Shown here piece by piece: positions 1 through 36,000 of a DNA stretch of 36,000 nucleotides. The first letter of the stretch is position 1. Every line of letters starts with the position of its first letter. The stretch lies in IMG/VR virus record IMGVR_UViG_3300020045_010480, positions 1-36,000 of that record, one strand, 5' to 3'. The notes beneath the pieces are model-generated. The model saw nothing but the letters and a program-made list of their open reading frames with translations, did no database searches and was not told the DNA's origin. The stretch is from a virus (Duplodnaviria > Caudoviricetes). Made by a program: the position numbers and the translations under genes.

Positions 1-121
1 ATTCCTGAGAACCATCTAATTTATAGAATGGGTCTGCTAATATACCTGACATTGGTAATGTCGTTACTGTATTAATATTCATAATTATATATCGTTTCTA
101 ATTTCCCTAGCTGGACCACTT
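1..121. repeat. Exact 121-bp duplicate of 2474-2594 (portal 3' end and start of the next gene)
   Basis: 1-121 is identical to 2474-2594 and diverges at 122 (t) versus 2595 (a). It gives ORF 85..543 the portal C-terminus SGPAREIRNDI. Confidence 0.95.
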
Positions 122-543
122 TCTCTAACGTAATTTAATAAGGTAATTTCATCTTTATCTAAACCTAATGTATCTTCAACAGAAGATTTATCAGATTCAG
201 CAATAGATTTTAAAACATTAAATTGTTCTGATTCTGTTAATTCATCGTAGTGCTTTTTTGTACCATCTTCGAATTGTATCATCCCGCCTTCTATTCCATG
301 TAAAGACAAAAATTTCTCTACACCTGTTAGAACACCTTCTAAATCGTCGTCAGGATTTTTATTTTTTTCTAATTCTTCCGCATCTAATCTTGCTTTTTCT
401 TCTAAAGCCGCTTTTTCTGCGTCAACAATTTCTAGGTTATCTTTGATATTATCATCGTCATCACCTAAATTTTCTTCTTCTTGTGTTACTGGAGGATCTT
501 GATCATGTAATTCTTCAAGACTCAATGTGTTTTCATCTGCCAT
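85..543 (-). CDS. Acidic crAss-like head-module protein (putative scaffold usually found upstream of the major capsid gene), truncated/chimeric at its C-terminus
   Basis: Very acidic N-terminus, then IQFEDG...ELTESEQFNVL...LDKDEITLLNYVRE, resembling the conserved crAss-like protein that precedes the capsid gene. The last residues derive from the duplicated segment. Confidence 0.55.
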   Translation of the reverse strand: MADENTLSLEELHDQDPPVTQEEENLGDDDDNIKDNLEIVDAEKAALEEKARLDAEELEKNKNPDDDLEGVLTGVEKFLSLHGIEGGMIQFEDGTKKHYDELTESEQFNVLKSIAESDKSSVEDTLGLDKDEITLLNYVRESGPAREIRNDI

Positions 544-608
544 ATTATTTCTTATTTATTGGTTATATATTTAATATTAATTAATTTTTTTTATTTAATC
601 TTGTACAA

Positions 609-1010
609 TTAGTTAGTACTCTCAATTGATTCTCGGAAATACATTTTACCTAGTATAACTGCTCCGAAGTAAACTGCTGTTTTACCGGCGTCAACTACAA
701 TTGTATTAGCTGGCACAACCGTATCTAAAAATACAAATGAGCTACTAAAGATAAAACTTTTAGCACTTACATTAGCAGCATTATTTAAAGTTAAGACATG
801 TAAAGATCTTTCTTCTGCTTGATTTAAAGCAACAAATGATACTGATGTAGTATTGCCCACGGGGGCTGTATACTGCAACCTTGTGTGATCGTACATTAAA
901 TTTAATGTAACAGAGTTGCCTTGAGAACTTAATTCTATTCCTCTACTATCTGTATCTGGTACACTACTATTATTATAAAATTTCGGGTTTCTTTTTAATG
1001 ATGTATTCAT
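609..1010 (-). CDS. Hypothetical beta-rich protein, possibly virion-associated
   Basis: 133-aa ORF tightly packed in the head-module operon. Confidence 0.6.
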   Translation of the reverse strand: MNTSLKRNPKFYNNSSVPDTDSRGIELSSQGNSVTLNLMYDHTRLQYTAPVGNTTSVSFVALNQAEERSLHVLTLNNAANVSAKSFIFSSSFVFLDTVVPANTIVVDAGKTAVYFGAVILGKMYFRESIESTN

Positions 1011-1011
1011 C

Positions 1012-1266
1012 TTAACAAATATTTGAGTTTAATAAGTAATTTAATTCTTGTAAAAAGGTTTCATTTCCTAAAGGATTTTGATTATCATCCTTTAACAATG
1101 TGCTTATGATAGCAGATATAACTAAAAACTGAGCATATAATTTGTCTAGTGCTTTACTATTTCCAACAAATGCTTCTTTGTTAGCTATTTTAGTATGTAT
1201 TCTAGCTATTAATGCATAACCAGCATCAATACTGGCTTCGTAGCTATCTAAAAAATTTATGAGCAT
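1012..1266 (-). CDS. Small hypothetical head-module protein
   Basis: 84-aa ORF overlapping the upstream stop codon, same operon. Confidence 0.6.
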   Translation of the reverse strand: MLINFLDSYEASIDAGYALIARIHTKIANKEAFVGNSKALDKLYAQFLVISAIISTLLKDDNQNPLGNETFLQELNYLLNSNIC

Positions 1267-2555
1267 TTCATTGAATAATTAAAGTTACAACTTTTATCTG
1301 TTAGGCATACTGTACAGTGTGCTCTTGAGCTAGTAATAATTTCTTGTGCTGCTTTAAAACTTTCTTCATCAAAGTAAATAGATGCGGCTTCTAATTTTCC
1401 ATTTAATTTAATCCATGTTTCTATATGGCTCATATTAAATTTATCTTCTTTGCAACAACCACACAACGTTTTTAATTCCAATAGAATAGCAGCGTTTAAT
1501 TCTGGTGTTGCTAAGTGATTACATTCTATATAAAATACCGGGTCTAAACCTGTAACTATATTGGCAGGACTTGGATCACCAGATAAACCTACTAAATTAG
1601 CACTTGAAGCACTTTGATTTAATGTAGCTGAATAGCCGCTTGATAAGTTAGGTGATAATGTTCCAGTGAAATTATTATTTTGGTTTTGTCCGCCTGCATT
1701 AAAAGTACTTACATAATTTACTTTTAAAAAGTCCATCCAGTTTTGAAATGTTGGACTTACAGACCAGTTTACTGTATCATATTGAGGTAATGAAGCATCT
1801 TCTATAATAGTTGGGGTAACTAAACTACCTGGATACCACGCCGGATTAGGCACTACAATTGTAGTAGTTCCTGGCTCTATACAAGTACCAGTAGTGTTCA
1901 TATAAAAATTATTATCAGTAGCAAATACTATGACACCAGCTGGACAGGATAATGATATTAAAGGTGTTGGTGCTAAAGCTTCGTGTGTTTTTACAGCTAT
2001 AGTATAAGATGTATACCAACCATCGGTGTACACTTTATTACCTTCTACATTTGCTAATTCAAAAGCAGTCATAGTTGGTCTTCTGTAATAAGCAGTATAT
2101 AAAGGTTGTACAGTATTAGATTGCGAATTTAAAAAAGTTTTTGTCAACGTAACTCCTTCATTCCAAGGATAAGGCCAAGTTAATAAGTCATTAGAATCTC
2201 CAGATTGTAATTCAGCTGGTACTCTAAAATTTGCTGGTTGATAAGTCCATTCACTGGAATTATTATAACCAGGCAAAAAGTTAGCTTCTGCTGTGTTCTC
2301 TGATTCCATAACTACAGTCTCAATAACTTCCTTAGTTTGACAGCTAATGCCATTATAAGTTAAAAAAGTTTTTTTGACGTACTGGTTTGATGCAATAGGT
2401 AATTTAGAATAGTCTATATTTCTATCAACTAATGCAAAACTATTATTCACATAGCTCCAATCAAGAGAAACTGATTCCTGAGAACCATCTAATTTATAGA
2501 ATGGGTCTGCTAATATACCTGACATTGGTAATGTCGTTACTGTATTAATATTCAT
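1257..2555 (-). CDS. crAss-like virion structural protein downstream of portal
   Basis: 432 aa, T/N/S/P-rich beta region plus Cys-rich helical C-terminus (CGCC...IYFDEESFKAAQEII...CTVC); directly follows portal. Confidence 0.6.
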   Translation of the reverse strand: MNINTVTTLPMSGILADPFYKLDGSQESVSLDWSYVNNSFALVDRNIDYSKLPIASNQYVKKTFLTYNGISCQTKEVIETVVMESENTAEANFLPGYNNSSEWTYQPANFRVPAELQSGDSNDLLTWPYPWNEGVTLTKTFLNSQSNTVQPLYTAYYRRPTMTAFELANVEGNKVYTDGWYTSYTIAVKTHEALAPTPLISLSCPAGVIVFATDNNFYMNTTGTCIEPGTTTIVVPNPAWYPGSLVTPTIIEDASLPQYDTVNWSVSPTFQNWMDFLKVNYVSTFNAGGQNQNNNFTGTLSPNLSSGYSATLNQSASSANLVGLSGDPSPANIVTGLDPVFYIECNHLATPELNAAILLELKTLCGCCKEDKFNMSHIETWIKLNGKLEAASIYFDEESFKAAQEIITSSRAHCTVCLTDKSCNFNYSMKCS

Positions 2556-2557
2556 AA

Positions 2558-4912
2558 TTATATATCGTTTCTAATTTCCCTAGCTGGACCACTTACATTT
2601 TCTGCATATAATTGCTCTCTTTCTAGTTGTATTACTTGTGTATCGTGTTTAGATTTTTCTATGGCAGCCATCTTGTTCATAGCCAAAGTTTCTTGGTTGA
2701 AATTATTTTGATTATCAACTTGTTTTTCTTTAATGACAAGTTCTTGTTGTTTCAACTGTAAACTTAAAGCCTCATACTGTTCAATTTGTTTTCCAGCTTC
2801 TTCAAGTTGAGCTTGTAGTTGCTGAGCTTGAGATGAAGCTTGATTTAATTGATCTGATAATTGTTTAATTTGATCGTGTTCAGCTTTTTTAGTTGCTAAA
2901 CTTTCTTCTACCATTTCTATAATTTCAGTAGCAGAATCAGACATAGCTGTTTTAATAACTATATCAGCTTCAACTGCATCTCTACCAACTAATTCTGGCA
3001 GTATATTCATTACTCTCGCAATTTTTTCTGCGTCACGACTAATATTAAGAATATTAATATTATAATCTGTAAAACAAAAATCTTTTGGCATTATACTAAA
3101 TAATACCATTTTAGAGCCTAATATAAACGAACCTCTTTTACCCTTTATATAAGTAATTTTAGCTTGATTTATTAAGTCACTAAGTATGTTTTCTCTTATA
3201 TTGTATATTAATTCAAATATATCTTTTACTATTAAAGAGGTTTGTTTAATACCAGTTTTGACATTACTTACTGCATCTCTTTCTTCAGCTGCAGAGTACA
3301 TGTATCTATTTACACCTGATATAATATCAGCTTGTTTTTCTAAAGAATCTAAAACTAATTGCATCGCTTCAACAGCTTTACCGTCTAATGATGCTTTAAA
3401 ATCCCCGTAATGTTGGAATAATTCAGCTCCTTCTTCTGTAGGATCAATAAGTTCTACTCCTTGTTTTCTTAGTGCAACAAACTTAAGTAATCTTTCCATA
3501 AAGTTATTGCCTAAAACTTTAGGAATACCAGCCAAGTTAATTCTAGAACCATTTACACCTGAGTTGGCAATTAAGTTATCTCTATGAAAATTGGTTATAT
3601 CATATAAATCTTGAACATCTTTTAGAGCTAAAGCTATAGAATAAGAACGACCATTTCTATCATTGTATGCAACACCATTATAACTTAAAGTAGTTAAAGA
3701 TGGGGCACCAATACTTCTTGGTTCGTGGATGCTTTTACCACAATTAAGATATAGATTCATATCTATTCTAATTGTTTCGTATCTGTTTAATCTATAATGT
3801 TTTTTGGTTGGCTCTCCAGTACCAGTCTGTTCCGGAAAGTATTTACTTTTTACTGCTTTATTTACTGTCTGATGATCTTTCTTTTCTACTTCATCTTCAA
3901 ATTCTACTTCATTATTTGCTAGCCATTCAGTATGATAAACTGTTACTGTGTCCCACATAGTCATTGTATGTTGATTAGCAACTTTCATATTTTCCTGCTT
4001 AGACCAGATGTATTCCATCTGAGAAGGACTAGTTATAATATTGTTTGAACCCACACCAGAACCAAAACTCTTTCCAAATAATTTTTCTAAATCATCTTTT
4101 TCCATTAAGTGACCGTACTCAGTTAATACCTGAGATCTAGTCATATAATATCTATGTACTACAGCAGTAACATTAGGTCTGTTACCAGAGCTCATAAACT
4201 GGAAATTAGTATTCTTATTGAAAAATATATTCTCTGGCTTACAAACTTCTAATACAGGGTCTTCTCCTATTGCGTTTATTCTAGTTCTGTAGTAACATCT
4301 ACCTGTGATAAGTAAGTCTAAAAATAATTGTTTTAGCTTTTGTTTTAATTCTATAGTTTTATCCTTTTCAAAGAAAGTGATTAAATCTTGTGCTACTTTC
4401 TCAAAATCAGATATAAAATTTTTATTTATTCTGTCTATTAAAGTCTTTAAAGTTTTATCACTAACTAAATCATTAGTTAAGTTTACTTTCTTTCTGAATT
4501 GTTCTGTATGTTCTACACTTTGCTTTTTGAATTGATCAAATACAGCTGTGTATTTTGCTGTTAATTTTTTGTCCTCTATAACGCCAATTGTATCTTTATC
4601 ATTAATGGATACTTGATATTTAAAGGTTTCGTCTAATAATAATCCTACTAATACATCAATACGAGTTTTTATTAATGGCGTCATTTTCAAAGACATAGGA
4701 GTTTCTAAACCGTAAACAGTTTGTAAATACTCATATTCTTTAGGATCACGCTTGCCATCGTATAAATCTCGGCATTTTCTAATATTAAGATCTTCATGTA
4801 CTAAAGTAGCAATAAGAAAGTCAGTCTTCTTTTTAAGATAGTCTATACCGTTCTTATCCTTCTCGGATACGTGAACATCTTCAATATTTAAATTTGATGT
4901 AAAATCTAGCAT
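2558..4912 (-). CDS. Portal protein (crAss-like)
   Basis: 784 aa; DLYDGKRD...YEYL, PLIKTRIDVLVG, LDLLITGRCYY, ISGVNR motifs and long C-terminal coiled coil; near TerL. Confidence 0.88.
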   Translation of the reverse strand: MLDFTSNLNIEDVHVSEKDKNGIDYLKKKTDFLIATLVHEDLNIRKCRDLYDGKRDPKEYEYLQTVYGLETPMSLKMTPLIKTRIDVLVGLLLDETFKYQVSINDKDTIGVIEDKKLTAKYTAVFDQFKKQSVEHTEQFRKKVNLTNDLVSDKTLKTLIDRINKNFISDFEKVAQDLITFFEKDKTIELKQKLKQLFLDLLITGRCYYRTRINAIGEDPVLEVCKPENIFFNKNTNFQFMSSGNRPNVTAVVHRYYMTRSQVLTEYGHLMEKDDLEKLFGKSFGSGVGSNNIITSPSQMEYIWSKQENMKVANQHTMTMWDTVTVYHTEWLANNEVEFEDEVEKKDHQTVNKAVKSKYFPEQTGTGEPTKKHYRLNRYETIRIDMNLYLNCGKSIHEPRSIGAPSLTTLSYNGVAYNDRNGRSYSIALALKDVQDLYDITNFHRDNLIANSGVNGSRINLAGIPKVLGNNFMERLLKFVALRKQGVELIDPTEEGAELFQHYGDFKASLDGKAVEAMQLVLDSLEKQADIISGVNRYMYSAAEERDAVSNVKTGIKQTSLIVKDIFELIYNIRENILSDLINQAKITYIKGKRGSFILGSKMVLFSIMPKDFCFTDYNINILNISRDAEKIARVMNILPELVGRDAVEADIVIKTAMSDSATEIIEMVEESLATKKAEHDQIKQLSDQLNQASSQAQQLQAQLEEAGKQIEQYEALSLQLKQQELVIKEKQVDNQNNFNQETLAMNKMAAIEKSKHDTQVIQLEREQLYAENVSGPAREIRNDI

Positions 4913-5502
4913 TATATTTTATATAATATATCTCTGTAATTAACAACTTTTAATTTTAAATCAGAGTCATTTACAATTAAATTCCCTGTATATGGATCGA
5001 TAAAAACCACATCTCCTACTTTAACATCAGAATCCGCATTAGAACCTAATTTTAAAACTACTCCTCTTTGTGTTTGTTTATCTCTTGGATCTAAAGTATC
5101 TTCTACTTTTACTCCATTAATTTCTAAATTTTCGTTTAATACTTCTATAAGTATTCTATCATTTGCTGGTATAATTGTTTCTTTGTTCATGTCTTCTTCT
5201 TTTGAAATTGCTACTACATCATATCCTAATATTACTTTTGTATAATTATCACTAGTTGCTGCGACAGCACCAGAGAATTGATTAAACATTACGAAGTCTC
5301 CTTCTTGTAATCCAGGACATTGTTCCTTGTTAGTAGCATCTTTACCAAGTTTTAATACTTGGCCCATATAGAATTCTACATTTGTTTTACTCGCAAATTG
5401 TTTTCCTAATTTTACACCCTTTATTTCTTTATCTGTAACTTTTATTGATACTAATAAATTAATACCACAAGGTGTAATTTCACTTGATTTAACTTTTCCC
5501 AT
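4912..5502 (-). CDS. groES: Tandem double-domain GroES/Cpn10 co-chaperonin (Cpn20-like)
   Basis: Two Cpn10-like repeats: ITPCGINLLV..GQVLKLG..LQEGDFVMF..YDVVAI and IIPANDRILI..GVVLKLG..VKVGDVVF..RDILY. Confidence 0.85.
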   Translation of the reverse strand: MGKVKSSEITPCGINLLVSIKVTDKEIKGVKLGKQFASKTNVEFYMGQVLKLGKDATNKEQCPGLQEGDFVMFNQFSGAVAATSDNYTKVILGYDVVAISKEEDMNKETIIPANDRILIEVLNENLEINGVKVEDTLDPRDKQTQRGVVLKLGSNADSDVKVGDVVFIDPYTGNLIVNDSDLKLKVVNYRDILYKI

Positions 5503-5567
5503 ATTTACATATTATCTTTATGGTTATAAAAATACAAAAATTAAATCAAATTTAAAGGAGAATTATT

Positions 5568-8036
5568 TTAAATACCGTGTAGTCCGTTATTTGTATCTAT
5601 CCACCTCATACCACCGTGGTCATCAAATTCTTTTCTAGCCCTTTTCTGAGCTTCCACTTCTCTTTGTAACATAGCCTCTGCTGAGTCACTGTCTTTTCTA
5701 AAGCCCGGAAGAACACCATATTTCTTTACGCCATCTTCAGTATAATAACCAAATGGAACAAAGCCATCTGTTTCTTTTTCTTTCTTTTTTACTAATGAAC
5801 CTATCTTGTCCTCATCTGCCAGCTCACATAAACCCGTAGCAATAACTAAGTCATACTTTGTACGATCTTCCCTATTGTAACTTTGTAGCTGCTCTAATTG
5901 GTCATCAAAGAACATACTTTGATAATTATCATCTATGTACTCTTTTACTTTATTATCTTGGTGATCAATAATAGGTGTTGAGGCTTGTGTACCAATTAAA
6001 TGAGAAATCTTTTTGGCATCAGCACTACCTAGTGCTATTGTTGGTCTCTTCATTAATAAATCGTAATAACCTCTTGCTCTGAAGTGGGACACAATACCAA
6101 TCTTGGTGTACTCTATATTTACTGGTGAATTATAGTAGACTGCTAGTTTTAAAGCATTATCGTGGTCTAACCTAACATCGTCTGAACGTTTTTTATATTT
6201 GGCTACATAGATATTAGAAGTGGAATTAAAATAACTTCCATCTAATATACGCTTTTTCACTAGCATAGCAAGCTCAGAACCCTTTTTGTTATTAGTTGCA
6301 TGAGCTGAATCACTATTACCTTGGTCAATACTATCACAGCCAGAGACATAGAGGTCTTTTAATTTTACTCCTTTTTCTCTTTCATTTTCGGTAGTAACCC
6401 AGTATGGGTGCTCTATAATGTGTATATCGCCATTTACAGCTTTAGTCCATTTTACTCCTGTTATTTTACCTGTTGATGGTTCTTTAACCCAATCTAAAAA
6501 TCCTTTTTCCGGTGTTACAATACTTTCATCTGATTTATCCAGTAATCTAATACGCTGCTCTGCTAATTTATCCTGATTGAATATATTAGAGCCAGTACGC
6601 ATAAATACTTCTTTTAAAGTTTTTGGAAACTCTTGTAGTAAACTTATGTAAGCTGTTGGATCAGACATTACTGCTCTTCTTTCTGCGTCAACTTCAGCAC
6701 TAGCTAAAGATACATCTGGACAACCAGTAGCTTCCCATGTACCTGAACGTTTTATATGTGTAGGAATAAATATACCACATTCTCTTTCCCAATCATAAGT
6801 AGGTTCTATAGTGAACGCTGTTGGGTTAGTAAAAATAGGTTCTGCTTCGTCATTTTCTACGGAACCACCTGTACCTGTGTATAATACTGTACATTTTTTA
6901 GTAGAACCCCCGACATACCAAGAACCCCTAGAACGTGCTATACAACTTCTTAAACTACCTTTTAAGTGTGATGCAGGAAAGGCCGCAAACTCCTCAATAT
7001 GCTGAATGTCAGGTCGCTTACCTCTTGTTTTATCTGGTTTAATACCATATAAGATTTTTTCTATCTTAGATAGGAATCCGGCTTTTTCTTTAGAACCGTC
7101 ATTCAATATAATTATCTTACCACTTTGTATAAAGCTATCGCTTTCACCACCATCTATCTTTTGGTGTTTTAAAGATTTATGTAGTTTTTCTACTGCGCTC
7201 ATACAATCCTCGACTTTATTCCAAGCCTCATTAGTCATTTCTTCGTTAGTAGAAGAAACTATACACCATGAGTCTTTAAATAATCTGTATTGTCTATCTA
7301 AGACACAGTCAATAATATACGATTTACCAATACCACGACCACCCATCATAGCAACATCATGATTGTTTAACATAGCTTTCCATATTATATCAAATATGTA
7401 TCTATCAATATTACAGTAATGTGGATGTCCTGGTTCGAATTCACCTGTTGGGTCACCATCTTCATCTAACATGTAAACAGGAAACACAAATATATTTAAC
7501 CAGTACATAAATAAAGGATTAAAATATTCTCCGTCCACGTATACTCCATGTATAGAATGCGCAACAATACCAGCATAAAAATCTTCCATTTCTATACTAT
7601 CAGGATGAACATTAGGAGGTAATCTCCAATCTAATAAACCTTTTGGTAAAGGTCTATACACCATATAATCTGTTATTCTAATGTCTTCTTCTCCAGTTCT
7701 AACACCTTTTAATTTATTAGGTGCATCTGTAACATCAAACGTTTCGTTATAAACTCTTCCGCCTCTATGTGTTAAGAAATCTAAGTCAAATTTATTATAT
7801 GGATTTTTTATATTTAGAGTGGCAGGTCTTAATCTGTCGCTCTTACGTTTTATTTTTTTGTCTACCTTTGTAGGTTCTTTTAAAAGTTCTTTTTTAGTAC
7901 TTTCATTAGATTCGAAAACATCTTCTGTAACAACCTTTTTAATTATTTTAGAAGCCGCCTTTTCGTGCTTAGTTTCCTTTCGTTGCTTTTTATCAAAGCC
8001 GAATTTCTCATAATTATTTACTTTTTCTTCTTCCAT
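5568..8036 (-). CDS. terL: Terminase large subunit
   Basis: Walker A-like GGRGIGKS, Walker B-like HIEEF, coupling motif GTGG, nuclease-domain GCDSID and C-terminal YDLVIA; 822 aa next to portal. Confidence 0.92.
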   Translation of the reverse strand: MEEEKVNNYEKFGFDKKQRKETKHEKAASKIIKKVVTEDVFESNESTKKELLKEPTKVDKKIKRKSDRLRPATLNIKNPYNKFDLDFLTHRGGRVYNETFDVTDAPNKLKGVRTGEEDIRITDYMVYRPLPKGLLDWRLPPNVHPDSIEMEDFYAGIVAHSIHGVYVDGEYFNPLFMYWLNIFVFPVYMLDEDGDPTGEFEPGHPHYCNIDRYIFDIIWKAMLNNHDVAMMGGRGIGKSYIIDCVLDRQYRLFKDSWCIVSSTNEEMTNEAWNKVEDCMSAVEKLHKSLKHQKIDGGESDSFIQSGKIIILNDGSKEKAGFLSKIEKILYGIKPDKTRGKRPDIQHIEEFAAFPASHLKGSLRSCIARSRGSWYVGGSTKKCTVLYTGTGGSVENDEAEPIFTNPTAFTIEPTYDWERECGIFIPTHIKRSGTWEATGCPDVSLASAEVDAERRAVMSDPTAYISLLQEFPKTLKEVFMRTGSNIFNQDKLAEQRIRLLDKSDESIVTPEKGFLDWVKEPSTGKITGVKWTKAVNGDIHIIEHPYWVTTENEREKGVKLKDLYVSGCDSIDQGNSDSAHATNNKKGSELAMLVKKRILDGSYFNSTSNIYVAKYKKRSDDVRLDHDNALKLAVYYNSPVNIEYTKIGIVSHFRARGYYDLLMKRPTIALGSADAKKISHLIGTQASTPIIDHQDNKVKEYIDDNYQSMFFDDQLEQLQSYNREDRTKYDLVIATGLCELADEDKIGSLVKKKEKETDGFVPFGYYTEDGVKKYGVLPGFRKDSDSAEAMLQREVEAQKRARKEFDDHGGMRWIDTNNGLHGI

Positions 8037-8037
8037 G

Positions 8038-8649
8038 TTAGTTTTCTTTATTGTCAGTTATAGCATCAAATGCTCCTCTTTCAATCATAGAAGATCCTTT
8101 ATTACCTTTAACCCTAGATGTATTTTGTATACGCACAGCGGTTAATTTCATCTTTAATTTTAATTCTAGTAATATATCAATTTGTTTTGCAATACGAGTT
8201 ATAATTTCATCGTTAGAAGAAAAGGTTATTGCACCAGTACCAGCATTTAAATTTCTTACAATCTCTACTTTAGTAGTTTCTAACATAGATCTTGCTTCGT
8301 CAATTTTCTTATCAAGCGCAATCTCTGATCTTTCAGCGGCACCTTCATTAAAGAAGTTATAGGCATCCATAGCAGCATCAATAAGCTTTTCTTCTTCCGC
8401 TGTGAATTTATAATTCTTGTCTTTAAATACTCTGGTTTTTGCCTGTATAGGCTTTTGTCTGAAGTCAATATCTTTCATAAGATTCTCATCTGACAAATCG
8501 CAACATAAATAAACATACATTAGCATATTATTAGCTTTATCTGTATCTTTCTTTTTTGCTCCGTATTTTAGAATATTATTAAACTCGTCTAATAATACAA
8601 TATTTTTATCTAAGACGATTTCGCCTCGATTTAGTACAAACTTTAACAT
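8038..8649 (-). CDS. Helical phage protein, candidate terminase small subunit
   Basis: 203 aa immediately upstream of terL; function inferred from position only. Confidence 0.45.
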   Translation of the reverse strand: MLKFVLNRGEIVLDKNIVLLDEFNNILKYGAKKKDTDKANNMLMYVYLCCDLSDENLMKDIDFRQKPIQAKTRVFKDKNYKFTAEEEKLIDAAMDAYNFFNEGAAERSEIALDKKIDEARSMLETTKVEIVRNLNAGTGAITFSSNDEIITRIAKQIDILLELKLKMKLTAVRIQNTSRVKGNKGSSMIERGAFDAITDNKEN

Positions 8650-8684
8650 ATTATTCTTATTTTATATTTTACTCTTTTACGCTT

Positions 8685-8915
8685 TTACGCTTTTACGTGA
8701 CGTAAATCTTTTGTACTAAATAATTGACACTGGTAAGCGTCATCTTTTGTAAACCAAAAGCATGTAACACCGATAAGTACAGATCTTTCACCATCTTCCT
8801 TCTTAACGTACTTGTTTACATGTTTAACTACCATGCTAGGACATGGTACATCTTGTGCTATTCTTACTACATCTCCTGCTTTAAAGAAGATTTTTTCTCT
8901 TTCTACTAATCCCAT
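8685..8915 (-). CDS. YodC/DUF2158-like small protein
   Basis: FKAGDVV...PSMVV...VTCFWF...FSTKDL pattern. Confidence 0.7.
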   Translation of the reverse strand: MGLVEREKIFFKAGDVVRIAQDVPCPSMVVKHVNKYVKKEDGERSVLIGVTCFWFTKDDAYQCQLFSTKDLRHVKA

Positions 8916-8925
8916 ATTATCATAT

Positions 8926-9105
8926 TTATCTTGTTTGTATATATGGCACCTTATCCAATTTATAATCGGTACTTCTATGATTCATTCTTTTTGAGAACTC
9001 AGATAGTTTATTCTTTTTATTTTCAGTTTCTGCCTCTTTATCTTTAGAGGATTTTTTCTTTTTGTATAAAACGAATTTACCGCCTTTTTTGTATAATACT
9101 GCCAT
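8926..9105 (-). CDS. 59-aa basic protein not in the ORF track (MAVLYKKGGKFVLYKKKK...)
   Basis: Manual translation: ATG 9105 to TAA 8926, with TATATTTA three nt before the ATG. Confidence 0.65.
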   Translation of the reverse strand: MAVLYKKGGKFVLYKKKKSSKDKEAETENKKNKLSEFSKRMNHRSTDYKLDKVPYIQTR

Positions 9106-9132
9106 ACTTAAATATAAAAATAATAATTGAAA

Positions 9133-9345
9133 TTATTCTGAGCTTTTAACATGTGACTCGAAGAACCCGTCTCTCCATGTACCTGTTGAAGTTATAACAA
9201 CCATAGTTGGCACCTTTCTTTTGTACTCTTCTTCTATTTCCTTCATTACTGTTTCTAGTTTTTCAACAGTTAAAAGTTTATAGCAAAAATTATCTTTCGT
9301 TAATTTTTCTATTTGAGGTAAAATACCTTCTCCGTTATTCTCCAT
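9133..9345 (-). CDS. Hypothetical protein
   Basis: 70-aa ORF overlapping the upstream stop on the coding strand. Confidence 0.55.
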   Translation of the reverse strand: MENNGEGILPQIEKLTKDNFCYKLLTVEKLETVMKEIEEEYKRKVPTMVVITSTGTWRDGFFESHVKSSE

Positions 9346-9871
9346 ATTGTTTTATGATTTCTTCTTGCTCTGGGGTTACACCTAAAGCTTGTGATCTTGG
9401 AAACATAATATTGTTAGGATCCTTTGAATGTTGTAAACCCATTAAATGAAGTATCTCATGAATAAGTACATATTCATTTGTAATGTAGTCCATATCAACA
9501 ACAAGACAACTTAAATCAGTTCCGAATCTACCTATAAATGATATACCTACTTTTCTACCAGCGTGTTTGCCAGTAAATAACATTGTTATTTTATGCACAT
9601 GTGGATCTCTGTTTTTGAAATTGTCTAGAGAAGAGCTTAATGTAGAATCATCAGCTATAAGGTTTGTAGAAATATAGTCTGATACTTCAAACTTTATATT
9701 ATACTTTTCAAAAAATAAATTGACTTTTCTTATTGATTCAACAGCTGTTACCTTATTACCTTTGTAGGTATAATCAGCGATGATTGACACTTTGAAAGTG
9801 TTTTGGGCCTTAGAACAACTACATAGAATAGAGAGTAACAAAAAGGCCAGGAGTAGTATTCTTCTTTTCAT
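9335..9871 (-). CDS. Secreted or lipoprotein metzincin (matrixin-like) Zn metalloprotease
   Basis: Signal peptide MKRRILLLAFLLLSILCSC; HEILHLMGLQH zinc motif; Met-turn NIMFP. Confidence 0.85.
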   Translation of the reverse strand: MKRRILLLAFLLLSILCSCSKAQNTFKVSIIADYTYKGNKVTAVESIRKVNLFFEKYNIKFEVSDYISTNLIADDSTLSSSLDNFKNRDPHVHKITMLFTGKHAGRKVGISFIGRFGTDLSCLVVDMDYITNEYVLIHEILHLMGLQHSKDPNNIMFPRSQALGVTPEQEEIIKQYGE

Positions 9872-9916
9872 ACTTAAAAATACAACAATATTTTTTAAGC
9901 GAGAAGTACTTTAAGT

Positions 9917-10186
9917 TTAAATTTCGTCTACCTTGTAAATTCTAGGATCTTCTTTGTAACACACGTATGCAACAATATCAGCGTTTTTTTCTTCCGCTTC
10001 CGCTTTTCTCACTCCTTTTACTAAGGGTTCGTCAGGTATGCATATAGCAATTGCATTAACTCCTGAATAAAGCTTCTTGTTTCCTTCTTGTAGTAATTTA
10101 ACTTTACCGCAGTTACATTCTCTTAATCCCTCGTTATCATCACATATAAGTGCTGTACTACATTCTATACACATTACCATTCTCAT
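9917..10186 (-). CDS. Zn-ribbon hypothetical protein
   Basis: CIEC...CNCG motif. Confidence 0.6.
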   Translation of the reverse strand: MRMVMCIECSTALICDDNEGLRECNCGKVKLLQEGNKKLYSGVNAIAICIPDEPLVKGVRKAEAEEKNADIVAYVCYKEDPRIYKVDEI

Positions 10187-10197
10187 AGCTGTAAATT

Positions 10198-10422
10198 TTA
10201 TATATTATCAAATCGTTTTGATCTCATCATAAGACGTCTTTCCTGTTCCGTCATTGGCTTCTCCACCCCGTCTTCGCTGAAATAATTAACCTCTTCAGTT
10301 TTAACCTTACCAGCTTCAATTCTCTTGTAATCTTCTAAACCAAAACTCATCTTCTCCAAAGAAGAAAATTCTCTAGGCTTATCACCATTTTCCCACAGTT
10401 GTTCTAAATCTTCCATTAGCAA
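10198..10422 (-). CDS. Hypothetical protein
   Basis: 74-aa ORF in tight minus-strand run. Confidence 0.55.
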   Translation of the reverse strand: MLMEDLEQLWENGDKPREFSSLEKMSFGLEDYKRIEAGKVKTEEVNYFSEDGVEKPMTEQERRLMMRSKRFDNI

Positions 10423-10793
10423 ATTATTTGATTTGGTGTAAAAATTGGATCACCAGTTCTATAATCTGGATTGTATACTGGTGGTTGAATAGGTCTGTAA
10501 GTCCAGCTAGGTTGAGTTGTAAAAGGTAAGTTTGGATTTTTCATCCAATCTGGTGTGATATCAATAGGTATATTATTTACTTCTAAAAATTTTTTGTACC
10601 AATCATCAGCTACTTCTTTTGTCGTTTTCACCTGTTCTGGTTTTACTTCTTTATTTTTATAATCAGGAGTTACCTTTCCAAATACTAAAGCTAAATGATC
10701 TTTGATTATTTGAGTTTGTGTTTCGTTTATACTTTTAGGATCCGCTGTTTCCATGAAACCCTGTAACCAGTATGTAAATTGTTCTGCTGTCAT
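10416..10793 (-). CDS. Phage hypothetical protein (MTAEQFTYWLQGF N-terminus)
   Basis: N-terminal WLQGFxE motif typical of a widespread small phage protein family; Pro-rich tail. Confidence 0.7.
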   Translation of the reverse strand: MTAEQFTYWLQGFMETADPKSINETQTQIIKDHLALVFGKVTPDYKNKEVKPEQVKTTKEVADDWYKKFLEVNNIPIDITPDWMKNPNLPFTTQPSWTYRPIQPPVYNPDYRTGDPIFTPNQIIC

Positions 10794-10794
10794 T

Positions 10795-11055
10795 TTATTT
10801 TTCTTTTAAAACTAATATTTTAGAATACTCTTGTGCTGACATTTTTAAAATTTCCTTTCCGTCTTCACTCTTCAGGATCCAATCAAAAATGTTTAATTTA
10901 AAATCTTCCCCTTCCAACATATATAAACCATCTAAGGATTTTATAGTCATTACTTTTTTACCGGTAAATTTTTCTATTTCTTCTTTACTTAAATTGTAAT
11001 CTAAAAGTAAACCAGTATAATTTTTATCTTCTCTTCTAAACGTTTCTGTTGTCAT
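10795..11055 (-). CDS. Small phage protein, probable paralog of 11057..11311
   Basis: Shared pattern N..EI..FTG...G...D[WY]I.K between the two ORFs. Confidence 0.6.
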   Translation of the reverse strand: MTTETFRREDKNYTGLLLDYNLSKEEIEKFTGKKVMTIKSLDGLYMLEGEDFKLNIFDWILKSEDGKEILKMSAQEYSKILVLKEK

Positions 11056-11056
11056 A

Positions 11057-11311
11057 TTATTCTTTACAATATAGATTTAATTTGTTAGGGTTAAAAATAT
11101 AAAAATTATTATCCATATCTTTCATTATGTAATCTCCTTCTTTACAAGGTGATATTCCATATATAGTTGGTATAGATATAAATTTCCAAATTTTTAATGA
11201 TTTTACTATATCTTCTGCACTCTTATTAATTCCAGTGAATTCTCTTATTTCATCAAAGTTACTACCATCAAACTTTACAGCTTTTAGTGTAGTTATGAAA
11301 TCTTGTACCAT
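11057..11311 (-). CDS. Small phage protein (AVKFDGSN...GDYIMKD type)
   Basis: Recognisable small phage protein pattern; tight operon spacing. Confidence 0.65.
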   Translation of the reverse strand: MVQDFITTLKAVKFDGSNFDEIREFTGINKSAEDIVKSLKIWKFISIPTIYGISPCKEGDYIMKDMDNNFYIFNPNKLNLYCKE

Positions 11312-11312
11312 A

Positions 11313-11501
11313 TTATTCGTATTTATATTTTATTCTTAATTTTAACCACCATATTCTAAGAGATAATATTTTAAGTTGTACATCTCTTTCAAAGAATCGT
11401 TTAATATCTCTTCTTTTATTCTCAATAAATCCTGGAAGACAATAAGTTATTTCTCCTTCTTCCCAGCACCCACCAAATATTTGACAATATAATTTTCTCA
11501 T
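11313..11501 (-). CDS. Hypothetical protein
   Basis: 62-aa ORF, ATGA overlap with upstream gene. Confidence 0.5.
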   Translation of the reverse strand: MRKLYCQIFGGCWEEGEITYCLPGFIENKRRDIKRFFERDVQLKILSLRIWWLKLRIKYKYE

Positions 11502-12022
11502 TTACTTTCTATCTTACTTAATATCTCTACTTTCTCTATATAGTTTGTTTTCTCATGTAAATATGAAAATATATTATTCCCTTGTGGTAATTTTTCATCT
11601 TTAAATTTATCCATTGACTTCAGGATAAAATATAATTTATTTAAGAAACTAAATTTTAAATGTTCAAACATTAAACTATTATAAATAGCGTTTAAATATC
11701 TTCCAAAGCAGTACATCTTCTCGTGCAGCTTTAACTCTGTCTTTTCCTCCTCTAGTTCTATATCGTTCCAAATATTTTCTAAGTCAGTATTTTTTCTATT
11801 TGGGTCATAATCACTAGTATCATAAGGTACAGATTCTAAATCACCACTATCTTTTATACGAACAAAATCTATATCTTTGATTTCTAATAATTGATACTTT
11901 CTACAAAATACAAATACTTCTTTCTTTTCGTCGTAGAATATTTTAGAGCTAGTTTCTTCTTCTAACTTCTTCATACGACTCGGTGTTACATTGCAACCCA
12001 ATAATCTTATTTTTCTTTCCAT
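11498..12022 (-). CDS. Hypothetical protein, first gene of the leftward transcription unit
   Basis: 174-aa ORF with TATCTTTA element upstream at 12040-12047. Confidence 0.65.
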   Translation of the reverse strand: MERKIRLLGCNVTPSRMKKLEEETSSKIFYDEKKEVFVFCRKYQLLEIKDIDFVRIKDSGDLESVPYDTSDYDPNRKNTDLENIWNDIELEEEKTELKLHEKMYCFGRYLNAIYNSLMFEHLKFSFLNKLYFILKSMDKFKDEKLPQGNNIFSYLHEKTNYIEKVEILSKIESK

Positions 12023-12039
12023 ATTATTCTTATAATACT

Positions 12040-12047
12040 TAAAGATA
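12040..12047 (-). promoter_or_regulatory. Bacteroidota-type -7 promoter element (TAnnTTTG-like); similar elements at 5527-5534, 9109-9116, 9875-9882, 15240-15247, 27640-27647
   Basis: Minus-strand TATCTTTA, TATTTTTA, TATATTTA, TATTTTTA, TATATTTG and TATCTTTC at gene or operon starts. Confidence 0.55.
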
Positions 12048-12309
12048 TAATAAAAAATTTAAAAATTTTAGTACTATACTCTCTGACTATATACATGTAT
12101 CTTTTATAAAATACCCCCGGCCCCTTTTGTTTTGTATGATGAGATAAAATGGTAGGTTGTAAAAATTTTAAAATTTTAAAAAAAAAATTTTTTTATATTT
12201 TCAGACGTAGCCTCGTCCTCTCCCCTCCCTAGCCTGTTTTTGCTGGGGTTCTGGTTCGTCGCTATGGCGAGGGATCTCAGGGTATTATCATAAAATAAAA
12301 CATAAAAAC

Positions 12310-12789
12310 ATGTCTAAAACTGTAAAAATTGCGAAATCAACTTTAATGGATGAAATCGCTATTCCGTCTTTGAAAAATGCTCCTGTAGCAAAAGGTCAAA
12401 CTATCGTAACTGGTGACACACAACCTGGTTTCGAAATTACTCGTGGTTCTCGCAAGATTACTACTACAAACATTTTGTGTGAGGTTAACGGTGGCTTCGT
12501 TGCTATTCCTTTAGCTGAGTTGAACAAAATGCAAACTGCTGATGGCAAGTCTGTATTGAACAAAGATAACGACGAAATCTCTATTCCTGCAACTTTAAAA
12601 GTTGTTGAGTCTAAAGATCGTATGTTAAATGGCGCTCCTGTATACGCAGCACGTTCTTACAAAGGATATGCTGAATACTTGAAAGCTGTTCAAGGTGGTT
12701 TCACTATTGAAGCATACAACGAGTTGTTAAAAACAGGTGTTCTTGAAGGTGCTAAACCAGTTCAAGACTACGTTGTTGAATTAAGCTAA
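12310..12789 (+). CDS. Hypothetical protein, probably highly expressed; first gene of the rightward arm
   Basis: 159 aa; frequent AAC/ATC/TTC/TAC/CGT codons unlike neighbours; own strong terminator. Confidence 0.85.
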   Translation: MSKTVKIAKSTLMDEIAIPSLKNAPVAKGQTIVTGDTQPGFEITRGSRKITTTNILCEVNGGFVAIPLAELNKMQTADGKSVLNKDNDEISIPATLKVVESKDRMLNGAPVYAARSYKGYAEYLKAVQGGFTIEAYNELLKTGVLEGAKPVQDYVVELS

Positions 12790-12795
12790 ATTGGT

Positions 12796-12825
12796 GGGAG
12801 GCTTCGGCTTCCCCCTTTTTTTTTT
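12796..12825 (+). terminator. Intrinsic terminator
   Basis: GGGAGGC-TTCG-GCTTCCC hairpin followed by a 10-T tract. Confidence 0.9.
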
Positions 12826-12828
12826 GTT

Positions 12829-12937
12829 GCCTCGTCCAGTCAGGCCTTAACAAGTCTGTTGGAACAACTTTGCTAGCAATAGCAAATGCCTCTTTGCAAT
12901 TCTGGTGTGTAAGTGTTCAAATCACTCTCTGAGGCCA
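12829..12937 (+). ncRNA. tRNA-like RNA with expanded multi-hairpin middle
   Basis: Terminal stem GCCTCG/TGAGGC followed by CA; T-arm AGTG-TTCAAAT-CACT; internal hairpins CAGGC/GTCTG and TTTGCTA-GCAA-TAGCAAA. Confidence 0.5.
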
Positions 12938-13120
12938 AACCAATTTAAAATTAAACATCATGAACCAAGCAACTTCAAACTCTATTACAATCAATCATTT
13001 CGGAGTAATAACTTCTTTAGATATGATTCGTAACGCGAACGCCTAAAACATAATGATGATGCTACCTATCTCTTGAGTCTTAACAACCAGGATGACGTGG
13101 CATCATTGTTTACCTTCTTT

Positions 13121-13429
13121 ATGTCAGACAAAAAGAAAAAGACTCCTCAGACCGCTTATAGCGCTTCGAGAGAGTGGGAGTCATTGCAACCTCAACGCGA
13201 TGAAGTTAAAGCTGAGATTAACCGTAACTCAGTAAGACCTTCGAAACTAGCAGAATTAAGATATGGCCGAAAAACCATTGCTAGAGAGAAATTAGAATAC
13301 AACAAACAAGATAAAGGAAATTTAAAATTCGTCACAGCACGAGTTGAAATGTTCTCTTTATTAAATCCATTGTTTGAAGCCAAGACAGCAAGTTTTAACT
13401 TTGCTAAGCTTACTAGCTTCAGATTATAA
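13121..13429 (+). CDS. Basic hypothetical protein (ATG 13121 preferred to the track start 13073)
   Basis: 102 aa from MSDKKKK; followed by terminator. Confidence 0.65.
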   Translation: MSDKKKKTPQTAYSASREWESLQPQRDEVKAEINRNSVRPSKLAELRYGRKTIAREKLEYNKQDKGNLKFVTARVEMFSLLNPLFEAKTASFNFAKLTSFRL

Positions 13430-13436
13430 AACAGAA

Positions 13437-13492
13437 ACCCCTTTAGTTATTATTTGATTTATTCATTATATTATACTAAAGGGGCTTTTTTC
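13437..13492 (+). terminator. Probable intrinsic terminator
   Basis: CCCCTTTAGT...ACTAAAGGGG inverted repeat followed by CTTTTTT. Confidence 0.65.
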
Positions 13493-13524
13493 TTCTTCAA
13501 ATCACAACCTACTACTATGAACCA

Positions 13525-14410
13525 ATAATGGAACGAGCTATCATAGCAAGTTCAAACGGAGCCTAATCTTGTATGCTCCTTAAATATTCAGTGCTCGTCA
13601 TAAGACATTTAAAATAATTGATCGCTGTTCTACTGCTTTGGCACCTAGTAAGAGGAATTATATTCCAAACGAAGCGAATGAGAAGTTGATATTAAAAAGA
13701 ATAGTAGTGATAGATCATAGCGGTCTATCCTACTTTACGACATTGAAGGTAGATAAAAGTGAGATAAACAAAGCTCGTCTCAGCCTTCACCAACTGGCTA
13801 AGTCCCGTGTTGCTTCAAGTAAAGCCTCAAACATTTAAGAATAAAGTCCATAACAAGTAGGTAAGTTACGCTACTACATTTGTCTGATAAGCGGTGCCAG
13901 TGTATAATTGGTTGAAGACTATGGCATTTTATTTTAAATATTGGCGGTATAAATTCCGTTAATAAGTGGTGTACGGCAAACAGGTTAACACCTTATCCGT
14001 GACAATAGTTCTTGGCTTGCACCAGGTTATATGGACTATAAGGTACGTTGTGAATGCTTTTCTGCTACTCACAAGCCATGTACTGCTAATGATGTTCGGG
14101 CTGACCATTAGATTATTAAACTGATAAGCTATTTTAAGCTCTAGTAAAACAGTTTGTGTCATTCTTAAAAATGATATGTGATAAGACCAATAGTGTCATC
14201 ACGAAGGTATAAATAAGATAGCGCAAGTCTTCTATACCTTTGAAAAAGAAATTTAAGATAGTGTTTTGATTTTAGTTTTAAAATACTTTTTGTGCACAAG
14301 AGAGCCTCTTCGTATCGGAGGAGCTTTTAAAGAAATTTTAACAAATGGAGATAACCTATGAAAAATAGGAGCTTGAAAGAGTAATAGTATGCTCAGGTAG
14401 CCTTTGTAAT
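13525..14410. ncRNA. Candidate large structured non-coding RNA or RNA cluster (about 900 nt)
   Basis: No convincing ORF, higher GC than flanks, more than a dozen consecutive hairpins and two long-range complementarities. Confidence 0.5.
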
Positions 14411-14436
14411 CGAATTAACAAACAATAAACCAAACC

Positions 14437-14535
14437 ATGGAAACAGCAGAACGTAAAAAAGATCAAAAACTACTAACAAGATTATTATTCTTTGGCTTAG
14501 CTGCTATTGCAATTTTATCTGTAGTTTTATCTTAA
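14437..14535 (+). CDS. 32-aa single-TM microprotein (METAERKKDQKLLTRLLFFGLAAIAILSVVLS)
   Basis: Manual translation; A/C-rich leader typical of genes in this arm. Confidence 0.55.
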   Translation: METAERKKDQKLLTRLLFFGLAAIAILSVVLS

Positions 14536-14552
14536 AGATCCACGTGGAATTC

Positions 14553-14720
14553 AAGCCTTTATGTCCAAAGTTGACTCGCGTAAGCGAAGATGAAGTGTGA
14601 TGTATTGTGAGTATAGCCTCCCGGATTAATTGTAACAACCGTATGATGTGTGGGGAGATCCTACAATGATAACTAAATGCATTCTACGAAAAAGCGCTGT
14701 TCTTCATGAAACAAAGGTTG
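14553..14720. ncRNA. Candidate rod-like structured RNA (about 170 nt)
   Basis: Nested pairings AGCCTTT/AAAGGTT, ATGAAG/CTTCAT, ATGTATT/AATGCAT, CTCCC/GGGAG and a TCGC-GTAA-GCGA hairpin. Confidence 0.4.
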
Positions 14721-14726
14721 TTACTT

Positions 14727-15236
14727 TTATAAGCCTTCAAGATCAGTCTTACCATGAGCTAGTAATAGTTCCATAATAGATTGTCCTTCTTTAACAACAA
14801 TATTAAAATTATTTGTAACGTTCTGAGTTAATGATTCAGCTTTACGAATAAGATCTTTAGATGCTTCAGGTGTTCTACCTCCAGAAATATGAGATGGATT
14901 TAACATATAAAGTCCTCGTTTAACTTTAATAAGTTCTTTTATACTAACCAAATCTCTTATACAATTTTCAACTGTATCGCGACCTAAATTATATTCTTTA
15001 CCTATAGTAATTATATTTTCTGTAGTAATAATATTTTGATCAGATCCTGAAGAAATTAGTGTACTATAAAATGCAACATACCTACTAAATAAAGTTGTAG
15101 CATTTTCTATTTTATATCTAGTAGCTTTTTTAACCCAAGGAAATAAAGGGTCAGGAGTTCGCTTCTCATCTTGTTCTACTATTGTAGTTATATTTCCAAT
15201 CTTGCTTACTTTAGCATTTTTCTTATTAATGTCCAT
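14727..15236 (-). CDS. RepL-like winged-helix DNA-binding protein (ATG 15236)
   Basis: HTH and wing IGKEYNLGRDTVENCIRDLV..LIKVKRGLYMLNP resemble the plasmid/phage RepL family; lone minus-strand gene. Confidence 0.7.
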   Translation of the reverse strand: MDINKKNAKVSKIGNITTIVEQDEKRTPDPLFPWVKKATRYKIENATTLFSRYVAFYSTLISSGSDQNIITTENIITIGKEYNLGRDTVENCIRDLVSIKELIKVKRGLYMLNPSHISGGRTPEASKDLIRKAESLTQNVTNNFNIVVKEGQSIMELLLAHGKTDLEGL

Positions 15237-15255
15237 ATTCAAATATAGATAAAAA

Positions 15256-15326
15256 CCCTGGAACTTACAGGTTATTTTAAATAGAAACCCTGGAAATAAC
15301 CGGGAAGAACCCCTAAAATTTCAGGG
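15256..15326. promoter_or_regulatory. Three 17-bp imperfect palindromes CCCTG-N7-CAGGG, candidate operator or iteron sites
   Basis: CCCTGGAACTTACAGGT (15256-15272), CCCTGGAAATAACCGGG (15288-15304), CCCCTAAAATTTCAGGG (15310-15326). Confidence 0.65.
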
Positions 15327-15542
15327 ATGCGACTCAATGGTAGCATGGAAAGTTGAATCTAAAGAAATAATTTTAGGTTTGATTCGAAGTTTGAAACTGT
15401 TCTACACTGTCCACTACTCACCCGATATTAAAAAACATATAAATTCTCCTCGTAGAAAATAAAAAACTTTCCCCAAAATAACTCACTTAAAAATATAATC
15501 TCTCATTAACAAAATTTTATTAATCCTTAAAAACTTAAAAAT

Positions 15543-15737
15543 ATGACATTATTTCAAATCATTTTAATATTATCCTATTTATTTATTTGTCTAGGATTTA
15601 GTATAAACGCTATTCAACTTTATTTATTAACATCTGAAAACAGTACATTTATAAAAATAAATACATCTTTTTGGATATTAATTTTCTCTCCATTTGCTAT
15701 ATTAATAAAATTAGGTGGATATATATTTAATCTTTAA
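15543..15737 (+). CDS. Small two-TM membrane protein
   Basis: Two hydrophobic segments. Confidence 0.6.
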   Translation: MTLFQIILILSYLFICLGFSINAIQLYLLTSENSTFIKINTSFWILIFSPFAILIKLGGYIFNL

Positions 15738-15739
15738 TT

Positions 15740-16054
15740 ATGATAAATAGTTTTGTACCTGAAGTAGAAAAAATTAGTGGATTTAATCTTGTATTAAAAT
15801 CTATTAAATCTGTATTGAATAGTGAACATCCTAATTATGAGATAGAACCTAAAATAGTAACTTTAAAAGGTATATCTAAATATGGTAAGGATAGCGTTAA
15901 TAACTTTAAAGGTAATTGGAGTATAATTGGGATGTCTCAAAGAGTAGCATTTTCATCTGATAATGGACCTTGGATTTTAATAGAATCTGAGAATAAAAGA
16001 GAAGCTATTTGGACTAAAGTTAAAAATAACATTGATTTTAATATAACATTATGA
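15740..16054 (+). CDS. Hypothetical protein
   Basis: 104-aa ORF in tight operon. Confidence 0.65.
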   Translation: MINSFVPEVEKISGFNLVLKSIKSVLNSEHPNYEIEPKIVTLKGISKYGKDSVNNFKGNWSIIGMSQRVAFSSDNGPWILIESENKREAIWTKVKNNIDFNITL

Positions 16055-16359
16055 GCAAAATAAAAATACTCTTTGATGATGGTTCTATGCCATTTATCTT
16101 AGAAGCATTAGGTTATTCTATAGACAATGAAGGTTTTGTAATTTATGATAAATTAACTCCATGTAAAGGTCTAAGAGCAAAAGATAGTAGTCGTAAAGAA
16201 TTTAAAGCCACTGATATTAAAGGATTAATAAAAGGTGAATTTATAACAACTGATGAACAACTTAGTAACATTGATCTTTCTGATTGGGAAGATATGAGTG
16301 AAGACGAAGTTGGGAAGGAAGGGATTGCGCATTACAGAGAAAAATTTAAATTAGATTAA
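16051..16359 (+). CDS. Hypothetical protein
   Basis: 102 aa, ATGA overlap. Confidence 0.65.
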   Translation: MSKIKILFDDGSMPFILEALGYSIDNEGFVIYDKLTPCKGLRAKDSSRKEFKATDIKGLIKGEFITTDEQLSNIDLSDWEDMSEDEVGKEGIAHYREKFKLD

Positions 16360-16360
16360 T

Positions 16361-16738
16361 ATGTGTCTTATAATAGAAAAATCTTTTTACAGCATGAAAG
16401 AGTTGCATGAATTTGCTTCTAAACCACTTATTGCTAAAAAGGATATAAAAGTTTATAAAGTTCTTGGTACAAATAATATTTCTCCTTATAGGAAGATGTT
16501 ATATGAAAAAAATTTCGAATACACTGAACATCAACCTTTCACATATTATTGTTCTGATGAACTAGGGGCTCATGCTCTCTATTTAAGACAAGGCTTATAT
16601 AGCTTTACAAGAAAAAGTACAGCTAAAAATTCTTTAAGATTCGATAGAAAAATAGTTGAAATGATTATACCTAAAGGTGCACAATACTTTAAAGGTGTAG
16701 GTAGTACAATAGTTTCAAACAAATTAATTTGGTATTAA
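16361..16738 (+). CDS. Bacteroidota-phage-type hypothetical protein (MCL...IAKKDIKVYK...IIPKGAQY)
   Basis: Recognisable motif pattern, function unknown. Confidence 0.7.
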   Translation: MCLIIEKSFYSMKELHEFASKPLIAKKDIKVYKVLGTNNISPYRKMLYEKNFEYTEHQPFTYYCSDELGAHALYLRQGLYSFTRKSTAKNSLRFDRKIVEMIIPKGAQYFKGVGSTIVSNKLIWY

Positions 16739-16757
16739 CATTTAAAATTAAAAAATT

Positions 16758-17048
16758 ATGGCATTAACAATTTCATTAATAATTATATCATTACTACTTT
16801 TTGCTGTTTTTTTATTAAGCTACTTAGGTGATAATGATGGAGAATCAACTGGTGGTATATTTTTACTACTATTAGTGGTTATTTTAGTTACAGGTGTTAC
16901 TTATACAGAAAAACCACAAAAAGATTACCAAATTGACATTATAGAATCTAATAAAAAAGATTTTGCTGTAGTTTACGATGGAGAAAAAATAATCGGAACA
17001 GTCAATATTAGTAACACTAAATTAGATAGTTTAATTAGAAAAAATTAA
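16758..17048 (+). CDS. Two-TM membrane protein
   Basis: Two N-terminal hydrophobic helices; TTAAAATTAAA leader. Confidence 0.65.
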   Translation: MALTISLIIISLLLFAVFLLSYLGDNDGESTGGIFLLLLVVILVTGVTYTEKPQKDYQIDIIESNKKDFAVVYDGEKIIGTVNISNTKLDSLIRKN

Positions 17049-17049
17049 A

Positions 17050-17437
17050 ATGATAGCATCAATAATTACTGGTGTGCTTTTAATAGTATTATTAAGCATA
17101 CACGTTTGGCATGACAATAAGTCCAAAAAAGAAAAGAAAGATAACAACGTTAACGATGTTCACTATTAAAAACAAATAACATGGCAGACAACAATCAACT
17201 CCGTACAGTTATCTCTAAATCATCTAAAAGAAAGATGACAAACAAAGATAACAAAAAAGCAAATGACTACACACAAATGGTAGTTACTAAAACACCTATT
17301 GGAAAAGGTAAGTTTTCCAGCAAAACAACTCACGAAAAAAGATCTAAGGACTAATGAGTAAAAATTCAACAAAACAACATGCTGAGGCTTGTACTGATTG
17401 GTTACAACAAATTAAAGATGGTAAGTCACCTAAATAA
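17050..17437 (+). CDS. Three consecutive microproteins not in the track (17050-17169, 17181-17354, 17354-17437)
   Basis: Manual translation: 39-aa TM peptide, 57-aa basic MADNNQLR..., 27-aa MSKNSTKQ...; TAATG overlaps. Confidence 0.55.
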
Positions 17438-17757
17438 TGGAAACAACCAATACTAATAAAGTTACTAAAACTGATTTAGCTAAAGCTGTTAATGATGCTG
17501 TAGAAAAATACAATGCCTTAACTGAAGCTTTAAATATTGTAAAGTCAGAAGCTACTTCAGTAAAAAGATTAAAGAAAGCTGGTATTGTTATTAGTGGTAG
17601 TACACAAGCTACTATTGATAATTTACATGCTGAAAGAAGCAAAGCGATCGATGAGTACGAAGAAAGAGCTAAAGAATTTGAGGAATTTTTATTAAAAAAT
17701 CCTAGCAAAATGTCTCTTAAAATTGTATTTATGGGTGGACCGAAAGGTCAAGCTTAA
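17437..17757 (+). CDS. Coiled-coil hypothetical protein
   Basis: 106 aa, helical heptad pattern. Confidence 0.7.
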   Translation: METTNTNKVTKTDLAKAVNDAVEKYNALTEALNIVKSEATSVKRLKKAGIVISGSTQATIDNLHAERSKAIDEYEERAKEFEEFLLKNPSKMSLKIVFMGGPKGQA

Positions 17758-17764
17758 AATATTT

Positions 17765-17848
17765 AAAGTCTGTGGGGAAACATTGGTTCGAAACCAATAC
17801 TGTCCTTCGGGGCAGTTCGTCTAGGGGTTCAGGACGCCTCGCGCTTTT
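17765..17848 (+). ncRNA. Circularly permuted tRNA-like RNA (YrlA/Y-RNA-type topology)
   Basis: Order: TGGGG, AAAC, T-arm ATTGG-TTCGAAA-CCAAT, acceptor ACTGTCC-TTCG-GGGCAGT, TC, D-arm GTCT..GGAC, G, CCTCG. Confidence 0.8.
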
Positions 17849-17856
17849 TAATTTAC

Positions 17857-17931
17857 GGTCAACTAGCTCAGTCGGGTAGAGCGGCTCTTAGCAATTTGGG
17901 CAGGTCGTGGGTTCAAATCCCATTTTGATCA
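17857..17931 (+). tRNA. Atypical tRNA or pseudo-tRNA, anticodon undetermined
   Basis: Canonical D-arm GCTC/GAGC and T-arm GTGGG-TTCAAAT-CCCAT; acceptor GGTCAAC/TTTGATC; anticodon stem GCTC/GGGC closes a 10-nt loop TTAGCAATTT. Confidence 0.7.
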
Positions 17932-17959
17932 CATTATTAACATTTAAAATTAAAATCTT

Positions 17960-18199
17960 ATGATACACGGACACAGAATTGGTTTAGTAGGAATAGGTTT
18001 TAATCACTATTATTATCCTTTTGCAACTAGCTTTAGATTAGTTATAAAAGAAAGAGATTTACCTAATAAAAATTTATTCAAGTCTTTTAGTAAATTATCT
18101 TGGCAAGATAAATTAGATTTTGAAAAAGCTTTAAAACAAAAACAAAGTAAAAGAACTAATTTATTAATCATTAAATCTATTATTTATGGCAGACATTAA
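17960..18199 (+). CDS. Hypothetical protein
   Basis: 79 aa, TTAAAATTAAA leader. Confidence 0.55.
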   Translation: MIHGHRIGLVGIGFNHYYYPFATSFRLVIKERDLPNKNLFKSFSKLSWQDKLDFEKALKQKQSKRTNLLIIKSIIYGRH

Positions 18200-18386
18200 A
18201 ATTTCACATCTTCTTTATGATACAGCTCAAGCAGTACAAGCTATTGCAAAAGACTCTGGTATTAACTTAAACTTTACTGACATCTATAAAGAGGAAAATC
18301 TTGAAGGATTAGCTTTAATTGGTGGTTTACTTAGACAACAAGCAGAAAAAGCTTCAGGAGAAAAAATAGGAGTATTAAACGAATAA
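18186..18386 (+). CDS. Hypothetical protein
   Basis: 66-aa ORF. Confidence 0.6.
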   Translation: MADIKISHLLYDTAQAVQAIAKDSGINLNFTDIYKEENLEGLALIGGLLRQQAEKASGEKIGVLNE

Positions 18387-18416
18387 CAAACAACTAAAAA
18401 AACAAACCAAAACACT

Positions 18417-18854
18417 ATGCAAACCAAATTAACTCCATTAGACCAATTATTAGTAGCACTAATGATTGCTGGGCCTTGTCAAGGTGGCTTTTTCCATGAA
18501 GATGACAGAAGTGTTATGGAACTTAGATATGATATCAAAAATCCTAAAACTAAATATTTTAGTGATATTGTAGATACTAAAAGAAATCCTAGTACTGAAA
18601 TTTATAAGTCAGATAATATTGTCATTACAATTAAACAAGATACAATTCTTGGTAGTGATTTAAAAATTATTGCTGATATTGAAATTTTCGGTTATTCTTC
18701 TAACATTATTATTGATGATATCCGTAAAGATTTATTAATGGCTAATACCATTGTAAAAATGATAGGCGTATTATCTGAAACTGACGATAAAGAATATGAC
18801 AAAGTATGTGATGCTTATCATGTAGCTTGGCATTTTCCTCATGTAAATTGTTAA
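18417..18854 (+). CDS. Hypothetical protein
   Basis: 145-aa ORF with A-rich leader. Confidence 0.7.
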   Translation: MQTKLTPLDQLLVALMIAGPCQGGFFHEDDRSVMELRYDIKNPKTKYFSDIVDTKRNPSTEIYKSDNIVITIKQDTILGSDLKIIADIEIFGYSSNIIIDDIRKDLLMANTIVKMIGVLSETDDKEYDKVCDAYHVAWHFPHVNC

Positions 18855-18860
18855 AAAATT

Positions 18861-19270
18861 AAGTATAAGAGAGTGGACCATGAGCGTTAGCCACATAACC
18901 TAAAACAAAGCCTAGTAGCTCTTGGAGCACTTATGAACTTTGGGTCTAGAATTAACTGCTGCTGTAATGGTAGAGGCTGACTTATATTTATGTAATTAAA
19001 ACGTTATGCATCACAACTCATGTAGAAATGAAGACTTTTAAAATAATGAAATAATTTTGCTTATCGATGAGCAAAAATAAAGTAACTAATTTAAATGCGA
19101 AACTACCTAACCGATTCAAATGCGACAGGAGTAGATAACCTTACCGCAATTTATCTACATTGGTTAGCTCCCAAGGATGAGCAGTTGTAATAAACCAAAG
19201 ACTGAAATACATAGGTTGGTAGAAATGAAATGTTAAATAGTCATCCTTATCTACTATTACAACTGAATGC
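18861..19270. ncRNA. Structured intergenic region, probably two RNA elements (about 18861-18989 and 19100-19266)
   Basis: AAGTATAAG/CTTATATTT closing stem; GTAGATAA/TTATCTAC hairpin; crossing pairs AAGGATGA/TCATCCTT and CAGTTGTAATA/TATTACAACTG. Confidence 0.45.
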
Positions 19271-19310
19271 AAAGGGAATTAAACAAATTATTAACTTAAA
19301 ATTAAAAACA

Positions 19311-19433
19311 ATGAAAAAAATCTTCGTATTAGCTATTTTAGCTACAGTAATTTTATCTAGTTGTTCTATGTATAAAACTAGATATCGTCCTTTAAAAGAT
19401 CCAATGTGGTGTTCAACTAAACACTTGAAATAA
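19311..19433 (+). CDS. 40-aa lipoprotein (ATG 19311 preferred)
   Basis: MKKIFVLAILATVILSSC lipobox directly after TTAAAATTAAA. Confidence 0.65.
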   Translation: MKKIFVLAILATVILSSCSMYKTRYRPLKDPMWCSTKHLK

Positions 19434-19687
19434 TGTTAAAAAATATTATTATAATTGCTTTATTTATATTTTCTTTTGTTACTTGTAAAGATAACAATAA
19501 ACTTGTAGATAAATTAACTATCGCTAATAAAGCTATGGAAGTAACTAAACTTCCAGAATATGAAGTTGCTGTTGATTTACCAGAAGAATATATGAATATC
19601 AATCATGATAAATTCCATGCTGACAAACTAGTAGGATACATAGATAACGATACATTACACATATTTTTTGATAACAAACAACAATGA
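19433..19687 (+). CDS. Secreted or lipoprotein hypothetical
   Basis: Signal peptide ending VTC; TAATG overlap. Confidence 0.65.
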   Translation: MLKNIIIIALFIFSFVTCKDNNKLVDKLTIANKAMEVTKLPEYEVAVDLPEEYMNINHDKFHADKLVGYIDNDTLHIFFDNKQQ

Positions 19688-19911
19688 AATTCATATTTAA
19701 CATTATCGAACCATTTTTATCAATATTCTTATATATAATATTTTTTATATTAGTTTTATTGATGGCAACACTTGCCAATACAATTCATTTTGTTTGGCAT
19801 TTAAAAACAATACCTTATAGTAGAACATCAGTATTCAATTGGACATCTGTTTCAGATTATTTTGAAGAATTATTTTTTACTAGTATGTGTATTAACCTTT
19901 TCAGAGATTAA
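19684..19911 (+). CDS. Membrane hypothetical protein
   Basis: Long hydrophobic segment. Confidence 0.55.
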   Translation: MKFIFNIIEPFLSIFLYIIFFILVLLMATLANTIHFVWHLKTIPYSRTSVFNWTSVSDYFEELFFTSMCINLFRD

Positions 19912-20281
19912 TATTGATTTGCCGTTGTAATTCATATTTAGTCATAAAGTTTAGTCTTATGATAGTAAGAAAACCTTTATGATTTAAAAATTAAAACTTA
20001 ATCATTATGAAAATTATATTATTAATCATATTTGTATTATTTATTGGAAGCTTAATATACCTCTCTAAACGTCATACCGAAAAGTTTCTTCAAAGAAGAA
20101 GACTAGACCGTAAACATAGAGATAACTTTAAAACCAAATACTAATATGACATCATTGCTAACGAGTAATAAAGAATGGGATGAACTAGACATCGTAATTG
20201 ATAGAATGGTTGAATCATCTCGAATTAACCAACAAACAACCAAAACCAACAAATTAATTAAATCACTTAAAATTAAAAGAC

Positions 20282-20659
20282 ATGAAAAAACTAAGCAACA
20301 TATTTAAATCTTTTGTACTATTATGTACATTAATGGTATCTTTCAGTGCTCAATCACAGAATTATACACACGATCAAAAAGTAATTTCTACCATGCCCAC
20401 TGAAACAAAATCATTTGAAATTAAAATTAAAAATGAAGGAGAAATACCTGAAGTATTTATTATTTATAAGTACATACCAGGTGACCACTTCTGGCAAAAA
20501 ATAGGCTCTGTATCAGTATTTTCAATGACTGAGGCTAAATTTTATGTTGAAAAGGGGCCTAATTATGGTTTTAACGTAGAAGGCAGAAGACCTATTAAAA
20601 TTGGTGCTGATGAAAAGAAATGGCGTGTTAAATATCATAAAGGTTACGACGAAGAATAG
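20282..20659 (+). CDS. Secreted hypothetical protein
   Basis: Signal peptide ending AQS-Q, typical of Bacteroidota. Confidence 0.7.
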   Translation: MKKLSNIFKSFVLLCTLMVSFSAQSQNYTHDQKVISTMPTETKSFEIKIKNEGEIPEVFIIYKYIPGDHFWQKIGSVSVFSMTEAKFYVEKGPNYGFNVEGRRPIKIGADEKKWRVKYHKGYDEE

Positions 20660-20673
20660 TTAAAATATTGTAA

Positions 20674-20746
20674 GAATAAGTAGCTCAGTTGGTAGAGCTG
20701 CCGCATTTTAAGCGGTAGGCCGGGGGTTCGAGTCCCTTCTTATTCT
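20674..20746 (+). tRNA. tRNA-Lys(UUU), A32, no encoded CCA
   Basis: GAATAAG/CTTATTC acceptor, GCTC/GAGC D-arm, GCCGC-ATTTTAA-GCGGT anticodon arm, GGGGG-TTCGAGT-CCCTT T-arm. Confidence 0.85.
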
Positions 20747-20781
20747 TACTTTAAAAATTCATTTAAAATTAAACAAACAAC

Positions 20782-21633
20782 ATGACAATTAACTACATTC
20801 AAGACCCAAAAACAAAGGTAATCGCACAAAAAAGTATTAATGATACTTTTGGCTTATTCGAAAAATTAGAACCAGGATACTACACAACTAGTAATATTGG
20901 ATCCAATTTTGAAACTATTATTGGTTACAATAAAGTTAAGCAATTAGATAACCTTATCCATTTCTCTTCAGGCGTTATAAAAGATACTATTAATAGTATT
21001 GATATCTTTTTAAATAAAGATACTTCAGCCAAATACAACAAATTAAAAGTAGGACACAAATTAGGTATTATTCTTCATGGGCCTCCAGGAACTGGTAAAA
21101 CATCAACTGTTGCCTTATTATGTAACGAGTTAATAAAAAATCATAATGCTATTGCTATAAATTTTACAGGCAATAGTCTTGGTTGGATTAAAATGGTAAT
21201 TAAAAGTTTAAGAACTTTTCAAGATAATCCTATAGTTGCATTTGTTGACGAATTTGAATGTGAAGTAGGAAACTATGACGAGGCAAATGAATCAGGATAT
21301 TTAACTTTTCTTGATGGCAGCGACTCATTTAATAATCTTATTTTTGTTGCTTGTACTAACAAGTTAGATGAAATACCGGATAGAATTAAATTTAGAAAAT
21401 CACGCATTAAACATCTTGTTGAAATTAAATCATTTCCTATCGAAGTTTACAAAGAATTTATTCTTGATAAAGTTCCTGATATGAATAGTGAATTAGTTGC
21501 AGAATTATCTTACAAAGCTGAAGAACATGGATTAACTCTTGATAACCTTAAACATGTTATTATAGATTATATTATAGAAGAAGTCTCTTTTGATGATTCT
21601 ATAAAATCTTTAGTGCCTTTAGTTAAAAAATAA
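20782..21633 (+). CDS. AAA+ ATPase
   Basis: Walker A GPPGTGKT, Walker B AFVDE, sensor-1 ACTN, RKSRI arginine finger region. Confidence 0.9.
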   Translation: MTINYIQDPKTKVIAQKSINDTFGLFEKLEPGYYTTSNIGSNFETIIGYNKVKQLDNLIHFSSGVIKDTINSIDIFLNKDTSAKYNKLKVGHKLGIILHGPPGTGKTSTVALLCNELIKNHNAIAINFTGNSLGWIKMVIKSLRTFQDNPIVAFVDEFECEVGNYDEANESGYLTFLDGSDSFNNLIFVACTNKLDEIPDRIKFRKSRIKHLVEIKSFPIEVYKEFILDKVPDMNSELVAELSYKAEEHGLTLDNLKHVIIDYIIEEVSFDDSIKSLVPLVKK

Positions 21634-21664
21634 GATTATCTTAAATAAGATAAAAAAAAATAAA

Positions 21665-21768
21665 GACGTGCTTCCTCTAACTGGGAAGACCACCCTATGA
21701 ATAGGTGCTAGAGATAGCTGACACGGGGAGTGTTGTGTAATTTGGGTTCGAGTCCCTGCGTACGTCCA
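21665..21768 (+). ncRNA. tRNA-like RNA with two extra hairpins
   Basis: GACGTGC/GTACGTC terminal stem followed by CA; T-loop GGG-TTCGAGT-CCC; four internal hairpins. Confidence 0.6.
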
Positions 21769-21798
21769 CGTTGTTTAGTGTAGTTGAGTTGTTTGTTA

Positions 21799-21834
21799 GA
21801 AGGGCGCTTGATTGGTTTGGGCGCCCTTTATTTA
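21799..21834 (+). terminator. Intrinsic terminator
   Basis: AAGGGCGCTT..GGGCGCCCTT inverted repeat followed by TATTT. Confidence 0.75.
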
Positions 21835-21987
21835 TAAATTATTAATTAAAATTAAAATGAAAATTCAAGAAATTGTAATTACACGAGATAAAAAAGTAAT
21901 CCTTAAAACAAACAAGGATGGTAAAGAATCTTTCTTTATCAAAAACAAAGGTGAAAAAGAAAGAAGATTAGTTAAAGTTATCAAATA

Positions 21988-22430
21988 ATGAAAAAGATAT
22001 TATATTTCATAGCAGTTCAAGTATTATTACTTCTAGCTGTTTACATTTTCATATCTTTTTGTGTTTGGAACACGGCTTGGTTTATTAGTCTTGGCAGCTA
22101 TGACGCATTTTTAAGAAGTATGATAGGATTTTTATACATCTGTGGTGCTTTATTATTATTTAATGAATCAAATAACTTCTACAATAAAAAATTTAAATAA
22201 TGAAAAAATTATATGCAGTTTTAATATTTATTGGTATTATATTAGGTATTATTTATATACCTTATTATTTCGCAATTCTCTTAAGCAAATTTTTTCTAAT
22301 TAAATTACATGGTTCAATTGATACTTGGCTTGTTGGTGCTGCTATGACAGCTACTTTAATTGTTGTAGTTTTCATATCAGGCTTATCTATTACTTCAATT
22401 TATCAAGGTTTAAAATCAAATAAAAAATGA
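21988..22430 (+). CDS. Two adjacent two-TM small membrane proteins (21988-22200, 22200-22430)
   Basis: MKK starts, two hydrophobic helices each, TAATG coupling. Confidence 0.65.
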
Positions 22431-22972
22431 GAAAAATATTTTCCTTAGTGATTATCATTGTAGCAATGGTATCATGTCAAAAGAAATCTGTAGAGCCCAT
22501 TAGTGCTCCAGTAGCTAATGTTGCAATGACATTAACTGATTCAACAGAAGCTGAATTATTAAACAGTAGCTTTACAATTGTATTCGATAAATTATTTGGC
22601 AACGAAAACGCTGTATCAGGTTACTCTGTTACTAGTAATCGTAGAATGTACGATACATGGAGCATTGATGCTAATGGTAGTTGTACTGTTACACCATATT
22701 TTTATGATTGTCCTTCAACTTATACTTATAGTGCATCTAATTTTCCTTATACACCTATATTGTATGTGGCTCCTGTTGTATTTCATATAGCTATACATGG
22801 AGATACTATAGATTTACCTAGTAATAATCCATTATCATGGAGAAGAGTTGGCGGATCATCATTAGGTATAATTAGTGTTTTATACAAAAGAAATGACCCT
22901 TCTGGTATAGGTAGTAGGTCTTTTCAATTAAATGATTCTGTTAGTAATTTTAATCTCTACTCTATTAAATGA
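22427..22972 (+). CDS. Lipoprotein
   Basis: MRKIFSLVIIIVAMVS-C-QKK lipobox. Confidence 0.75.
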   Translation: MRKIFSLVIIIVAMVSCQKKSVEPISAPVANVAMTLTDSTEAELLNSSFTIVFDKLFGNENAVSGYSVTSNRRMYDTWSIDANGSCTVTPYFYDCPSTYTYSASNFPYTPILYVAPVVFHIAIHGDTIDLPSNNPLSWRRVGGSSLGIISVLYKRNDPSGIGSRSFQLNDSVSNFNLYSIK

Positions 22973-23187
22973 AAAAATTATACAAAAGATCTATAGGTAT
23001 ATTAATATTATTTTTAGTATCTAACTTAATAGTTTCACCTATGGTGCATTTTAATAGTTATACTGTTAAACCTTGGGATTATTCTATAATATGTTCATTA
23101 ATAGGAACTTCTATACTAACCGTAGGAATTTTATTGTTTTTTGGACTTTATAAAATAATACTATGGGCATTTGATTTAAGATATTAG
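22969..23187 (+). CDS. Two-TM membrane protein
   Basis: Two hydrophobic helices, ATGA overlap. Confidence 0.6.
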   Translation: MKKLYKRSIGILILFLVSNLIVSPMVHFNSYTVKPWDYSIICSLIGTSILTVGILLFFGLYKIILWAFDLRY

Positions 23188-23306
23188 CCTTCAATGAATA
23201 AATGCATTGATGTGAGATAGTAAGTACCAGCGCCTAAACTGGAATACTGCTATCTCTAGCTATAAATAAAATAACAAACAATTAAACCAAACTTAAAATT
23301 AAAAAC

Positions 23307-23786
23307 ATGAAAATAACAATTTTATTGGTGTTATTAACTCTAGGAGTTATTGCACAACCGAACAAACCAGTTTATGAATTCTTTGATGGTACAGTAGTAG
23401 CTTTTGCTAATGTTAACAAAGACTTTACTACAACAAAGAAAGATACTGCTGTTGGACAAGTAAGACAAATCACTCTTGCTACTGACCATACATTATTTCA
23501 GATTAGTTGGCAAATGAATGAATCTACAGACACATTATTTCATATGGAATATTATGTAGAAAAGATTTATCCTTCTGTAACTTATAATGAAACTACTAAG
23601 AAAGGTAATAATAGGTACATTAACTATTTAGCTTTTGATAAAGAGTATTATCCAATGTTACTTATGGTTGCAGAAGACAATAGTCATGGTTATTTATACT
23701 ATTATTGGGATTCTGCTAGTAAACAATTTAAAAAATCTGAAAAAATAGTATTTGCTCCTATTAAAACAAATGAAGAGGGTTCATGA
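23307..23786 (+). CDS. Secreted beta-rich protein
   Basis: Signal peptide ending VIA-Q. Confidence 0.7.
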   Translation: MKITILLVLLTLGVIAQPNKPVYEFFDGTVVAFANVNKDFTTTKKDTAVGQVRQITLATDHTLFQISWQMNESTDTLFHMEYYVEKIYPSVTYNETTKKGNNRYINYLAFDKEYYPMLLMVAEDNSHGYLYYYWDSASKQFKKSEKIVFAPIKTNEEGS

Positions 23787-24021
23787 GAACGTTGAACTCT
23801 TTAATTTACTAACTGAAAATGGCTTCGAGTTTATGAGAAATTGGTTTTATATCAGTTCTGAAGGCTCGAAGTCAGATTTTAGTCTAGTAGATGTATTTAT
23901 GAGAATTGACTATAAACAGAAGTTCTTAAAAGTATTAGGAGACGAACAAGGCATTTATCAAATTAATGGTTCTATTTGTATCATAAAAGGTATGGTAGGA
24001 TTTGTACTATTTAAAAATTAA
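23752..24021 (+). CDS. Hypothetical protein (start probably ATG 23770)
   Basis: Fills the gap on the coding strand. Confidence 0.5.
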   Translation: MLLLKQMKRVHENVELFNLLTENGFEFMRNWFYISSEGSKSDFSLVDVFMRIDYKQKFLKVLGDEQGIYQINGSICIIKGMVGFVLFKN

Positions 24022-24044
24022 CAAACAATTTAAAATTAAACCAA

Positions 24045-24353
24045 ATGAGAAAATTAACTATCAAAGCAATCAACTTAACAAATAATACAATTGAAGATTT
24101 AGTATCTGAAAGCTGTACTATTTTGGATCCTAAAACTACTGATAAAACTAGAACTGGTGGTAAACACTTAGAACAAGTTATGGTAGTTTCTTTTTCACAA
24201 GTTAAAGAAGAAGCTAATAAATTACGTGGTGTAAGAAATTTCATGTTAACAAGGGAAAAATTACACCGTTTAGAGAATGGTGAGACAGTTTCTTGGGAAA
24301 ATGGATTATTACTTAAAAGTATTGTATTAGAAGAAATCGCTAAAACTAAATAA
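24045..24353 (+). CDS. Hypothetical protein
   Basis: 102 aa, TTAAAATTAAA leader. Confidence 0.7.
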   Translation: MRKLTIKAINLTNNTIEDLVSESCTILDPKTTDKTRTGGKHLEQVMVVSFSQVKEEANKLRGVRNFMLTREKLHRLENGETVSWENGLLLKSIVLEEIAKTK

Positions 24354-24354
24354 A

Positions 24355-24726
24355 ATGAAGAAAATATTATTGATGATGCTATTAAGCTTTTTATTTAAAG
24401 CTAATGCACAGGTGACTGTAACAGGAGAAAACAAAACTGATGAAAGATTTAATATACGTGTTGTTGTAAAAAACGATACTATACTTTCTAAAGATAAATG
24501 TAAACGTGGATACGTAATAAAACTGAACTATGAGCACGAATTCACATTAGTATTTTCTTCAGGTCAAAATACGCATATTGTAAAGGTTTATGCCTCTGAT
24601 AGAGAACTATGGTTTAATATTGACATAGATCTTACAACTAATAACGATCAAACTATGGTATGGGATCCAAATCAAGGAAAATATCTCATATTAGATAAAA
24701 TAGGCGCTGATGCCGTAACAAACTAA
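24355..24726 (+). CDS. Secreted protein
   Basis: Signal peptide ending ANA-Q. Confidence 0.7.
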   Translation: MKKILLMMLLSFLFKANAQVTVTGENKTDERFNIRVVVKNDTILSKDKCKRGYVIKLNYEHEFTLVFSSGQNTHIVKVYASDRELWFNIDIDLTTNNDQTMVWDPNQGKYLILDKIGADAVTN

Positions 24727-24737
24727 AACTTAAACAA

Positions 24738-25076
24738 ATGAAAAAATTATTCAGCTTAATAGCTTTTATTGCAATTACTATGTTCTTTGCATCTTGTAGT
24801 ACACCAAACATTAAAACTAAAACTGACAGCCCTGATATTCCAGCTTTAGTTCAAAGTAATGCCGAACAAACTGCTGCTCTATGTAAGGATACTGTATCTA
24901 ATTTTGTTATGTACCAAGTAGATGATAAATCTTATACTTATCAATACAATGTTGCTAATAAAAAAACAGAATTTTTAAATCAAATAAAAAGAGAAGATGA
25001 AGCAGGTGGTTTTATATTTCTTGGTGTATTATTGTCTTTAGTATTTGGATTAATAATGGGAGCAATATTCAATTAA
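24738..25076 (+). CDS. Lipoprotein with C-terminal TM helix
   Basis: FFAS-C lipobox and hydrophobic C-terminus. Confidence 0.7.
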   Translation: MKKLFSLIAFIAITMFFASCSTPNIKTKTDSPDIPALVQSNAEQTAALCKDTVSNFVMYQVDDKSYTYQYNVANKKTEFLNQIKREDEAGGFIFLGVLLSLVFGLIMGAIFN

Positions 25077-25088
25077 ATTAAATTAATT

Positions 25089-25118
25089 AGGCTATGATTA
25101 AGTTCATAGCCTTTATTT
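25089..25118 (+). terminator. Probable intrinsic terminator
   Basis: AGGCTATGA-TTAAGT-TCATAGCCT hairpin followed by TTATTT. Confidence 0.6.
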
Positions 25119-25461
25119 AAAAATACCTATGAAACCTATAGAAAAACAAAAAACTAAATCTTTCATAGAAAGGTTAAAAGACTCGGTTAAACATCATACT
25201 AAGATTAAACCACCAGAAATTAAACATAAAGAACCTGAAGAAGAGCACGAATCTCTTAAATCTGTAGTTCCTAATTATCCAATATTTATTTAACATGTAC
25301 CACGTAGACGTAAAAACTTTGACTGATACAACAAGATTGTTGGATCGTATTGCCAAGCAAGATACTTTTTTTAACAAAGACAAGGATGCGGCAAAAAACA
25401 AAAAAGAAGCTATCAAACTTTCTAAAAGAATTAAAGATAATTATACTAAAATTTCAACTAA

Positions 25462-25698
25462 ATGAACGTTATAGTATTAGCAACTGATATTGACCATAAT
25501 ATTCCTGATAGTGAATTCAAAGAGGCTATTGCTGAAACTAGCAGTAGAATCAGATATGGTGGTCAAGATTTTCTTAAAGAACTAAAAGAATTACATGCTA
25601 AGTATGAAATTCCTTCAGCTAAAGTTCATTTTATTAATAATAAAAAGATAGCTGAAAAAATTATTGAAAGAGAATATTCAGCATCACAAGTACATTAA
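25462..25698 (+). CDS. Hypothetical protein
   Basis: 78-aa ORF. Confidence 0.6.
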   Translation: MNVIVLATDIDHNIPDSEFKEAIAETSSRIRYGGQDFLKELKELHAKYEIPSAKVHFINNKKIAEKIIEREYSASQVH

Positions 25699-25970
25699 TG
25701 ACTGTACCTAGATTAAAAACAAATAACAATTATTTTATGAAAAAATCAAGTAAATTTTGGTTAATTGTATGTTTAGTATTATTAATTATTTTTAATATTA
25801 TAGTTTGGACTAATGATGAATATTATACTTTTGGTAAAGGTACTGATGGACAAGATTTATTTTTTGTTTATACTATGATATTTAATTTTTTTACTTCAAT
25901 ACCAATTATTGCTTATTTAGTAATTAAACTTAATAGTTGGCTAGATAGACCTAGAAAACATGAAGAATAA
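25698..25970 (+). CDS. Two-TM membrane protein
   Basis: Two hydrophobic helices; start may be the internal MKK. Confidence 0.6.
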   Translation: MTVPRLKTNNNYFMKKSSKFWLIVCLVLLIIFNIIVWTNDEYYTFGKGTDGQDLFFVYTMIFNFFTSIPIIAYLVIKLNSWLDRPRKHEE

Positions 25971-26144
25971 AAGAATATTAACAACATCAGTATTATTAGT
26001 GACATTAGGTACTTTAGTCACACACGAATTACCTGTAAAACAAGTTGATAAACCTGTTTATAATTCACAACCAGTTGACTTTACTGGTGTTCAAAAGAAA
26101 AAAGTAAGAAAAAATAATACCAAACACAAATAAAACAATTAACT

Positions 26145-26315
26145 ATGAAGCAACAAATTAAACGGCAAGAAAGTGCTAAATCACGTCTTGTTAAACAATT
26201 AGCTAGTGGAGTTAAAACTACTAAAGAAGGTCAAAAACCTTTAACAGATTCTGACAAGGAAAGAATGAAATCTGAAATCGCTACTTTAGAAATTAAAATT
26301 CAAAAAGGTAAATAA
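26145..26315 (+). CDS. 56-aa basic protein not in the track (MKQQIKRQESAK...)
   Basis: Manual translation; stop 1 nt before next ATG. Confidence 0.6.
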   Translation: MKQQIKRQESAKSRLVKQLASGVKTTKEGQKPLTDSDKERMKSEIATLEIKIQKGK

Positions 26316-26316
26316 C

Positions 26317-26631
26317 ATGAACAATAAAAAATCAACTTTAGGTCGTAATTATGGTTTTAAACCAGTAACTACTTTAATCGGTGCAAATATTGTTGCTAAA
26401 CCTTTAACAAAAACATTGGCTAAACATTTATCAACTAATCCTGCTGAAAAAAGATTAGCATTTGTTCCGTTTGAAAGAAGCGAGAAACAAGGTACAGCTG
26501 AACAAGCTTTTGACCAACAAAACTTTCAAAATAATATTGATAAAGAATTAGCTAAATATCCTGCAAATGATGTTGAAGCTGTTTATTCTTACACAAATTC
26601 TTCTAAAAAGATTTTTGTAAATACTTTATAA
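26317..26631 (+). CDS. Hypothetical protein
   Basis: 104-aa ORF upstream of tmRNA. Confidence 0.7.
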   Translation: MNNKKSTLGRNYGFKPVTTLIGANIVAKPLTKTLAKHLSTNPAEKRLAFVPFERSEKQGTAEQAFDQQNFQNNIDKELAKYPANDVEAVYSYTNSSKKIFVNTL

Positions 26632-26695
26632 TTTCGATTATACGTTTAAAGCAGTGATGCTTATGAAAAGGGATACGTTAAAGCCCTTCATTATG

Positions 26696-27103
26696 GGGGG
26701 TGATTTGGCACTTGACTATTTTACCAAATTATGAGATGCACGTCGTGAGATGATTTCTATCACGTTAATCTATGTTTTCAAGTCTTAACTGACACTGTTG
26801 TAATAACCAACGAAGTAGGAAGTATCGCTGATGCACCTGCTGTTGTAAAACGCAAATCAGCAAAAGTCATTCAATTGGCACCTGTTTCTAAACCAGGAAG
26901 ATTAGCTTTAGCTGCTTAGGCACTAAAATAATATTAGAAAACCTATTATAATTCTAATTAAGGGTAATACATTAATAAGAATTGAATTGGTGACGTTACA
27001 TGCAAATGTCAATAGTCTGTGCTGGACGATAACTAGTACTAAACGTTGTAGATCCTTATAAGGCGGGGACTGTAAGACACGGGTTCGAATCCCGTCACCT
27101 CCA
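26696..27103 (+). ncRNA. ssrA: tmRNA
   Basis: Acceptor GGGGGTG/CACCTCC-A with G3:U70, 5' GG..TTGAC motif, T-arm ACGGG-TTCGAAT-CCCGT, TAACT-G resume context, tag frame ending LALAA-TAG. Confidence 0.93.
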
Positions 27104-27126
27104 CTGTTAACAAGGGATTCTAAGAG

Positions 27127-27636
27127 TTAATGCTTAGAATCCTTTATTTTATCTGATATACTGATAACACATTTAATTAAATCCTTATGTGCCAACCTAT
27201 GGCAATTAGGACATAAAATAATTAAATTATTTAATTCATCAGATCCACCATCACATTTTGGTTTAATATTATGTATATCACATACACATTTATCCCAACC
27301 ACAATTAAAACATTTGTATAATATATCATGTGTTGCGCCTAATCTTATAATTTTTTTACTTAGATTAGTTCTTCCCATTGTAGGGTTTATTTTATTTATT
27401 GAAATTTTAATTTTATTTTTACAACTTTCTTTACAGTATTTAGTCTTTGGACTTTTACTATCAAATTCTTTATTACATGACAAACAAGTTACTTTTGTTA
27501 ATGGCCTATTAAGATTTTGGTGTGTAACACCACAACTTCTACTACAAAATTTACCCATACCCTTATTTATATAATGCTGTTGAGTAAAAAATTCTTTATT
27601 GCATTGTAAACAATTTCTTTTTATATTTCCTTTCAT
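27127..27636 (-). CDS. HNH endonuclease with N-terminal zinc fingers, possibly inactive
   Basis: CxxC...FCSRSC repeats and CFNCG...DIHNIKP..GGSDELNNLIILCPNCH. Confidence 0.85.
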   Translation of the reverse strand: MKGNIKRNCLQCNKEFFTQQHYINKGMGKFCSRSCGVTHQNLNRPLTKVTCLSCNKEFDSKSPKTKYCKESCKNKIKISINKINPTMGRTNLSKKIIRLGATHDILYKCFNCGWDKCVCDIHNIKPKCDGGSDELNNLIILCPNCHRLAHKDLIKCVISISDKIKDSKH

Positions 27637-27855
27637 ATCGAAAGATAATAAAATTTATTAATATTTTGCAGTAATTCGATACAAAAACTCATGTCTATTT
27701 ATAGGTGTTAAGATTGGAGTATAACTATAATAAACGAAACCTTTATTTAAACTCTTATCCAAATCCAGTATAATCTGAGGTTAACAAAAACTAAATAATT
27801 ACTGATTCACATCATATATTTTGTAATAAGGCTTGGGATGAGCCATTAATCAGCA

Positions 27856-28440
27856 ATGTTGAACATTGTAAGAGTTTATAACAAATTAAATAAAATGAAA
27901 CAAATCAAACAAACAAAACAACCTAAACCATTTGAAAAATTAAGCAGAAAAGAACAAAAGTTAAGAATTGTTAAAGATGCTATTATTCAAATAGAAAACA
28001 AAAGAATTACTCCTAGTAATGCTGGTAATTACATGAGAATTTTTGACCTTGATTCTAAATCTGAAATGTCTATACAAAAGATTCTAAAGGAAGATGTTAA
28101 CAAATGTGAATGTTGTGCAAAAGGAGCTTTATTTGCTTCTTGTGTCATTAATGTTAACAATGTCACCAGGTCGGACTTTTATAGTGACGAAGAATTTCAA
28201 AAAGAAAAATTATCTAAATGGTTTTCTGACAAAGAATTAGATACTATTGAAACTGCGTTTGAAGGACAAGTAATAGTAGATTCTAGCGGAACTTTAGAAG
28301 TTTTAGTAAACGGCGACCATTGGGAACCAACAAAATTAGCTAATAAAGCTATCAAATTCGGGGAACAATACAGAACATCTGAAACAAGAATGTTAGCTAT
28401 TTTAAATAACATTTTAGAAAACGGAAGATTTAAATTATAA
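27856..28440 (+). CDS. Hypothetical protein (start probably ATG 27895)
   Basis: Long ORF with CECCAKGALF motif. Confidence 0.75.
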   Translation: MLNIVRVYNKLNKMKQIKQTKQPKPFEKLSRKEQKLRIVKDAIIQIENKRITPSNAGNYMRIFDLDSKSEMSIQKILKEDVNKCECCAKGALFASCVINVNNVTRSDFYSDEEFQKEKLSKWFSDKELDTIETAFEGQVIVDSSGTLEVLVNGDHWEPTKLANKAIKFGEQYRTSETRMLAILNNILENGRFKL

Positions 28441-28482
28441 CAAACAATCAAATAATAACAATTAACTTAAAATTAAAAAAAA

Positions 28483-29463
28483 ATGAATAAAAACATTATT
28501 ACAGCCGTAATTATTGCAATTATTTTAGGATTATGTGGTATTAAATACTACAATTACACACATCCTGAAGAAGTAAAAACTGAAACAACATCTACTGTAG
28601 CTAATAAATCAGCTTCTACTGATGCACCTGTTGAATCAACATCATCTGTTAAAACTGTAGCTTTAGATATTCACCCTGATGTTCCTATTAATGGAACTTA
28701 TAAAGGTGTTATTGAAGTTGGTGCTTCTGGTTTTAATTGCTTTGTTGTTAACATTGACAAGGATAAAAATTGGGAATTAGTAAGTAAAACATTTGGTGAG
28801 TCATTAGCTTATGAAGGTTTTGCTACAACAGCGGACGTCTATGACCAAATGAAAAAGTATATATCTCTTATTACCGATAAAGGTGTAGCAGGCAGAAATG
28901 TACATTTTGTAATGTCATCTGGTGCATTAAAGAATCCTAAAAACGGTTTAATTGCTCAAGCTATTAAAGAAAAAGGATTTGTTGTAAACAAAGTAGATGC
29001 TGACCAAGAAGGTAAATACGCTTTAAAAGCTTTATTAGGTAAAGACTTTAAAGAGAATTCTTTTACAATAGATATTGGTTCAGGTAATACAAAAATTACA
29101 TGGTTAGAAAACGGTAAACCTAAAACTATTGAAGCTTCTGGTGCTAAATATTATGAACATAATAAATCAGATGTTGATGTATATCAGGAAATAAAAACTG
29201 CAGTTTCTAATGTACCAGCTAATGTAAGAAAACATTGTTTTATCATTGGTGGTGTACCATTTAAATTAGCAAAAGAATCTCGTAACGGAGAAGAAAGATT
29301 TACAGCATTAAGAAGCCCTGATGAGTATTCAGCTGGTGATGATGTTAAGTATAAATCTGGTTTAAATATTTATCGTGCAGTTTATGAAAACGTAAATGCT
29401 GATAACTATATTTTTGATTGGGATGCCAATTTTACTATTGGTTTCTTATTAACTCTTAATTAA
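28483..29463 (+). CDS. Membrane-anchored ASKHA-fold Ppx/GppA-like protein
   Basis: N-terminal TM and S/T linker; phosphate-1 loop VIEVGASG, QEG motif, phosphate-2 loop IDIGSGNT. Confidence 0.7.
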   Translation: MNKNIITAVIIAIILGLCGIKYYNYTHPEEVKTETTSTVANKSASTDAPVESTSSVKTVALDIHPDVPINGTYKGVIEVGASGFNCFVVNIDKDKNWELVSKTFGESLAYEGFATTADVYDQMKKYISLITDKGVAGRNVHFVMSSGALKNPKNGLIAQAIKEKGFVVNKVDADQEGKYALKALLGKDFKENSFTIDIGSGNTKITWLENGKPKTIEASGAKYYEHNKSDVDVYQEIKTAVSNVPANVRKHCFIIGGVPFKLAKESRNGEERFTALRSPDEYSAGDDVKYKSGLNIYRAVYENVNADNYIFDWDANFTIGFLLTLN

Positions 29464-29468
29464 TTTCA

Positions 29469-30344
29469 ATGGGATTCGATATAAATAAAATAGACTTAAC
29501 AAATAAGAATCAAAAAATCCTTGCACTTGTAATGAGTGCAGGGGTTATTGGTTTAATTTATTTCCTTTTACCGCCATTCATATGGTTTATGACTCACTTA
29601 ATCTATGCCGGAGTTTTATCTGTATTTGTAGGTTATTTGATTTATAATAAAGAAGCATTTTGGGCTTTCTTTAAACAAATTTCTTGGGAAATGACTAAGA
29701 AAATGATTGGTACTAACAAAGTTGGCTACATGTACCGTTTTCATGATGTTATTCTTGAAAGATTAGTTAATTTAGAAGGTAGTATCACAGAAATTGGTGC
29801 TCAAGAAATTAAGCTAAAAAGAAAAATATCTGAGTTATCTACTAGTTTAGAAAATGATAAGAAAGACTATATTATAAAGGAGAAGAAAAATAGTCCTCAA
29901 ACCATTTTAAGAACTCTTGCTAATAAGATTAATCTTACTCAAAAGCAATTAGATATTTTTATACCTCAAGCTATCTCTACAGAAAAGAAAAAGAATGATT
30001 TAACAGAATTATTCAATAACTGGACTGCTGATGCTGAAATCTTGAAGGTAAATTTAGATATGAAAGCTGATGAATATGAAACTTTAAAAGAATTAAATAA
30101 AGCAACCGATAATGCTAAAGAATTCTTAAGTGGAAATTCAGTGGAGTATAAAATGTACCAAGAAAGTTTAAAACAAATTGAAACTTCTGCTACAGAATAC
30201 TTATCTAATATTGAAAGTTTTGATCGTAAAATGCAGCCTCTATTATCTGATATGTCTTTAAACAAAGAAATATCTGAAGATGCTGGTATCAAAATGATTG
30301 AAGAATACAAACAAAAACGTTTAGGATTGGAAAATCCACAATAA
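29469..30344 (+). CDS. Two-TM plus long coiled-coil protein (PspA-like architecture)
   Basis: Two N-terminal TM helices then over 200 aa of heptad helix; 5 nt after previous gene. Confidence 0.65.
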   Translation: MGFDINKIDLTNKNQKILALVMSAGVIGLIYFLLPPFIWFMTHLIYAGVLSVFVGYLIYNKEAFWAFFKQISWEMTKKMIGTNKVGYMYRFHDVILERLVNLEGSITEIGAQEIKLKRKISELSTSLENDKKDYIIKEKKNSPQTILRTLANKINLTQKQLDIFIPQAISTEKKKNDLTELFNNWTADAEILKVNLDMKADEYETLKELNKATDNAKEFLSGNSVEYKMYQESLKQIETSATEYLSNIESFDRKMQPLLSDMSLNKEISEDAGIKMIEEYKQKRLGLENPQ

Positions 30345-30510
30345 TTATAGTAAATCAAAAAGCCTTTATGTAGAAGAGGTGATGGCAGGGACGAAATATG
30401 GGGACTACATCTTCAGGAATTCGCGCGTCATACTATAATAATAAATACAAGGAGTAAGGCTTTGATTAACAGCCTAAAAGCATTATATCTCTAGTATTTT
30501 TTTTTCACAA

Positions 30511-30583
30511 TGTCCTGTGGTGTAATTGGCAACACGTCTGTTTTTGGAGCAGAAGAGTATAGGTTCGAAACCTGTCGGGACAA
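30511..30583 (+). tRNA. tRNA-Gln(UUG), no encoded CCA
   Basis: U1-A72 acceptor TGTCCTG/CGGGACA, TCTGT-TTTTGGA-GCAGA anticodon arm, ATAGG-TTCGAAA-CCTGT T-arm. Confidence 0.92.
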
Positions 30584-30771
30584 CAATAAATTGAAATGCA
30601 GAAGAGTCTAATCAACTTCTAAATCTGGTAACAGATGTGGACTACAATAAGATTTATTATTTAATATTAATAAAGGTGTCACATTACAGCCCTTTTATCC
30701 GGCCCTGAAAGTTGGACATACAAGACTTGCAGTACAAGTAAAGAGCTATTAATATTTTAATTAAAACAAAA

Positions 30772-31113
30772 ATGAAAAAATATATAAAATCATTATTCCC
30801 ATTTAGATGGGTTATATTATTAGTATTTATGATACTATTTGGAATACTAGTTCTACCACTTCAAAGATGGGATTATGAATTATACCAAATAATATTTGTA
30901 TTTATCATAGATTTAACATTAGGAATTGGCAGACAAAGTCCTTTATTTCCTGATAAAATTGAATCTAAAATAATTATTTATAATAAAAAAGATATCATAA
31001 ACGCATTTGATTCTGGTAGAGGTATTGTCATTCAACATATTAATAGTATGAACAGCCGTGATTATGAAGAAATAGAAAAAGCTTCTAAAGAATGGTTAAA
31101 AAATTTAAAATAA
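30772..31113 (+). CDS. Membrane hypothetical protein
   Basis: Two N-terminal hydrophobic segments. Confidence 0.6.
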   Translation: MKKYIKSLFPFRWVILLVFMILFGILVLPLQRWDYELYQIIFVFIIDLTLGIGRQSPLFPDKIESKIIIYNKKDIINAFDSGRGIVIQHINSMNSRDYEEIEKASKEWLKNLK

Positions 31114-31119
31114 ACAACT

Positions 31120-31320
31120 ATGATTAATTCAATATTAATATTTACAATAATCTTTGCTTCAATTTCTTTAGTGATTAAATCCACTAGTTATTATATTCAT
31201 TATATTTTATGGTCTAAAAATAGAGATTTAAAAGCACCAACAAATTCTTATCCTACGATAATGAATTTTTGGATATTCTTAATTAGTGTTTGCACAGCAA
31301 TACTATATTACAGACATTAA
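31120..31320 (+). CDS. Two-TM small protein
   Basis: Two hydrophobic helices. Confidence 0.55.
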   Translation: MINSILIFTIIFASISLVIKSTSYYIHYILWSKNRDLKAPTNSYPTIMNFWIFLISVCTAILYYRH

Positions 31321-31441
31321 AAATAAACGTACAGTACTTTAAACACAGATGACGATGTAGGCTTATGCCAGAAGTTACAGTCTAAGTTCCTTAAACTGCC
31401 GGTGGGGATAGGTGAGCCCACTTTTTAAAACATTAAACTCA

Positions 31442-31643
31442 ATTGTTAATTTGAAAGTTTCAGCTAGGACATTTAATCCTTTGCTTTTGACTGATGCTTG
31501 ACACTATTTAAAGGAACGAGGTGAAAATCCTAAAAGCCTTGCAGGGTGATAGAAGAGAGTCTATCTTAGTGGCTTAATTAACCATGAACAATGTCTTACA
31601 AAGACCTGTAAATAGGATGTAAGTGATCAATAGAATTAACAAT
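31442..31643 (+). ncRNA. Structured leader or RNA with cobalamin-riboswitch-like motifs
   Basis: Closed by ATTGTTAATT/AATTAACAAT; contains AGGAACGAGGTGAAAATCCT..GCCTTGC and AGACCTG. Confidence 0.35.
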
Positions 31644-31660
31644 ATTTTATTAAATAATTT

Positions 31661-32527
31661 ATGCGAAAAGGAAACTTAAAAAACTTATCAGAAGAAGAAT
31701 ATGACCGTTTACCAAAATGGGAGAATAGGGCAATGAATCTTGTTAGAAGATATGGTTGTTTATGGGACGTATTTGATTATAAAAATCCTAGTTATGAACC
31801 TTGGACTATAGCATATAGATTAATAAAAGCTAACATAGGAAAACCTTTTTCAAATGCTTTTAGTAAATTTTGTAATATTGTAGAGTTTCAAGACCAAGAT
31901 AAATTCTTAAGAGAATTTGAAGATGGTAGAAGATGGGCTGATTATTATATTGATGATAACGGCTTAATACAAGAAACTAACCCTTCAAATGTTTATAAAG
32001 GCCCATATTATTTTCGTTCTGATGATTATAAAACTGAATGGAGACATAAAGTTACTGGACATAAACAAGAAGATTTTGAAGAAGTTTATAAAAAAGTACT
32101 AAGAGAAGGATATCGTTCTTATACTAAAACTTATTATAGCTATTATAATAAAGATGAATTTCTATACTACGAATATGGGTCTTGTAGATTAAAATTATTA
32201 CCAGCTTGGGAACGTTATAAAGCTCAAAAAGAAGATTTTGAATTAGTTGTAATATCTGGTTGGGAACAACAAGTTGCCTCCAAAAATGACCCTAGATTTC
32301 AACGCTATCATCAAGAAAAGAAAAAAGCTTCTCGCAAACAGGATAGAAAAACTACTAAACTTTCTGACGAACATTGGGATTCATTAATTAGTAAATGGAC
32401 TAATAGATGTTTACAATCTTTAGAAGAAAGAAAACGTAAACAAACTGAAGAATTGAAAAAAGCTGAAGATTTAAATAACGAAGTCATTGTCCGTCATGGC
32501 TTTGATCCATTAACAAGTTTTAGATAA
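31661..32527 (+). CDS. Hypothetical phage protein
   Basis: 288 aa; LIKANIGKPFSNAFSKFC...YYIDDNGLI pattern. Confidence 0.8.
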   Translation: MRKGNLKNLSEEEYDRLPKWENRAMNLVRRYGCLWDVFDYKNPSYEPWTIAYRLIKANIGKPFSNAFSKFCNIVEFQDQDKFLREFEDGRRWADYYIDDNGLIQETNPSNVYKGPYYFRSDDYKTEWRHKVTGHKQEDFEEVYKKVLREGYRSYTKTYYSYYNKDEFLYYEYGSCRLKLLPAWERYKAQKEDFELVVISGWEQQVASKNDPRFQRYHQEKKKASRKQDRKTTKLSDEHWDSLISKWTNRCLQSLEERKRKQTEELKKAEDLNNEVIVRHGFDPLTSFR

Positions 32528-32868
32528 TGATAAAAAAATTTTACAAAGAACAAGACGGTAAATGGTATGTAGATTTACCAGAATGGACTGGTTCTAAAGC
32601 AGACTTACAGATGGTTTGTGGTGCAGATACTATGCTTGATATTATTGCTGAAGATGAAAATGAAGTTAATTTAGAATTATCTTTAGAAAAATCTGAAGGT
32701 TCTGATATTCTTAATTTTATGCATCTTGCAACTGATTGGGAAAATGGAGCATTTTATCATATGCCTCAATATAAAGGTTTTAAATTTAATCTTAAAATAT
32801 GGTTATGTGATGTAACTAAATTTGTATTTGGTGAATTTCCTAAATCTATTTACATTAAAAAGTATTAA
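32527..32868 (+). CDS. DUF6717-like hypothetical protein
   Basis: WYVDLPEW...LQMVCGADTMLD...WLCDVTKFVFG pattern; family name from memory. Confidence 0.6.
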   Translation: MIKKFYKEQDGKWYVDLPEWTGSKADLQMVCGADTMLDIIAEDENEVNLELSLEKSEGSDILNFMHLATDWENGAFYHMPQYKGFKFNLKIWLCDVTKFVFGEFPKSIYIKKY

Positions 32869-33126
32869 ATGAGAAAATACACATTACAGGAATTAATTCC
32901 TTATGAACCTTTGCATGCGGTTGTACAGCTTACTAAAGAGCAACATGATATTTTGAAACCTCTTTGTCCAGCAATGAATAAATTTGTTCAAAATTGTGAC
33001 TCATATATGTTTGCTGGTGGTTATGGTATAAAAGAAAATTATTCGCATCCTACTTATACTTTTATATCTTTTGACCAAATCGCATTACCTAATGCTTTAA
33101 ACGATAACAATTATCCAATTTTTTAA
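32869..33126 (+). CDS. Hypothetical protein ending NYPIF
   Basis: 85-aa ORF. Confidence 0.65.
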   Translation: MRKYTLQELIPYEPLHAVVQLTKEQHDILKPLCPAMNKFVQNCDSYMFAGGYGIKENYSHPTYTFISFDQIALPNALNDNNYPIF

Positions 33127-33127
33127 A

Positions 33128-33487
33128 ATGAAACAAGCAATAAAAAACATCCTAGGTATATTATTTATACATTTAGTTATTTATGGTATTATAGGATGGA
33201 TATCTTATAGTCATACTACACATTTCTTTGACTACATAAAATCTTTTGGAAAAGGTGAATTATGGTTTATAGGTGTAGTAATTTTCTTATCAATAAGTTT
33301 TTTCTTTCTAAGATGGTGTTTTTCTCCATCTGATTCTAAGATACCAAAAAATAATATACCGGCTTCTGATTTTGAAGAAGTATATAACAAAATATGCACT
33401 GAATTCAGATCATCTAATGGTCATTTACCAAGCTACTCGCGTATGTGCAAAGTGTGTAATATACAAGAGTATGAAAGTAGTTATTAA
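33128..33487 (+). CDS. Two-TM membrane protein with C-terminal Cys/His cluster
   Basis: Two hydrophobic helices; C...H...CKVC. Confidence 0.65.
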   Translation: MKQAIKNILGILFIHLVIYGIIGWISYSHTTHFFDYIKSFGKGELWFIGVVIFLSISFFFLRWCFSPSDSKIPKNNIPASDFEEVYNKICTEFRSSNGHLPSYSRMCKVCNIQEYESSY

Positions 33488-33728
33488 AATATTTGAAAGT
33501 ATATTTGTTTTAATTATAGCATTTTTAATCACTTACAATTCAATAGATAATTATCAAGACAATGATACTATCTCATTTATTAGATTTATAAGTAACTCTA
33601 TAATTTCATTTGTAATAATACTAAGCTTTGTATTTACAATATATTCTATTTTAAGAACATTTTTAATATTCTTTATCAATAGACATATTAGTTTATATGG
33701 TAACAAAAATGGTTTATCTGAACCTTAA
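33471..33728 (+). CDS. Two-TM membrane protein (ATG 33471 preferred to track start 33372)
   Basis: MKVVIKIF... with two hydrophobic helices. Confidence 0.5.
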   Translation: MKVVIKIFESIFVLIIAFLITYNSIDNYQDNDTISFIRFISNSIISFVIILSFVFTIYSILRTFLIFFINRHISLYGNKNGLSEP

Positions 33729-33821
33729 AATCAGATTGGCGGCAGGGGAGGAATTCTCGTCAAGTTTGTGTATTTAGAAGAAATACTCTGGTGGACGCAG
33801 TACAAAATCGTACGGCCCTTT

Positions 33822-33855
33822 AGTAGTGATGGTAGAATTATCATCACTACTTTTT
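33822..33855 (+). terminator. Intrinsic terminator
   Basis: AGTAGTGATG..CATCACTACT inverted repeat followed by T tract. Confidence 0.75.
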
Positions 33856-33878
33856 AACAAACAACAAACTAAATTAAA

Positions 33879-34139
33879 ATGATATTACCAAAATATTGGT
33901 GTGTTAGAAGAACAGAATCAAATTATAAAATCATTAATGAATGGTTTTCTGATAATCGTCATGGTGAACCTTGGTCTGATGATAATCTTATTACTATCAC
34001 AAACTCAGGCTATGAAACAGGTCGAGATATAAAAGATCTTACTAACAAAGACACTAAAGAAATAACATTTGAAGAATTTTGTGAAGCTTTCAATATAGAA
34101 ATAGAATCAAATTTCAATCATAATTACCCAATTTTTTAA
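33879..34139 (+). CDS. Hypothetical protein (LPKYWCV...EITFEEF domain) ending NYPIF
   Basis: 86-aa ORF. Confidence 0.7.
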   Translation: MILPKYWCVRRTESNYKIINEWFSDNRHGEPWSDDNLITITNSGYETGRDIKDLTNKDTKEITFEEFCEAFNIEIESNFNHNYPIF

Positions 34140-34148
34140 AATTAAAAT

Positions 34149-35624
34149 ATGTCAAACGAAACAAGGCCCGATAATTGGGCAATAGAAGTAACAGAAGATA
34201 ATCGTGAATTATTATCTATTTTTAGAAAAATACCTATTAGTGAAGCTAATATTGGTGGATTTATTACAAGTGACCTTACAAAAAAAGAAACTCCAGGTTT
34301 ATTCTATCACGAATTAGATGTATTTCATGGATATACCATGCTAACAACACAAGAGTTTACTGAATTTTTCATTAATAATAAACCAGAAGAAGTGAAGGAA
34401 ACACAAAATAATTCTAATATTAAATCAATTTCAGGTACTGAAGTAGAAGAATTATTAGCGGATCAAAAGAAATCTGTAAATGTTTTAGAAACTAAGAAAC
34501 AATTATTATTATCTGCTGAAGGAGAGGATAAATTTTCAGATTTAAAAAGCAAATTAGGTTGGGATGATACTGATAAAACTATCATGGATAGTTATAGACA
34601 AGTTGTAGAAATTCAAGATGTTCAACAAAAGAACATTGATATGAGTATTTTAACTAACGAATCTATTTGGAATTACTGTGTTAAAAATAACTATGTATTA
34701 GCTAAAATTGATCAATACAAAGGTGCTATACCTGAAGAATTATTAGAAGCTATTGATACTTATCGTAAATCATGCACAAAATATTTTGATCCCAATGAAT
34801 TATTTGTTCTTTGCAGATTTTCAGATGTAAAAGGAGATAACTCTGATATTAAGAAATCTAAACGTTACAAAAAAGGAGATGTTTTACCTAAAATTTTATT
34901 ACTTGAAAAAGTAACTAGAGGTAATACTTATCATAATGAACACTACAAAGTAATATTTGAAATGGGTGAAAAAACTCCTATTAGAAATTTTATTACTAGT
35001 GTTTTCTTTACTCATACCAAGACTGCAAATTTCTTAAATAATACCATTTTAATAGGCGGTATATCATTATTAGTATCTATTATTGGATTAATAATTTTAT
35101 TAAGTTGTGATAATGCATCTGACGGCACTGTATTTTATGGATTAACATTTATTCCGGCTGTATTTAATCTTACTTATATAATTCTATTTTTAAAAATGGT
35201 ATTGCCTAATTGGTTTTCCTACAAAGATGATGATATTAGTGTAAATTGCTATACTGATGCTCATTTTGAATCAACTAGTAGTAGTGCCGATAACTCTGAA
35301 TTATTTAATACATCTTGGCTCTCTAGACATAGAGAATTAAGAATATTTAATAAAACTGCTTTATCTATAAAAACTTTTATTAGTTTTATAGTTATATTTG
35401 CTGTTTATTGGATTTTATCATTTACTTTAGTTACTGCTACTAAAATTGCTACTTTTAAAGTAGATAGAATAGAAGTAGAAAGAACCACTCATGAAAATGG
35501 TCAAAAAATTACTGATGTGTATAATCAAACTGGATTTTTTAGTTATGAAGTAACACAAAAGTATTTAGATATGTCTGTTAAAGCTCAAGCAAAAAGATTG
35601 CTTGAAAAGAAAAATAAAAAATAA
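34149..35624 (+). CDS. Multi-domain membrane protein with three predicted TM helices
   Basis: 491 aa; N-terminal domain resembles the upstream 86-aa ORF; hydrophobic helices in C-terminal half. Confidence 0.8.
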   Translation: MSNETRPDNWAIEVTEDNRELLSIFRKIPISEANIGGFITSDLTKKETPGLFYHELDVFHGYTMLTTQEFTEFFINNKPEEVKETQNNSNIKSISGTEVEELLADQKKSVNVLETKKQLLLSAEGEDKFSDLKSKLGWDDTDKTIMDSYRQVVEIQDVQQKNIDMSILTNESIWNYCVKNNYVLAKIDQYKGAIPEELLEAIDTYRKSCTKYFDPNELFVLCRFSDVKGDNSDIKKSKRYKKGDVLPKILLLEKVTRGNTYHNEHYKVIFEMGEKTPIRNFITSVFFTHTKTANFLNNTILIGGISLLVSIIGLIILLSCDNASDGTVFYGLTFIPAVFNLTYIILFLKMVLPNWFSYKDDDISVNCYTDAHFESTSSSADNSELFNTSWLSRHRELRIFNKTALSIKTFISFIVIFAVYWILSFTLVTATKIATFKVDRIEVERTTHENGQKITDVYNQTGFFSYEVTQKYLDMSVKAQAKRLLEKKNKK

Positions 35625-35637
35625 TTAAAAAACTCAT

Positions 35638-36000
35638 ATGAAAAAAATATTATCAATTATTCTGTTATTATGTATGACAGTAAGTTTTACATCTATTAAA
35701 GCTAATCCTTTAAATGATACATTAAACAAAACACAAGTTTATAATGATATCAAAAGTCTTTATAAAGATGATTTAAAAGGTGGTGCACAATATGTTGTAG
35801 GTCAAGGAGAAAATGTTATTAAATATGCTACAAACAAAGCAGATTCTTTATTAACTAAAACTTTTCGCACGGCAGGACAAGCAGCTGGTTATACTTATGA
35901 TGTTTTAAAGAAACAACAAGTAGTAAAAAGTGTTCATCATTTATTTTACTGGATATTCAGTATTATATGTAGTATAATCTTATATTTTAAAGTAAAAAAT
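35638..36000 (+). CDS. Signal-peptide membrane protein, runs off the window end
   Basis: MKKILSIILLLCMTVSF... open to position 36000. Confidence 0.7.
   Translation, partial: MKKILSIILLLCMTVSFTSIKANPLNDTLNKTQVYNDIKSLYKDDLKGGAQYVVGQGENVIKYATNKADSLLTKTFRTAGQAAGYTYDVLKKQQVVKSVHHLFYWIFSIICSIILYFKVKN

What the first reader, a model, noticed from the sequence alone, without database searches (positions are those of the whole stretch)
13525..14410. About 900 nt of gene-free, hairpin-dense sequence with long-range pairings
Seen: consecutive stems including GGAGC/GCTCC, GATAGATC/GGTCTATC, TGAAGG/CCTTCA, TTGGCGG/CCGTTAA, TTGTGA/TCACAA, CTAATG/CATTAG, AAACTG/CAGTTT and AAGGTATA/TATACCTT. Long-range pairs TTGGCACC (13638)/GGTGCCAG (13893) and AGTCCATA (about 13846)/TATGGACT (about 14030) cross each other. 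Known: very large phage-associated RNAs exist (GOLLD, ROOL), often near tRNAs. I cannot assign this one. Inference: an undescribed large ncRNA or RNA cluster.
Basis: partly seen in the sequence, partly recalled or inferred. Interest (0 to 1): 0.72.

Follow-up and report, generated by a model that had tools for sequence, protein, structure and literature searches.

The report
New modular crAss-like phage RNA
This gene-free stretch of an uncultured crAss-like phage is conserved and shows compensating base-pair changes in related phages, so it likely encodes a large folded non-coding RNA of no catalogued family, predicted to work like the giant "ornate" phage RNAs whose job is still unknown.

Summary
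From one sequence alone they are weak evidence: stem counts match shuffles and the folding z-score is only -2.4.

Comparison supports the element. In a syntenic relative (L001) the core 13607-13737 is 89% identical, above neighbouring genes (69-81%). Of the pairs predicted from the window alone, 10 of 12 changed on both sides still pair (P about 0.012). A model built from these two sequences finds the same three-way junction in two more distant, mutually close contigs (35 bits against a background of 18.5). The 13640/13893 pseudoknot is supported; the 13845/14030 pair is not.

The element is modular: a conserved core, swappable inserts (one tRNA-like) and lineage-specific ends. It matches no Rfam family and is not homologous to the phi14:2 long RNAs.

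Best reading: a new family of large, pseudoknotted phage RNA on the + strand, about 13505-14420, likely a trans-acting scaffold or decoy like GOLLD and ROOL. Expression, ends and function are untested, and only about four lineages are known. Interest 0.58.

The parts
13505..14420 (+). Whole candidate ncRNA gene (ends inferred from conservation, not mapped)
   Evidence: Aligned blocks with L001. + strand favoured: 10 of 12 and 13 of 17 double-changed pairs kept on +, against 3 of 9 and 6 of 9 on -
13428..13494 (+). Upstream hairpin with U-rich tail, terminator-like or 5' boundary
   Evidence: Inverted repeat I12; arms change together in L001 (read by eye); identical over 13435-13495 in an X1 contig; not listed by the terminator scan
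13505..13606 (+). 5' domain: helix 13533-13538/13593-13598, inner helix 13558-13562/13575-13579, possible pseudoknots 13518-13522/13550-13554 and 13537-13541/13717-13721
   Evidence: 79% identical to L001; 3 of 6 pairs of the outer helix change on both sides and stay paired; pseudoknot candidates are invariant or one-sided only; no match in L005/L137
13622..13688 (+). Clade-wide core: three-way junction (13622-26/13673-77; 13630-48 hairpin; 13654-57/13663-66 hairpin) plus conserved purine-rich tail; candidate k-junction
   Evidence: Model from window + L001 finds L137 and L005 at 35.5 and 35.3 bits, E about 1.5e-5, next hit 18.5; 6 of 17 pairs with double changes, 98.5% of cells paired on the model-fitted alignment; k-junction reading is my inference against the definition in PMC10573300
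13703..13734 (+). Invariant hairpin GATAGATC/GGTCTATC with extension; its 5' part can alternatively pair with 13510-13518
   Evidence: Identical in L001 and no listed difference in X1; invariant pairs do not prove the structure
13744..13792 (+). Variable insert: acceptor-like stem plus T-stem-like hairpin ending in CCA; in L001 a four-stem cloverleaf with a perfect T arm sits here
   Evidence: Folds and T-arm scan; not called by ARAGORN; X1 has unlike sequence after 13744
13793..13837 (+). Second clade-wide motif with hairpin 13812-13815/13822-13825 (T-loop-like UUCAA loop)
   Evidence: Found in L001, L005, L137; 4 of 4 pairs kept in 4 of 4 sequences, one double change, not significant alone (131 of 500 shuffles)
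13640..13898 (+). Long-range pseudoknot GGCACC (13640-13645) with GGTGCC (13893-13898), spanning the tRNA-like insert
   Evidence: Only 6-bp partner in 930 nt, 81 nt from the second motif; in L001 the changed strand has 2 partners in 1005 nt, one 79 nt from the same motif; X1 change at 13644 would give a U-G pair if the partner is unchanged. Competes with a 3-bp tetraloop tip at 13634-13643
13838..14112 (+). Variable middle region with several stems; AGTCCATA/TATGGACT pair unsupported
   Evidence: 40% identity to L001
14113..14250 (+). 3' domain: helices 14118-23/14150-55, 14156-63/14170-77, 14202-08/14236-42, 14215-19/14227-31
   Evidence: 9 of 27 consensus pairs with double changes against L001; X1 independently swaps 14163/14170 from U-A to G-C; no match in L005/L137
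14256..14420 (+). Two window-specific hairpins (about 14256-14295 and 14299-14328), then a weakly conserved tail 14370-14418
   Evidence: Folds; 74% over 50 nt with L001, E 0.48; alignment
14727..15242 (-). Context: convergent RepL-like winged-helix gene, syntenic neighbour in L001, L005, L137
   Evidence: Pfam RepL in 9 of 10 homologs at E up to 1, best E 5e-4; the window protein scores 13.4 bits, under the cut-off of 20.3; Foldseek second hit a crAss-like replication protein, E 3e-3, low-confidence model

Best explanation
The stretch 13505-14420 is conserved among related crAss-like phages with compensatory base changes and is likely a single + strand gene for a large pseudoknotted non-coding RNA, predicted to accumulate during infection and to act in trans as a folded scaffold that would display swappable, partly tRNA-like modules to host RNA-binding factors. 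Shown: conservation above flanking genes, compensatory pairs in three domains, a three-way-junction core shared by all lineages found, broken ORFs, module gain and loss. Inferred: transcription and strand; one molecule (the 13640/13893 pseudoknot spans the tRNA-like insert, as GOLLD's domains flank a linker that sometimes holds tRNAs); a k-junction and a T-loop-like hairpin that organise a compact fold; self-assembly through loop-loop pairing; a decoy or sequestering role towards host tRNA-binding enzymes or ribosome parts. My odds: real structured RNA 0.88; one large molecule given that, 0.65; GOLLD/ROOL-like scaffold or decoy role overall about 0.45.
For: Core 13607-13737 is 116 of 131 identical to L001 against 69-81% for flanking blocks. 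An X1 contig keeps 13605-13744 (5 differences, 2 gaps) and another 14113-14282, with unlike sequence beside them. Blind test: of 66 window-predicted pairs in aligned blocks, 10 of 12 double-changed pairs stay paired, P=0.012 under a null that fixes the changed sites; reverse direction 13 of 17. Model R1, built without L005/L137, finds them at 35 bits against 18.5. Long-range partner at +81 and +79 from the same anchor in window and L001. L001 has 76- and 41-nt inserts; L005 has inserts of about 100 and 330 nt relative to L137, next to repeated T-loop-type hairpins. Position at the start of the rightward gene block resembles the abundant early long RNAs of phi14:2 (passages). ROOL and GOLLD form RNA-only cages with variable linkers.
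Against: No expression data. Only about four lineages (window, L001, partial X1, and the close pair L005/L137), so no formal covariation statistics. In the blind test 14 of 66 pairs are broken in L001 against 18.4 expected (P=0.10), partly through a register shift in the alignment. Single-sequence stem counts are at chance and L001 folds at z -1.57. The 5' and 3' domains have no match in L005/L137, which fits a cluster of separate RNAs equally well. The pseudoknot competes with a UNNG tetraloop tip. No convincing promoter: the nearest Bacteroidetes-type element (13396; motif recalled) is not conserved in L001. No direct evidence for oligomerisation or any host partner.
Confidence: 0.45

Rival explanations
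1. A co-transcribed array of several small structured RNAs, cut apart by host RNase P/E/Z at tRNA-like punctuation elements; each module works alone (decoys, antisense or anti-defence RNAs).
For: Modules are gained and lost between close relatives; 5' and 3' domains have no match in L005/L137; tRNA-like elements at 13744-13792, twice in L001, and a permuted tRNA-like element at 17771-17844; the window element ends in CCA.
Against: The 13640/13893 pairing links sequence on both sides of the tRNA-like insert and covaries in L001; the order of the two core motifs is fixed in 4 of 4 sequences; the L001 element has no CCA after its stem.
Confidence: 0.25
2. A replication-linked element: a primer or regulatory RNA, or folded single-stranded DNA, serving an origin defined by the neighbouring RepL-like gene and its three conserved repeats (like ARRPOF or GEBRO).
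For: RepL-like convergent neighbour in L001, L005 and L137; three palindromic repeats upstream of it in 5 of 5 loci printed; cumulative GC skew bottoms out at about 12000-15500; plasmid-replication motifs are described in PMC5737381.
Against: The skew follows the coding-strand switch; the repeats lie about 850 nt away on the far side of the gene and could be autoregulatory operators; L138 has the gene and repeats but a coding gene in the 480 nt downstream; G-U substitutions favour RNA on one strand.
Confidence: 0.1
3. A catalytic RNA: a self-splicing intron relic, RNase P-like RNA or small self-cleaving ribozyme cluster.
For: Nested pseudoknots and conserved unpaired junction bases; large crAss-like phages are rich in introns (recalled).
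Against: No intron, RNase P or ribozyme family among the 6 hits at E up to 10 in the window, nor at E up to 5 in L001 and L005; no interrupted gene or tRNA halves on either side.
Confidence: 0.1
4. No functional RNA: promoter, terminator or DNA-binding sites and decayed ORFs whose hairpins are chance.
For: Stem counts equal shuffles; middle region only 40% identical; invariant hairpin 13703-13734 could be a DNA site.
Against: Compensatory double changes in three domains and in three independent comparisons; conservation above coding neighbours.
Confidence: 0.1

Closest known systems
GOLLD RNA (Rfam family in the library searched)
   Same: Phage-encoded, about 800 nt or more, multi-domain with pseudoknots, conserved part plus less conserved part, tRNAs sometimes in the linker (10.1101/2024.12.08.627333 passages); here a tRNA-like module sits between the core motifs.
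   Different: No GOLLD hit at E up to 10; the universally kept part here is central, about 70 + 45 nt, not a 3' domain; not inside a tRNA array; cage formation untested.
ROOL RNA
   Same: Phage or prophage large RNA with several pseudoknots and a variable linker.
   Different: [quoted passage not shown]
Early long non-coding RNAs of Cellulophaga crAss-like phage phi14:2 (g004-g005, g005-g006)
   Same: crAss-like phage; long gene-free stretch near the start of the rightward early block; reported as abundant and persistent, function unknown.
   Different: No homology: model R2 with filters off gives no hit in 2905-4601 and at best 19.8 bits elsewhere in 12 kb; four profile HMMs and blastn give nothing meaningful. 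One of the phi14:2 stretches holds a tmRNA.
k-junction motif (TPP riboswitch, DUF-3268 RNA)
   Same: Three-way junction with a 3-nt bulge followed by GA on one strand, and GA next to a third helix on the other, kept in 4 of 4 sequences (definition from PMC10573300).
   Different: A motif, not a family; 4 extra bases lie between the GA and the next helix; no riboswitch hit; geometry untested.
ARRPOF and GEBRO plasmid replication motifs
   Same: Gene-free structured element next to replication functions.
   Different: 223-349 nt plasmid motifs; no Rfam hit here; lytic-phage context.

Membership tests
GOLLD | Match to the Rfam covariance model (conserved 3' domain) | tested here: not met
   No hit at gathering score or E up to 10; none in L001 or L005 at E up to 5
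GOLLD | Phage location near tRNA arrays | tested here: inconclusive
   Phage yes; nearest tRNA-like gene 3.4 kb away, tRNA-Cys about 1 kb away in L001
GOLLD | RNA-only multimeric cage | not testable with these tools
   Needs mass photometry or cryo-EM
ROOL | Match to the Rfam covariance model | tested here: not met
ROOL | [quoted passage not shown] | tested here: inconclusive
   One pseudoknot with covariation, two invariant candidates; too few homologs for a full topology
Large ornate phage ncRNA (as a kind) | Over 500 nt without a conserved ORF, with covarying multi-domain structure | tested here: met
Large ornate phage ncRNA (as a kind) | Expressed as one abundant transcript | not testable with these tools
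   No RNA holder listed
phi14:2 early long RNAs | Sequence or structure homology | tested here: not met
Group I / group II intron, RNase P, small ribozymes | Match to catalytic-core models; interrupted host gene for introns | tested here: not met
k-junction | 3-nt bulge plus tandem G-A/A-G next to a third helix (sequence pattern) | tested here: inconclusive
   Pattern kept in 4 of 4 sequences by my reading, with a non-standard 4-nt insertion
k-junction | Ion-induced kinked fold | not testable with these tools
   Needs FRET or a structure
tRNA | Full cloverleaf with D arm and anticodon at 13744-13792 | tested here: not met
   Not called by ARAGORN or Rfam; only acceptor-like and T-stem-like parts

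The most novel reading that the evidence does not exclude
A new class of giant phage RNA built as a cassette: a small invariant k-junction/T-loop core is locked by a long-range pseudoknot and self-assembles into an RNA-only particle, while interchangeable modules, including tRNA mimics, are plugged in between its domains and swapped between related phages as an RNA arsenal against host defences such as tRNA-cleaving nucleases.
Probability: 0.15. Interest if true: 0.88.

Novelty: new variant of a known kind. Interest (0 to 1): 0.58.

Why it matters
Only a handful of large, intricately folded bacterial or phage RNAs are known, and their functions are open. This adds an uncatalogued family from an environmental crAss-like lineage with natural deletion and insertion variants (about 700 to 1100 nt) around a very small shared core. 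Those variants give ready constructs to test which part folds, whether it assembles into cages as GOLLD and ROOL do, and whether tRNA-like inserts are cargo, decoys or processing signals.

Tried and rejected
Rfam: no family in window 12000-15600 (6 weak hits, E 2.6-9.5), L001 or L005.

GenBank phages: no match for 13450-14700 at E 0.01; only short chance hits at E 10 for the window core, L001 and L005.

Protein-guided scans: the 159-aa neighbour found nothing; the terminase found 5 loci; the RepL-like protein found 2 viral, 2 metagenome and 1 weak genome locus. L003 and L002 end before the syntenic place, L004 has other genes there, L138 is short.

Model searches of whole records and 151 Bacteroidota-phylum genomes found nothing new, but the filters missed the known L005 hit, so these blanks are weak. 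Sequencing runs: no RNA holder listed.

Conserved small ORFs as the explanation: rejected. A second copy of the core in the window: none above 18.5 bits. A TTGGCAT strand in L005/L137 has a partner 71 nt after the second motif, but it lies in an antisense ORF and at a different place in the RNA, so I left it unresolved. Promoter scan: 24 sigma-70-like sites against 15.3 +/- 3.7 in shuffles, none clearly marking the start.

Literature searches that found no description of this RNA. The library lacks most subscription papers and I saw no supplements, so a listing in a supplementary table (for example of PMC5737381) is not excluded except through Rfam.

Full report
Setting. The window is a fragment of a crAss-like phage: portal (phrog_6547) and large terminase (phrog_6681) on the minus strand, whose best database relatives are crAss-like phage terminases at only about 25% identity. 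It has tRNA-Lys, tRNA-Gln, an odd tRNA at 17857 and a tmRNA at 26696-27106. The finding lies where the coding strand switches, in a short plus-strand island between a 118-aa ORF (13073-13429) and a convergent RepL-like gene (14727-15242).

Observation. All ten stems exist and the two long-range pairs cross. On the single sequence this is weak: stem counts do not exceed 300 dinucleotide shuffles, and long-range 7-8 bp matches are fewer than expected. The whole region folds at z -2.38 on the plus strand and -1.23 on the minus strand. Rfam gives nothing at E up to 10.

Homologs. A terminase search gave 5 loci. L001 is syntenic and aligns in blocks: 79% over 13505-13606, 89% over 13607-13737, 73% over 13793-13837 and 14113-14172, about 40% between them, against 69-81% for flanking coding blocks. 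Run X1 holds a third phage that keeps 13605-13744 and 14113-14282 but runs on into unlike sequence beside them. L005 and the close relative L137 (87-93% alike) have gene-free stretches of about 1100 and 700 nt at the same place. By eye they share two motifs with the window. A covariance model built only from the window and L001 finds the first motif in L137 and L005 at 35.5 and 35.3 bits, E about 1.5e-5, with the next hit at 18.5 in 87,560 bases. Further scans found no more members. The family stands at four sequences plus one partial, about four lineages.

Covariation. I folded the window alone, kept 66 pairs above probability 0.5 inside four aligned blocks, and read them in L001: 34 unchanged, 8 kept with one change, 10 kept with two changes, 12 broken by one change, 2 by two. 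Ten of twelve double changes staying paired has P=0.012 under a null that fixes the changed sites and draws letters from the observed spectrum; a site-shuffling null gives under 1 in 5000 but ignores clustering. The count of broken pairs is not significantly low in this direction (14 against 18.4, P=0.10) and is in the other (13 against 21.7, P=0.004); several breaks come from a register shift in the AAGGTATA stem. The minus strand keeps 3 of 9 and 6 of 9. Helix 13533-38/13593-98 has three double changes, the 3' domain 9 of 27, and X1 independently swaps 14163/14170. On the model-fitted four-sequence core, 6 of 17 pairs have double changes, but that alignment leans towards the structure. For the long-range pair, GGCACC has one partner in 930 nt, 81 nt from the second motif; L001's changed strand has two partners in 1005 nt, one of them 79 nt from the same motif, roughly a 1% coincidence by my estimate. 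It competes with a short tetraloop tip. AGTCCATA/TATGGACT has no counterpart in L001.

Anatomy. After a terminator-like hairpin (13428-13494) come a 5' domain, the three-way-junction core, an invariant hairpin, a variable insert, the second motif, a variable middle, a 3' domain and a weak tail to about 14420. In the core a 3-nt bulge and GA on one strand and GA beside a third helix on the other are kept in all four sequences, which fits the k-junction definition in PMC10573300 (part 1 of 6 read), apart from four extra bases; this is inference. The insert at 13744-13792 folds as an acceptor-like stem plus hairpin and ends in CCA; L001 has there a four-stem cloverleaf with a perfect T arm that ARAGORN does not call. 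L001 has 76- and 41-nt inserts. L005 has inserts of about 100 and 330 nt relative to L137, beside repeated T-loop-type hairpins. The 5' and 3' domains have no match in L005/L137. Small ORFs are not conserved.

Mechanism. The best reading is one large plus-strand RNA acting in trans as a folded scaffold or decoy (0.45). The pseudoknot spanning the tRNA-like insert argues for one fold. The analogy is GOLLD and ROOL, which form RNA-only cages with variable linkers, GOLLD's sometimes holding tRNAs (10.1101/2024.12.08.627333, part 1 of 7 and passages; PMC12286853 passages). phi14:2 makes abundant, persistent long RNAs from its early region (10.1101/2020.03.07.982082 passages), and phage K makes two near tRNAs (PMC9241854 passages). 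Transcription, ends, assembly and partners are all untested here. Rivals: a processed cluster of small RNAs (0.25), a replication-linked element beside the RepL-like gene (0.10; PMC5737381 passages), a ribozyme or intron relic (0.10), and no functional RNA (0.10).

Comparison and novelty. It is not a member of GOLLD, ROOL or any Rfam family, and not homologous to the phi14:2 RNAs. Eight literature searches found no description; supplements were not seen. Earlier scan notes list several other large crAss-like phage RNAs, but look-ups by sequence found no look-alike of this one. It is a new family of a known kind. The real structure and modular build raise the score; the thin sampling, missing expression data and inferred function hold it at 0.58.

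Noticed in passing
window 17771-17844 (+): Circularly permuted tRNA-like element directly before the odd tRNA at 17857: T arm, acceptor stem closed by a UUCG loop, D arm, and an anticodon-like stem formed by the two ends. This is the layout described for YrlA Y RNAs (10.1101/312249 passages). It folds at -25.7 kcal/mol and ARAGORN in circular mode with a lowered threshold calls a wrap-around tRNA; no YrlA hit in Rfam at E up to 1.
   Followed up: partly
window 17857-17932 (+): tRNA with an 8-nt anticodon loop (ARAGORN 'gcaa', Rfam 40 bits): a pseudogene, a four-base anticodon or a decoy.
   Followed up: no
window 15252-15326: Three palindromic repeats upstream of the RepL-like gene, conserved in 5 of 5 loci printed (window, L001, L137, L139, L138): operators or iterons.
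   Followed up: partly
window 26696-27106 (+) and 27127-27636 (-): Phage tmRNA (63 bits) followed by a convergent HNH endonuclease gene.
   Followed up: no
L203 (phi14:2, NC_021806.1) 4031-4502 (+): A tmRNA (ARAGORN call; Rfam 46 bits against a cut-off of 47, E 1e-16) lies in the long gene-free stretch before g006, so one of the two 'long non-coding RNAs of unknown function' reported for phi14:2 is probably a tmRNA. The match to the paper's gene numbering is my inference.
   Followed up: partly
L005 840-1900 and L137 1130-1790 (-): The part upstream of the shared core and the L005-specific 330-nt insert look structured and pseudoknotted in their own right, with no match to the window or Rfam.
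   Followed up: partly
L001 about 3175-3245 (-); window 12790-13070; L005 2650-3250: A second gene-free or hairpin-rich stretch upstream in the same island; in L001 it holds another acceptor-plus-T-arm element.
   Followed up: no
window 14437-14535 (+): 32-aa ORF with a hydrophobic C-terminal half right after the RNA; no counterpart among the L001 ORFs.
   Followed up: no
window 4912-5502 (-) and 9335-9871 (-): A GroES-like co-chaperonin gene between terminase and portal, and a secreted-type metallopeptidase gene.
   Followed up: no
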